DNA of 64,000 nt from Macrostomum lignano (GCA_002269645.1 NIVC01003139.1:53639-117638), one strand, 5' to 3'; positions 1 to 64,000 are shown, counted from the stretch's first letter. Program-made: numbers and translations. Notes: generated by a model not told the origin, from the letters alone.

Positions 1-450
1 CGTGTTTCTGTTGATTTCTATGGTTTTTTGTAGGTCGGTTGATTTCTATGGTTTTTGTAGGTCGGTTGATTTCTATGGGTTTCTGTGGATTCCTATAGGT
101 TTCTACGAGTATGATGTTTAGCGGCTTCTATAAATGCCAAGTGTTTCAGGGTGTATCTGAAAATTTCCGTAGATTTTTCATTTTTTTCAAAATCGGGTTT
201 TTTAAATTTGGAAACACCAGGAAGCAAAAGTTTCAGCTATTTACATGGCAACAAGACGGCTTTCTATTAATTTGTGTCTGCTTTTGTTTGCTTTTATAAT
301 TACAGTTGACTGTGTCATTGTTTTGTCCCATTGGAAGAAAAAATTTTTCGTTTCCATTTTGTAGGTCGTTGACAAGCTGTGATATTGTATTAAAATACAA
401 TGTTTACTTAAACATAGACTATAATTACGTTACTATCATTCCCATCCCAG

Positions 451-5613
<5,163 letters not shown>

Positions 5614-5764
5614 TAGTATGAAGTGAATGCGATAATTGAAATTTGCTGAACTACCAAAAAATCTGTACTATATTTCTAGTGCTGCTCTCCTAGTGGCTTG
5701 CTTAGCTTTTATTCTGGTTGTGGTAGTGTGCTCGATCACTTGCAGGTGGTCGAGGGGTTCTAAA

Positions 5765-6020
5765 AGGTCGGGGGTTCGATTCTCGACCGATTAGGAACAA
5801 TCTGTGTCCTTGAGCAAGACACTTCGCTCACCCAGCTTTAAAATGGGTGCCAGCATTAGCTGGGGTAATTGAGGGGGTGTGTGGCGACCCCCCAGTCCTT
5901 GGACTGGACAGTCGTACGCAGCCTTCAGATGCGCCGCGCAATAGCTGCGGCTGAGCTGTCGGTTGCACATCTGGCCGCCCGATTGGGGCAGGTGTAATCA
6001 ATCATAACTATTATTATTGA
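5765..6020 (+). mobile_element. tRNA-derived SINE, copy 1 (5' end diverged)
   Basis: B-box GGTTCGATTC, body GTCCTTGAGCAAGACACT...CACCCAGCTTTAAAATGGGTGCC, (ATT)n-like tail; closely similar inverted copy at 21170-21473. Confidence 0.75.
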
Positions 6021-6569
6021 TTACTTAAAATATACAAATGAATAACTGAACAGCCTAATCGCTCACAGCCTCCTGCAATTAATTATGACTAATTATGAAT
6101 TTCTATACAAAACTAGACTAATAATACGCAATTAGAAATCTCCCTAGAAAAACAAATCTTTCACTTAGTTTTTACACTCTAATACACAGTTTAGAACTTT
6201 ATTTATTCGGAAACATACTTTTTATAACATTTATCTTCTTCCTTCTAAGCTGCAGCTAGTTTTGCACTTTCCAGTTAAAACTATTTTTATTCCGGTTATT
6301 TGTGATTGTAAAGATTAAAAATAAACATGTTTTAATTAACTGACAAAGTTTTTTTTTTAGAGTCAACTATTACGTTATTCGAAATTCACTGTTTCATTAT
6401 TTATTGGACTTGTTTAAACTAGCTTGATGTGAAATTTTACTTATCCTTGATCTAAACTGACCTCTACGCATTGACCTATTTTTTGCATTGTCTATACTGA
6501 CCAAAATTTAAGTCTACATTGACCAAAGTTCAAATAGATTAACCCGAATGAACCAGCTATGATCAAAAT

Positions 6570-7690
6570 TGACCTACATTGACCAAAGTTTTCCTAACTT
6601 GACCCAACTTGACCTACCAAGTCCCACCTTGACCCAACTTGACCTACCAAGTCCCACCTTGACCCAAGTTGACCTACCAAGTCCTAAATTGACCCAAGTT
6701 GACCTACTAAGTCCCACCTTGACCCAATGTGACCTGCCAAGTCCGACATTGCCCTAAGTAAACTTACATTGACTAAGGTTGACCCACCTTGACCCAAGTT
6801 GACCCACCAAGTCCTAAATTGACCCAAGTTGACCTACCAATTTCAAAATTGACCCAAGTTGACCTACCAAGTCCCACCTTGACCCAACTTGACCTACCAA
6901 GTCCCACCTTGACCCAACTTGACCTACCAAGTCCTAAATTGACCCAAGTTGACCTACCAAGTCCTAAATTGACCCAAGTTGACCTACTAAGTCCCACCTT
7001 GACCCAACTTGACCTACCAAGTCCCACCTTGAACCAAGTTGACCTACCAAGTCCCACCTTGACCCAAGTTGACCTACCAAGTCCTAAATTGACCCAAGTT
7101 GACCTACTAAGTCCCACCTTGACCCAACTTGACCTACCAAGTCCCACCTTGAACCAAGTTGACCTACCAAGTCCCACCTTGACCCAAGTTTACCCACCAA
7201 GTCCTAAATTGACCCAAATTGACCTACCAAGTCCTAAATTGACCCAACTTTACCTACCAATTTCAAAATTGACCCAAGTTGACCTACCAAGTCCTAAATT
7301 GACCCAAGTTGACCTACCAAGTCCCACCTTGACCCAACTTGACCTACCAAGTCCTAAATTGACCCAAGTTGACCTACCAAGTCCCACCTTGAACCAAGTT
7401 GACCTACTAAGTCCCACCTTGACCCAACTTGACCTACCAAGTCCCACCTTGAACCAAGATGACCTACCAAGTCCCACCTTGACCCAAGTTGACCCACCAA
7501 GTCCTAAATCGACCCAAGTTGACCTACCAAGTCCTAAATTGACCCAACTTTACCTACCAATTTCAACATTGACCCAAGTTGACCTACTATGTCCTAACTT
7601 GAACCAAGTTGACCAACCAAGTCCTAAATTAACCCAAGTTGACCTACCAAGTCCTGAATTGACCCAAATAAACTAACATTGACTAAGGTC
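6570..7690 (+). repeat. Intergenic minisatellite, 30-bp unit GACCTACCAAGTCCCACCTTGACCCAAGTT
   Basis: More than 30 tandem copies; explains ORF 6789-7676 (TQVDLPSPKL)n. Confidence 0.95.
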
Positions 7691-7857
7691 GACCCACGTT
7701 GATCCAAGTTGACTCACAGTGAGTGACCTATTTGAATTGACCCATTTCGATCTTATTCAATCCCAAAACAATTGATTTTATAAATTTCAATTAATGAAAA
7801 TTGATGACTAAAACTAATTCGCATGCATAAATTATATATGCGATATCGCAATCAACG

Positions 7858-9993
7858 ATGACTCAGCAGCCTCGAATCCTCATCACGGGAGCCGGCATGA
7901 CCCGGTTCACCCGACCTCAAGCATCCCCAAACGACAGTTCAGGTTATGAATTTGATCAACTAGCAGAGCAGGCTGCCGCTGAAGCTCTACGAGACTCCGG
8001 CATCGAGTACAGCAGTGTAGTCGCTGTAGTTGCCAGCTATTGCTACGGCGATCCAGCCTGTGGTCAGCGAGTGGCCTACAGACTCGGCCTGACCGGAGTC
8101 CCAGTGTTCAATGTCAACAATAACTGCTCATCTGGTAGCAGCGCTATAGCTCTCTCCAGAGCTATTCTGATTGCTAATTCCACTATCGGAGCTAATCCGG
8201 GTCCGGTTCTCGTGCTGGGATTTGAGCAGATGGAGCGCGGAGGTTTGAGCAGGCGATATCCTGACCGACCCGATCCAGTGGGACGGCACTGCGATCGGAT
8301 TGGAGCGCTGGGCGGAAACAGAGAGCCCTGCTCGCCTGGAATGTCGCAGTGGACTAGCGATGTGGTGAGCGTTCTGTGGGAATCTCATGGCTTGTGTGTT
8401 GGGAATCTCATGGCTTGCGTGTTGGGAATCTCATGGCTTGTGTGTTGGGAATCTCATGGCTTGCGTGTTGGGAATCACATGATGGTTTGTGTGCTGGGAA
8501 TCTCATGGCGTATGTGCTGGGAATCACATGATGGTTTGTGTGCTGGGAATCACATGATGGTTTGTGTGCTGGAAATCTCATGGCGTATGTGCTGGGAATC
8601 ACATGATGGTTTGTGTGCTGGGAATCACATGATGGTTTGTGTGCTGGGAATCTCATGGCGTATGTGCTGGGAATCACATGATGGTTTGTGTGCTGGGAAT
8701 CACATGATGGTTTGTGTGCTGGAAATCTCATGGCGTATGTGCTGGGAATCACATGATGGTTTGTGTGCTGGGAATCACATGATGGTTTGTGTGCTGGAAA
8801 TCTCATGGCGTATGTGCTGGGAATCACATGATGGTTTGTGTGCTGGGAATCACATGATGGTTTGTGTGCTGGAAATCTCATGGCGTATGTTGGAGTTCAC
8901 GTTAAATTATTAAGAAATCTCACGCCCTACTCATACGGAAATCTCTCACTCTACTCATAGGGAAATCTCTCACTCTACTCACACGGAAATCTCTCACCCT
9001 ACTCATACGGAAATCTCTCACTCTACTCACACGGAAATCTCTCACTCTACTCATACGGAAATCTCTCACTCTACTCATACGGAAATCTCTCACTCTACTC
9101 ACACGGAAATCTCTCACCCTACTCATACGGAAATCACACAGATTCGAATGTTCGCCGGTGCAGCTTCCGAATACCGCGACATTAGCGGGTCGGCCGCCCT
9201 CACCTCCGAGCAGCTGCTGGCCTCGGTGGCATTCAAGTCTCGCCTGCACGGCTCCCAGAATCCTCGAGCGATGCTTTCGAGAGCGCCCAAATCGGCCGAC
9301 GACCTGCTCAAAGCTCCTCTGCTCACTCCGCCAATCCGAGTCAGCTTCTGCGCCCCGGTGGCAACCGGAGCCGCAGCCGTTGTCATGGCAACAGAGTCGT
9401 GGTGGTCCAACAGACGATTGCCAGTCACCGAGCTGGTTGATCAAGAACTAGTCAGCGACTTTTCCGACACATTCTTCGACACAAATAGTGGAGGATACTC
9501 GAGCCTGTGCGGACTGACTCAAGCTCGAGTGGCGTCTAGCAGGATCTACCATAGACAGCGGCTGAATCCCAGGGAGCAGCTGGCCCTGGTTGAGCTGCAC
9601 GACTGTTTCGCTAGTAACGAGCTCATGCTCTACGAAGCGCTTGGACTGGCTGACAAAGGCTGCGCCCAGCAGTACTTCAGTTCCGGTAGATGGATTGACA
9701 GTTTAAACGGTGACGGATCTCTGTACCTGACTGGCAGGCAGGTGGTTAATCCGTCCGGCGGTCTGATGTCGAAAGGACACCCGCTCGGCGCCAGCGGAGT
9801 TGCTCAGTGCGCCGAGATCAGCTGGCAGCATCGAGGTCTGGCTGGTAGAAGACAGGTGCCAGCTCTGGATGAGACCGACTCGAATAGGTGGGCTCTGCAG
9901 CACAATTTCGGCTTGGGGTCCAGCTGCGCTGTGACGCTGTACCGGCGGTACGGTTCCGGTGTTTTGGAGCGGGGTCAGGGGGCCAAGCTTTGA
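7858..9993 (+). CDS. SCP2: Peroxisomal SCPx-type 3-ketoacyl-CoA thiolase (thiolase-only, daf-22/SCPx-like), about 452 aa; exons 7858-8364 and 9142-9993
   Basis: Phase-0 intron GTGAGC...ACAG joins TSDV|IRMFAGAA. SCPx-family motifs ITGAGMTRF, GLTGVPVFNVNNNCSSGS (nucleophile Cys), VELHDCFA, NPSGGLMSKGHPLGASG, ALQHNFGLG; C-terminal AKL* (PTS1). Confidence 0.92.
8372..8890 (+). repeat. Intronic minisatellite with 26+26+23 bp higher-order unit (75 bp)
   Basis: GGGAATCACATGATGGTTTGTGTGCT and GGGAATCTCATGGCGTATGTGCT monomers; explains the repetitive tail of ORF 7858-8913. Confidence 0.93.
8914..9135 (+). repeat. Intronic minisatellite, 24-bp unit GGAAATCTCTCACTCTACTCATAC
   Basis: About 9 copies running up to the acceptor at 9141. 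Confidence 0.93.
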
Positions 9994-10059
9994 GGATTTG
10001 AGTTGGAGATCTGCGCTTCGTTAACACTTTGATTAACGTTTTGACTGTTTTATTTTTGG

Positions 10060-10665
10060 ACTTCAGGGAGGGGAAAGCAACGGTTCTAACGACGGGTGTA
10101 TAGAAAAGGCGGTCTCTGAAAAACCTCAGGGAGAGGAAAGCAACGATTCCCTAGAAGACCTCAGTCAGACAGGGGAAAGCAACGATTCCCCTGAAAGACC
10201 TCAGGGAGGGGAAAGCAACGATTCCCTAGAAGACCTCAGTCAGACAGGGGAAAGCAACGATTCCCCTGAAAGACCTCAGGGAGGGGAAAGCAACGATTCC
10301 CCCTGAAAGACCTCAGGGGGGGAAAGCAATGATTCCCCCTGAAAGACCTCAGGGACGGGATAGCAACGTTTCCCCCTGAAAGACCTCAGGGGGGGAAAGC
10401 AATGATTCCCCCTGAAAGACCTCAGGGAGGGGAAAGCAACGATTCCCCCTGAAAGACCTCAGGGAGGTTTAAAGCAACGATTCCCACTGAAAGACCTCAG
10501 GGAGGGGAAAGCAACGATTCCTCCTGAAAGACCTCAGGGAGGGGAAAGCAACGATTCCCCTGAAAGACCTCAGGGAGGGGATAGCAATGATTTCTCCTGA
10601 AAGACCTCAGGGAGGGGAAAGCAATGATTCCCCTGAAAGACATCAGGGAGGGGATAGCAACGCTT
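10060..10665 (+). repeat. Minisatellite, about 36-37 bp unit GAAAGACCTCAGGGAGGGGAAAGCAACGATTCCCCT
   Basis: About 15 tandem copies downstream of the thiolase stop. Confidence 0.92.
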
Positions 10666-11499
10666 TCATCAAGGGCCTCAATGAGGCAGATAGATGCGCA
10701 ACAGCAACGAAATTTCTAGTGCCTCCTATTCACTCCAAATCACAACAGAATATTCTGATTTTATTTTGATCATTTTATTTTCATTTTTCTCATGGATTGT
10801 AACTAATTGGTAAAATATATACACGGATTTGCTCAAAATATTTCAATATAATTAATCATTTTATTTTCGTTTATTTCTACTTTCGATCGATAGTAGTATA
10901 GCTGGGTGTTAGAATTAAAAAATTAAACGAATATAAAAATGTGCTTAAAATGCTTCTCAGTGGTCAACAACTGACCTCAGAGACTGCTCTTTTATTGTTC
11001 TCTTTTGCGGCTTTCTTAATTCTTTTGCAGACGCTTGTGTTGTGGGTTGACTGTCTCTCTAACCAGTCTAAGCCAGATTGGCCGGGCTGCTGAGGACGGG
11101 GTTGGTCTATTGTCCAAGAAAAAGGCTTCTATATTTAATGCACAGGTTTTTGTAGGTAAAGAGCAGAAGAACTCGGAATTTCTTTTGCTACTCTAAGCAG
11201 GTGAATTCTCTGTAAGTTTTTCTCTAGCTAGCTGCCGGCTAGTAGCTTGTGTAAATTCGCACTCTAAGATCTGTACATGTATTAGTAGTTGTATTAGGAT
11301 TAGGTAGCTCGTACATGAAGTGTATGTTTTTAGGCGTATCTGCGGTAAAATTGTCTAAGACATTTTAGTTCCTATGGGGCTTGGGGTTATTTAGGTACTT
11401 GTGTACTACAACTAAGCACTAGAGAGACTCAATATTTCATACATCGTTAATGCAGTTTATCTATACAAATGCATTTAGGTATCATGTGAGGGCGAAAGA

Positions 11500-12030
11500 G
11501 AAAAGAGGAAAGGGTAGAGGGGAGAGAGAAAGAGGTTAGAGGAGAGAGAAGAGGGTAGAGGGGGGAGAGAAGAGGGTAGAGGGGGGAGAGAAGAGGGTAG
11601 AGGAGAGAAGAGGGTAGAGGGGAGAGAAGAGGGTAGAGGGGAGAAAGAAGAGGGTAGAGGGGGAGAGAAGAGGGTAGAGGAGAGAAGAGGGTAGAGAGGA
11701 GAGAGAAGAGGGTAGAGAGGAGAGAGAAGAGGGTAGAGAGGAGAGAGAAGAGGGTAGAGAGGAGAGAGAAGAGGGTAGAGAGGAGAGAGAAGAGGGTAGA
11801 GAGGAGAGAGAAGAGGGTAGAGAGGAGAGAGAAGAGGGTAGAGAGGAGAGAGAAGAGGTAGAGAGGAGAGAGAAGAGGGTAGAGAGGAGAGAGAAGAGGG
11901 TAGAGGGGAGAGAGAAGAGGGTAGAGGGGAGAGAGGAAAAGGTTGAGGGGAGAGATGATAGGGTAGAGAGGAGAGGGTAACGGAGAGCAGAAAGGGTAGA
12001 GAAGAGGATTGGGTAGAAGGGAGAGAGCAA
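11500..12030 (+). repeat. Purine minisatellite, 21-bp unit GAGGGTAGAGAGGAGAGAGAA
   Basis: Tandem copies; source of spurious (LLSPLYP)n ORFs. Confidence 0.93.
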
Positions 12031-12191
12031 GGAGGGCAGTGATACACTCGCATGTAACTATACTTTGCGACCCTAACGCCAAGAGTTAATCAAGTTCTTA
12101 TAAACCTTACTGCACTTCACTATAAGTATAATATTATTATTAGCTACTAAGCTTAGTAAATCCTTAATAAATTTCAGTGCCGTCTGCATTG

Positions 12192-12205
12192 GTTGCCATA
12201 GCAAC
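12192..12205. promoter_or_regulatory. RFX X-box GTTGCCATAGCAAC
   Basis: Matches the X-box consensus GTNRCC(N0-3)RGYAAC, about 90 bp upstream of the ATG at 12294; CCAAT motifs nearby. Confidence 0.65.
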
Positions 12206-12293
12206 AGCCGGACGCGTGCTCACTGCGGCAGCAGGTTGCAAAGTTTGCAAAGCCCAATAGGCTCATTCATTAATTTATTTCATTCCAAGAGCG

Positions 12294-15200
12294 ATGCCGT
12301 CCGCATGGGAACAGGAAATCCTTGGCGATAATGCCAGCAGTCAACGGCTGCAGATGCTGCTGATGTATCTCATTGTGGCTGCCAGCGTGCTGCTGGCCTA
12401 CGGCCTTGGCTGTCTGGGCTTTAGCGGTGAGCGATCACTTTGATACCAAGCTATGCAGCTAGTCAGATTTGTTTTTTAGCAAAGCTCAAATTTCCGTTTT
12501 TAGGCTGAAGGGTTTGATGATGTATTGAAGAGTACACTGCTATCATCTAGAGCTAATTCTTTAATTTTATTATACCAGCATAGCTTAATATGTATGCATA
12601 AATATAAATCTTTAATGCACATTTCACTTCTTTATCGATCTATTATCACACTCTCTTTCCCATAGACTCTTTACTGAACTGTACCACACACTCTCTTTAC
12701 CACACACTGTACCACACACTCTTTACCACACACTGTACCACACACTCTTTACCACACACTACCACACACTCTTTACCACACACTGTACCACACACTCTCT
12801 TTACCACACAATTTGCCACATACTCTACCACACACTCAATTGTTAGCCACCCATTCTCTATCCCACCCGCTTGGCCACCCCACCCCAGGCGCTTGGCCCA
12901 CCCTGCTGCTAGCTGTGCTGTTCCATCTCTGGCGAGTGCGGGTGGCCCGCCTGACCCAGGTGGCCGTTCAGCGGGCCGCTCTGCTGGCCACTCGTCGCCG
13001 AGCCATGTCCGGGGCTGAGTCGGCCGAGTGGCTCAACTTTCTGGTGAATCGCTGGTGGGCCTTCTCGGCCGAGTCAATCCAGTCGGCGGTGAAGCGATCG
13101 CTCGACTATCAGCTGCAGCAGAGGCGGCCGGGATTTTTGCAGAGCATCAGCTTGGAGCGATTCAGTCTGGGCGAGGACACGCCATGCGTGCGCGAGCTGA
13201 GATCGTTCGAGACCACCGAGGCGGATCAGAGTCTGGTGGGATTGGGTGTGGGGTTTCTGGGTGTGTGGGATTGGGTGTGGGGTTTCTGGGTGTGTGGGAT
13301 TGGGTGTGGGGTTTCTGGGTGTGTGGGATTGAGTGTGGGGTTTATGGGTGTGCGGGATTGGGTGTGGGGTTTCTGGGTGTGTGGGATTGGGTGTGGGGTT
13401 TCTGGGTGTGTGGGATTGAGTGTGGGGTTTATGGGTGTGCGGGATTGGGTGTGGGGTTTATGGGTGTGCAGGATTGGGTGTGGGGTTTCTGGGTGTGTGG
13501 GATTGAGTGTGGGGTTTATGGGTGTGTGGGATTGTGTGTGGGGTTTCTTGGTATGTGGGATTGAGTGTGGGGTTTCTGGGTGTGTGGGATTGATTGAGTG
13601 TGGGGTTTATGGGTCTGTGAGATTGGGTGTGGGGTTTCTGGGTGTGTGGGATTGAGTGTGGGGTTTCTGGGTGTGTGGGATTGAGTGTGGGGTTTCTGGG
13701 TGTGCGGGATTGTGTGTGGGGTTTCTTGGGTGTGCGGGATCGAGTGTGGGGTTTCTTGGGTGTGTGGGATCGAGTGTGGGGTTTGTGGGTGTGCGGGATT
13801 GTGTGTGGGGTTTCTTGGGTGTGTGGGATCGAGTGTGGGGTTTCTTGAGTGTGCGGGATCGAGTGTGGGGTTTCTGGGTGTGCGGGATTGTGTGTGGGGT
13901 TTCTTGGGTGTGTGGGATTGAGTGTGGGGTTTCTGGGTGTGTGAGATTGGGTGTGGGGTTTCTGGGTGTGTGGGATTGAGTGTGGGGTTTCTGGGTGTGC
14001 GGGATTGTGTGTGGGGTTTCTTGGGTGTGTGGGATTGAGTGTGGGGTTTCTTGGGTGTGTGGGATCGAGTGTGGGGTTTCTTGAGTGTGCGGGATCGAGT
14101 GTGGGGTTTCTGGGTGTGTGGGATTGTGTGTGGGGTTTCTTGGGTGTGTGGGATTGAGTGTGGGGTTTCTGGGTGTGTGAGATTGGGTGTGGGGTTTCTG
14201 GGTGTGTGGGATTGAGTGTGGGGTTTCTGGGTGTGCGGGATTGTGTGTGGGGTTTCTTGGGTGTGTGGGATCGAGTGTGGGGTTTCTTGAGTGTGCGGGA
14301 TCGAGTGTGGGGTTTCTGGGTGTGTGGGATTGTGTGTGGGGTTTCTTGGTTGTGTGGGATTGAGTGTGGGGTTTCTGGGTGTGTGAGATTGGGTGTGGGG
14401 TTTCTGGGTGTGTGGGATTGAGTGTGGGGTTTCTGGGTGTGCGGGATTGTGTGTGGGGTTTCTTGGGTGTGTGGGATTGAGTGTGGGGTTTCTGGGTGTG
14501 TGAGATTGGGTGTGGGGTTTCTGGGTGTGTGGGATTGAGTGTGGGGTTTCTGGGTGTGCGGGATTGTGTGTGGGGTTTCTTGGGTGTGTGGGATCGAGTG
14601 TGGGGTTTCTTGAGTGTGCGGGATTGTGTGTGGGGTTTCTTGGGTGTGTGGGATCGAGTGTGGGGTTTCTTGAGTGTGCGGGATCGAGTGTGGGGTTTCT
14701 GGGTGTGCGGGATTGTGTGTGGGGTTTCTTGCCAAAAAATGGCAAAACTATAAATTTTCAGATGTCGGCCACCTGGGCGAACGCTGGCCGCCCGCCACAG
14801 GAGGTGTACCGCTCCTCAAAGTATCGCCTTGTGCTGGAAGCCCAGCTGGAGCTGCAGTGCGACCAGTTTCGCATGGACTTTGCCACCAGAATCAGCCGGC
14901 TGGGCCTGGGGCCCACCGTCAGCTTCGGTCAGTTGAGCCTCAGCGGCCGGCTGCAGCTGTGCGTTCAACTCGATCTCACGGCTAGATTTCCGCACGTTGC
15001 CATGGTCACGGCGGCGTTTAAAGAGCGACCGGATGTTTGGTTTAGCCTGAGAATTACCAGAGCTGTTAATGTGGCGTTTGTGCCAGTGCTGAGGCAGTGG
15101 CTGCGGCAGGCTGTGGAGGAGTCCCTGACCACCGCCATGGTGGATCCGGGGGAGCTGGTGCTGTACGCCAGCCAGGTGAGCTGGCTGTAACTAGGGAGTC

Positions 15201-18200
15201 AATTAGGACTGTAATTAGAGAGTCTATTAGGACTGTAATTAGGGAGTCTATTAGGACTGTAATTAGGGAGTCTATTAGGACTGTAATTAGGGAGTCTATT
15301 AGGACTGTAATTAGGGAGTCTATTAGGACTGTAATAAGGGAGTCTATTAGGACTGTAATTAGGAAGTCTATTAGGACTGTAATTAGGAAGTCTATTAGGA
15401 CTGTAATTAGGGAGTCTATTAGGGCTGCAATAAGGGATAACAGGGCTGTAATTAGGGAGTTAATTAGTGGTGCAATTAGAGATATTAGAGCTGTAATTAA
15501 GAAGCTAATTAGTGGTGCAATTAGAGAATCTCTTAGAACTGTAATTAGGGAATTGATGAGGGGTGCAGTTAGGAAATCTATTAAAACTACGCTCGTATAT
15601 ACTAGGGAAAGTATCTATTAGGCTTGTGTATTTTAGGAACCAATTATCAATCTCACATTGGAGTGCGATTAGCAAATATATTGTTGTAATTAGGGAATCC
15701 ATTAGGTATCTGATTAGAGAAACCAAATTAGTTCTTCTAATTAGACAGTGGCTCAAATTGTGTTATAGATCTAGATTAGATTCTAGATTATCTAGATTAC
15801 GTCTACTCTTTGTTTTAATTATTTGCAAATAGAAGCACAAAATCTCCTAAAAAATCGATCCCAGGACCCCATGGCCCCGCTGGCCGCCGACCCCGCCGAC
15901 CCCGACGCTTCCCCCGCCGCCGCCGGCGCTCGACCAATTCGCGGCGTCCTCACCGTGACGCTGCGGATCTCCAAGGCCTCCGCTGGGTCGGCCAGTCCGG
16001 CTAAGAAATCGTCAGAGGCGACCGGCGAGGCTGTCGACACAGTCGAGGACGCCGACGCCGCGTCAAGCGGTATTCGAATCTGCACCATCAGCTTGGGCAA
16101 GGAGCAGCGGTTGGTGTCCAGGGAGTTCCCGGCCGGTTCCGCCTGCACCCAGGCTGCTTCGTTCTTTGTGCGCGACCTGGCTTCGGAAGAGGTTCGTCCA
16201 GGTGTGGGAATTGTGTGTCCGAGTCCAAGGATTGTGTGTCCGGGTCCGGGGATTGTGTGTCCGAGTCCAAGGACTGTGTGTCCGGGTCCGGGGATTGTGT
16301 GTCCGGGTCCGGGGATTGTGTGTCCGGGTCCGGGGATTGTGTGTCCGAGTCCGGGATTGTGTGTCCGGGTCCGGGGATTGTGCGTCCGAGTCCGATGATT
16401 GTGTGTCCGGGTCCGGGGATTGTGTGCCCGGGTCCGGGGATTGTGTGTCCGGGTCTGGGCATTGTGTGTCCGAGTCCGGGTATTGTGTGTCCGGGTCTGG
16501 GGATTGTGTGTCCGAGTCCGGTTATTGTGTGTCCGGGTCCGGGGATTGTGTGTCCGAGTCTGGGCATTGTGTGTCCGAGTCCGGGGATTGTGTGTCCGGG
16601 TCCGGGCATTGTGTGTCCGAGTCCGGGGATTGTGTTTCTAGGTGGTGCGAATCGTGTCCATGTGTGGGGATTCCTGTCTATGTAAGTGTTCTTTTAACCG
16701 GTCTATTTATAATATCTTAACCACCAACGAACCGACACTTTAGCTCCACATTCACCTGAAGAGTAAGAGCCTGTTTGGCGGCGTGGCTCCAGTTGCCAAG
16801 TGGATTGTGCCCTTGAATGAACAGCCGCTGAAGTCTACTAAAATGTGAGCATTTTGTGCCTGGGCTTTTCAATGCGCCGGTAATATTGAGAACTGCAGAT
16901 AATTACCATGCATGAAGAGGTCACCTGACCCTCCTATCCTTAGGTTTGGAGAGAGGGGTCACATGACCCTCCTGTCTTCAGATATGGAAAGTGGGTTCAC
17001 ATGACTCTCATGTCCTCGATTTTGAGAGAGGGGTCACATGACTCTCCTTTTCGCAGATATTGATAAAAGAGTCACCTGACCCTCCTATCCTTAGTTTTGG
17101 AGAAAGGGGTCACATGACCCTCCTGTTCTCAGATGTTGAGAAAGGGGTCACACGACCATTTTTCCCTTTGATCTGGATCCAGAATTTTTTTATTAATAAT
17201 TTTTAAAACTAGCTATCAATTGTACAATCAAATAAAATATTTAGGCATTGATTTTTTCATTTTTATCATTTTTTTATTCAGTGTGCAGATTGCAGAGGTT
17301 CAGAGATCATCCAGCCTGAACGCTCAGCTAGAGTACACGGAACTGCCAGACCTGAAGTTGGAGAGTGTGCAGCCAACTCAAGTGTACTCCGGTAAGTCTT
17401 TTTCAATAATTAACAGTAAGAAGCATATCATAGGTGTCTAGTATATATTTAGTAGTCAAAAATATTGAGTCTTAGTCTCAGATGTAAACGTAAGCGACTA
17501 AATGTTAAAATTATTTCAGAATCTGGTCGACCAATTCGTGAGAAAAAGCTTTAATTTTTCTTGTTTTTATTTTTTTCTGTAAACCGGCCCCTGTATCAGT
17601 TTTTTGTTGATTTAAAGTCATTTTTAAATCTTTGAAAATTAAAACAAAACTTGTTGTACGCGATTCCTTTATTATTTTTAATGTTGTTGAAATTCAATAA
17701 AAATTTTGTTTTTGTCTATTTATTTTAACGAAACAAATTATTTGATTTTTAATAGGAAATCTGTTGAGCAGATGTTTCTGAGATGTAACAAAATTTAATC
17801 AGAAAGTAATTTTGAAGTTCATTAATAGGTTTATAATTTTTCTGGTTATTTAAAAACTATTTGCTTTTGTTCGATCCATTAAAACTGCTCCATTAAAATA
17901 AAAGAAATGATCATTACAAATAGCTTAAAACAGTCTATTAAATTTCTGTTTCCAACTTCAGTCTCGGGCGCGCTGTTTATCAAAGTACACGGCGCCTCGA
18001 ATCTGCTGGGCATGGATCGCACTGGGCAGTCGGATCCTTATTGTGTAGTTTTTGTCAATCGTAGAAAGGTTTGTCGCCTAACAAAGCTGAATCTTAATCT
18101 TTTTTTACATTGTAGAAAGCTTAAAAGGTTGGTAAAATTTATGCAAAAACTACTTTTTCTAGATTGGCAGCACGCCTTACGTTAAGCAGACCAAAAATCC

Positions 18201-21200
18201 AAAGTTTAACGGCGAGTTTAACGCCTTTGTCGCCGATTATACTAAGGTTAGAATTGCATGTAAATTGTTTCTTTATTGGCGTGTTTTTTCACCCCTTCGT
18301 GTGCTTTGGTCTCTTGTTTGTCTCTCATTGACCCTCCAATCAGTAAACCAATCATCCAATCATCAAAACGAGACGGCCCTAGCTCGTCTCGTCTCTCATT
18401 GGCTTTGGACTTCATAGTTAGACCCCAGATTTTTCTCTGGCCCTAGCTCGTCTCTCATTGGCTTTGGACTTCATAGTCAGACCCCAGAATTTCTCTGTCC
18501 CTAGCTCGTCTCTCATTGGCTTTGGACTTCATAGTCAGACCCCAGAATTTCTCTGTCCCTAGCTCGTCTCTCATTGGCTGGCGACTTCACTCAGTCTCCT
18601 TAGATTTAGTTAACTTCTACCGCTAGCTCGTCTCTCACTTCCTCGCACGTCTTTATTTTACACCTACAGCCCGTGAACGCAACAAGCTTAAATACAAGTT
18701 GTTTTTATTTATTTCAGACCACCGTATCATTCTTTCTTTACGACTACGATGGCAGGAACGCATTGCGAGACGATTTTCTAGGCGCCTGTCACGTGACACT
18801 GCAGAAGGTGTGCGCTTAGCAGTCGATAACATATACGAGCTAATGCTTAAAGCATTTTCAATTGAACCAGTTTTTTTTACCAATTTTCTAGGAAAACTCC
18901 ACGTTGCTATTTCATCAGCTGCCGCTTGGTTACAGCGTTGCCAAGCACGGCCAAGTAGCCAGTAACAATATGGGCAATCTGCTGTTTTCCATCGTTTTTA
19001 GACCAGTGCCATCTGTGGCTAAGTCTGGTAAGAACTCGTTACAATATGCATATTTTATCTAGAAGCACTTTATTTGATTTAGTCCTAGAATTTAATCATC
19101 CATACAATTTTTCCTGCTACACGAAGCTATAGTTAAACTCGCTTGGTTGTGTGTTTAAAACTGGCTTGATTGAGTGTTTAAAATTAAACTTCTGTTGATT
19201 GAATGTCTAAAAATGCCTTGATTGAGTGTTCAAAACTAGGTTGATAGAGTGTTTAAATCTCTCAATTGATTGAATATTTATACACATAGTTACGTCGCTA
19301 TTTAAGCTCAATTACTTATGTACTTGAACTCAGATATTTTTAGTACTCGTAAAACCCAACTACCAGGATTTTACTGCCAATTATTGTACAGACACTTATT
19401 CGTTTATGGCTCTAATTGGCTGCGGTCTTTTTCTCCCTCTCCCTCTTACCCCTCTTTCCCAAATCAGGCGGTTTCTGATTGGCTAGAAACGTTTTTAACC
19501 CAACCCCTACCCCCCTAACCAACGATCACAGAGCTGGCCAAAGCGAACAGCGGTCAGCTGACTGACACAGAGCTGATGAATTTGCAGTGCGCGGATGCTT
19601 CTAATAACAGAGCGTCGGTGAGAGTTCAATTCCGTTTAATTTATAACTGAATTGAAACTATCTTTTTCACTACTTGTTTGGCCTCTATTCAGTAGTATTA
19701 ACGCAACATTAAGGAATATCTTAATGAAGAAAGTAAAAAGTTGTCTTAAATATTTAATCAAAATTTCAGGTTTCATCAGAAGAGGTAACTTGAAAAAAGA
19801 ATTTGCAAACTGATACATACTGTGTGTGTCTTTTTGTTGTTGTTCATGCTTTAAAAATCTGTCGTGTTGTGTTGTCGAATTAAATTTTTTTTTATCTTTT
19901 TATGCAACAGAAAATATAGATAATTATGTGTTTACAGAAATAAAAAATTAATATTAATTCGCTTCATTTTGTTGGACTAACTTTTCTAACCTATAATTTA
20001 TTTTGTTTAAAATGGAACCTAACATCATGCGACTGATTGCCGCAATGACTTAACTAACAAAACTGTTTTTTTCGATGTACTTCTAATCAGAATCTTGGAC
20101 GAAATAGGTTTATCGGGAAATTCGTAAGAAAATTATGTAATTCTAAACAAAAATATGTTTACAATTTAGTACAAATTGCTGTAATTTTTGTTTGGCACTA
20201 ATTATTATAATCAATACGAGCAATGTTTTTGTACGTAATTTCACTGAGTCTGCTATCATGTGCTATATATGATTTATGGTTAAGATTTGATGGTTAAGTA
20301 TATATGATTCTTTTGTCAATTTTCAGGGAGCCAAGAGAGACGGTACAGCGGACGACAGCTATTCTATGAATGCCGGAGCTTACTTGGCTAAAGGTGCAAA
20401 CTGAAATTTTATGGTGTCTTGTTGGACTATTAAAAATACATATTTTACCAATATTATGTAAGAGTATGTATCAATACTCTTCTTAGAGCATCCATTAGCA
20501 GGGGGGGGGGTCCCTAGCCTAGTGGATAATAGCAAGTTCAGCAGAGTTGACTGCGGTTAGTACCGTATGCTACGAATATAATTCCTTCTAGCTAGTGTCC
20601 GCAAGTGCAGGTTAGTAGTTAATACGTCACCATGATTCCATTTCTGGGGAGGGGTTGTCGGTCAGTAGTTAATGCGTCACCATGATTCCATTTCTGGGGA
20701 GGGGTTGTCGGTCAGTAGTTAATGCGTCACCATGATTCCACTTCTGGGGAGGGGTTGTCGGTCAGTAGTTAATGCGTCACCATGATTCCATTTCTGGGGA
20801 GGGGTTGTCGGTCAGTAGTTAATGCGTCACCATGATTCCACTTCTGGGGAGGGGTTGTCGGTCAGTAGTTAATGCGTCACCATGATTCCATTTCTGGGGA
20901 GGGGTTGTCGGTCAGTAGTTAATGCGTCACCATGATTCCATTTCTGGGGAGGGGGTTGTCGGTCAGTAGTTAATGCGTCACCATGATTCCATTTCTGGGG
21001 AGGGGTTGTCGGTCAGTAGTTAATGCGTCACCATGATTCCATTTCTGGGGAGGGGGTTTGTCGTGCGATTTGCGATTCCATGAGGGCCAATCCCTAAGAC
21101 ACAGAGAGTGTACATGCTTGTACACCCTGCGTGAGCTTGTGCCTTCGTACTTAGATTTATGTACTACTACTAATAATAATTGATTACACCTGACCCAATT

Positions 21201-24200
21201 GGGCCAGATGTGCAGCCGACAGCTCAGCCGCAGCTATTGAGCGACGCATCTGAAGGCTGCGTACAGCTGTTCAGTCAAAGGACTGGGGGGTCGCCACACA
21301 CACCCTCAATTACCCCAGCTAATGCTGGCACCCATTTTACAGCTGGGTGAACTGAAGCAATACAGAGTTGAGTGCCTTGCTCAAGGACACAAATTGTTCT
21401 GAGTGGGATCGAGAATCGAACCCCCGACTTTTCAGTCTTGAGTCCGACGCTCTAACCACTGGGCAGCAACCCCTTTACTAGGCTAAAACCATTTTATGTC
21501 ATTATAGGTTAATATTCGCGCTCACTTTTAGGCCTGGGTGTCATGGAGTTCAACCTGCTAGGCGCCAAGGAGCTCATGGCCATGGACCGCGGCGGCACCA
21601 GCGATCCGTTTGTTGAACTTCGAATCGGTGACGAGATGCTGTTCAGGAGCAAAGTCAGCAAGGCTACGCTGGAGCCGCGCTGGAATGAATGGGTCACCAC
21701 TAGATGTCCTAGGCAGGGCGAGCAGTTGAAAGTGGTAAGAGAGTTATCTATTGTATTGCATTTACTAAAGTACATTTACTAAAGTACATTTATGGAAGTA
21801 CTTTTACTAAAGTACATTAACTAAATGACTTTTACTAAGCCCATTTATCGTAGTAAAAAATCTGTCATTTTTCATCATTCCTTCACTTTCGCAGACTGTT
21901 TGGGATAAAGATCGCATTGGGAAAGACTTTCTTGGCGACCTGTTGCTCACCTTGGAAGAAATTAGGGCTCTGTCGGACTCGGTGAGTGCTAATAATGTTG
22001 TTTAACTACTGAATAGGCCATAAAGCCGTTAAATCTCTGCAAATGGTTATTCGTTGGATAATCTGAGAATTCCCCTTGAGTATTTGATGATGTGAGAAAT
22101 TACCCTTGAGTACTTGATAATTTAAGAATTCCCCTTGAGTATTTGATGATTTGAGAATTCCCCTCGTGACTTTGACAGTCTGAGAAATTCCAATTAAGTT
22201 TTTGATGATCTGAGAAATACCCTTAGAACCCTTCATGATTTGTTAGTTAAATGTTAGAATCTACTCTAGATTCTCAGTAAAAAGCGTTTGATAATCTGGG
22301 AGATATCTTACTAATATCCTATCTCTAAACTGTTCCTCATGAACGAAAATGTTTAATAAATTCTCATCCATTTTTACGCGACAAATTTTTATGTTTCTAC
22401 TGTCAGTAGCAAAAATAGTCAAGAATATTGTTGTCACTATTTTATGTTTGAAACTAAAAAACTCTCCAGGCCTCCACTCGCTGGTTCAACCTGTCCGGCA
22501 AAGGCATTCGCTCCGGTCAGATCGAGCTGGGCTGCAAGATCGTGTCCGAAGGCTTGGCCGGAGCTGCAGTTGAAAAAAGTTCGGTGAAGAGCAAATCCTC
22601 GGACAGGATGACATCATCGCTACCGACGGGGCCGGGTTTGAATTTCACGGTGCATTCGGCTAGAAATCTGCTAGGCGGCAAATCTGTTGACGCCTTCGTC
22701 AAGGTGACGTCATCGGCGAATGCTGCGGAGATTTTTCGGACTAAAACTGAGGCTAAAACTGATCGACCCTATTGGGGACAGAAGTTCTCGGCTGCAATGG
22801 GTACGGAACCAATCGTGTTTGTAAGTAATTTTGTTTTATTGTATTATTTTTAGAAAATTTGTTTTAATTAGAAGGGCTGGTAACTGTGTTTCTTAGAAAT
22901 TGTTTAACTGGCTTGACTGAGTTTACGACCGGAAAAATGCTCCTGCGTTTCTAAGAAAGATATTAGTTTTTTTTCGAAAATACAGCCTTCCGTCTGTCAA
23001 TTCATTTGCATTTGGAATTTCGTTTTCAGTCCGTTAACTCTAAGAGTTCGTTTGGCAAAAGCGATTGCATTGGATCTGTGGAATTGAATCTGGAGGCCAT
23101 TGCCTGCCTGTCAACCGCTGTGAGTTCGTTTTCCACTGCAGCACACTTGAGAGATGTCAGATTTCTTTGTCTTATATTGTACATATCAGTTACTCAATCA
23201 ATCAATCAATCAATGAACTATCCCTTTAATTTATCAATCTTTCAACCAATCAACTAATTAATCAATTCATCTATCAATCAATGAATGAATGAATTAATCT
23301 ATCTATCTGTCTATCCATCCATCCATCAATCAATCAATCAATCAATCAATTAATCAATCAATCAATCAATCATTCAATCCATCAATCAGTCAATCAATCA
23401 ATCAACCAACCAACTAATCAATAAATCAATAAATCAATAAATCAACTAGTCCATCATTTAATCCACAGAAATCGTAATTCAATTATCCAATCCAACCCAA
23501 ACAGACCGAGCCAGTTTGGCACCAGCTGACAGACGAAAAAGACCAACAAACTGGCGAACTGTGCCTGGAGTGCACGATGTCCTCGGAACCTACCGCTGAT
23601 GCCTCTGCTGCCGCTGCATCATCATCAAAATCAAAGTCCGTGGATAAAGTGAGTCGCCTTGTTGGTTTCTGATATTTGAGTGTCGGTTTCTAATATCTGA
23701 GTGTCGGTTTCCGATATTTGAGTGTTGGTTTCTGATGTTTGAGTGTTAGTTTCCGATATTTGAGTGTCGGTTTCCGATATTTGAGTGTCGGTTTCTGATA
23801 TTTGAGTGCTAGTTTCCGATATTTGAGTTCTAGTTTCCGATATTTGAGTGTCGGTTTCTGATATTTGAGTGTCGGTTTCTGATATTTGAGTGTCGGTTTC
23901 TGATATTTGAGTGTCGGTTTCTGATATTTGAGTGCTAGTTTCCGATATTTGAGTTCTAGTTTCCGATATTTGAGTGTCGGTTTCTGATATTTGAGTGTCG
24001 GTTTCTGATATTTGAGTGTCGGTTTCTGATATTTGAGTGTTGTTTTTCGATATTTGAGTGTCGGTTTTGATATCTGAGTGTCGGTTTCCGATATTTGAGT
24101 GTCGGTTTCTGATATTTGAGTGTCGGTTTCTGATATTTGAGTGTCGGTTTCTGATATTTGAGTGTCGGTTTCTGATATTTGAGTGTCGGTTTCTGATATT

Positions 24201-27200
24201 TGAGTGTCGGTTTCTGATATTTGAGTGTTGTTTTTCGATATTTGAGTGTCGGTTTTGATATCTGATAGTCGGTTTCCGATATTTGAGTGTCGGTTTTGAT
24301 ATCTGAGTGTCGGTTTTTGATATTTGAGTGTCGGTTTCTGATATTTGAGTGTCGGTTTCTGATATTTAAATGTCGGTTTCTAATATTTAAATGCGGTTTT
24401 TGATATTTGAGTGTCGGTTTCTGATATTTAAATGTCGGTTTCTAATATTTAAATGCGGTTTCTGATATTTGAGTGTCGGTTTCTGATATTTGAGTGTCGG
24501 TTTCTGATATTTGAGTGTTGGTTTCTGATATTTGAGTGTCGGTTCAGATATTTGAGTGTCGGTTTCTGATATTTAAATGTCGGTTTCTAATATTTAAATG
24601 CGGTTTTTGATATTTGAGTTCTAGTTTCCGATATTTGAGTGTCGGTTTCTGATATTTGAGTGTCGGTTCAGATATTTGAGTGTCGGTTTTGATATCTGAG
24701 TGTCGGTTTTTGATATTTGAGTGTCGGTTTCTGATATTTGAGTGTCGGTTTCTGATATTTGAGTGTCGGTTTCTAATATTTAAATGTCGGTTTCTGATAT
24801 TTGAGTGTCGGTTTCTAATATTTAAATGTCGGTTTCTGATATTTGAGTGTTGGTTTCCGATATTTGAGTGTCGGTTTCTGATATTTGAGTGTCGGTTTCC
24901 GATATTTGAGTGTCGGTTTCTGATATTTGAGTGTCGGTTTCCGATATTTGAGTGTCGGTTTCTGATATTTGAGTGTCGGTTTCTAATATTTAAATCTCGG
25001 TTTTTGATATTTGAGTGTTGGTTTCCGATATTTGAGTGTCGGTTTCTGATATTTGAGTGTCGGTTTCCGATATTTGAGTGTCGGTTTCTGATATTTGAGT
25101 GTCGGTTTCCGATATTTGAGTGTCGGTTTCTGATATTTGAATGTCGGTTACGCATATTCAAATTTCGGTTTAGAGTATTTTGTTATTTTCTGCCTGAACC
25201 CAGCGATGTTCTTTAAACCAATCTGGATTTTACTTCTAAATCACCCTTAGTCTGTCGAAGGTCGCCCAGTTACATTCAGCCTGGTGGCAGGTAAAAAGTT
25301 AATGGCCGCAGATTTAGGCGGAACAAGCGATCCGTTTGTGCGCGTTACCATTGGCAACCGGCTGCTGTACAAGTCGCAGATTGTTAAAGGAAGTTTAAAT
25401 CCGCAGTGGAACGAAGAGTTCACTGTGCCCGTGCCTAAGAACCACGCTGTTACTTTTGTAAGGAATTGCATCTTATCATTATTATTAAAGCATTATTATA
25501 ACAATTATTTGTGGTAATCCAGTGTTTCTGTGCGCTTCTTTATTTTATTTAACAAAATCTAAAACATTTCTAACATGGTGCGTAAGAGAGTGAGACAGGT
25601 GTGAGAGACTGAAACAAGAGGAAGAGAGAGTGAGACTGGTATGTGAGAGAATGAGACAGGTGTATGATAGGGTGAGACAGGTGTATGAGAGAGTGAGACA
25701 TGTGTATGAAAGAGTGAGACAGGTGAGAGTGAGACAGATATGTGAGAGAGTAAGACAGGTGTATGAGAGAGTGAGACAGGTGTATGAGAGAGTGAGACAG
25801 GTGTATGAGAGAGTGAGACAGGTGTATGAGAGAGTGAGACAGGTGAAAGTGAGACAGGTGAGAGTGAGACAGGTATGTGAGAGAGAGAGACAGGTGTATG
25901 AGAGAGTGGGACAGGTGTATGAGAGAGTGAGACAGGTGAAAGTGAGACAGGTGAGAGTGAGACAGGTATGTGAGAGAGTGAGACAGGTGTATGAGAGAGT
26001 GAGACAGGTGTATGTGAGAGATTGAGACAGGTGTATGAGAGAGTGAGACAGGTGAATGAGAGAGTGAGACAGGTGTATGAGAGAGTGATACAGGTGTATG
26101 AGAGAGTGAGACAGGTGTATGAGGGAGTGAGACAGGTGAGAGTGAGACAGGTGAGAGTGAGACAGGTGTATGAGAGAGTGAAACAGGTGAGAGTGAGACA
26201 GGTATGTGAGAGAGTGAGACAGGTGTATGAGAGAGTGAGACAGGTGTATGTGAGAGATTGAGACAGGTGTATGAGAGAGTGAGACAGGTGAATGAGAGAG
26301 TGAGACAGGTGTATGAGAGAGTGAGACAGGTGTATGAGAGAGTGAGACAGGTGTATGAGAGAGTGAGACAGGTGTATGAGAGAGTGAGACAGGTGAAAGT
26401 GAGACAGGTGAGAGTGAGACAGGTATGTGAGAGAGAGAGACAGGTGTATGAGAGAGTGGGACAGGTGTATGAGAGAGTGAGACAGGTGAAAGTGAGACAG
26501 GTGAGAGTGAGACAGGTATGTGAGAGAGTGAGACAGGTGTATGAGAGAGTGAGACAGGTGTATGTGAGAGATTGAGACAGGTGTATGAGAGAGTGAGACA
26601 GGTGAATGAGAGAGTGAGACAGGTGTATGAGAGAGTGATACAGGTGTATGAGAGAGTGAGACAGGTGTATGAGGGAGTGAGACAGGTGAGAGTGAGACAG
26701 GTGAGAGTGAGACAGGTGAGAGTGAGACAGGTGTATGAGAGAGTGAAACAGGTGAGAGTGAGACAGGTGAGAGTGAGACAGGTGTATGAGAGAGTGATAC
26801 AGGTGAGAGTGAGACAGGTATGTGAGAGAGTGAGACAGGTGTATGAGAGAGTGAGACAGGTGTATGTGAGAGATTGAGACAGGTGTATGAGAGAGTGAGA
26901 CAGGTGTATGAGAGAGTGAGACAGGTGTAGGAGAGAGTGAGACAGGTGAGAGTGATACAGGTGAGAGTGAGACAGGTGTATGAGAGAGTGAGATATTTTT
27001 GTGTGTGTGTGAGAGAGAGAGAGAGAGAAAAGTGAGACAGATGTGAGGAGCAAGTGAGACAAATGCCCCTCAGTACTCTAAAGTACCAAATGTACTTTAG
27101 AAGATAAAACTTTACAGCAAAAAATAAGCGCGCTGTTATCTTATTTAGAGTGAATGATCTTTCTGTCTAACTATATTGTACTTTGCCGTAGTTACAAACG

Positions 27201-30200
27201 AATTTTTTCTCCTAACAAATTTTGTTTACTTTGTTAAAAATATTAAAAATTATTTTTTGTTTCAATAATTGTTAATCATGGAACACACAACATTTTTATT
27301 ACTTTAAAACGACGCTTCTTCCCGCAGACTGTCATGGACTACGATGCAGTTGGTAAAAATGACTATCTGGGCGAGGTATCCTTGGACCCTGTCACAGCCT
27401 CAACCGTAAGTTCTTGCTTGAATTGTATGTCCGTTCTGCCGATATGTAGCGTAAATAACTTTATAACCCAAGGCACAGAGAGTGTACATGCCTGACGATT
27501 AGAAAGTCAGGGCTGATGTACATCCTGTGCGAGCGTGTGAATGAGCGCGCCCTAAAAGCCCTGAAATGAAGTCCGAATCATCAAAATAATTAATGGTTCA
27601 TAATTGCTCTGCTCACAACTATTAAGGCAGTCGAGAAGCTGATGCAGCAGTCTCTTGTGAGGCTGGAAGCTGCGTACCTACGCCTCTGCTCCGCAACAGA
27701 ATGACTTGGACAGATTTTTGAGCTCTGATTCTGAGTTTAATTTAATTTTGACTAATTCTTCAAAGAGTTAGCCTTGCATACGCTCGTATTGGTTGCAGTT
27801 GAAATTGTTTTCAAGAACTGGCACCAACGAAATCCTCCGTTAGTTTTGAATTCCTGAGATTCCTGAAAGAAAGAAGGATTTTAAGTATATGATTGGTTGG
27901 CTGATTACTTGATTGGTTAACTGAGTGACTGATTGATTGGTGGATTGGTGGATTGATTGATTGATTGGTGGATTGATTGGTGGATTGATTAGTGGATTGG
28001 TGGATTGATTACTTGATTAATTGATTGATTGATTGATTGATTAGCTTATGGATTGACTGATGGATAGGTTGAATGACTAACTGATTGATTGATTAATTAA
28101 TTAGTTAATTAAGCCAGTAAGAGATTAACTGACCGAGTGAGGCAGTAAGCTTGGATGAGGGTGTTCAGTATCCCCTACTAAACATATGCATATTTGGAAG
28201 AAAGCCTGTCAATGTGTTAAAATATTGGCTAGAAAATTTAAGTACACAATATTAATATTGCGTGCTTTAGTTTCAATTAGCTATTAGTAAGTCAGTTGCT
28301 TTTCTTAGAAAGCATGCTAGTCTGCCGCATGAGTCTTGCCAATGCTTTTTAATTGATTAATTTAGTTTTTTTGCAAGAATAAAGTGTATGAAATAAAAAT
28401 ATAGAGATACAAAAAATCGTTTAAAAATTACATACTACTTAGAGTACTAGAGATTATGAGTAGTTAAAAGTTTTTCCTGAAAGCTTTTTTCTAAGATTAA
28501 AAAATCCAACTTAAATCGTTACAAGTAGTATAAATAGGACAATACAACTATTTTAACTACAGCTCGGCGAAACCTGGTACCAGCTCACTGGTCCAAAGGT
28601 GAAATCAGGTGAAATTCTGCTGTCATGCCGTCTGCCAGAATCCACCGTCACCTCAGCCGATTTGGACGAAGAAATCGATGTTGATAACGAATTGGTGCCT
28701 CCCTCTGAGGTTTTTGAGGTGAGGCAGAACTTTTTTAAGTCTTCAATTCATTTGCAAGTTGATGTGTATGATAAGTACATTTTTAGGTAGGGCTTAGGGT
28801 ACCAATCTGAATGTACATCTGCCAATTTAAAATTATATTTGCTATTTATCAATGAAAGTACATCCGATAGTTTAAAAGTACATTTGATAATTAAAAAGTA
28901 CATTTAACCAAATTATAAAAGTACATTTCCAGTTAAAAGTACATTGAGCCAAATTAGAAGAACATTTTCCAGTTAAAAGTACATTTATTCATTATATAAA
29001 TCTGATTTACGATTTGCGATTCAAAGCTTAAAAAAAGTCTGCTTTGAAATAAATTTTGTGGTTGGGCTTGTGGATGTTCTATATATTTACCGATATGAAA
29101 ATACGAACAACGATTGTCAAGTTCTTTACAGATTTTGCCGTACAATTTGTATTAAAAAAGTACGAAAACATGTGATGTGAATTTCAGCTTTTAAAATTAA
29201 AGAAATCAAATTCAACCAATGGTACATTTTGTGTTCGAAAAAGGCAGTTTGAATTAAAAAGATAAAAGTACAACTTTAATATATTATAAGTACAGCTTGA
29301 ATATAAAAGTAAAACGGGTATCTAAAAGTACAACTTTAGTCTTAAAGTACAGCTTAAATATAAAAGTACTTGTAACGTATTGAATTTGAAAATTCCATTA
29401 TTTGTGCTGTCAAAAGTACATAAAGCCTATATAAATTTTCTCGTAGGACGCTACTGTGGCAGCAGACTCAGAGTCCGCTCAGGCTGCAGCTGCTGAGCAG
29501 CCTGACGTGGCTCCGCATCGCGGCATCCCCTCGATGTCCGCCTCTTCCACCGATGCCAGCCCTGCATCGCCGCCCGCCCCTACCAAGGCTGCATCAGGGC
29601 GTCAGAAAACTGCACAAAAATGTACGCAGTTCATTCTCATTGGCTAACAGGCTAATATAAAATCTCTAATAAATTAATGTTAAAAAATTTATTTTGTATA
29701 ACATCCCTCTAAAGTACATCGATATAGTACAAGTCCGGTTTATCCACATTCTGACAACACACAAAAAGTCGTAAACTGATAAACTGACAAAAAGTCGTAT
29801 CAGTTCTCTTGCGTTTAGTTGCCCCAATTAATTTTCCGTTTTACTTTCCTGCTGTGTGCACGATCTATTTAGAGTGTGAGCGTGGTCTATTTGCACGATG
29901 GATATTTTAGGCCCCTCCATGCGCGTGGCGTACGAAGAGGTCCAGTTTATTAATATTACTTTAATTATATAGTCTGGCCCTCGGCTCGGTTTATCACCTT
30001 TTTATCACTTTCTCTCCTTTCTCTCGCTGTCTCCTCCGATTTTACGACCGCCTGTTTCTAAATTTAGCTCTAAGTGTTAGTCATTTCCGTCTTTGTTATT
30101 TGTCCTATTAAGCAATTAGATAGTACATTTCGCATTCAAAAAGTTAAAAAGCAGTTCAAAGTCTCAAAAAAACCTCCCCACTCTCAGCTCCCAGTTACAT

Positions 30201-32229
30201 CGAGCTGACCATCGTGTCCGGATCCAACCTGATGGCTGCCGACTTTGGCGGCACCAGCGATCCCTACGTGGTGGCCACCGTGGCCGGTCGTCGGGTGCAC
30301 AAAACCCGGGTGTGCAGGTCGACGTTGAACCCTGTCTGGCGAGAGTCTGTCCACCTGCTACTGCCTGATCAGGGGCACCTGCTGAGACTGGTAAGGGCTG
30401 GACTTGCTCGAATTTTGGTATTAGGGATTTCAAGGATATTATATTAGAGATTGTAGGATTAAGGATACGGGATTAAGAGATTTTGGGATTTTTAAGATAA
30501 AGGATTTGGAATTGTGGATTTTGGGATTAGAGATTCGGGATTTGGGATTTCGTGATTCAGGATTTCGGTACTGGGGATTTTGGGAACCGGGATTTCGGGA
30601 TTTCGAATTTCGTGATTTGGGATTTTGTGATTCGGGATTTTTTATTCAGGATTTTGTGATTCGGGATTTTGGGATTGTCGATTTTGGGGATTCAGGATTT
30701 TGGCATTGGGGATTTCGGGATTCGGGCTTTTAAGATTGGGAATTTCGGAATTGGGGATCTTTGCGGATTAAGAAAATTTAAGATTTTCTGTATTAGTTTT
30801 TTGGATTTGGGATTTCGAGATTTCGAAATTTCACAATTTAAGAATACCAGTACCAGTAGCAGTAGCTTTTGGTTATTCCTAATTTAGCTAGGGACTTTAA
30901 GCTTCAATGATTTCAAGATGTAGGAGCTAATCTTATTTATAAGGTTTCACGTATTCATACGTTTTTGAGCCGGCTTTTATTTTCAACCCCTAACCGCAGG
31001 CCACGTACGACAAGGACCCGGTTGGAAAGGACGACTTTTTAGGCGAGATTTCACTCACCAGGGACAACTTGTTGCAGATGTGCCAGCTGGTGAGAAGCAG
31101 AGTCTTACTGACAGAGCCCCTTTTACAGTTATCGTAATTGTCAGTTCTCAGTTCTCAAATATTCCAATTCCCAAAATCTCACCCATAGAATCTCATAGTT
31201 TCTTAACATTTCACCCATAGAATCTCATAGTTTCTTAACATTTCACCCATAGAATCTCATAGTTTCTTAACATTTCACCCATAGAATCTCATAGTTTCTT
31301 AACATTTCACCCATAGAATCTCATAGTTTCTTAACATTTCACCCATAGAATCTCATAGTTTCTTAACATTTCACCCATAGAATCTCATAGTTTCTTAACA
31401 TTTCACCCATAGAATCTCATAGTTTCTTAACATTTCACCCATAGAATCTCATAGTTTCTTAACATTTCACCCATAGAATCTCATAGTTTCTCCAAATCTC
31501 ACCCATAGAATCTCATAAACCCTAAAGAAAATCTCCAACCGCCAACAGAAGGACGACTCCATGCTGAAGCTGGCCGGCAAGAATGTCACCAGCGGGCATC
31601 TGCTTGTGCGCTGTCGACGATCCCCGGGCGTCAACGTCGGCCGAGACGCCAGCGGGGCCAACGTCAACAAAGCAGCCGCAGCCGCAGCCGGTAGCCAGCC
31701 CAACCCGCCAAGGTTTGTAGCGTCCAGACTCCATGATGTCGAAAAATTACATAGCAACGTCGCCAATGGTGTGGATGGAAATTTTCGCGTTAAACTAGAA
31801 ACTAACAATTCCAAATATGGTAAAGTCTACCGGATTAGCAGGAGCAGCGACAGCATTCTTGAACGGGACGACTGTAGGGAGGAAAATTCAGCAGCAGATG
31901 CGAAAGAAGAAGATCTGCAGCAGCAACAGGAGAAGCAACAGCAAAGCATTCTTCTAGGAGCAGAGCAGGGTGGCGGCGGCGGCGGCGGCGGCGGCGGAGC
32001 TGTAAAACTGAGACGACGTACAACATCGCTGCTAAGATTTTTGGCGCCCAGAGGACCAAGGCGGACCGTGTAAAATATTCTGCATCTATAGATTTTATTA
32101 GATGCACAAATAGTACTACTTAAAGTAGGGCAATAGCAACCAGTAGCTTATGTTGTCTTTTTGCATTTTATTCTATATTTGACTAACCTCTATTATCTTA
32201 TTTGCTATGTCTCTGTCTGTCTGCCTGCC

Positions 32230-32262
<33 letters not shown>

Positions 32263-32265
32263 GCC

Positions 32266-32326
<61 letters not shown>

Positions 32327-32345
32327 GGCTGTCTGTCTGCCTGCC

Positions 32346-32382
<37 letters not shown>

Positions 32383-32413
32383 GCCTGTCTGTCTGTCTGT
32401 CTGTCTGTCTGCC

Positions 32414-32462
<49 letters not shown>

Positions 32463-32465
32463 GCC

Positions 32466-32506
<41 letters not shown>

Positions 32507-32509
32507 GCC

Positions 32510-32541
<32 letters not shown>

Positions 32542-35500
32542 ATTCTTATTATTTTAGCCAAATAGGCAGATAGATACGCCGAAATCAGCCTTACCTCTGC
32601 GCACGAAAACGCATCACCTGCAACGCCGTCGCACCCGCTGCTCGCTGAACTCCGCCTCACAAGCCTAAAAGATGCACTCGTCACTTTAAACTCTATTAAA
32701 ATACTATATTACGTTCGTATTTTATCCGCATTTTCAGCACCTGACGCACTTTCGCTTAATTTATATTACTGCTATTGCCAACCTTTCCTTTTTATTTGTC
32801 GTGACTTTGTATAAGATAAAGCCCGCAACTTTGCTTCAAGAACGTGTCGTATAAAACTTCCTATTAATATAAAACCCTGATAGTTTAACAGTTTAACTAT
32901 TTTTAGACGTACACATGACCTAGATCAACCCCCAGCAGTATTAAAACTCTTCAAATGTACACCCATCCTAGAACAACCCGCTGAAATAATAAAACTCTTT
33001 CCAAATGTACACACGCCCTAGACCAACCCGCAGCAATAATAAAACTCTCTCCAAATGTACACAAGCCCTAGACCAACCCGCAGCAATAATAAAACTCTCA
33101 CCAAATGTACACAAGCCCTAGACCAACCCGCAGCAATGATAAAACTCTCACCAAATGTACACAAGCCCTAGACCAACCCGCAACAATAATAAAACTCTCA
33201 CCAAATGTACACAAGCCCTAGACCAACCCGCAGCAATAATAAAACTCTCACCAAATGTACACAAGCCCTAGACCAAACTGCAGCAATAATAAAACTCTCA
33301 CCAAATGTACACAAGCCCTAGACCAACCCGCAGCAATAATAAAACTCTCACCAAATGTACACAAGCCCTAGACCAAACTGCAGCAATAATAAAACTCTCA
33401 TCAAATGTACACAAGCCCTAGACCAAACTGCAGCAATAATAAAACTCTCACCAAATGTACACAAGCCCTAGACCAAACTGCAGCAATAATAAAACTCTCA
33501 CCAAATGTACACAAGCCCTAGACCAACCCGCAGCAATGATAAAACTCTCACCAAATGTACACAAGCCCTAGACCAACCCGCAACAATAATAAAACTCTCA
33601 CCAAATGTACACAAGCCCTAGACCAACCCGCAGCAATAATAAAACTCTCACCAAATGTACACAAGCCCTAGACCAAACTGCAGCAATAATAAAACTCTCA
33701 CCAAATGTACACAAGCCCTAGACCAACCCGCAGCAATAATAAAACTCTCACCAAATGTACACAAGCCCTAGACCAAACTGCAGCAATAATAAAACTCTCA
33801 TCAAACGTACACAAGCCCTAGACCAAACTGCAGCAATAATAAAACTCTCACCAAATGTACACAAGCCCTAGACCAAACTGCAGCAATAATAAAACTCTCA
33901 CCAAATGTACACAAGCCCTAGACCAAACTGCAGCAATAATAAAACTCTCTCCAAATGTACACAAGCCCTAGACCAAACTGCAGCAATAATAAAACTCTCA
34001 CCAAATGTACACAAGCCCTAGACCAAACTGCAGCAATAATAAAACTCTCTCCAAATGTACACAAGCCCTAGACCAAACTGCAGCAATAATAAAACTCTCT
34101 CCAAATGTACACAAGCCCTAGACCAAACTGCAGCAATAATAAAACTCTTACCAAATGTACACAAGCCCTAGACCAAACAACCAGAAAACCGTGTCCCAGA
34201 CCATTTAATATACATGTACTGTACTCTCAAAATCAGCCAAGCAATGCCTAACAACTCGTCAAACCCTGAACCTATTTCAATAGTTCATTCTCGGAAGACC
34301 TGCAACAGCTGACGCCCGCTCCTTCTGTTAGCGGCTCCGCAACAGTTGCTACTAGCGGCGGCAGCGTTACTCCAATTGATGGTAGAATTGCTACGGGCGA
34401 TAGCCGTAGTACTATGGAACTGCTCAATCCCGGGGGTTAGTTTACGATTTTTTCATTCTATTTGAGTACCAAGGAAAAATTACTCGTTTGTTATTGCATT
34501 CTACTATTTCTTACTGCTCTACTAATAGTAGTCCGTAGCAATTTAATGTATAATAATAATGTACAATTCCAGACTCAGTCAGCATCGGTGGAGACGCAGC
34601 GCCAGCCGCAACAGGCGGCACATTCCAGTGCGACTTGCTCAGCCTTAGCGGCATTCAAAAACTGCCCGGAGGCGAGCGGGTCTATATCAAGATCAAAGGC
34701 GATACGTGAGTGTCCTTTGGAACAAATTTTTTGCCTGTGTCACTCTAGACTCTCGGATTTGATTTCTTTACTAAATTATTGCAGATTTCCAATCAAATTT
34801 ATCTGTCTTGCTTGTTTTCGATTCACAATCTTAATACGCTCCTTCATCTGCCCCTGGATCCGCCCCTGCATCCGCTGTATTATCCGCCCCTGCATCCGTT
34901 TTTTCCACCCCTGCATCCGCTCTTTTTATCCGCCCCTGCATCCGCTCTTTTATCCGCCCCTGCATCCGCTCTTATATCCGCCCCTGCATCCTCCCCTGCA
35001 TCCGCTCTTTTATCCGCCCCTGTATCCGCTGTATTATCCGCCCCTGCATCCATTTTTTCTGCCCCTGCATTCACTTTTTTATCCGCCCCTGCATCCGCCC
35101 CTGCATCCGCTCTTTTATCCGCCCCTGTATCCGCTGTATTATCCGCCCCTGCATCCGTTTTTTCTGCCCCTGCATCCCCTCTTTTATCCGCCTTTGCATC
35201 CGCTTTTTTCCACTACTGCATCCGCTGTTTGATCCGCCCCTGCATCCGCTCTTTTTATCCGCCCCTGCATCCGCTCTTTTATCCGCCTTTGCATCCGCTT
35301 TTTTCCACTACTGCATCCGCTGTTTGATCCGCCCCTGCATCCGCTCTTTTTATCCGCCCCTGCATCCGCTCTTTTATCCGCCTTTGCATCCGCTCTTTTA
35401 TCCGCCTTTGCATCCGCTCTTGCATCCGCCCCTGCATGCGCTCTTTTATCCGCCTTTGCATCCGCTCTTTTATCAGCCCCTGCATCCACCCTGCATCCGC

Positions 35501-37273
35501 TTTTTTATCCGCCCCTGCATCCACCCCTGCATCCGCTTTTTTATCCGCCCCTGCATCCGCTGTATTATCCGCCCCTGCATCCGCTGTATTATCCGCCCCT
35601 GCATCCGTTTTTTCCACCCCTGCATCCGCTCTTTTTTTCCGCCCCTGCATCCGCTCTTTTATCCGCCCCTGCATCCGCTCTTTTTATCCGCCCCTGCATC
35701 CGCTCTTTTATCAGCCCCTGCATCCACCCCTGCATCCGCTTTTTTATCCGCCCCTGCATCCGCTGTATTATCCGCCCCTGCATCCGTTTTTTCCACCCCT
35801 GCATCCGCTCTTTTTTTCCGCCCCTGCATCCGCTCTTTTATCCGCCCCTGCATCCGCTCTTTTTATCCGCCCCTGCATCCGCTCTTTTATCCGCCCCCGC
35901 ATCCGCCCCTGCATCCGCTCTTTTATCCGCCTTTGTATCCGCTCTTTTATCCGGCCCTGCATCCGCCCCTGCATCCGCTCTTTTATCCGCCCCTGCATCC
36001 GCCCCTGCATCCGCTCTTTTATCCGCCTTTGCATCCGCTCTTTTATCCGCCTTTGCATCCGCTCTTTTATCCGCCCCTGCATCCGTTTTTTCCACCCCTG
36101 CATCCGCTCTTTTTATCCGCCCCTGCATCCGCTCTTTTATCCGCCCCTGCATCCGCTCTTTTATCCGCCCCTGCATCCGGTCTTTTATCCGCCCCTGCAT
36201 CCGCTCTTTTATTCGCCCCTGCATCCGCTCTTTTATCAGCCCCTGCATCCACCCCTGCATCCGCTTTTTTATCCGCCCCTGCATCCGCTGTATTATCCGC
36301 CCCTGCATCCGCTCTTTTTATCCGCCCCTGCATCCGCTCTTTTATCCGCCCCTGCATCCGCTCTTTTATCCGCCTTTGCATCCGCTCTTTTATCCGCCCC
36401 TGTATCTGTCCCTGCATCCACTCTTTTATCCGCCTCTGCATCCGTTTTTTCCACCCCTGCATCCGCTCTTTTTATCCGCCCCTGCATCCGCTCTTTTTAT
36501 CCGCCCCTGCATCCGCTCTTTCATCCGCCCCTGCATCCGCTCTTTTATCCGCCCCTGCATCCGCTCTTTCACCCGCCCCTGCATCCGCTCTTTTATCCGC
36601 CCCTGCATCCGCTCTTTTACCCGCCCCTGCATCCGCCCCTGCATCCGCCCCTGCATCCGCTCTTTTATCCGCCCCTGCATCCGCCCCTGCATCCGCTCTT
36701 TTATCCGCCTTTGCATCCACTCTTTTTTCCGCCCCTGCATCCGCTCTTTCATCCGCCCCTGCATCCGCTCTTTTCATCCGTCCTTGCATCCGCTCTTTCA
36801 TCCGCCCCCCGCATCCGCCCCATCATTGCAGCAGTCGCCGTGGCGGGATCGGAGGCCGCGATCTGTACAAGACTCGCTCCTACGATCTGCCAGCGTCACC
36901 AGACGGGGTGCTGAACCTGGACTCCGCTGAGTCGTTCCGCTTGAACGCGGACAGCTTGAGCACCCTCAGTGTTTTATTAAAAAGCTCCAACAAGCATAAA
37001 AACATCGATTTGAGTTCGCACAGCGTGCCCAATCTTGTTGCTTGGGCTGGCGGTCCGCCGGTAGGAGTGGCTCTTCCGGAGTGCGGCGCCTCGCTGGCGC
37101 TGCGGCTGACGAGGCTGCCTCCGGCCTCTGATGGCAGCGGTGGCGGCGGCAGCGGCGGCGGCTTCGGGTCGCTTCTGAGGCGTCGGGCGGGCAGCAGCAA
37201 GAAGTCGGGATTTCGAAACAGCGCCAACATTTCCGCCGGTTCGGTTAAGGACGAAACTGGATCGAATGTTTGA
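12294..37273 (+). CDS. Extended-synaptotagmin/tricalbin-like protein: N-terminal hydrophobic anchor, SMP domain, about 7 C2 domains; about 1558 aa, 27 exons
   Basis: Exons by eye: 12294-12426, 12889-13235, 14762-15175, 15865-16191, 16744-16844, 17282-17391, 17962-18068, 18163-18246, 18718-18807, 18892-19027, 19532-19617, 20327-20393, 21532-21734, 21895-21981, 22470-22820, 23030-23119, 23505-23648, 25251-25457, 27328-27405, 28563-28718, 29447-29621, 30188-30390, 31000-31089, 31549-31712, 34284-34435, 34573-34705, 36832-37273. All GT-AG, phases match, total 4677 nt (divisible by 3). SMP start ESAEWLNFLVNRWW...LERFSLGEDTP; C2 motifs GMDRTGQSDPY, AMDRGGTSDPF, AADLGGTSDPF, AADFGGTSDPY. The last four exons are less certain. 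Confidence 0.85.
12680..12830 (+). repeat. C/A-rich intronic repeat (TACCACACACT-based)
   Basis: Short tandem copies before the acceptor at 12888. Confidence 0.8.
13236..14730 (+). repeat. Intronic minisatellite, about 29-bp unit GGGATTGAGTGTGGGGTTTCTGGGTGTGT
   Basis: Begins at the donor GT itself and fills the intron; about 50 copies. Confidence 0.95.
15190..15560 (+). repeat. Intronic minisatellite, 24-bp unit CTATTAGGACTGTAATTAGGGAGT
   Basis: Tandem copies degenerating 3'; explains (IRESIRTV)n. Confidence 0.92.
16200..16635 (+). repeat. Intronic minisatellite, about 21-bp unit CCGGGGATTGTGTGTCCGGGT
   Basis: Tandem copies immediately after the donor at 16192. Confidence 0.93.
16915..17160 (+). 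repeat. Degenerate about 38-bp array, 7 copies with palindromic GGTCACATGACC core
   Basis: Cores at about 16919, 16957, 16994, 17032, 17070, 17108, 17146. Confidence 0.8.
18375..18590 (+). repeat. Intronic 58-bp tandem repeat, about 4 copies
   Basis: CCCTAGCTCGTCTCTCATTGGCTTTGGACTTCATAGTCAGACCCCAGAATTTCTCTGT. Confidence 0.9.
20610..21060 (+). repeat. Intronic 50-bp tandem repeat, about 9 copies
   Basis: TCGGTCAGTAGTTAATGCGTCACCATGATTCCATTTCTGGGGAGGGGTTG, no spacers. Confidence 0.95.
21170..21473 (-). mobile_element. tRNA-derived SINE, copy 2 (full-length)
   Basis: Minus strand reads GGGGTTGCTGCCCAGTGGTTAGAGCGTCGGACTC...GGGGGTTCGATTCTCGATCCC (A- and B-box-like), then GTCCTTGAGCAAGGCACT...CACCCAGCTGTAAAATGGGTGCC body and ATT/AGT tail; homologous to 5765-6020. 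Confidence 0.8.
23190..23460 (+). repeat. (ATCA)n-type microsatellite
   Basis: Direct reading, upstream of the acceptor at 23504. Confidence 0.9.
23660..25150 (+). repeat. Intronic minisatellite, 21-bp unit TGAGTGTCGGTTTCTGATATT
   Basis: About 70 copies; explains (LIFECRF)n ORFs. Confidence 0.96.
25585..27060 (+). repeat. Intronic minisatellite, 21-bp unit GAGAGTGAGACAGGTGTATGA with higher-order duplications
   Basis: Tandem copies; explains (VYERVRQ)n ORFs recurring every 240-310 bp. Confidence 0.95.
27890..28095 (+). repeat. (GATT)n-type microsatellite
   Basis: Direct reading. Confidence 0.88.
30440..30830 (+). repeat. Degenerate GGGATTT-based low-complexity array
   Basis: Recurrent GGGATT/GGATTT motifs after the donor at 30391. 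Confidence 0.8.
31185..31520 (+). repeat. Intronic 32-bp tandem repeat CACCCATAGAATCTCATAGTTTCTTAACATTT
   Basis: About 9 near-perfect copies before the acceptor at 31548. Confidence 0.95.
31549..32073 (+). CDS. Possible alternative terminal exon (read-through of donor 31713) giving a 6-C2 isoform of about 1436 aa
   Basis: Frame stays open 120 codons past the GTTTGT donor with protein-like composition, ending QQQQ...GGGGGGGGGGAVKLRRRTTSLLRFLAPRGPRRTV*. Confidence 0.5.
   Translation, partial: KDDSMLKLAGKNVTSGHLLVRCRRSPGVNVGRDASGANVNKAAAAAAGSQPNPPRFVASRLHDVEKLHSNVANGVDGNFRVKLETNNSKYGKVYRISRSSDSILERDDCREENSAADAKEEDLQQQQEKQQQSILLGAEQGGGGGGGGGGAVKLRRRTTSLLRFLAPRGPRRTV
32205..32540 (+). repeat. 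(CTGT)n microsatellite
   Basis: Direct reading. Confidence 0.96.
32960..34180 (+). repeat. Intronic 50-bp tandem repeat CCAAATGTACACAAGCCCTAGACCAACCCGCAGCAATAATAAAACTCTCA
   Basis: About 24 copies, two variants (CAACCCG and CAAACTG). Confidence 0.96.
34850..36820 (+). repeat. Intronic minisatellite, about 24-bp unit CCGCCCCTGCATCCGCTCTTTTAT
   Basis: About 2 kb array ending at the acceptor 36831; explains ORFs 34462-36930. Confidence 0.95.
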
Positions 37274-37279
37274 TAGGGG

Positions 37280-37510
37280 GACTGCGAGGGAGCGGATTCC
37301 TGGTTGTGAGGGAGCGGATTCCTGATTGTGAGGGAGTGGATTCCTTAATGTGAAGGAGCGGATTCCTGGTTGTGAGGGAGCGGATTTCTTGATTGTAAGG
37401 GAGCGGATTTCTTGATTGTGAGGAGCGGATTCCTTAATGTGAGGGGGCGGATTCCTTATTGTGAGGGAGCAGATTTCCTTAATTCGGAAAGAGCAGATTT
37501 CTTCCTGCAA
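37280..37510 (+). repeat. About 22-bp tandem repeat GAGCGGATTCCTGGTTGTGAGG just after the stop codon
   Basis: About 9 diverged copies. Confidence 0.85.
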
Positions 37511-38664
37511 GGATCGGATTTCTGATGCAGAGTGGTCAGGTTCCCTAATGCTAGAGTCGTTGATTTCCCACAGGGCTAATACTTAGTGCCTTTTTTAGTA
37601 TCGTAACTCAGAAGAATCATGTTAAAATGATTAGCATGTTAGAAAACCTTCCTTGTCCCATTGTCAGAGAAATTGTGCAAGCGGAAAATTAGTTATTTAG
37701 GAGTATTTATCTTGGCTTTTGTTATAATTTTAATCAAGTTGCACTGCTGTTTACATTAATTTCAATCGCTAGTGTAAATATATACTTTTTTACTGTTAAA
37801 TTTACATTTTATATTAAACAGAGTTCCTATAGCACTACTTGACACTTTTACCCATCAGTAGTGTATTGAAATTATTTATAATTCTAAGAAGTACTTCTTT
37901 ATTTCTGCTGCATTCTGCAGGTCGGAGATTAAACTGTGTTAATTTCTGTGTTTTTACAGTTCATTTTATTATTGCACCGCACAAAGTAGTTCCAAAAGTA
38001 GACTTCATTCATAATTCTTATCAATAGAAGATTTCACTTCTACAATCCTGTGCGGCCTTGCCAGTTTAACCATTATTTTTTCTATATCGCTGTGAAATGC
38101 TAGAATGACTTTTTTTCCAATTTTTCATTTTTCTATTTTTTACCCAGCAAAGGTGAACACAATTTTTGAATCTCATTTCTATTTCTATGCTTTTTCTGCA
38201 CAAGCTACAACCAAATTATTTATTTTGTTTAAATTCCGATTTTTCTGCTCCTCAAGATCGAGCCACACTATTTTTTCTTGATTTGAAAAGGTGCCAATTT
38301 GTGTCTGCATAACACGGTTATTTGTTTAATTTTTTCTTAACAGAATGGCTTGCGTTTTGTATGGCTTTTATTCGTAAAATTTATGTTAATTCTATTTGGG
38401 TACTTGATGAACTTATTAAACATAATTGCACTATTTAATGTGCAGCACTAATAATGAATAAATGAATAAAATTAAAAGCAGTGGCACTCCAGTTTGCTCT
38501 TAAATGTTGCACAGGAATAAAAGATTACCGTTTTCATAATAGGAACAAAATATAACAAATTTTTCCTACGTTTTTACTGCGTGTTGCTTTTCAATAATGT
38601 TGTGTATTTATTAAAAACTATTATAGTTTGGTAGCACAGAACATGTATTGAACATATTTTTGCC

Positions 38665-39450
38665 AGGAAGAGCCAAGAAGACCAAGTGAAGAGACATGAT
38701 GGCTCGGTCACGGAGAGCTCGAAAGAGACTCAAAGCTGATGCTCAGCAGTTTCTTCCAAAAATCCCCGACCCAGCAGGGCCCGCTTGACCAACACCAAGT
38801 CTAGTAGAGCGGCAAGGTCCTTTAAAACCCGTTCAAGGCGCCTGGGCCCGACGGCATCTACACAGCGTTCTTGCACGAGGCGGTGAAAAACCACCGCTTT
38901 CTGGACCTCCTCTGTTGTCTCCTCCGAGCTTGTGTGGAGCTGGGCTATGTACCAGTTGCGTGGAGAGAGGCCCGGGTGGCCTTTATCCTCAAGCCTAGGA
39001 AAAGCGACAACCAATCGGTGAAGGCCTTCAGGCCTATTAGGTTCACCTCTTTCTGCCTTAAGCTCCTGGAAAGGCTGGTGCTTTGGCGCCTACTCTCGGT
39101 CGAGCTGAAGCGCTTCCCACTCTCACAGAACCAGCACGCATCGCACGCGGGCAGGTCCACTGAAAGTGCCCTCCATGTCATTGTTGTCTTCCTGGAGATC
39201 AGGGCCGTTCCTGACGGCGGCTATGCCCTCTCTCTTTTCCTGGACATTGAGGGGGCCTTTGATAATGTCAACTTCGAGGCCTTTTGGCGGAGCCCTGAAA
39301 TCCAGGGCCATCCACCCCTCACCTGTCCGGTCGATCATCTTCATGATTCGGAACCGCACTGTTGTGGCAGCTCGCAAGCGGCACCTGTCCAGAAAGGGGA
39401 CCTCGGGTACAGTAGGGATCCTACCCCTGTTCGTAAAATTTCAACTTCAA
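38665..39450 (+). pseudogene. Decayed non-LTR retrotransposon RT fragment (LOA/R1-like)
   Basis: KRHDGSVTESSKET, APGPDGIY, VPVAWREARVAFILKP, FRPIRFTSFCLKLLERL, GRSTESALH, LFLDIEGAFDNV; frameshifts near 38750 and 39290; PQG and YADD regions degenerate or absent. Confidence 0.8.
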
Positions 39451-40024
39451 ATTGCCGCCGTCCGTAACTTGGCACTCGTAAAGCCGGAAAGTTGCACGGA
39501 CTTGTTCAGGTCGATTTCCGTCTGCCGGGTCCTCAATTCCGGGGGAGAGTAGTCGTGATCCGCAGTCGAGCCGTCGTTTTGCAGGCACGATCGTTCAGTT
39601 GGGTCCTCAGACACCGTAAATTCGCCGATTTGCTTAGCTGATTACTTTCAGTAGAGTAGCGCTGCCACCACCGTAATTTCGTATTACGGAACGTTGAGAT
39701 CTCAGAGCTCGTTCGGAGTTGAGATAATTTGTGTTTTTCGCCTCACGGGCAAATAACTCAAGATAAACTATCAGGGGATTCAAATTAAAATGTGAATAAC
39801 TGTGAATAAATGTGAATGTTAAGATTTATTAATTATTAAAATAAGCCGACCGATTATTATTTATCAAACGAGACTTCCGGCGGTGCCGAGGTGCTGGTTA
39901 AATATTTTTAATAGTGGTTAAACAAGTTGCCGTAGGCTATTAGTGTCGCGTAATGTACAATGAAACAATAAAAATTAAGGAAAACTTAAGAGAAATTTCA
40001 GGCAAAACTTAAGGGGGAAATCGG

Positions 40025-40295
40025 GGGAACAAAACAGAGGCAACAGAGGAAACAAAACAGAGGCAACAGAGGGAACAAAACAGAGGCAACAGAGGAAACA
40101 CAACAGAGGCAACAGAGGAAACAAAACAGAGGCAACAGAGGGAACAAAACAGAGGCAACAGAGGAAACAAAACAGAGGCAACAGAGGGAACAAAACAGAG
40201 GCAACAGAGGAAACACAACAGAGGCAACAGAGGGAACACAACAGAGGCAACAGAGGGAACAAAACAGAGGCAACAGAGGGAACAAAACAGAGGCA
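40025..40295 (+). repeat. 23-bp tandem repeat AAAACAGAGGCAACAGAGGRAAC
   Basis: About 11 copies. Confidence 0.93.
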
Positions 40296-42462
40296 TGCAA
40301 ATCGTGCGGCCAAATCAGGCCATATAAATAACGCAAAAATATAATAACCGGCATGTGGGGCAGACGATGAGGCGCAGGATGGGGCAGCCACAGGGGCAAG
40401 GGATGGGGCGACAGAAGGACGGGAAAACCACCGACAGAGCAATGTGAGTCACTGGAAGCCGTCTATCGTTTAACCATAAGTGGTAGATCGCCCTACCACA
40501 CTTTTACTTAATTTGGAACTTTTACTCGTAATGCGCGAAGGGGAAAAGAAGCTTCTAGAAGCTAGGTACGTTGGAATAACATTGCAACAAACCTACCCGT
40601 GCAGTTGAAGCTTGCGGGTTAAACGGGCTGCTTGGTCAGGCCTTCACAAGTGAACCCCCAGAAGCAGCGCTACTCGCCGGGAATTCGGGGATCCTGATAT
40701 CTTTGGATCTGTCCACAGCAGCATCTGGCGACTGGCTCTCACCTGGGATGCGGGGGTTTCTCTCTTCTCGCAATCCAGAGATGCAATATCGATCCCTCGC
40801 GGTTGCCTACAGCGGCCCCACCTAAAGGGTAGTTTACGTCAGGGGTGATGGTCTCTGATCGGAGGCCTGATCCAACTAAAGGTAACCCCAGGCCTTGCAT
40901 GTGGTTGAGTGAAGCTTTGCAGTATGGGACTCCCAAAATGTGTTCGCCCCTAGCTGATGGCGCCCAATCTTACATGTAACTCTTATGGCTTTTATAGACT
41001 CACCCTCCGGCCAACCCAATAAGTCTGCGAATCTTCTTGACGCAGCCCCAAATATTTTTAGCTTTGTGCTACGAAAAGGGGTTGGCCCGGGTCTAGTAGC
41101 CCTGGTGGACCTACCCCTCTACAGAGCCGCTCCCCGGGCTGATCTGCGTCTAGACCCCCCCGTTAACAACAAACGGTTGGTTACAGATGTAGCAAAAATG
41201 TTTAAAAATGGATCATACACGTTGACAAAGCTAAATATTTGAAACGTGCGAAAAAAAGTTGTAATTTATAAGGAAAATAACATAATTATTACAAATGTTC
41301 ACGTACAAGACTTCTCTTCTAAGATTCGAGAGAAGATTCAATATGAGAAGATGATAAAGAAAACCATGGGCCAGACAAGGAAAAGTAAGTCAACCCCACT
41401 TATGCAGATCATATCATTAGAAAAACAATCCAACACCTGGAGTCTACGTGGCTACTATAATAGCTATAATGATGGCCTGCATTACTTAAAAATTCTCGAT
41501 AAAGATAAGGAACACAACCCAATAACATAAAGTCAAACTGAAATTAACCTTAATGAAAAACGACGGATTCATTTGCTAAAAAGTGCACAGAAACAAAATA
41601 TTTTTTTTAAATGAGTCAAAATAATAGCAAAACAAACACAAAAAATTAATAGAATAATTTAAACTTTATATGTGAGCGTTATATAGCTACATGAAGTGGC
41701 TAAAGCTTGAAATTATTGATATAACGATTATCAACATGTACGCTCGTACAAGCTATACGTGTGGCTTTGGAAAGTTATTATTAGTAAAACAATAATAGAA
41801 ACGCGTGATCACATGCAAGCAGCAAGTGAAAATTCGCGAATAAAAACAGAAGCAGAGCAAACAACAGAATTGAACAAAAACAAAACTTTTTTATCGACTT
41901 TCGTACGATTCGATTTTAACAATAACAATTTTTGCCCAAACCCTGGTCTTGGTATATAAAAGAAATGTTAATTGAGCAATTATACAAACTTATAACTACG
42001 AGTATTTGGCATGCACATGCAGCAGTCAGACAATCCATTGCAGTAAATTTCTCACTAATACGCTCGTACTGATATAATATATGGATTTTTAGCTGGGTTT
42101 CTGATTACCTATAGCAGTGTTAGATTTGAGAATCTTTGCTGAATATTTCAATCGATCGTTTTCAGAAGTGGTACGAGTATTCAGAATCAGAGCCTCTGAT
42201 TTAATTACTGCACTTTATTTACATTGCTTGGGTGGGAACTGTGAAGCTGCTGCATATTACATCCATGTTATAAAAATTGTCATTCCCAATGGTCTAAATT
42301 AGCATGAATGTTTTGTATGCATCAATTGAGAATAAAAAACAAACAGTTCCGCTTGTTTTACCCAAACTTGCTAAAACATGCAGTTTACGCTAGTCCAAAT
42401 TACGCTTGTCCAAAGGATCACTCCATGCAATTCATCAGTAGTGGCGCAAGAGTACAGTCCTC

Positions 42463-45241
42463 TTAAAGGTGCGAAGCAGCGAAAGCAGCGGGATCTTCTG
42501 ACTGCTGGTTGAATAGCGACCAGCAGAATTCAATTGGACAAACGAAACCATCATCCAAATCACTAAATTCGATACTGCGCTTTGCCTGTTGATCTGATAT
42601 TCTGCGCCATGACATTGGCAGATCCGGCATCTTGGCTCCATGCCGTTCTGCAAGTTGATCCTTGAATTTGCACATGAACCACTTCCAGAAGTCTGATGGT
42701 CCGTCATGAAAATTTTCACAACTCAGTTCAGGAAAGTAATTCTTGTAGTCTGAAAATTTGTGTCTCTCGCAGTTTTCCGACTCTTCACTGTGACACTTGA
42801 ATCTGACTTTTGCACAGGTAAATTCTCCACCGCTGCGAACCAGGTCAGCACAAGTGTACAAGGCAAGCTCATTTTTTGAGTCGACAATGCCTGCTACACC
42901 TGCTGGTCTGCGACCAGTGCAGACTTCCGGATCTCGAATTTCGGATTCTAGAAAACTTTTGGTTTTGAATGACTTTTGTCTACTGATTTCAAAAACCGAA
43001 GAATCAAAATCACTACAGATGTCCCCACAGAATGGGCAAGTTGCAGGTCTTTGTGAAAGTGATGCCGGGACAAAATCATCCGATCTCCTGCACCATGAAA
43101 AAAGTTCCGGCCTCTCTTCTATTTCAGCAACTACATCATGGCTTAATGACTGCAGTTGACTTGAAAGCGCTGAACTAAACGCGTTGATGTTTCTGACACA
43201 GTGGCTATCTGTTTTAAAATCTGGTAGCGGAATCGAATCCACGATCATAGAGCGGAAGCTCTGAAGCCAAATATTCAGCAAGTTGCTGGCCATCTTTGAC
43301 TTTCGTTGCTCTCTGCTGCAGTAACTCTGAGCACGTTTAACGGCACTAACTATGCGCTGTACTTGCTTATCAAGAAATGTTTCAATGGTTTGAGAAGTGT
43401 GATTTCTCCTGTCGGGATTGAATGCTGTTTTTCGAATCATTTCCTGCATTCTATTTCGTGTAAACAGCCATGGGTCATCAATAAGTTCGATGAAATCGGG
43501 AAATTTCCCACCTTCAATAAGGGATTTCATCGCAATCGACAACAGGTACTCTTTTCGAAGTATAAATATGTGGCGATTTGCAAATCTTTCGAAATCAAGA
43601 AATCTAAATCTCAGGTGTTCAACAGCAGTCTTCTTCATGGCCTCCTTGATCTGATGTATCACATAAGAAGCACTGATGATGTCATCGCTTGTATTTTTAA
43701 ACCTCCCAATAAAATCTTGCTTTGCTGTCGGTTTAAAAGACTCAAGCTGAGTCTTCACCCCATGCTTCTGTTCATATCGCCTCTGAGCATCCCTAAGAAT
43801 ACCAGCCGAAACCTTGCAAGCGTGGACTGACAGGAATACCTTAAACTGAGGCTTTAGTTTGATTGTTGATGATGAGTTCTTGTTGAATTCATCAACTTTT
43901 GTTGTCACGAAACTGACAATCTCCTTAAAAAAACTTGCGCCTTGCAGTTGTCGCTCGTCTCTATACGCCAAATTTGACAGCTCAAAGTGGGCGTCAACTT
44001 CTCTGATGATTTTTTTGGCATTGGCAAACACGATTTCACGACATTCATCGTCAGAAAGTATATTTGACTCATCACTATGTTCAGATTTTTGTTTGGAAAA
44101 ATGCTCAGACAGGACTTGTTCCAATCTCATCAGACTTTCTGCATTGGCTTCCAGCCTTTTTTCATCAGTTTTTGTTGGATTTAACTGACAAATCTCGGTA
44201 TCAAGAAGGTTGATTTGATCAGAGAAAATCTCTCTGAGCCCCTTTTCTGCCTCTGAGAAAAAGTCACACCGGAAGCTCTCAGTGCTGGAGATTTCACTCA
44301 TAAGCTTTTCCCAAAGTTCATCGAATTTTTTCATTAATAACTCATCAGAGATGTCTTGGCCTTTAAGTTCCTCCGCCAGCTTTTTAGCACTAGTGAAGAT
44401 TTCCTGCTGACAGTTTTCAAGCTTTCCTTTGCTTTCAATCATTATTCTCTGCTCTTCCTTGATGTCCCGTAGTCTGTCGTATGTTTCGTCTTTCAAAACT
44501 CCAACGTCTCGCTGCAGACGCTGAGTTTTTTCCAGTTTCCACTGAAAAATGAGCTGGTCTTCACTGTGCTGGTCAAAATAACTTTCTAGTTCAGTTTGAG
44601 TGTTTTTTCCTTTATCGTCTAGAAACTTGTGCATCTCGCCTTCTGCTTGAGCCAAAGTCTGGCTAAGCGCATTTGAGTCTGTGCAAGAGTTCAGCATCTT
44701 AGCTCCGTCATCCATCAGCCACTGAAACGTCGATGCTTCCAGTCGAGTTTTTAATTCCCTAAACTTTTTCTCGACTTCCTTATATGCTCGAAGCTCAAGA
44801 GTATTTCGAAAGCCGAAGACGAAATCTTCTTTGCAAACGGCATCCCACAAGTCCTTGATCCTAACTGCCAGATCACTGACTGAGAGGTTGTAGTCCTTGA
44901 AGCTTTGAAGAACTGTAAGGATGAGTTGCTTCGTTTCCTGCACATCTCTGCTGTAGGCTGGACTCACAGCGGCAAACGGAGGTTTCCCTTCCCACAAATT
45001 CGACAGGAAGACTACGTTTTTACTGGCGTCAAAAGCGATTATGTCTGTGAACTTCTTTACATCGTCGATTCCCTCTTCCTGCGCCGCAGTTTCAACAGTC
45101 TTGTCCAGAGTCTCAACAAGCTTGACTTTTGCTTTTTGAGTCTTCTCAGCCGAGTCGACAGCGCACACGTTCTGGTGAACGAACAAGCACGTCTTATCGA
45201 GTCTGAGCTTCTGGAAGGCCATTCTCATTCTGAGAAATGCA
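42463..45241 (-). pseudogene. GVIN1: VLIG/GVIN1-like very large GTPase, 3' part (separated by retrotransposon insertion)
   Basis: Open frame HAFLRM...CLFVHQNV...LWEGKPPFAAVSPAYS...DLWDAVCKEDFVFGFRNTLE...CPFCGDICS...RRPAGVAG...FWKWFMCKF, typical of VLIG C-terminal halves; joins the 5' part in frame when the element is removed. Confidence 0.88.
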
Positions 45242-45405
45242 ATCGTTACTCTCTGAGTAAGGGGTGTTAGACGCGCCGGAGGGTGCCGCTGTACATATCG
45301 CTGTACTTTGGCGGGGGGTTGAGGTGTGGGGGTTGGCCACGCCAGCCAGCTTAAAGCCTCTGCACCCGGCCCGGCTTGGCTCCGCCGCCATTTCTCAATT
45401 TTTTT
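45242..45405 (+). repeat. Split direct repeat A1 (164 bp)
   Basis: Identical to 49312-49475. Confidence 0.95.
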
Positions 45406-45419
45406 GCTCAGCCACCGCC

Positions 45420-46535
45420 ATGAGTGCCAGCCCAAAGCGACTAACCGTGCGCCAACTCAAGGCTGAGCTGCGAAACAGAGGCCTGCCTACTACGGGCCGC
45501 AAACAACAGCTTGCCAAGCGCTTGTCTACTGCACTCGGTTTAGAGCAAGCTGACGAAGACTTCAACAACTCCGAGATGACTTCTGCTCCGGACGCCGAAG
45601 ACGGCATCGGCAGCGCGGGCGAGGCGCCTCCGGGGGCGGGGAGCGACCGTCTGGCTGCGTTGCGGCAGGAGGTGGAGCTGCTCGAACTGCAAGTCCTGGA
45701 AGGCCGTCGTCGTGATCTTCAGCAACAGCTTCACACTCAGCAGCGCTTGACGGCTCAGCCCCAGCCAGCATCATCATCAGGTGAGCATAACGCACATGCC
45801 AGTCTGCAGTTGCCCGAGGTTTTTGAATCTGGGATGAGGGAGGCGGCTCAGCTTCAGGCCGCTAATTGCCAGGCTCCGACTCGCAAGTTGCATCTCGTCA
45901 GAGACCACATCAAGCTAGCCAGAGGATCCGGCTCAGCCAGTCAGGAGCAGTTGATCGCCACTATGGAGAATGGCTCGCTCACATTCAGAAAGCAGGAGCC
46001 GAAGCTGTCTAGTATCTCTGCTGGTCAGTGGATCGCGGCCAACTCGATCATCTTGCAAAAGCTGATCAAGGAAAAACTCCCGGTGGCTGCTGGAAGCACT
46101 GATGGTCTCCTGACTGACGTCCTTGGCTACCTTGACTACAATCGCAAGATCGGAGAGCTGCTGGCTGCTGACTACCCAGAGTCCGTAATCTGGGAGTTTG
46201 ACGAGGACTACCGGAGGCTGGTGGCGGAGTCGGGCATGGCGTGGGGTGAGGAGCCCCCTCAGTTGTACCACAAGCACCTCAACGCCCCCAGAAACCTGCG
46301 GTTCACGTTCGCTAAGCAGCCCAGCCAGCAGCAAATCCCGGCAGCAACCAGGCCGATCTGTCTGCGCTTCAACTCCGAGTCCGGATGCAACCGCCAGAAC
46401 TGCAAGTTCCGCCACGTCTGCAAAATCCAAGGCTGCCTGGCAGCGCACCCGGCTCATGCTCACACGCAGTCGCCGCAGTCATTTCTCACCGGACAGCTGC
46501 CGGGTCACGTGACTGGTGCAAGTGCAAAAAACTGA
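45420..46535 (+). CDS. Gag-like ORF1 (371 aa): N-terminal SAP domain, coiled coil, C-terminal CCCH-type zinc knuckle
   Basis: ATG in GCCACCGCCATG context; LTVRQLKAELRNRGLPTTGRKQQLAKRL fits the SAP consensus; ICLRFNSESGCNRQNCKFRHVCKIQGCLAAH. Confidence 0.88.
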   Translation: MSASPKRLTVRQLKAELRNRGLPTTGRKQQLAKRLSTALGLEQADEDFNNSEMTSAPDAEDGIGSAGEAPPGAGSDRLAALRQEVELLELQVLEGRRRDLQQQLHTQQRLTAQPQPASSSGEHNAHASLQLPEVFESGMREAAQLQAANCQAPTRKLHLVRDHIKLARGSGSASQEQLIATMENGSLTFRKQEPKLSSISAGQWIAANSIILQKLIKEKLPVAAGSTDGLLTDVLGYLDYNRKIGELLAADYPESVIWEFDEDYRRLVAESGMAWGEEPPQLYHKHLNAPRNLRFTFAKQPSQQQIPAATRPICLRFNSESGCNRQNCKFRHVCKIQGCLAAHPAHAHTQSPQSFLTGQLPGHVTGASAKN

Positions 46536-48391
46536 TGCCATTTTATCCAGCTGACTGCTCTGCTTTTAATTCCGATTTTTCTGCTTTTACTTCTTCGCTG
46601 CCCATCTCGTCTGACCTGCAACCTGACGCCTGGAGTGCTCTGCTCAGCGACGACCCAGACCGCGACTTTCTGATGCAAGGCGTCGTCAACGGTTTCGCTC
46701 TCACCAATGCTGGCCAGCCACCTTTGACTTCGTCCAGGAACCACGCCTCCGCCCTGCTGCACCGCTCTGCTGTGGAAGCCCAGGTCGAGGAGGAGCTGCG
46801 CCTTGGGAGGTACATCCGGTGGAGCGGCCCGATCAAAATCAACCCCATCGGTGCCCTTCCCAAGTCCGACGGGCGGGTCCGCCTGATCCATGACCTGTCC
46901 TATCCGACCGGCCAGTCTGTCAACGACTTCTACGACCAACAGAAGCACATCAAGTACTGCACTGTCCAGCAGCTGGTTCGTCATCTCCATCCGGGACACT
47001 ACATGGCCAAAATTGATCTCAAAAGCGCCTACAGGTCCGTGCCAATCAGGCCTGCTGACTACCGGCTCGTCGGCCTCGCCTGGCGGTTTGACTCGGACAG
47101 CCAGGACAGTCTGCTCTGCGACACCAGGCTTCCCTTCGGCGCCAAAGCTGCTTGCGAAGTTTTTCACCGTCTTTCAGCCGCCGTTACCCGGCACATGCAC
47201 CGGCTTGGCTTTTCTGCTACGGTGAACTACCTGGATGACTGGGCAGTCGCTGGGAAATCCGAGTCCGAGGCTTTCGCTGCTTTCAATTGCCTGCTGGACA
47301 TCTTGCAGCGCCTCGGCTTTGCCATCAACTGGGACAAGGTTGTCAGGCCTACGCAATGCATCGACTTCCTTGGCGTGCGCATCAACACCGCTACCGGCAC
47401 CAAGTCGCTGCCCGAGGAGAAAGCTCTCGAGACGACAAAGCTGCTGACTCAAACCTGCTCGGAGACTCGGGTGCACATGCGCTCTGCTCAGAAGCTGATT
47501 GGCAAGCTTGGCTGGTTCTGTCAGATTGTCCCTCATGTCAGAGTCTTCCTGCGTCCGCTCTTCGACTGGCTGACAACTGCTGTTGACTGCAAGCTTTGGG
47601 TGACCGATGAGACCCGCGCCAACCTGTCCTGGTGGCTCAGAGCCCTGGCTTGGCTCCCCCCGGTGCCTTTGTGGCCGCGCTTTGATGAGGAGTTTGCCAT
47701 GGAGACTGACAGCAGCCGGTCGGGCGCAGCCGCAGTCATCTGGGGTGCCGAGAGTTGCTGGAGTGTCATCGACTGGGAGCTGGACTGCGGTGGTGTGTTC
47801 AAGGATGTTCATATCAACTTCAAGGAGGCTCTGGCACCTTTGCTGATCATCCTGCACCGTCGCTCTCAGCTAAAGAACTGCAAGATTGTCATCTACACCG
47901 ACAGCACCGCTGCGGCTGGCATGATCAATCGACTGAGCTGTCGTGACCCGCGGTTCCTGCAGGTGTACCAGACTGTGGCTCTGCTGTGCACCAGGAACAG
48001 CATCAGTTTGGAGGCCTTTCACCTTCCTGGTCGCATGCAGATTTTTGCTGATGCCGCCTCCCGCATGTTTGCCTCGCAGTCTGAGCTCATTAACTTTTGC
48101 TGCCGCTACTACCGTACGCTCGTGATCTGCCCGCTTGAGTTCGCGTCGCACGCGCTCTCTGCCGCTTCCCAATCTCGCCTCCTTTTGCAGGTCGCCCTCG
48201 CCCTCCGGAGACGCCGCCCGTCCGCCGCGCTGTGTCTGCCAGACACCTGTGCCGCCTCGGCCTGGCGGAGAACTCCTGGCGATCCTACCTCAGCCAGCTG
48301 CGCTCCTGGGAAGCCTTCTGTGTTAGCGCAGGCCGCCCTTCATCTCCAGCTGACGGTGACCTGCTCTGCCGCTACATTGCGCACCTGGTGA
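46535..48391 (+). CDS. Reverse transcriptase + RNase H (618 aa from ATG 46535)
   Basis: RLIHDLS, KIDLKSAYRSV, RLPFGAK, NYLDDW, DFLGVRIN; RNase H METDSS, HINFKEALA, YTDST, HLPGRMQIFADAASR. Confidence 0.93.
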   Translation: MPFYPADCSAFNSDFSAFTSSLPISSDLQPDAWSALLSDDPDRDFLMQGVVNGFALTNAGQPPLTSSRNHASALLHRSAVEAQVEEELRLGRYIRWSGPIKINPIGALPKSDGRVRLIHDLSYPTGQSVNDFYDQQKHIKYCTVQQLVRHLHPGHYMAKIDLKSAYRSVPIRPADYRLVGLAWRFDSDSQDSLLCDTRLPFGAKAACEVFHRLSAAVTRHMHRLGFSATVNYLDDWAVAGKSESEAFAAFNCLLDILQRLGFAINWDKVVRPTQCIDFLGVRINTATGTKSLPEEKALETTKLLTQTCSETRVHMRSAQKLIGKLGWFCQIVPHVRVFLRPLFDWLTTAVDCKLWVTDETRANLSWWLRALAWLPPVPLWPRFDEEFAMETDSSRSGAAAVIWGAESCWSVIDWELDCGGVFKDVHINFKEALAPLLIILHRRSQLKNCKIVIYTDSTAAAGMINRLSCRDPRFLQVYQTVALLCTRNSISLEAFHLPGRMQIFADAASRMFASQSELINFCCRYYRTLVICPLEFASHALSAASQSRLLLQVALALRRRRPSAALCLPDTCAASAWRRTPGDPTSASCAPGKPSVLAQAALHLQLTVTCSAATLRTW

Positions 48392-49188
48392 GCACCCGGC
48401 TCCGGTCTTTCTCTAGCCTCCGATCCTACATCCATGCCGTCTCTTTTCTGCACCAAGCCACCGGCGCCCCCGACCCAGCGAAAGACTTCACCGTGCAGCT
48501 GGCCCTTCGCGGCGCCAAACGTCATCTCGGCCTGCGATGCAAACAGGCGAAGCCGCTGACCATCGAGCACCTCAAGAGCATCCATCAGCAGCTCCCGCGC
48601 TCCATCTCAAGCGCAGATCTCAGGGCCGCCTTCTGGGCGGCTCTTCTGGTGGGCTGGTGGGGCATGTTGCGCCTTGGCGACTTCCTATCGACCCGCGGCA
48701 GCCGCTCTGTCTCACGGGCCTGCCTGTCGGCTTCACCTGGCTGCTGGAAGTTGACCCTCCCTAAGTCCAAGACCAACCAGTTCGGGTCGACGCCGCATGT
48801 CGTTCTTCTGCCACCTGTTCAAGAGTCACCGCTCTGCCCTGTGCGCGCTCTACTGTCTCACCTGCACCTGTCACCAGCCAGCGACCCAAGGGCGCCGTTC
48901 TTTGGCTACGGCCACGGAGGCGAGCTCTCAGCCAGCCAGTTCATCAGCTGTCTTCGTGCGTGTCTGGCTGCGTGCGGCCTTCCAGCTGCTGGTTTCTCCG
49001 GCCACAGCATCCGGCGTGGGGGTGCCAGCTTCTGCCATCAAATCGGCTCGTCAGAATCAGACGTTCGGGCTCTTGGGGGCTGGAGATCGGACGCTGTTCT
49101 CCGCTACTTTTCTGCCAGCTCTGCCCTGTCGCGCCGCCAGCGCTCTGCTTCTTTCATGGCTTCGCAGCTGCAGGCTGCGTCCACCTGA
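48191..49188 (+). CDS. Tyrosine recombinase ORF3 (no usable ATG; probably entered by splicing at 48191)
   Basis: Catalytic set GMLRLGD (R), LPKSKTNQ (K), SGHSIRRGG (HxxR), GGWRS (W), LRYF (Y); N-terminal LAENSWRSY...FC SAM-like domain; frame open from 48139; first in-frame ATG only at 48664. Confidence 0.92.
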
Positions 49189-49231
49189 CTGCCTTCCCGC
49201 TTTTACTCCTTCCCTTCCCCATCATTGGGGT

Positions 49232-49311
49232 TGGGATCCGCTTTCTCGGCCGCTGCCTGCTTTTCGCAACTGACTTTGTCTCGTTTGGCTCCTTCCGGCG
49301 TGTTTAATGCA
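49232..49311 (+). repeat. Split direct repeat B1 (80 bp including AATGCA core)
   Basis: Identical to 49545-49624. Confidence 0.95.
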
Positions 49312-49475
49312 ATCGTTACTCTCTGAGTAAGGGGTGTTAGACGCGCCGGAGGGTGCCGCTGTACATATCGCTGTACTTTGGCGGGGGGTTGAGGTGTGGG
49401 GGTTGGCCACGCCAGCCAGCTTAAAGCCTCTGCACCCGGCCCGGCTTGGCTCCGCCGCCATTTCTCAATTTTTTT
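49312..49475 (+). repeat. Split direct repeat A2
   Basis: Identical to A1. Confidence 0.95.
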
Positions 49476-49544
49476 ATCTTCTTTTTACAAACCAGTAAAT
49501 ATTAACTCAGTTAAACTAATAAATAAACGCTTCGCTTGATCCAC

Positions 49545-49624
49545 TGGGATCCGCTTTCTCGGCCGCTGCCTGCTTTTCGCAACTGACTTTGTCTCGTTTG
49601 GCTCCTTCCGGCGTGTTTAATGCA
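49545..49624 (+). repeat. Split direct repeat B2 (right terminus)
   Basis: Identical to B1. Confidence 0.95.
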
Positions 49625-52600
49625 TGCACCACTATCTGCAGCACGTCAGAAATGTCTGTAACACTCTCACCCATGATGTTCATTATGGTGACGTCAGCTA
49701 GCCCTACGGCCATTGTTGCCAGCTCATTGTCTCGAGTCTTCACGCCCTCACCGAGTTCAGGTGCCCGCAATCCTTCCGTGTCGATGACGACGATGAAATC
49801 TACTGGCAGTCCTGATTTGTCTTTATTGTTTTTCACCAGCTGCATGAAGGCGCCTCTGGTGCAGCGTCCAGCACTGACTGGCAGCTGCAGACCGAACATT
49901 GTATTGAGCAAAGTCGACTTTCCCGAGCTCTGAACACCCAAAACTGACACCACCAGAAGTGTCTTCTTGTCGACTGTATCGTCTAGTTTTTTCAGTACAG
50001 CATCGATCCAGTCAATGGCGACAGAGCTGGCTTCACCATCGATCAGCTCTAGAGCGTGTCCGTGAAGAAGCAGCTGAACGGCAGAACTGAGGAGGCTGCT
50101 TGTGAAGTCTTGGTTCTGCTTTGATAGGCTTTCACTGCTCACAATGGCCTCGTAAACCTGTGAGAGCTCACGAAACACATGCTCAAGACCAAATGAGTTT
50201 TCCTCAAGCTCATCTTCGTCGCACCGAGCCGCAATTTTATCATCATTTGGCAGAACCCGTGGAATCAGTTTTCCTGACATACTGTTGAATCTCTGCCTCA
50301 TGTACAACAAAAAAAGTTGAAACCTGCTGGATGCTAAAGACGCTTTTGCAGTGAAAGCCATCATGAAACTCCCCTCTCTCTGCTGCTTTTCAATGCACAG
50401 GCGCTGTTTCTGACGCAGCTCTCGCACTTCCTCTTCGATGCTGTCCACCCATTTGACTCGCTGGTTTCCTGTCAAGTTTCGTTTTCCTCTGAGTTTTTCC
50501 TTCATTTTTCTCGAAATTTCATGCCATCCATTTTTGTGCAGAGGCAAAGCTACTTTTTTGGCCTCACTGACGCCTTTTGGCTCAATAATGTCAGAAACCA
50601 TTTTCATTAGCTCCTTCACCTGATTCTCAATGCACCGTGTCTCCGAGTCCAGTTCATCAACCCACCAGCCTTGCGATTTCGCTCTTTCTGCCAACTGGTT
50701 CAGTGACATCCTCGGTATCGACTCATCACTCGCAGGGTATTTTATGGACTTTATGGCTTCTGAAAGAACACTCCTGAGTTCTTTGGTTAGGTCTGGTATT
50801 GGAACATCCGATCCTTCTTTAGTTTTGCATTTTACAATGGCAACCATCTTCTGCACGCTTTCTTTCCCGAGTTTCTTCGCCATGTTGCGCAAGCAGCTAG
50901 GAGTCTTCGCAGAATCGGTGACTACCAGAAGACGATACTTGCTTTCAAACTTTTTAGTACTTAAATTTTCGAACACATTTATCAGAGCAGTCTCAATATT
51001 TTGACGTTGCTGCTGATTCGAGTCATAATCACCAGGAAGCATCACAATCACGCAATTGGAAACTTCTGCCAGCAGCTGACGCTGCCGGTGCCACTCAAGC
51101 GCGTCTCCCCGCAGGTTCAGGAGGCAAACCGCATCCGGCACTTCTAAGTCCCCATCCGGCAGAATCCAGGTCTGCTCGATGCTGCCATCGCTCATAATTC
51201 TCTCACACTGAGATTTCTTTGTTGCACTGAACACTTCGTGTTTATCGTGAATGCATTTGTTGATAAGCTCAGATTTTGAAAGTGCATTTGTGCCTAGTCT
51301 AAGCACCGACACCACATCAAACGTATCAGAATCCAACGACTTCAGAGCGGACTGCCGACCACATGGATCTTTCGTATTGCGGAACTTGAGCACGCATGAC
51401 CTGAGAGGCCAGACGAATAGAAGTGGCAAACTTGGAGTGAAGCAGCAGGCAACAGGTACAGCAAGTTTGCAGTCGAACAGTTTCTCTGCAACTATCTGCT
51501 TCAGCCGAGCATCGCAGCAAAGAAACGTGATCAGGAAGACGTCAGAGTGGAGAAGTTCAGCATGATCGGAAACGTCTGGGTTGTCATACACAGAATTCGA
51601 TGATGAATCTGGTGTAGGGTGCAATGATTCGGGCTCTGAGTCATCATCATCAGACCAACCATATCCACTAGGTTCCAACTGTTTTTTATTACACAATGCT
51701 TGTTGTGCCTCTGAAACGATGCTCCTGAATGTCTTGTAGTTTGTCATGACGACTGCTTTCAGCATGAGCAGTGGCAAATCTTTAATATCCTTCACCAGAA
51801 TCTGAGCTTCTAATTGCTCATCTCTTAGCTCCATCACTTCACCGAGGGAAATATTTCCAGGAAACTTGTCCTGCAGTCCAAGAGTCTCCAGCACTTCATT
51901 TTGCTTGTTTGTCAGCGATTCCAGACACAGTAAATCTGCTGCTGCATCCTCGTATGTACTGGATGTATTGCTCATAGTCCGCACTCTCTGCTCCCCCAAC
52001 TCCACACGCCAACGTGAACCGTCTGACTTGAAGTTACCCAGCATTTTGTTCACAGCTTCACTTAATTTGCTCCAGTCGCCTGATGCCTGAAACGACTCTA
52101 CTGCTTCTTGCACTTCAGGAGTCCATGAGTTTTGGCCATAGATGCTGAGTAGCTGCATAGCATTTGCGTTGTTACAGGAATCTCCGTAGCTATCAATGAG
52201 GAGTTTGAGCAGACTTAACTGTACGAATTCTGACTCTGAGCTTCTCTCTAGCGACTTCAGAAATTTAATTTTATCACCAAGCGCTTCTGTGAACTGCTCC
52301 AGCTTCTCCAGAGTGAGCAGCAGATCAAAGGCCTGTTCCTTCAGTTGAAATGAGTAGGTCCCCAAGACCAAGCTTGTAACGAACATCTCGCTGCGATTAG
52401 AATTTTCCCTCATTTGCTCCAGAAGGTATCTCACTGCTGCTGTAAGATCCTGCCTAACCACCTGAAGTATGTTCCCTTTGCCGATTGTCTGCTGAGCGAT
52501 CGCATTGCGTACATCAGGTATAACTCGATCATGCATAAGATTCACGAGTTGTTCAGGACTTGTGACCTTGCTATCAGAGAGTATCGAATATTTCAGTGGA

Positions 52601-64000: not shown

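Follow-up and report, generated by a model that had tools for sequence, protein, structure and literature searches.

The window is the whole stretch of DNA that was analysed, 64,000 nt of Macrostomum lignano (GCA_002269645.1 NIVC01003139.1:53639-117638), and W denotes the element that it contains together with the family of that element. The features referred to in the text, numbered from the first letter of the window, are the following:

42463-54240, minus strand: host URGCP/very-large-GTPase-like gene (PF25683 on both flanks of the element, PF25496 in the upstream part)
45236-45405, plus strand: split direct repeat A1, 100% identical to 49306-49475, its first 6 nt (AATGCA) being the crossover core common to the host target
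45420 (ATG)-46535 (TGA), plus strand: ORF1, gag-like, 371 amino acids, with the C-terminal end ...ASAKN
45778-45786, plus strand: predicted phase-1 splice donor CAG/GTGAGC, intron start at 45781
46526-46532, plus strand: slippery heptamer A AAA AAC, predicted -1 frameshift site, in X XXY YYZ phase immediately 5' of the gag stop
46532-48391, plus strand: pol frame after the shift, RT and RNase H (the frame itself is open from 46316 to 48391)
46533-46537, plus strand: gag stop TGA overlapping the pol-frame ATG (TGATG; ATG at 46535-46537, with C at -3 and C at +4)
46541-46600, plus strand: unstructured U/pyrimidine-rich tract with three TTTTA (46541, 46564, 46585) and also a non-conserved in-phase acceptor, TTTTATCCAG, at 46550
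48175-48191, plus strand: predicted phase-1 splice acceptor, (pyrimidine tract)CAG/G, at the start of the YR frame
48191-49188, plus strand: tyrosine recombinase (YR) frame, Cre-like (E 5.5e-11), without an N-terminal ATG of its own
49232-49305, plus strand: split direct repeat B1
49306-49475, plus strand: split direct repeat A2, with the core AATGCA at the B1/A2 junction
49545-49624, plus strand: split direct repeat B2, with AATGCA at its end

The gag-like, RT/RNase H and YR frames follow one another in that order on one strand. ORF1 contains a SAP domain at 45435-45530 (PF02037, E 8.5e-11) and a Cys/His finger at 46359-46448 whose Cys and His residues are invariant, and the pol frame showed an RVT_1 match at 46967-47383 (E 3.7e-12) and a weak RNase H match under the Pfam cut-off (RT_RNaseH, E 0.0027). 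No methyltransferase match was found on pol (E 0.01) or on its C-terminal 236 amino acids (E 1), unlike DIRS1 and PAT. Alignment of the YR to Cre gave GHSIRRG...W...RY, that is, HxxR and the catalytic Tyr; the YR of the window is under the Pfam cut-offs, and the YR of sister families matches PF00589. The A1-[ORFs]-B1 A2 B2 layout was likewise found in L049, L058, L063, L067, L071 and L078. On these sequence features the element is classified as a Ngaro retrotransposon (A1-gag-RT/RH-YR-B1A2B2) that is intact and has spread recently. Ngaro retrotransposons belong to the order DIRS, a founding paper being that of Goodwin and Poulter (2004).

The element splits the host gene, the uninterrupted (empty-site) form of which was present in all four runs examined. 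The sequence AATGCA marks either end of the element and the junction of B1 with A2, and a single copy of it is present in the empty site, the joint of which contains six ambiguous letters; this is the trace expected of recombinase integration by crossover at a short shared core. Over 701 nt, six further copies show about 100% identity, and in five of 30 near copies the gag frame (424 codons) and the pol frame (621 codons) are the same, on which grounds the W family is judged to be young. The element resembles Ngaro, as described in the available parts of PMC8547959, PMC3783388 and PMC9210276, in the A1-ORFs-B1A2B2 structure, in the gag-like/RT-RH/YR order with overlapping frames, in that no protease or integrase is seen, and in integration via a short shared core. 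Those parts of the three accounts give no translation signal, whereas here a slippery site is found at the gag/pol boundary.

Positions 46524-46537 read GCA AAA AAC TGA TG, and the pol frame is -1 relative to the gag frame. The letters and frames of the window agree with an earlier note on this DNA, according to which gag ends GCA AAA AAC TGA (46524-46535) with pol in the -1 frame, the heptamer stands in the correct phase directly before the stop, and the same TGA overlaps a pol ATG. AAAAAAC occurs once in the whole 4.4-kb element, at 46526. The predicted transframe peptide is ...GASAKNLMPFYPADCSAFNSDF, and the N-terminus of an ATG-started Pol would be MPFY. The fusion peptide ASAKKLMPFY given in the note is to be amended, since tandem slippage predicts ASAKN-LMPFY and, from the standard model, ASAKK-LMPFY would be a minor product; a split of the HIV transframe product is reported in PMC5009743. 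Contigs from two runs cross the junction unbroken (X3, 45376-47264; X9, 45376-47931); these, like those from X1 and X10, are assembled contigs the RNA type of which is guessed (14 runs with matching sequence were guessed to be RNA, none being recorded as such).

Relatives in the same genome were taken from 100 loci fetched with RT queries (150 of 2077 and 150 of 620 candidates scored), and grouping at 80% pol identity, W included, gave 14 frameshift-type and six readthrough-type families. Both the heptamer and the ATG were present in 28 of the 30 near copies, which are so close that they carry little information. For W and the first 60 diverged loci, 41 junctions were readable and 20 unreadable; the readable ones comprised 29 AAAAAAC-stop, one AAAAAAT-stop, three in-frame UGA and eight broken or changed junctions. 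The next 40 loci contained 13 AAAAAAC-stop and 16 in-frame UGA-C junctions, 11 being unreadable.

The pol sequences of the 14 frameshift-type families are 36-71% identical and the gag tails further upstream are unalignable, and gag ends NCA AAA AAY stop in all of them, with a C preceding the heptamer in 14/14. The Lys codon is AAA in every one of these families, as compared with 26% of gag Lys codons overall, which argues for a constraint on the nucleotides and not on the Lys-Asn (KN) protein end. In the 2972 gag codons, AAC accounts for 67% of the Asn codons and A for 15% of the third positions; with this usage, xxA,AAA,AAC has a chance of about 4e-5 per site, and with the Lys-Asn end fixed the chance is still only 0.026 per family. 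Judged by this codon choice, the heptamer is a real signal conserved beyond protein constraint. The pol frame opens only 22-34 nt upstream of the gag stop in L063, L036 and L071, and pol has its first Met as late as codon 85 in L058, 144 in L123 and 388 in L067, downstream of conserved pol blocks; the only Pol that these families could make would therefore be fused to Gag, with entry at the end of gag. The relatives off the motif are decayed, namely L026/L027 (A7, no ATG), L080/L081 (one A fewer), L084 (AAACAAC) and L072 (AAAAGAC), the last of which is broken, 72% identical to L071, and an exception if taken as a separate family. A protein database search for gag homologues, made for KN ends in other species, gave none at E 1e-8 among 7998 candidates.

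An in-phase A AAA AAC was also present in eight of 26 metagenome loci, one of which (L136) has its gag cut by the contig end, and in six loci it stands 1-13 codons upstream of the stop. The other metagenome loci comprise eight with one in-frame stop, three with other -1 overlaps but no exact heptamer (L141, L149, L151), two with pol in +1 and its own ATG near the gag end (L137, L146), and five that were unreadable. Conservation of the heptamer among relatives, which the earlier note had proposed to look for, is thus found in the 14 families of the same genome and in these metagenome loci. Since the heptamer has been kept by 14 such distant families, ribosomes are likely to slip back one base on it, and A AAA AAC before the gag stop is very probably a programmed -1 frameshift site giving a Gag-RT-RNase H fusion. 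This heptamer is listed among the most shift-prone in eukaryotes in PMC5009743, and its use by MMTV, BLV, HTLV-1/2, EIAV and IAP is given in PMC3835772.

In the six readthrough-type families of the same genome, gag and pol lie in one frame across UGA-CU. Five of them (L078, L100, L103, L104 and L111) form one clade (SH-aLRT 99-100) adjoining the frameshift families L108 and L113, with the junction CAY UGA CU(G/C/A), behind which intact copies have 567-606 codons of pol in frame; the sixth, L119, is a single damaged copy. In PMC4373837, UGACUG is described as leaky, a reporter having given about 1.4% readthrough, and the arrangement suggests that these families likely read through the stop codon instead of shifting. 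The sister families resemble MuLV gag-pol (PMC5009743) in having one frame across a single stop; unlike MuLV, which has UAG and a pseudoknot, they mostly have UGA followed by CU. Both the -1 and the in-frame UGA layouts yield a Gag-Pol fusion, so that the fusion appears to be what is kept, and by analogy with MMTV and MuLV (PMC5009743) the common output of the two layouts would be a low-level Gag-Pol fusion. On a tree of 37 rows that included the metagenome loci, made by a quick method with no outgroup, seven changes of the readthrough label were required, at least four of them being forced by well-supported branches, which makes the switching look recurrent; all trees were quick-method, midpoint-rooted and built from the one longest matching segment per locus, and do not fix the direction of the switches.

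Downstream of the heptamer of the window no stable structure was predicted. The segment 46526-46650 folds at -15.1 kcal/mol, as compared with a shuffle mean of -19.8 (z +1.66), and 196 of 200 shuffles fold as well; minimum free energy folds of 45, 90 and 150 nt in the family of the window had z +0.9 to +2.5, and a scan for simple H-type pseudoknots gave none. The remark of the earlier note that no obvious stimulatory hairpin could be seen downstream was therefore correct. A long-range duplex scan, run without a shuffle control, gave nothing specific or common to W, L031, L036 and L048, the clade of the window, and no stimulatory stem-loop or pseudoknot 5-9 nt downstream is predicted in that clade. 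Stem-loops 5-11 nt past the heptamer were predicted in L049 (z -2.7), L071/L072 (L071, z -2.5), L058, L108/L128 (-50 kcal/mol in L108, at frameshift spacing), L113 and L123; no such hairpin was predicted in W, L031, L036, L048, L056 or L063. Since no 3' stimulator is predicted in W, L031, L036 and L048, the shift in this clade could be inefficient. As compared with the retroviral A AAA AAC sites (PMC3835772), the heptamer and its phase at the gag end are the same and several sister families share the stem-loops; the differences are that the carrier is a non-LTR-type YR retrotransposon without protease, so that the Gag-Pol fusion may stay uncut, and that the clade of the window is without a predicted pseudoknot or hairpin.

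What follows the gag stop in place of a structure is rich in U. TTTTA occurs 34 times in 2400 nt after the gag stops of the 20 families, 13 times in 2280 nt after YR stops and 25 times in 26000 nt of pol. It falls in differing reading frames, and is absent from L058, L108 and L113, three of the families with the strongest hairpins. The tract may mark the stop as genuine and shield the RNA from nonsense-mediated decay, or it may recruit a ribosome-slowing protein. It recalls the RNA stability element bound by PTBP1 at the gag stop of RSV (PMC4764554), which is likewise a pyrimidine-rich tract just 3' of the gag stop with a long region downstream, the likeness being a match of composition only. 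A stop as the codon after the slippery site is also found in RSV and BYDV, and a stop right after the HIV slippery site lowered shifting, according to PMC4373837.

The earlier note had read two routes to Pol into 12 nt. The -1 frameshift is strongly backed by conservation; termination-reinitiation at TGATG, giving free Pol alone or beside frameshifting, is not, and is considered improbable. The pol-frame ATG overlaps the stop in the near copies (two lack it) and also in the unrelated L108/L128 family, which is not a sister of W, and L137 and L146 have a nearby ATG for a +1 pol; since TGATG arose separately in W and L108, ATG-started Pol is possible in this group. However, the overlap is missing from 12 of the 14 frameshift families and from all eight metagenome heptamer loci. 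Where the heptamer is followed by UGA, the second codon of pol starts with A, so that ATG is expected at about 1/16 by chance, and its presence in two of the eight UGA-ending families is within chance (P about 0.09, hand calculation). The 18S-complementary reinitiation motif UGGGA, known from caliciviruses, was found within 100 nt upstream in none of the 14 families, the start context is poor, and reinitiation of the ordinary kind would not be expected after a gag as long as 371 codons. In L058, L067 and L123 conserved pol blocks precede the first pol Met, and L108 itself carries the frameshift-like stem-loop. The TGATG overlap is probably incidental, a by-product of the second pol codon, and shows no sign of being under selection here.

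Production of Pol from an alternatively spliced RNA, as in foamy viruses, with the donor at 45780 joined to the in-frame acceptor at 46550 and the heptamer being secondary, would be more surprising still. As an acceptor TTTTATCCAG/CT is good and its phase matches that of the donor, and 28 of the 30 near copies have that form; but a phase-1 acceptor near the pol start is found in only five of 20 families, at scattered positions, the acceptor of the sister family L031 is phase 2, contigs of X1, X3 and X9 cross 46551 unbroken, and the heptamer and the readthrough clade would be left unexplained. Least probable of all, and very improbable, is that what maintains the motif is a need for Lys-Asn at the Gag C-terminus, or for a run on which a polymerase slips: KN does end all 14 Gags and L060 has one extra A and a fused 1036-aa frame, but the synonymous choice is fixed (NCA AAA AAC), KN is non-terminal in the six metagenome loci with the stop further on, the last residue of readthrough-type Gags is H, D, Y or Q, and no A insertion at the site is listed in the contigs of the four runs.

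The YR frame is open from 48139 to 49188, -1 relative to pol, with its first ATG 175 codons in. A double frameshift, from pol on to YR, was rejected, since no in-phase slippery heptamer was found at the YR start in 11 families (the G GGU UUU of L048, 130 nt downstream, is out of phase). A phase-1 GTRAG donor is found 640-760 nt upstream of the gag stop in 17 of the 19 YR-bearing families, the exceptions being L063 (shifted by a frame break in the copy) and L075 (decayed), and a pyrimidine tract with a phase-1 CAG stands at the YR frame start in 18 of the 19. In the L065-L069 family YR has been lost and the donor is absent too. Because the donor and acceptor are conserved in phase and a slippery site is lacking, YR is probably made by a splice from the Gag N-terminus and not by frameshifting; the predicted product, SAP-Gag(1-120)::YR, has 452 amino acids, with an intron of 2410 nt. 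A contig from X10 departs from the element exactly after 45780 and resumes at G000:C1:2340449, just behind a host AG and with no element copy within 1.5 kb, which is consistent with use of the donor. Contigs joining 45780 to 48191 or to 46551 were found in none of the four runs examined, where rarer junctions may escape assembly. The splice proposed in the earlier note is thus backed by conservation, and its count of three recoding mechanisms is reduced to two routes, a frameshift for Pol and a splice for YR, as splicing is not recoding. According to a guess in a review quoted in PMC13003380, ribosomes get to YR by frameshifting; here, in contrast, a conserved splice acceptor lies in the pol/YR overlap, where no slippery site is in phase.

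From the arrangement of these signals we infer the following programme. Most ribosomes would stop at the UGA and release Gag, and a minority would slip one base on the Lys-Asn codons of unspliced RNA and read on as ...KN-LMPFY, giving a predicted Gag-Pol fusion of 990 amino acids. YR would be made separately, from an RNA in which removal of the 2410-nt intron fuses the Gag N-terminus, with its SAP domain, to YR. In the clade of the window, which lacks a predicted RNA structure, the slip would rest on the very slippery C-A6-C and a pause at the stop, and a protein on the U-rich tract might conceivably assist, this being the least supported step.

The frameshift mechanism class is itself textbook knowledge. 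No paper mapping a gag-pol slippery site or readthrough in Ngaro or DIRS was found in the literature searched, which did not include Goodwin and Poulter 2004 or Poulter and Butler 2015. For elements of the DIRS order, the way in which overlapping frames that lack starts of their own give rise to RT and recombinase has so far been guessed, not mapped. The present data give an exact candidate site and, in one genome, natural variants of it that are predicted to be hairpin-stimulated, structure-free or readthrough; they argue against the quoted guess of YR via frameshifting and suggest splicing. It may be proposed, tentatively and with the odds somewhat against it, that Ngaro has an unmapped retrovirus-like programme, with an A AAA AAC shift, repeated readthrough switches and YR splicing, in which the shift of the clade of the window is structure-free, the hairpin having given way to a U-rich tract, and works via a protein bound to that tract or via slow termination at the adjacent stop. 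If this is true, the site would be an example from nature of a eukaryotic -1 signal free of structure, and its close sister families would serve as built-in controls. The same heptamer and the same choice between frameshift and readthrough would represent a convergence of these elements with the retroviruses.

Apart from the -1 frameshift arrangement predicted at the A AAA AAC heptamer of the window's Ngaro element, a layout with gag and pol sharing one frame and separated by a single stop was found at related loci of the same genome (L076-L079, L093-L095, L099-L107, L111, L112, L119 and L130) and at metagenome loci (L133, L135, L138, L139, L142, L144, L150 and L152). The stop is mostly UGA followed by C, and UGA-CU in the M. 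lignano genome. Judged from their sequences, these Ngaro families are candidates for stop codon readthrough, and the layout has apparently arisen several times among them. In the related metagenome elements L137 and L146, pol occupies frame +1 and carries an ATG of its own close to the gag end, a predicted third route of Pol expression. In a single copy, L060, the slippery run (oriented positions 2345-2352) is one A longer and gag-pol forms a single frame of 1036 aa, representing either a copy variant or an assembly error.

Motifs were clustered within 120 nt 3′ of the gag stop, whatever the reading frame:

46541-46600: TTTTA(T/A/C) motifs, with counterparts in the corresponding stretch of 16 of the 20 families

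These motifs are similar to cytoplasmic polyadenylation elements of the UUUUAU type.

The insertion disrupts a host gene:

42463-54240, minus strand: URGCP-like gene for a very large GTPase, lacking introns over long stretches

An uninterrupted form (empty allele or paralogue) was found in all four sequencing runs aligned. In a contig of one run, X10, the predicted gag splice donor (last exon base 45780) was joined to sequence behind an AG at G000:C1:2340449 (loci L091 and L092), a possible chimeric element-host transcript. Positions 700-40400 of the window are a dense mosaic of different minisatellites with periods of 8-50 nt.

Matches to the tyrosine recombinase (YR) located upstream of gag at L033, L035/L125 and L048 suggest that elements from different families stand in tandem at these loci or have inserted within one another's repeats. 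The family comprising L061, L065-L067, L069 and L089 retains intact split repeats, the heptamer and RT/RNase H, has a long Ala/Gly/Pro repeat at the start of pol, and lacks both the gag donor and YR; its recombinase is probably taken in trans.
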